The notes under the pieces were generated by a model, which was not told where the DNA came from, did not search any database, and saw only the letters and a list, made by a program, of their open reading frames with translations. From Candidatus Iainarchaeum sp. (GTDB lineage: Archaea; Iainarchaeota; Iainarchaeia; Iainarchaeales; GCA-2688035): a stretch of 9,189 nt of DNA. Position 1 is the first letter of the stretch; every line of letters starts with the position of its first letter. Shown in pieces: positions 1 to 9,189 of the stretch. The position numbers and the translations under genes are program-made. The DNA is taken from assembly GCA_028713935.1 (NCBI GenBank), contig JAQTNI010000047.1, positions 1 to 9,189 of the forward strand. Direction: 5' to 3'.

Positions 1-447
1 AGGAGTGTTTTCCTGTATTGTCGGCATTGCTTCTTCCATTGCCATTGAAACTTTTGCCTTTCCCAGATGCACAGAATCCTGTATTTTGCCCAACCTTGCA
101 AGGATTCCTTTTTCAGTGAGAGTGCCAAGGCAGCTGCCATGCTCTATTACTGGAAGCTGGGAAATCCCTTTTTTTTCCATTAACAAAATAGCCTGCCTTA
201 TTGATTCCCTTGGAGAAGCGCTGTAAACATGCCTTCTCATTATGCTTCCTGCATTTGTCCCGCTTTCCTCATGAAGCCTGTCAAGGCAGTCAAACAATTG
301 CTTTACCTTTTCAAAGCCGGGAGAAATTTTTCCTGACTCGATTTTTGCAATCAGGCTCTGGCTCACGCCTGACAATTTTGAAAGCCCCTGCTGAGTAATG
401 CCAGCTGCTGTGCGCCTTATTTTTATTTCTGAAATGCTTGGAAGCAT
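1..447 (-). CDS. XRE-type helix-turn-helix transcriptional regulator with C-terminal CBS pair (COG3620-like); its 3' end runs off the left edge of the window
   Basis: This gene is not in the supplied ORF track because no stop codon lies inside the window. I translated the reverse strand by hand from the ATG at 447-445. It is open for all 149 codons down to position 1, and an in-frame stop lies just upstream at 456-454. Translation: [149 protein letters not shown]. Residues about 10-55 look like an HTH_3/XRE motif ([25 protein letters not shown]). A CBS motif follows ([22 protein letters not shown]), then the start of a second one. The track ORFs 5..226 and 201..398 are its antisense shadows. 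Confidence 0.8.
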
Positions 448-470
448 ACAAGATTACCTTGCCGGAAGAA

Positions 471-478
471 TTTAAATT
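471..478 (-). promoter_or_regulatory. Candidate archaeal TATA box (TTTAAATT) for the HTH-CBS regulator gene
   Basis: The A/T octamer is centred about 27 nt upstream of the ATG at 447, with no SD-like sequence in between. That spacing fits a leaderless archaeal mRNA. The same octamer recurs at 2756-2763 at the same spacing from another start codon. Confidence 0.4.
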
Positions 479-479
479 G

Positions 480-497
480 TTATTCCTATAGGAATAA
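480..497. promoter_or_regulatory. Perfect 18-bp palindrome TTATTCCTA/TAGGAATAA; candidate operator for a dimeric HTH protein
   Basis: I checked it base by base: 480-488 is the exact reverse complement of 489-497. It lies in the divergent intergenic region between the regulator (start 447) and metK (start 637). It directly abuts the upstream (BRE) side of the regulator's putative TATA box. The palindrome itself is certain; its operator function is inference. Confidence 0.5.
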
Positions 498-584
498 TTT
501 TTGCAAAAACAATTCCTTAAAAAGGCTTTTTTTAAACCTAATAATAAAACTAATTAAGGAAGAATTCTTTTGCATGGCAAAAGA

Positions 585-634
585 TTTCTTTCCCAAGGCT
601 TTCTTTTTAAAAGAAAGGCTTATGGGGGGAGATA
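585..634 (+). promoter_or_regulatory. metK 5' leader stem-loop able to sequester the Shine-Dalgarno sequence
   Basis: Hand-folded structure. The inner helix pairs 599-606 (CUUUCUUU) with 610-617 (AAAGAAAG) and extends through 595-597/619-621. The basal helix pairs 587-594 (UCUUUCCC) with 625-632 (GGGGGAGA), including two G-U pairs. The SD GGGGGGAG (624-631) is almost entirely on the 3' strand of the basal helix, and the ATG is at 637. No energy calculation was possible. Confidence 0.35.
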
Positions 635-636
635 CT

Positions 637-1800
637 ATGAGGAGCGGAAAATATTTTTTCACTTCGGAAGCAATGACAGAAGGCCATCCAGACAAGGTCT
701 GCGACCAGATTTCTGACGCAGTGCTGGATGCAATTTACAAGGACGACCCGAATGCAAGGGTAGGATGCGAAGTAATGGCAGGAATGGGCTTCATAATTGT
801 CACAGGAGAAATCACTACAAAAACTTATATTGACGTGCCGAAGATTGCGAGAAACGTAATCAAGGAAGTAGGCTATTCAAAGCCCGAATATGGCTTTGAT
901 TACCACACAGTTGGTGTGCTGAGCGCAATTAACGAGCAAAGCGCTGACATTTCAATGGGAGTAACAAAAAAAACCCCAAAAGAAGTCGGGGCAGGAGACC
1001 AGGGAATGATGTCAGGCTATGCGACAAATGAAACACCGGAATTAATGCCGATGCCGATTCTTTATGCGCACAGGCTTGCAAAAAAATTAAGTGAAGTCAG
1101 GAGAAACGGAACACTGGCTTATTTAAGGCCTGATGGAAAAACCCAGATTACAGTGGAATATGACAAAGACAAGCCGATAAGGTTTGATGCCGTAGTAATT
1201 GCGGCACAGCACGACCCGGATGTGGAAATTGAAAAGCTGAGGGAAGACATAAAGGAAAAAGTCATAAAGCCTGTCTGCGGAAAATGGGTTGACGCGAACA
1301 CAAAATATTACATCAACAACACTGGAAGATTTGTTATTGGCGGCCCAGTAGCTGATTCAGGCTGTACCGGAAGAAAAATAATCCAGGACACTTATGGAGG
1401 AGTAGGAAACCATGGCGGGGGGGCATTTTCAGGAAAAGACCCTTCAAAGGTTGACAGAAGCGCTGCCTATTACGCAAGGTATGTTGCAAAAAACATTGTT
1501 GCGGCAGGCCTGGCAGACAGGGCAGAAGTGCAGCTTGCTTATGCAATCGGCGCTGTTGGCCCCACAAATGTTTTCATTGACACTCATGGGACAAACAAGG
1601 TTGACGCCCAGAAAATTCATGCAGCGGTAATGAAGACATTCCATTTTTCTCCGGGAGAAATAATTGAGGAACTGCAATTGAGAAGGCCTATTTTCAGGAA
1701 AACAACTGTTTTTGGCCACTTTGGCAGGAACGAGCCAGAATTTCTCTGGGAAAAAACAGACAAAGCTGAAATCCTGAAAAACGAATGCGGGCTGAAATAA
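637..1800 (+). CDS. metK: S-adenosylmethionine synthetase (methionine adenosyltransferase), bacterial/eukaryotic MetK type
   Basis: This is track ORF 574..1800. It carries the canonical MetK motifs [35 protein letters not shown] and [19 protein letters not shown]. Bacterial MetK N-termini (M...LFTSESV.EGHPDK) favour the ATG at 637 ([20 protein letters not shown]). That ATG is preceded by GGGGGGAG (624-631), with 5 nt between the motif and the ATG. The in-frame ATGs at 574 and 622 would add atypical 21-aa and 5-aa extensions. Confidence 0.95.
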
Positions 1801-1819
1801 GCCCCCTTTTTCTATTTTT

Positions 1820-2773
1820 TCAGGCTATAAAGCCCAGTGCAATGGTTGCACAGAGCGCAATTGCTGCACCAGCATACTGGTGCAGAAAAATCTTTTCCTT
1901 GTTAAGCCAGACTCCGAGGAAAAGCGCAAGCACCACATAGCTTTCTGTTATTGCAACTGCAATTGCAAGCTCGTTTTCCAGCACTGCAAAGGCAAAAAAC
2001 AGCCATGCAAGGGTATCGCAAATGCCCATTGCAAGGATAACGGCTGAAAATTTTTTTGCGTTTTCAAAAAATTTTGGCAGGCCTTCCCTGCGCCAAATCA
2101 GGGCAATTGAGATTATTGTAAAAATAACCCAGGGAAACCAAACCGCAAGCAGGGGAGAAACCTGCTTTGAACCTACGGCAGTCAAAAAATTTACAACTGA
2201 CATTCCGATTGCAGCGAGAAAGGCGAGAAAAACCCCTTTTTCAAGGCCTTTGAAAGGATTTTGTTTTGAAAGAGACCGCAATGAAATCAGGACAATTCCG
2301 GCAAAAATCAGGAGAATTATTATCAATTGCAGAACTGAAAGTGTTTCCCTGAAAAACATGAAGCCAAAAACAATTGTGATTGGCAGTTCAAGGCCGAGGA
2401 CAACGTCAACAACTGACAATTTTCCTTTTTTCAATGCTTCAAGGTCTGTTATTGCAAAGGCAAATGTTATCAGGCCAATCATTCCAAGCATTGCAAGGTT
2501 TGGAATTGAAAAAAGCAATGGCAAATCCTGGATTACAAATGGCAGCAGGCCAAAAGAGCCGATCAGGCCAATGAATGCGAGCGATTCAATATCGCCGAAT
2601 TTTCTTGTGCTGCGCTGGATAAAAAAATCCCCAAAGCCCCAGCAAAGCATTGCTCCGAAAGCAAAAAGAATTCCAAGTTCAAAAGCCATGCGAAGAATAA
2701 GGAATAAAGAAATATAAATAAATGCCGAAATCATTGCCGGTTGGCTTGCAAAGGGTTTAAATTTTTTTCCCAT
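1820..2773 (-). CDS. EamA/DMT-superfamily transporter (about 10 TM); start codon uncertain (2773, 2734 or 2689)
   Basis: This is a 317-aa track ORF, almost entirely hydrophobic helices in two similar halves. It has an EamA-like first helix (GILFAFGAMLCWGFGDFFIQR). Typical EamA proteins begin a few residues before that helix, which favours Met29 (ATG at 2689, MAFELG...). A TATA-like TTTATATT (2718-2711 on the minus strand) is centred about 26 nt upstream of that ATG. The longest ORF would leave only 12 bp to the divergent marC-family start. Confidence 0.85.
   Translation of the reverse strand: MGKKFKPFASQPAMISAFIYISLFLILRMAFELGILFAFGAMLCWGFGDFFIQRSTRKFGDIESLAFIGLIGSFGLLPFVIQDLPLLFSIPNLAMLGMIGLITFAFAITDLEALKKGKLSVVDVVLGLELPITIVFGFMFFRETLSVLQLIIILLIFAGIVLISLRSLSKQNPFKGLEKGVFLAFLAAIGMSVVNFLTAVGSKQVSPLLAVWFPWVIFTIISIALIWRREGLPKFFENAKKFSAVILAMGICDTLAWLFFAFAVLENELAIAVAITESYVVLALFLGVWLNKEKIFLHQYAGAAIALCATIALGFIA
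2756..2763. promoter_or_regulatory. Candidate TATA box TTTAAATT in the divergent EamA/MarC intergenic region
   Basis: It is centred about 26-27 nt upstream of the MarC-family ATG at 2786, with no SD in between, which suggests a leaderless mRNA. On the other strand it is also about 25 nt from the EamA-frame ATG at 2734. The core TTTAAA is itself palindromic. Confidence 0.4.
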
Positions 2774-2785
2774 TTTCTCTAGTTC

Positions 2786-3421
2786 ATGATAGATCTTGGC
2801 TTTTTTGCGCTGGTTTTCAGCTCTGTTTTCTTGGTGATTGACCCTTTTGCCAATATTCCTGTTTTCCAGCTGTTTCTGGAAAAATTTTCCGCAAAAGACA
2901 AGGCAAGGACAATAAGGAAAAGCTGCATTATTGCATTCGGGGCTTTTTTCCTGTTCAGCTTTGTAGGGCCGTTCCTTTTTTCATGGATGGGCATAGAATT
3001 TTTTTCATTCAGGGTTGCGGGGGGAATATTATTGCTGATTATTGCCGCAGAAATGCTTTTAGGTTTCAAGACAAGGACAGAACTGACATCATCGGAACAG
3101 GAACAGGCAGAAGAAAAGGAAAACCTGACAGTAACTCCGCTTGCGATTCCGCTGATTACTGGGCCTGGCGCGATTACAACCGGAATTGTGCTTTTTTCAA
3201 AGGCACAGGCGGCCTGGGACATAATTGCCTTTATTGGAGCAGGCACTCTGGCTTTTGTTGCCTGCTATGCATTGCTTTCCCAGTCAGGCAGAATTTCAAA
3301 GTTTTTAAGCCCAATTGGAATGAAAATTATTACGCGAATAATGGGCCTGCTGCTGATGTCGCTTGCAGTGCAGTTCATTCTCACTGGGCTGAAAGAGTCA
3401 GGATTGTTCCTGCTGGCTTAA
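2786..3421 (+). CDS. MarC family (UPF0056) integral membrane protein
   Basis: This is a 211-aa track ORF with a 6-TM profile and family-typical motifs: VIDPFANIPVF near the N-terminus, RVAGGILLLIIAAEML, and TPLAIPLITGPGAITT. Confidence 0.9.
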   Translation: MIDLGFFALVFSSVFLVIDPFANIPVFQLFLEKFSAKDKARTIRKSCIIAFGAFFLFSFVGPFLFSWMGIEFFSFRVAGGILLLIIAAEMLLGFKTRTELTSSEQEQAEEKENLTVTPLAIPLITGPGAITTGIVLFSKAQAAWDIIAFIGAGTLAFVACYALLSQSGRISKFLSPIGMKIITRIMGLLLMSLAVQFILTGLKESGLFLLA

Positions 3422-3442
3422 GGCAAAAGCTTTTTCCATAGA

Positions 3443-3450
3443 TTTATAAA
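3443..3450 (+). promoter_or_regulatory. Candidate TATA box TTTATAAA upstream of the PHP gene
   Basis: It is centred about 27 nt upstream of the ATG at 3473. The intervening sequence (aacttaaattctttttttatta) has no SD, which is consistent with a leaderless first gene of the PHP / tRNA-binding-protein operon. Confidence 0.4.
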
Positions 3451-3472
3451 AACTTAAATTCTTTTTTTATTA

Positions 3473-4153
3473 ATGAAAATGAAAATTGACATGCATGTGC
3501 ATTCGCAATACAGCATTGACGGCCTGTCAAGGCCTGAAGAACTGCTTGAAAAGGCAAAAGCAAAGGGAATTGGCTTTGCAATTACAGAGCATAACAATTG
3601 CGATTCCTGGAAAAAATTTTCCGAACTGAACAGGAAATTCAATGTCCCTCTTATTTTTGGCGAGGAAAAAAAGCTTTACATTGACGGAAAATTAATTGGG
3701 GAAATTTTGTTTTATTTTCTGCAAAGCCCTGTAAAATCAAGAGAATTGTTTGAGGCAATTGACGAGGGAAAAAAACAGGACGCAATTTTGTCAGTGGCGC
3801 ATCCATTTGATTTTCTCAGAAAGCCTGTCTTGTTCGGCTTTCGGAAGCTTGAAGAAGTAAAAACAAAAGTTGATGCAATAGAGGCCTTCAATGCAAGGAT
3901 TTATTTTAAGGGACTGAACAAAAAAGCGGAAAAATTTGCATTAAAAAACAACCTTGCTTTTACAGCGGGAAGCGATGCCCATATTCCAAAAGAGCTTGGA
4001 AATGCATACGCCTTCTGCGAAGCAGGCAACCTTGAAGAATTCAAGAAATGCCTAAAGCAAAAACAAACCAAGGTTGAAGGAAAACTCGCGGGATTGCTTG
4101 TTCATCTGCCGTCAACATTAAAACAATTTGGGATCATAAAAATAAAAAGGTGA
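3473..4153 (+). CDS. PHP-domain metal-dependent phosphoesterase
   Basis: This is a 226-aa track ORF. The PHP metal-ligand motifs appear in the expected order: DMHVHSQYSIDG at the N-terminus, ITEHN, VAHPF, and TAGSDAHIPKELG near the C-terminus. Confidence 0.85.
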   Translation: MKMKIDMHVHSQYSIDGLSRPEELLEKAKAKGIGFAITEHNNCDSWKKFSELNRKFNVPLIFGEEKKLYIDGKLIGEILFYFLQSPVKSRELFEAIDEGKKQDAILSVAHPFDFLRKPVLFGFRKLEEVKTKVDAIEAFNARIYFKGLNKKAEKFALKNNLAFTAGSDAHIPKELGNAYAFCEAGNLEEFKKCLKQKQTKVEGKLAGLLVHLPSTLKQFGIIKIKR

Positions 4154-4158
4154 ATAAA

Positions 4159-4485
4159 ATGGTTTCTTACAATGATTTTTCAAAAATTGATTTGAGAATA
4201 GCAAAAATAATTTCCGCAGAAGACATTGCAGGAAAAGACAAATTGTACAAATTGACAATTGAAATCGGCGAAGAAAAGCCCCGCACACTTGTGGCAGGAT
4301 TAAAGCCTTTTTACACAAAAGAGCAATTGCAGGGAAAACAAATTGTTGTAGTTGCAAACTTAGACCCAAAGCCATTGGGCGGCCTGGTTAGCCAGGGAAT
4401 GCTGCTTGCGGTTAAAAACAAAAAAGCCACTTATTCTGTATTAATGCCGGATTCTGAAGCAGAACCAGGGGCAAGGGTTGAGTAA
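4159..4485 (+). CDS. Stand-alone tRNA-binding domain protein (Trbp111/CsaA/EMAP-II-like OB fold)
   Basis: The track ORF starts at the GTG at 4150. I prefer the ATG at 4159, which is preceded by AGGTGA (4148-4153) with 5 nt between the motif and the ATG. The sequence FSKIDLRIAKIISAEDIAGKDKLYKLTIEIGEE..RTLVAGLKPFYTKEQLQGKQIVVVANLDPKPLGGLVSQGMLLA matches the pattern of the C-terminal tRNA-binding domain of MetRS/Trbp111. The PHP stop TGA (4151-4153) lies inside this gene's SD. Confidence 0.85.
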   Translation: MVSYNDFSKIDLRIAKIISAEDIAGKDKLYKLTIEIGEEKPRTLVAGLKPFYTKEQLQGKQIVVVANLDPKPLGGLVSQGMLLAVKNKKATYSVLMPDSEAEPGARVE

Positions 4486-5117
4486 GAAATTTCATTCAAC
4501 TGTTCCTTGTGCTCAATAAAATGCATTAGTACATCCGCAGCTGTTTTGAGCAAAAGGAAAAAAACCATTACAATTATGCTGGCATTTCCAAAAAAAATTC
4601 CGCCCAAAAAAAGTGTCAGGTGCATTGGGATTATTCTTGCATATGGATAGAACATTATCTTGCCGATGTTTTCCTTTGGCTTTTGCCTGTTCAGATAAAA
4701 TAAAAAAGAAACCAAATGGGTAATGAAAAAAAGAATGGCTCCGCCAATAATAAAATCTATTTCTGCCGCTAATGACTGGGCAGCAGTGAGCGTGAAAGCC
4801 AACAAAAAAATCGCGTAAATAAAATGGAAAAAACCATAATGAACAGCAAAAAAAATGGCAGTGCTTATTTTTGTGGCCTGGGTTGGCTTTGGCTGCCTGC
4901 CATTTACACTGAATCCTTCCGTAGAAAAATCTTTTAATGCCAGAATCCTAAAAAAATTAAAAAATCCTATAGTTACGCTCTGGCACCAATAAATCCATAA
5001 AACCGTAATGAAACTCCATTGGTAATAAACAGCAAAGATTATTGTAGCAAGATTTGCAAAAATAAGGAATAATGTTGACGGTGCTTTTATGAAACTGCCC
5101 ATAATAGCAGAAGGCAT
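4431..5117 (-). CDS. Multi-pass membrane protein of unknown function (resembles the DUF6498 family, from memory)
   Basis: The track ORF is 4431..5120 with a TTG start; the ATG one codon later, at 5117, is preferred. It has about 6 hydrophobic helices. The N-terminal pattern ANL..I....W....VLWIYWCQSVTIGFFNFFRIL and the C-terminal LLKTAADVLMHFIEHKE are what I recall for DUF6498-type proteins. This family assignment is unverified. Confidence 0.7.
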   Translation of the reverse strand: MPSAIMGSFIKAPSTLFLIFANLATIIFAVYYQWSFITVLWIYWCQSVTIGFFNFFRILALKDFSTEGFSVNGRQPKPTQATKISTAIFFAVHYGFFHFIYAIFLLAFTLTAAQSLAAEIDFIIGGAILFFITHLVSFLFYLNRQKPKENIGKIMFYPYARIIPMHLTLFLGGIFFGNASIIVMVFFLLLKTAADVLMHFIEHKEQLNEISYSTLAPGSASESGINTE

Positions 5118-5168
5118 CAAAAGAATTTAAAACTTCCTGAAAAATAAAATCGATGCCTTTATCCGTGC

Positions 5169-6323
5169 TCAAATTCCCAGAAGCGCAAGCAGATAGGGAA
5201 AAGCGATTATTACTCCTATTGTGCTTCCGATGTTTGTGTAGGCTGCCACCATTAACAGATGTGTTACCCTGTTTTTTTCCCAGTCACTGTAAGAATTCAG
5301 CTTGCTCAAAGATTCAAAGTCCTTTACTTTTGGATTCCTGAATTTCATTTCAACGCCTGCTGCAAACCAGCCGGAAGCAAGCGCTGGATGCAGAGTAGTG
5401 AAAGGCGCTGCAACAAAAGCAGTTAAAATTGACAAAGCGTGGGAACGCGCAATCAGCGCCCCGATTGCAGAGCAAATTCCAGTAATCAAAAACCACCACA
5501 AAAAAACATTGGCAGTTGCCTCGATTCCTTTTGCAAAAAAGGCATATGCAATGAAAACAACAAACAAAGCAGGAATTACATATTTTAAAATTGAAAAAAT
5601 GCTTCTCTTTTTTTTCACAATTGTCAATTCACGTATGTCTCTTTTTTTGTCAAGGAATTTTTTCACTCCTTCCAAATGCCCCAAGCCCAGGACAGCAACA
5701 ATTTTTTTTCCTGGGGCATTTAAAATCTGGTTTGCAATGAACAAATCCCTTTCATCAACAAGAGTTTTTTTTAAGGAGGGAAATTCTTTGCTTAATTCTG
5801 ACATTAATTTGTTCAGGATGTCTGTTTTTTTCAGTTCCTCGACTTTTTCCTTTGTCAGCGCCTCTCCTTCCTGAAAAAAACCGGTTACTACCTGCATCAA
5901 AAGCTTTGCCTTTTCAACAATGCCAGTGTTCTGGAAAGCCCTTTTCATTGTAATCTGGATATCCCTGTCAAGCAAGGCAATCGGGATTTTTTTTTCTTCA
6001 GCAAGCCTCATAGCCTCAAGCATTTCAGTGCCTGGAGCAATTCCAAGCTCATCTCCCAGCCTTCTTTGCAGGTTTGAAAGCAAAAGATTAATCAAAAACA
6101 AATAAACCTTTCCTTCCTTGATAACCTGCCCAATGTTCATTTCCTGCCAGCGCCTCCCCATTTTCAATTGCGCATATCTCTGGGCATCAAGCTCCACCCC
6201 TACAATTTCAGGCTTTTCCTTTTCAATTGTTTTATTGACAAGCTCAATTGATTCCTTGCTTATATGGGCAGTGCCAACAAGCACAATTGTTTTCTCCTTA
6301 TTCTTGATTTTTTCAACTGTCAT
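5169..6323 (-). CDS. TraB family protein (TraB/PrgY/GumN/Tiki superfamily, COG1916) with C-terminal membrane domain
   Basis: The track ORF is 5169..6353 with a TTG start. I prefer the ATG at 6323 (MTVEKIKNKEKTIVLVGTAHIS), which is preceded by GGTGA (6332-6328) with a 4-nt spacer. It carries the GTxH motif (VGTAHIS) plus ELD, DERD and GLGH motifs, followed by about 4 TM helices, as in archaeal TraB proteins. Confidence 0.9.
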   Translation of the reverse strand: MTVEKIKNKEKTIVLVGTAHISKESIELVNKTIEKEKPEIVGVELDAQRYAQLKMGRRWQEMNIGQVIKEGKVYLFLINLLLSNLQRRLGDELGIAPGTEMLEAMRLAEEKKIPIALLDRDIQITMKRAFQNTGIVEKAKLLMQVVTGFFQEGEALTKEKVEELKKTDILNKLMSELSKEFPSLKKTLVDERDLFIANQILNAPGKKIVAVLGLGHLEGVKKFLDKKRDIRELTIVKKKRSIFSILKYVIPALFVVFIAYAFFAKGIEATANVFLWWFLITGICSAIGALIARSHALSILTAFVAAPFTTLHPALASGWFAAGVEMKFRNPKVKDFESLSKLNSYSDWEKNRVTHLLMVAAYTNIGSTIGVIIAFPYLLALLGI

Positions 6324-6327
6324 TTTT

Positions 6328-6834
6328 TCACCGTATTTGTTTCTTTTTTGCAAAAATTTTTTGTGCCAAAAGCATAATCAAAAAGCTGAAAAGCAGGCCA
6401 AAGCCCGCTTCTCCAATCAAGGCGCCTGTTTTTTGTTCAAGGCTGCCAATTGGAACAGCATTAACCGCAAAAATAAAAATTGGGATCAAGTTTTTAATCA
6501 CAATTTCAATTGTCAAAGTATAGGCTGTGCCTGAAAATGGCCAGAGCAATGCCATTGGGCCGCCAATATCAAGCAAAAAATGCGAAGCAAGGTAAAAAGC
6601 GCTTATTCCAAGAATTGTTTTTGTTTCAGGAATTTTTTTCAGCCTGCAAACAACAAAAATTATTGCAAGGATTGCGAGCGCAACAAAAATTGAGTGAAAG
6701 CCGCGCCTGAAATTAAGCACAGTGCCAATGTCAAGAATAACTGTTAAAGGCAATAACAGGAAAACCCATTTGCTCCTTAAGCCGAAAAGCGCAAGCAGGC
6801 CAAGAGGAACAAGAATGTGGAAAATCCAGTCCAA
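6328..6834 (-). CDS. Membrane-bound metal-dependent hydrolase-like protein (DUF457 / YdjM-YbcI family-like)
   Basis: This is a 168-aa track ORF with a TTG start at 6834. The start is preceded by AGGTG (6845-6841) and a 6-nt T spacer. It is a hydrophobic protein with spaced His/Asp motifs reminiscent of DUF457: HILVPLG at the N-terminus, LDIG, RRGFHS, SHFLLD, LLWPFS. The family call is by eye only. Confidence 0.7.
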   Translation of the reverse strand: MDWIFHILVPLGLLALFGLRSKWVFLLLPLTVILDIGTVLNFRRGFHSIFVALAILAIIFVVCRLKKIPETKTILGISAFYLASHFLLDIGGPMALLWPFSGTAYTLTIEIVIKNLIPIFIFAVNAVPIGSLEQKTGALIGEAGFGLLFSFLIMLLAQKIFAKKKQIR

Positions 6835-6869
6835 AAAAACACCTAAATTGCTAAAAAAACCAAAGGGTT

Positions 6870-6885
6870 AATTATAAAAATAATT
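6870..6885 (-). promoter_or_regulatory. Candidate TATA element inside a small palindrome (AATTAT-AAAA-ATAATT) for the minus-strand membrane operon
   Basis: The A/T-rich palindrome lies about 43 nt upstream of the TTG start at 6834. That spacing would give a short leader carrying the AGGTG SD. The call is weak because the whole spacer is AT-rich. Confidence 0.3.
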
Positions 6886-6908
6886 GCTTGTTTTTGTTTT
6901 AAACTGCC

Positions 6909-6958
6909 TTTTCTTTCTTTGAAAAAGAAAGAAAATGTAAGTTGCCAAAAGAAAGAAA
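6909..6958. repeat. Perfect 12-bp inverted repeat TTTTCTTTCTTT-gaa-AAAGAAAGAAAA plus a third purine copy (AAAAGAAAGAAA) 12 nt downstream
   Basis: Checked base by base: 6909-6920 is the exact reverse complement of 6924-6935, with a 3-nt spacer. The purine arm is repeated directly at 6947-6958. A further 7-bp inverted repeat (CCAAAAG at 6945-6951, CTTTTGG at 6966-6972) overlaps the third copy. The element lies between the two divergent putative promoters. Confidence 0.6.
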
Positions 6959-6992
6959 TCACGGCCTTTTGGTAAATAATATGTTCTTTGAA

Positions 6993-7004
6993 TTATTATA
7001 AAAA
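6993..7004 (+). promoter_or_regulatory. Candidate TATA box (TTATTATAAAAA) for the trm112-orphan-CYTH operon
   Basis: The A/T-rich box lies about 31-42 nt upstream of the ATG at 7035, and a GGTG (7026-7029) has 5 nt between it and the ATG. This is consistent with a short-leader transcript. Confidence 0.35.
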
Positions 7005-7034
7005 GCCATTGCAGCTAATCTTTTCGGTGTGCGA

Positions 7035-7205
7035 ATGGAATTAAACAAAAAACTGCTTGAAATAATTGCCTGCCCAAAATGCAAGGGCACTCCTTTTTAC
7101 AACAAAAAAGAAAACAAGCTGGTCTGCAAAAAATGCAAACTGGCTTACAAGATAGAAAACAATATTCCAATAATGCTGGTTGAAAAAGCCGAGAAAACAA
7201 AGTGA
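7035..7205 (+). CDS. trm112: Trm112 family protein (UPF0434; zinc-ribbon activator subunit of SAM-dependent methyltransferases)
   Basis: This 56-aa ORF falls below the track's length cut-off and was found by hand: MELNKKLLEIIACPKCKGTPFYNKKENKLVCKKCKLAYKIENNIPIMLVEKAEKTK, with a TGA stop at 7203-7205. It matches the Trm112/YcaR signature: LLEILACP.CKG.L.......L.C..C...Y.I.dGIP.ML..EA, with four Cys (CPKC...CKKC). The track shows only a spurious antisense ORF here (7015..7221). Confidence 0.85.
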   Translation: MELNKKLLEIIACPKCKGTPFYNKKENKLVCKKCKLAYKIENNIPIMLVEKAEKTK

Positions 7206-7214
7206 GTGTTTCGA

Positions 7215-7811
7215 ATGGCAAGTAAACGCACCTTAGAAAAATTGTTCAGCGGAAGAAAACCAAAAAGCCTTTGGGGCGGAGCAGGAAAAGCTGAGCGCGC
7301 AAAATACAAAAGCAGGCGAGGACAGGTTTCTGGCGGGCGCAGCGGATTAAGCCTTAAAAGAGTTTACCAAGAACTCGTGCAAATATCAAAATTGCCTGGG
7401 CCAAAGGGGTTAGCAATGGAAAATTATTATTTGAAAACATTTTGCAGCAAGGGAACTCAAAAGATGATGGCAAATTTTTTTCCATTTGGTGAAATAAGCG
7501 GAGTCCAAAATTTCCAAACAACCTCGAACAGAATCCGAAAAACACTGCTGAATTATTCTTCGGGAAATAGCCCCAAGTTGCATTCGCTTCTTCAGGCTGT
7601 TGAAGTGGCAATCAAAGATGTAGAAGGAAGTTCAAAAAAAATCAGTCAAATTGCACTCAATAGTAATATCCAGAAAAGTGATTTTGGCAAAGCAGCAGAG
7701 GTACGGCACACATTTGAAAATAGGACTGAGTTTACCTCCTCTTGTCTTATCCTCTTGAAAACAAGCATTACAAACCGTTTAGGCGAATTGGATCAAAAAC
7801 AAGAAAGGTGA
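7215..7811 (+). CDS. Hypothetical protein with a strongly basic, Gly/Ser/Arg/Lys-rich N-terminal ~50 aa; no family recognised
   Basis: The track ORF is 7206..7811 with a GTG start; the ATG at 7215 is preferred. An open frame of about 200 codons in AT-rich DNA is unlikely to arise by chance. Its TGA stop (7809-7811) is embedded in the AAGGTGA SD of the downstream CYTH gene, and it starts 10 nt after the trm112 stop. I see no recognisable motifs. Confidence 0.65.
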   Translation: MASKRTLEKLFSGRKPKSLWGGAGKAERAKYKSRRGQVSGGRSGLSLKRVYQELVQISKLPGPKGLAMENYYLKTFCSKGTQKMMANFFPFGEISGVQNFQTTSNRIRKTLLNYSSGNSPKLHSLLQAVEVAIKDVEGSSKKISQIALNSNIQKSDFGKAAEVRHTFENRTEFTSSCLILLKTSITNRLGELDQKQER

Positions 7812-7818
7812 TTTTTTT

Positions 7819-8352
7819 ATGAACGAAGTTGAGCTTAAAATTCTGGAAATTAGCATTCCTGCAGTTGAAAAAAAGCTCAGGAAGCTGCATGCAAAAAAAA
7901 TTTTTTCGGGAATCCTGGAAACAAGCTATTTTGATTTTCCTGGAAACAAGCTGCGCAGAAAAAGCAGGGTGCTGAGGCTAAGGGTAATAGAGGGAAAAAC
8001 CTTCCTGACATTCAAAATGCGCATGCCAGTAAAAAAAGCAGTTTCTTCCGAAGAAACTGAATTTGAAGTGGGAAATTTCAAAAAGGCAAGCCATTTTCTG
8101 CACAGGCTCGGCCTGAAAACAACTTTTTCTTACAGGAAAAAAAGGGTTTCCTACAGGATGAAAAAAGTGCGAATTGAGCTTGAACAATATCTCGGCAAAT
8201 TCAGCAGGATAAAGCCTTTTCTGGAAATAGAAGCACAGAATGAAAAGGATGCATACAATGCAGTTGGGGCACTGGGATTTTCAGAAAAAGATGCAAAGGT
8301 CTGGCATTCCGGGCAATTGTTCAAATATTACAAAATGAAAGTTTTTGAATAA
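7819..8352 (+). CDS. CYTH-domain protein (triphosphate tunnel metalloenzyme; CyaB-like class IV adenylyl cyclase / triphosphatase family)
   Basis: This is a 177-aa track ORF. It has the N-terminal ExExK signature (MNEVELKI), followed by the alternating beta-strand basic/acidic pattern of the tunnel (RLRV, LTFK, ETEFEV, RIELEQ, FLEIEA). The size is typical of single-domain CYTH proteins. The SD AAGGTGA (7805-7811) is separated from the ATG by 7 nt. Confidence 0.85.
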   Translation: MNEVELKILEISIPAVEKKLRKLHAKKIFSGILETSYFDFPGNKLRRKSRVLRLRVIEGKTFLTFKMRMPVKKAVSSEETEFEVGNFKKASHFLHRLGLKTTFSYRKKRVSYRMKKVRIELEQYLGKFSRIKPFLEIEAQNEKDAYNAVGALGFSEKDAKVWHSGQLFKYYKMKVFE

Positions 8353-8354
8353 AA

Positions 8355-8397
8355 AAACTTTTTCGGAGCGCTCACTGCGTTCGCTTCCAAAAAGTTT
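8355..8397. terminator. Imperfect long hairpin between convergent CYTH and pyrG genes; candidate bidirectional terminator
   Basis: 8355-8370 (AAACTTTTTCGGAGCG) pairs with 8382-8397 (CGCTTCCAAAAAGTTT), with one mismatch and one G-U, around an 11-nt loop. It is flanked by A/T runs that read as oligo-T on either strand. It starts 3 nt after the CYTH stop codon. Confidence 0.4.
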
Positions 8398-8444
8398 ACA
8401 AAAAACAGCCATATAATTTTGGATTACAATAAAAAATTGATTAC

Positions 8445-9189
8445 TTATTTTCCGGCGCCTGCTGCTTTCACAAATGCCAGAAACATTTCGTCGGGATGCA
8501 GTGGCCTGCTTGTGAATTCTGGATGAAATTGTGAGGCCATGAAAAATTTGTGCTTTGGCAGTTCCAGAACCTGCATTATTGGCTGGCCAGGCGCTTTTCC
8601 GGAAAAAACAACTCCGCCTTCTTTCTCAAATTTTTCAATGTAATCAGGATTGCATTCAAACCTGTGCCTGAATCTCCTTCGAATTGTTTTTGCATTGCCA
8701 AATATTTTTGAAGCAAAAGTTCCCGGCTTGATTTCAATGTCTTTTCCTCCCAAGCGCATGTTGCCTCCAAGGCCTTCAATCTTTTTTTGCTCGGGAAGAA
8801 TGTCAACAACGGGGTCTTTTGCGTTTGGGGAGAATTCAGTGCTGTTGGCTTCTTTAAGGTTCAGGGCATTGCGCGCAATTTCAATCAATGCAATCTGAAA
8901 ACCAAGGCACAATCCAAGGTAAGGGATATTTTTTTCCCTGCAGTGCTTTGCAACAGAAATTTTTCCTTCAATGCCCCTTGCGCCAAAGCCACCCGGCACA
9001 ATTACCCCGTCAACGCCTTTCAATGCTTCCGCAACTTTGCCGATTTTTTCTATTTCAGTTGTTTCAATCCATTTTACTTCAAAGCATTTTTTGGTTGCAA
9101 AAGAGCAGTGTTCAAGAGCCTTCAAAATGCTGATATAAGTGTCATTGCTTCCAGTGTACTTTCCAGCAATGCCGATTACAATCGGTTTT
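8445..9189 (-). CDS. pyrG: CTP synthase, C-terminal part (end of the synthetase domain plus the glutamine amidotransferase domain); its 5' end runs off the right edge
   Basis: The track ORF 8445..9125 begins at an internal TTG. The same frame stays open to the window edge (hand translation upstream: KPIVIGIAGKYTGSNDTYISILKALEH). It carries the GATase class-I motifs of PyrG: GVIVPGGFGARGIEGKI, YLGLCLGFQ (catalytic Cys), and FMASQFHPEF (His/Glu). Confidence 0.95.
   Translation of the reverse strand, partial: KPIVIGIAGKYTGSNDTYISILKALEHCSFATKKCFEVKWIETTEIEKIGKVAEALKGVDGVIVPGGFGARGIEGKISVAKHCREKNIPYLGLCLGFQIALIEIARNALNLKEANSTEFSPNAKDPVVDILPEQKKIEGLGGNMRLGGKDIEIKPGTFASKIFGNAKTIRRRFRHRFECNPDYIEKFEKEGGVVFSGKAPGQPIMQVLELPKHKFFMASQFHPEFTSRPLHPDEMFLAFVKAAGAGK

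Follow-up and report, generated by a model that had tools for sequence, protein, structure and literature searches.

The window, by which we mean the whole 9189-bp stretch of DNA analysed here, contains at its start two divergently transcribed genes, one encoding an HTH-CBS protein and the other the S-adenosylmethionine (SAM) synthetase MetK, in the arrangement that an earlier note on this DNA had described (Table 1). The reading frame of the HTH-CBS protein runs for 149 codons without a stop and leaves the window at its edge, so that its first CBS domain is complete and its second only partial. Pfam recognizes HTH_3 at residues 8–56 (E 3e-11) and CBS at residues 67–119 (E 6e-11). A full-length homologue of 188 aa, P0001, is 94% identical and has both CBS domains complete; we took from it the C-terminus beyond the window (~39 aa), which gives a full length of ~188 aa. 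An AF2 model (pLDDT 86.5) consists of an N-terminal helical HTH followed by a Bateman module and superposes on CBS pairs with a TM of 0.8 (normalised to target). With an XRE/Cro-C1-type HTH and a CBS pair, the protein has both domains of the COG3620-type archaeal HTH_3 + CBS-pair regulators (~185 aa), and it is presumably a one-component archaeal transcription factor, dimeric, with an XRE-type HTH and a CBS-pair sensor. Its family is large, comprising over 2,000 cluster representatives and occurring in at least 555 genomes at species level; among its carriers are the complete genomes CP070820.1 and CP070784.1 and Micrarchaeia contigs of 1.2–1.3 Mb (homologues P0180 and P0185). The best 120 homologues listed all come from uncultured lineages, with no orthologue from a cultured or model organism among them, and searches of the PDB by sequence, by profile and with Foldseek gave no solved structure that covers HTH and CBS together.

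Table 1 Features of the regulator–metK locus, in window coordinates
Feature	Position	Strand	Basis
Regulator gene, 5' 149 codons, HTH_3 + CBS pair	447..1	-	Translation, Pfam and homologue P0001
TATA-like box TTTAAATT, putative promoter of the regulator itself	476..469	-	Sequence and relatives' boxes; function predicted from archaeal promoter geometry
Putative operator, perfect palindrome TTATTCCTATAGGAATAA	480..497	.	Chance tests and conservation in relatives
Block TTTTTGCAAAAACAATTCCTTAAAAAGGC, putative BRE/TATA of the metK promoter (TTAAAAA 516-522)	498..526	+	Alignment of relatives; promoter function predicted
Two-hairpin module in the metK leader	556..621	+	Stems 560-573/577-590 and 595-607/609-621
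Shine-Dalgarno-like GGGGGGAGAT before metK	624..633	+	Sequence; GGAGG at the same place in L002/L004/L006
metK, bacterial-type S-adenosylmethionine synthetase, 387 aa, presumed target	637..1800	+	TIGR01034 and Pfam

The metK product scores 563 bits against TIGR01034 (cutoff 309) and contains all three S-AdoMet_synt Pfam domains (PF00438, PF02772 and PF02773). We rejected an in-frame ATG at 574 as its start, because the alignment to the family profile starts at residue 7 of the protein that begins at 637 and because the Shine-Dalgarno-like sequence stands just before the latter ATG; this sequence also implies a leadered metK mRNA.

Between the two genes lies a 189-bp spacer (448-636), and the perfect 18-bp palindrome that the note had placed there is indeed present. 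No other perfect palindrome in the whole window has arms of at least 7 nt. Shuffling the spacer produced a perfect one of 18 bp in 0.2% of cases, and block-shuffling the window did so in 3%. The palindrome turned out to be one copy of a family-wide motif, wTATTCyNNNNrGAATAw, scoring 27.6 bits against a position-weight matrix (PWM) that we built. There is no second full operator in the window, where the next best PWM score, 9.2 bits, falls inside a CYTH gene.

We then compared 83 related loci from DPANN, Bathyarchaeia and other archaea, with regulators 39–94% identical to that of the window; many of these loci are from related Bathyarchaeia, so the counts that follow are phylogenetically non-independent. 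Absence of the palindrome from orthologous spacers had been named beforehand as grounds for abandoning the earlier proposal, and instead the TATTC...GAATA core is kept in ~75 of the 83 loci. Of 82 loci, 54 have an exact TATTC-N6-GAATA within the 150 nt before the regulator, and the other 707 kb contain only two more, a count that is not circular. In the PWM scan itself, 74 of the 91 matches of at least 14 bits were at the regulator-upstream position, with 2.4 expected from shuffles over 736 kb. The operator usually ends 24–27 nt before the regulator ATG (the mode), and its spacing to the target ATG is looser. The putative recognition helix, SQSLIAKIE, is invariant across a 35-member alignment and is present in the window regulator, and the co-conservation of helix and operator predicts that the regulator binds TATTC-N6-GAATA.

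The genes that face the regulator in these loci point to what it might control. [quoted passage not shown] A distant HTH-CBS branch with 27% identity is likewise divergent from metK in locus L084, where the recognition helix has the variant form SQAHIAKIE. Both the pairing with methionine/SAM genes and the palindrome recur in several archaeal phyla. Since two non-homologous SAM synthetase families share one partner, we favor a functional link over inherited synteny.

One could nevertheless suppose that the palindrome serves autoregulation only, that any true targets lie elsewhere or do not exist, and that regulator and metK stand side by side through inherited synteny, with no regulatory meaning. 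Proteins of the XRE family often have autoregulatory palindromes, and the tighter spacing to the regulator ATG than to the target ATG would fit this explanation, as would the unrelated neighbours (for example MCM, TiaS, PyrG and a cyclase) at about a quarter of the regulator loci. When the survey was run in reverse from metK, moreover, the 11 closest metagenomic MetK relatives (64–73% identity) mostly had neither regulator nor operator, and many close MetK relatives therefore lack the system. Against this, the neighbours come from four methionine/SAM families, while the remaining synteny is not conserved: the other window genes (EamA, PHP, TraB etc.) are syntenic in just 0–8 loci. Operators also stand before metK genes that lack an adjacent regulator and before one metA gene. 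In L055, a metK unlinked to the regulator has a homologous promoter with a 12.6-bit site; L097 and L137, which lack a nearby regulator, have sites of 22 and 20 bits at 68 and 51 nt before metK; and in L032 a second site of 22.5 bits lies ~100 nt upstream of metA/HTS. These four loci support regulation of metK and metA in trans through the operator, and a target-facing BRE/TATA-like element stands at a fixed distance from it. We consider a purely autoregulatory palindrome very improbable. The earlier proposal that the HTH uses the palindrome both to autoregulate and to tune metK is well founded in its comparative linkage and in the conservation of the operator; adjacency of regulator and metK is not universal, which tempers this conclusion and does not overturn it.

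The layout of the spacer suggests how such control could work. A TATA-like box indeed stands beside the palindrome upstream of the regulator, with a gap of 3 nt between the two; its centre, which had been put at 27 nt from the ATG, is ~25–26 nt from the A of the ATG at 447, an immaterial shift of 1–2 nt. Iainarchaeal relatives have TTAAAAA(T)-type boxes immediately past the palindrome. The short distance from box centre to ATG, together with the lack of a Shine-Dalgarno sequence, indicates that the regulator transcript is probably leaderless. On the metK side, the alignment shows the block containing the putative BRE/TATA to be invariant among close relatives, and, together with the operator's right arm, an extra ATTCC half-site at 512-516 makes up a second inverted repeat (490-517). 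The flank profile of the target side over 75 loci has an AT-rich box at -21..-15 and a BRE-like TG/C-A-n-A-A-A at -12..-7.

The operator thus appears to be placed between two divergent promoters, with the transcription start sites on both sides being predicted ones. Toward the regulator it would cover the BRE position, with the TATA box 3 nt away, and bound regulator should therefore block TFB/TBP and repress its own gene. Toward metK the operator would end ~5–6 bp upstream of the BRE/TATA-like element, an arrangement that could allow metK to be tuned, and it would lie at about -45 to -62 relative to the predicted metK start site. In archaea, a site at roughly -45 to -62 favours activation. 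On these grounds metK may be activated; repression would instead come about by a steric clash or by way of the extra ATTCC half-site that lies at the metK TATA.

The metK leader also contains two hairpins, and we asked if metK might be mainly under the control of this structured 5' leader (560-590, 595-621), acting as an unrecognised SAM-responsive RNA, with the palindrome irrelevant to metK. Both hairpins look stable, they share a predicted leader of ~90 nt with the Shine-Dalgarno sequence, and they are kept in L002-L005. However, no Rfam family reached its gathering score anywhere in the window, and between 400 and 700 no SAM/SAH riboswitch matched even at E up to 10, where only noise appeared. 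L006 and most other metK loci lack the module, and their operator-to-ATG distance is ~60 nt shorter (139–143 nt from operator to metK in the window and L002-L005, 67–103 nt in most others). L001 contains a second insertion of a similar module, and related AAAGAAAG hairpins are found elsewhere between genes, as would be expected of a small repeated insertion rather than a conserved aptamer. Absent from most loci and duplicated in one, the module is not a conserved riboswitch, and we reject it as such in favor of a lineage-specific insertion; control of metK mainly by its leader is the least probable of the explanations weighed here, and barely credible.

What the CBS pair senses is less directly indicated. 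CBS pairs are binders of adenosyl ligands, and in the L-ASST family, whose genes are among the neighbours, the CBS domain is considered SAM-regulated (PMC12068725). The CBS pair of the regulator is generic, and PDB sequence, profile and Foldseek searches, through which we tried to assign a ligand by homology or fold, returned generic CBS pairs only. Its best PDB relatives are uncharacterised CBS proteins and the AMP/ADP/ATP binders MJ1225 and AcuB. Specific likeness to the SAM-binding pairs of MJ0100 and human cystathionine beta-synthase (CBS) was not seen in these searches, in which nucleotide-binding and uncharacterised pairs score higher: MJ0100 reaches an E of 1e-3 in the single-sequence comparison and comes about 30th in the profile ranking, and 4UUU, human CBS bound to SAM, is 31st in the fold ranking. 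The regulator's pair resembles that of the neighbouring HcyBio proteins only marginally.

These rankings are what might be expected if the same protein and operator instead served an energy-sensing switch, with the CBS pair binding AMP, ADP or ATP and tying ATP-consuming SAM synthesis to energy charge in place of feedback by the product, or if the pair were only a ligand-free dimerisation module. MJ1225 and AcuB, with AMP/ADP/ATP/Ap4A, stand above MJ0100 and SAM-bound human CBS in sequence and fold rank, MetK uses ATP, and the Bacillus protein CcpN, with HTH+2xCBS, controls carbon metabolism (PMC7028823). However, rank by fold or sequence predicts the ligand poorly among CBS pairs, and the regulon is specific to homocysteine, methionine and SAM synthesis (MetY-like, HcyBio, MetA and both SAM synthetases), a specificity that an end-product signal fits better than general energy charge does. 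We consider energy sensing or mere dimerisation rather unlikely. Product sensing, with SAM as a plausible ligand, remains our preferred reading: the effector would most likely be an adenosyl product of the pathway, SAM first and SAH or MTA next, and the feedback loop so formed would be built on a protein, in analogy to MetJ or a SAM riboswitch.

Taken together, we think it quite likely that the HTH-CBS protein is a one-component autoregulated factor that acts through wTATTCyNNNNrGAATAw, here the palindrome of the spacer, to control methionine/SAM supply, most likely with an adenosyl effector. The assignment to methionine/SAM supply follows from the attachment of the protein–operator pair to both SAM synthetase types and to homocysteine/methionine biosynthesis genes. 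The locus points to a protein-based feedback switch for methionine/SAM metabolism that is apparently undescribed; we found no description of such an archaeal methionine/SAM regulon in the freely searchable full-text literature. To our knowledge, methionine/SAM metabolism has no characterised regulator in Archaea, and archaeal transcription factors with a known effector, operator and regulon are very few.

More tentatively, the locus could be the founding case of a widespread archaeal "MetJ analogue", an XRE-HTH/CBS factor that senses SAM directly and, through a phylum-spanning TATTC-N6-GAATA, represses its own gene and controls both SAM synthetase types and homocysteine/methionine biosynthesis; we hold this broader reading to be possible but somewhat less likely than its negation. 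If this is true, Archaea would gain their first defined methionine/SAM regulon as well as their first SAM-responsive transcription factor, a regulator that fills the role that riboswitches have in Bacteria. The main proposal, that of a methionine/SAM regulator acting through this operator, is directly testable, since it comes with a protein family, an operator of high information content, a regulon that is coherent (MetK, archaeal MAT, L-ASST, MetY-like and MetA) and a defined promoter geometry. It would also show how the universal methyl donor is controlled in DPANN and Bathyarchaeia, groups that are uncultured or difficult to grow. In the genomes of both groups, furthermore, the operator could serve to annotate genes related to methionine and SAM, among them those for transporters and salvage enzymes.

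Several known systems share parts of this design. CcpN of Bacillus subtilis responds to ATP/ADP and pH. Members of the CcpN/EF1025 family are one-component promoter binders of ~200 aa in which a CBS pair follows an N-terminal HTH (PMC7028823), a likeness of architecture that we take from the published description; CcpN differs in its regulon (gluconeogenic genes), its operator and its domain of life, and NCBIfam/Pfam scans of the regulator gave no CcpN-type family. In Archaea, HhpR of Pyrococcus yayanosii is likewise a CBS-domain transcription regulator acting at a promoter-upstream site, but it is an activator with four CBS domains and no HTH, it responds to hydrostatic pressure, and its target and binding site are unrelated; uncharacterised HTH+CBS proteins also occur in Thermococcaceae (PMC11705074). 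SAM-binding CBS pairs are found in sulfur amino-acid metabolism in the MJ0100/MA1821-type L-ASST and in human cystathionine beta-synthase, where they are allosteric modules attached to enzymes and not transcription factors, and the CBS pair of the regulator is not specifically similar to them.

In Proteobacteria, methionine/SAM control is exerted by MetJ, MetR, SahR and SAM/SAH riboswitches (PMC4239095). SAM riboswitches and SahR/SamR-type regulators perform the same task, SAM/SAH feedback on metK and methionine genes; SahR, however, is an ArsR-type protein with a methyltransferase-like sensor, whereas the sensor here is a CBS pair, and the present locus has no riboswitch. A parallel in predicted function is MetJ of E. 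coli, which uses SAM as corepressor: in both cases a protein would control methionine genes and metK through short palindromic operators, with autoregulation and end-product feedback. MetJ is a bacterial ribbon-helix-helix protein with no separate sensor domain that binds tandem 8-bp metboxes, whereas the regulator described here combines an XRE-type HTH (HTH_3) with a CBS pair and has a single inverted repeat of 16–18 bp set in an archaeal BRE/TATA context. The two are not homologous, and the regulator falls outside the MetJ family as a functional analogue only.

The window holds the two elements that the earlier note had described: an XRE-HTH and CBS gene transcribed divergently from metK, and a perfect 18-bp palindrome in the 189-bp spacer between them. 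Such a palindrome arises in only 0.2% of spacer shuffles. The regulator ATG has no Shine-Dalgarno sequence, and on the metK side the operator is overlapped by a second inverted repeat, possibly an additional site or register for binding.

Features of the regulator–metK region and of compared loci (L-numbers), with coordinates in the window unless a locus is named
Feature	Position	Strand	Remarks
Regulator, 5' part	447..1	minus	Open frame of 149 codons, runs past window edge
metK, bacterial-type SAM synthetase	637..1800	plus	563 bits against TIGR01034; all three S-AdoMet_synt domains
Perfect palindrome (operator) TTATTCCTATAGGAATAA	480-497		No other perfect palindrome in the window has arms of 7 nt or longer
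TATA-like box TTTAAATT	476..469	regulator strand	3 nt from palindrome; ~25-26 nt upstream of regulator ATG
Putative metK BRE/TATA block TTTTTGCAAAAACAATTCCTTAAAAAGGC	498-526	toward metK	Invariant among close relatives; rest of spacer diverges
Second inverted repeat AGGAATAATTTTTGCA / TGCAAAAACAATTCCT	490-517		Overlaps operator right arm; whole block invariant among close relatives
Extra ATTCC half-site	512-516		Terminates second inverted repeat; abuts putative metK TATA
metK-leader hairpins	560-590, 595-621
AAAGAAAG/CTTTCTTT-type hairpin modules	556-621, 6909-6958; L001:44-95; L002:5890-5935		Intergenic
In-frame extension of metK ORF	574-636	plus	21 codons from upstream ATG at 574
Leader within public metK call	L002:5683-5814		Call of 433 aa, nearly to operator
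Operators in L097	L097:1266-1283, 3962-3979
Operator in L137	L137:2417-2434
Divergent HTH_3+CBS gene	L084:1872-2500		27% identity to window regulator
metK ORF with intein	L075:2191-4701	minus	836 aa
Interrupted metK	L008:3852-4855		Longest ORF 154 aa

We compared the window with 83 loci encoding relatives of the regulator (39–94% identity), 3 from exact-protein look-ups and 80 from scanning a single genome for each species, in which at least 555 stretches encode such a relative. By its relatives, the window itself belongs with the DPANN archaea (Iainarchaeota/Diapherotrites type). The loci span Iainarchaeota, Micrarchaeota, Aenigmatarchaeota, Nanohalarchaeota, Bathyarchaeia and other Thermoproteota, and Thaumarchaeota. 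General synteny is low: tblastn with all window proteins found EamA at 2 loci, PHP at 5, TraB at 8, and DUF6498 and CYTH at none. MetK was found in 28 loci, almost always divergent and starting 100–200 nt from the regulator. When the genes directly upstream of the regulator were clustered, four groups dominated, each confirmed with Pfam: bacterial-type MetK (26 loci), an HcyBio (PF01837) and CBS protein of the MJ0100/MA1821-type L-aspartate-semialdehyde sulfurtransferase kind, a homocysteine synthesis enzyme (PMC12068725) (11 loci), a Cys_Met_Meta_PP enzyme of the O-acetylhomoserine sulfhydrylase type (11 loci), and archaeal-type SAM synthetase (PF01941; 10 loci). A methionine/SAM gene stands upstream of the regulator in 58 of the 81 loci having an upstream neighbour, with many of the loci coming from related Bathyarchaeia, whose counts are not phylogenetically independent; the other neighbours are unrelated or have no known role (TiaS, PyrG, a cyclase, MCM and others). 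Because the bacterial-type and archaeal-type SAM synthetases are not mutually homologous, the common denominator is the pathway and not the ancestry of a gene pair.

The 3' side of the regulator varies. In Bathyarchaeia it holds either a second small HTH_3 protein of ~110–135 aa (11 loci: L020, L028, L037, L042, L043, L048, L068, L069, L071, L072 and L077) or a convergent YchF/YGR210-like GTPase (10 loci: L015, L030, L032, L033, L050, L054, L056, L058, L062 and L064), and in the close relatives L001–L009 a protein of 182–228 aa without a Pfam domain. Two contigs binned as Candidatus Falkowbacteria (L016) and Candidatus Acidoferrum (L022) carry the archaeal regulator–operator–metK cassette and are probably mis-binned archaeal contigs.

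When the 300 nt before each regulator gene were searched for the best match to the window 18-mer, nearly all loci showed the same inverted repeat, with an invariant TATTC...GAATA core and four variable central positions (for example ATATTCCAAAAAGAATAT in Bathyarchaeia and ATATTCTTATAGGAATAT in Aenigmatarchaeota; consensus wTATTCyNNNNrGAATAw). A position-weight matrix (PWM) made from these regulator-upstream sites gave 91 hits of at least 14 bits in 736 kb of sequence, 74 of them at the regulator-upstream position, against 2.4 in shuffled sequence. Because the PWM was built from the very sites it scored, we also counted the plain pattern: in 54 of 82 non-redundant loci an exact TATTC-N6-GAATA stands in the 150 nt before the regulator ATG, and the remaining 707 kb contain just two copies. 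The operator ends mostly 24–27 nt from the regulator ATG, and 32 nt from it in the window.

Four sequence observations favour a role of the operator at the target gene as well as at the regulator. In the regulator locus L055, a rearrangement has parted metK from the regulator, which has its own 20.8-bit operator; the metK promoter region is still homologous to those of L032 and L058 and carries a 12.6-bit operator. In two loci from a separate metagenome survey begun from MetK, L097 and L137, operators of 22 and 20 bits lie 68 and 51 nt before metK, and the 1.3–2.5 kb available there contain no regulator. In L032 a homoserine O-acyltransferase gene (HTS, PF04204) is preceded at ~100 nt by a second site, of 22.5 bits. 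Finally, across 75 loci the target-side flank of the operator has at fixed distance an AT-rich box (-21..-15) and T-T-T-n-T-G (-12..-7); on the target strand this reads C-A-n-A-A-A and then a TATA-like box, as would a BRE/TATA facing the target gene, and the regulator-side flank of these loci has no conserved element beyond the half-site itself. The reading given in the earlier note has support as to linkage, operator and regulon; both the adjacency and the palindrome of the spacer persist in relatives, so that the two refuting conditions on conservation named in that note do not hold. Downstream of metK in L097 come two further genes, one APRT-like and one PNP_UDP_1 (MTA-phosphorylase-like); the start of the second is overlapped by a weak 16-bit site.

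Viewed from metK, the linkage is not universal. Of the metagenomic MetK relatives, the best 80 include many that are probably bacterial (55–60% identity), and the 11 closest (64–73% identity) mostly have neither regulator nor operator. In one of these 11, L084 (MetK 72% identical), the place divergent from metK is taken by a highly diverged HTH_3+CBS gene with the helix SQAHIAKIE; TATTC-N6-GAATA is not present in its spacer, which instead is AT-repeat sequence with ATATATAAATA repeats, and the protein may belong to a sister family that uses another operator. Two metK genes are themselves unusual. That of L075, from an archaeal MAG, contains an intein (LAGLIDADG_3 and Intein_splicing domains) directly after the conserved GGGAF motif in the C-terminal domain of MetK, and that of L008 aligns in two parts (aa 1–138 and 184–386), which points to a frameshift, to decay of the gene or to a faulty assembly.

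The predicted metK leader of ~90 nt carries two hairpins, with a GGGGGGAGAT run immediately 5' of the ATG. The hairpins are kept in L002–L005 and absent from L006 and most other metK loci; in loci without them the operator-to-ATG distance is ~60 nt shorter. L001 has a second insertion of a similar two-hairpin module, and related AAAGAAAG-type hairpins lie between operator and regulator in L002 and L003 and elsewhere in the window. We rejected a riboswitch, given the lack of an Rfam match in a search of the window, the patchy presence and the repeated copies elsewhere; with no Rfam match, the module looks like a small repeated insertion. Small modules of this type, possibly miniature repeated elements, recur intergenically in the window's lineage; one two-hairpin copy makes up the ~60 nt inserted in the metK leader. 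An in-frame ATG lies upstream of the metK start in the window, and the long L002 gene call is a likely mis-annotation of that start which conceals the regulatory region.

The regulator frame encodes an XRE-type HTH_3 domain (Pfam; residues 8–56), a CBS domain (67–119) and the beginning of a second. Its closest database protein, P0001 (94% identity), has a complete CBS pair and 188 aa, so ~39 C-terminal residues of the regulator lie outside the window. The AlphaFold2 model of P0001 (mean pLDDT 86.5) predicts an N-terminal domain made of helices, then a long linker helix that leads to a canonical Bateman module. PDB sequence and profile searches and Foldseek found no solved structure spanning HTH and CBS together, the Foldseek matches being stand-alone CBS pairs. 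A 35-sequence alignment shows no variation in the putative recognition helix, SQSLIAKIE, which matches the invariance of the operator half-sites.

The operator sits between two putative divergent promoters. On the regulator side the palindrome would fill the BRE position beside the TATA, and the transcript is probably leaderless; a bound operator should shut out TFB/TBP and lead to autorepression. On the metK side, a TATA at ~516–522 and a predicted start near 546 would put the operator at ~-45 to -62, immediately 5' of the BRE. Among archaeal regulators that have been characterised (Ptr2, TrmBL1, SurR), a site 5' of BRE/TATA usually means activation, and one over or downstream of it repression, and it is therefore somewhat more likely that the DNA-bound regulator activates metK than that it represses it. 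Repression is nonetheless plausible, since the operator–BRE gap is only ~5–6 bp and the extra ATTCC half-site abuts the metK TATA. Given that adenosyl compounds are ligands of CBS pairs and that the regulon supplies SAM, SAM (or SAH/MTA) is the natural candidate effector. By sequence and fold comparison the CBS pair is no nearer to SAM-binding modules than to nucleotide-binding ones, and we give SAM or a close derivative about an even chance of being the effector.

Sources label the family only as "CBS domain-containing protein" or "predicted transcriptional regulator", and an NCBIfam scan of the window proteins gave no equivalog for it. We found no description of the regulon or operator in the openly searchable full-text literature, and an earlier account in subscription papers is possible. 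A 2025 paper on HhpR, a four-CBS activator, mentions HTH+CBS proteins in Thermococcaceae without characterising them (PMC11705074). The predicted function, feedback control of methionine genes and metK, resembles that of MetJ and the SAM riboswitch; however, MetJ is a ribbon-helix-helix protein, and the regulator, with HTH_3 and a CBS pair, is not a MetJ member. The domain layout of the regulator is like that of Bacillus CcpN, with its one HTH and two CBS domains (PMC7028823), but CcpN governs gluconeogenesis in Firmicutes and we do not count the regulator as a member. We rate it as of the one-component metabolite-sensing type, with a domain combination, operator and regulon that are new in Archaea.
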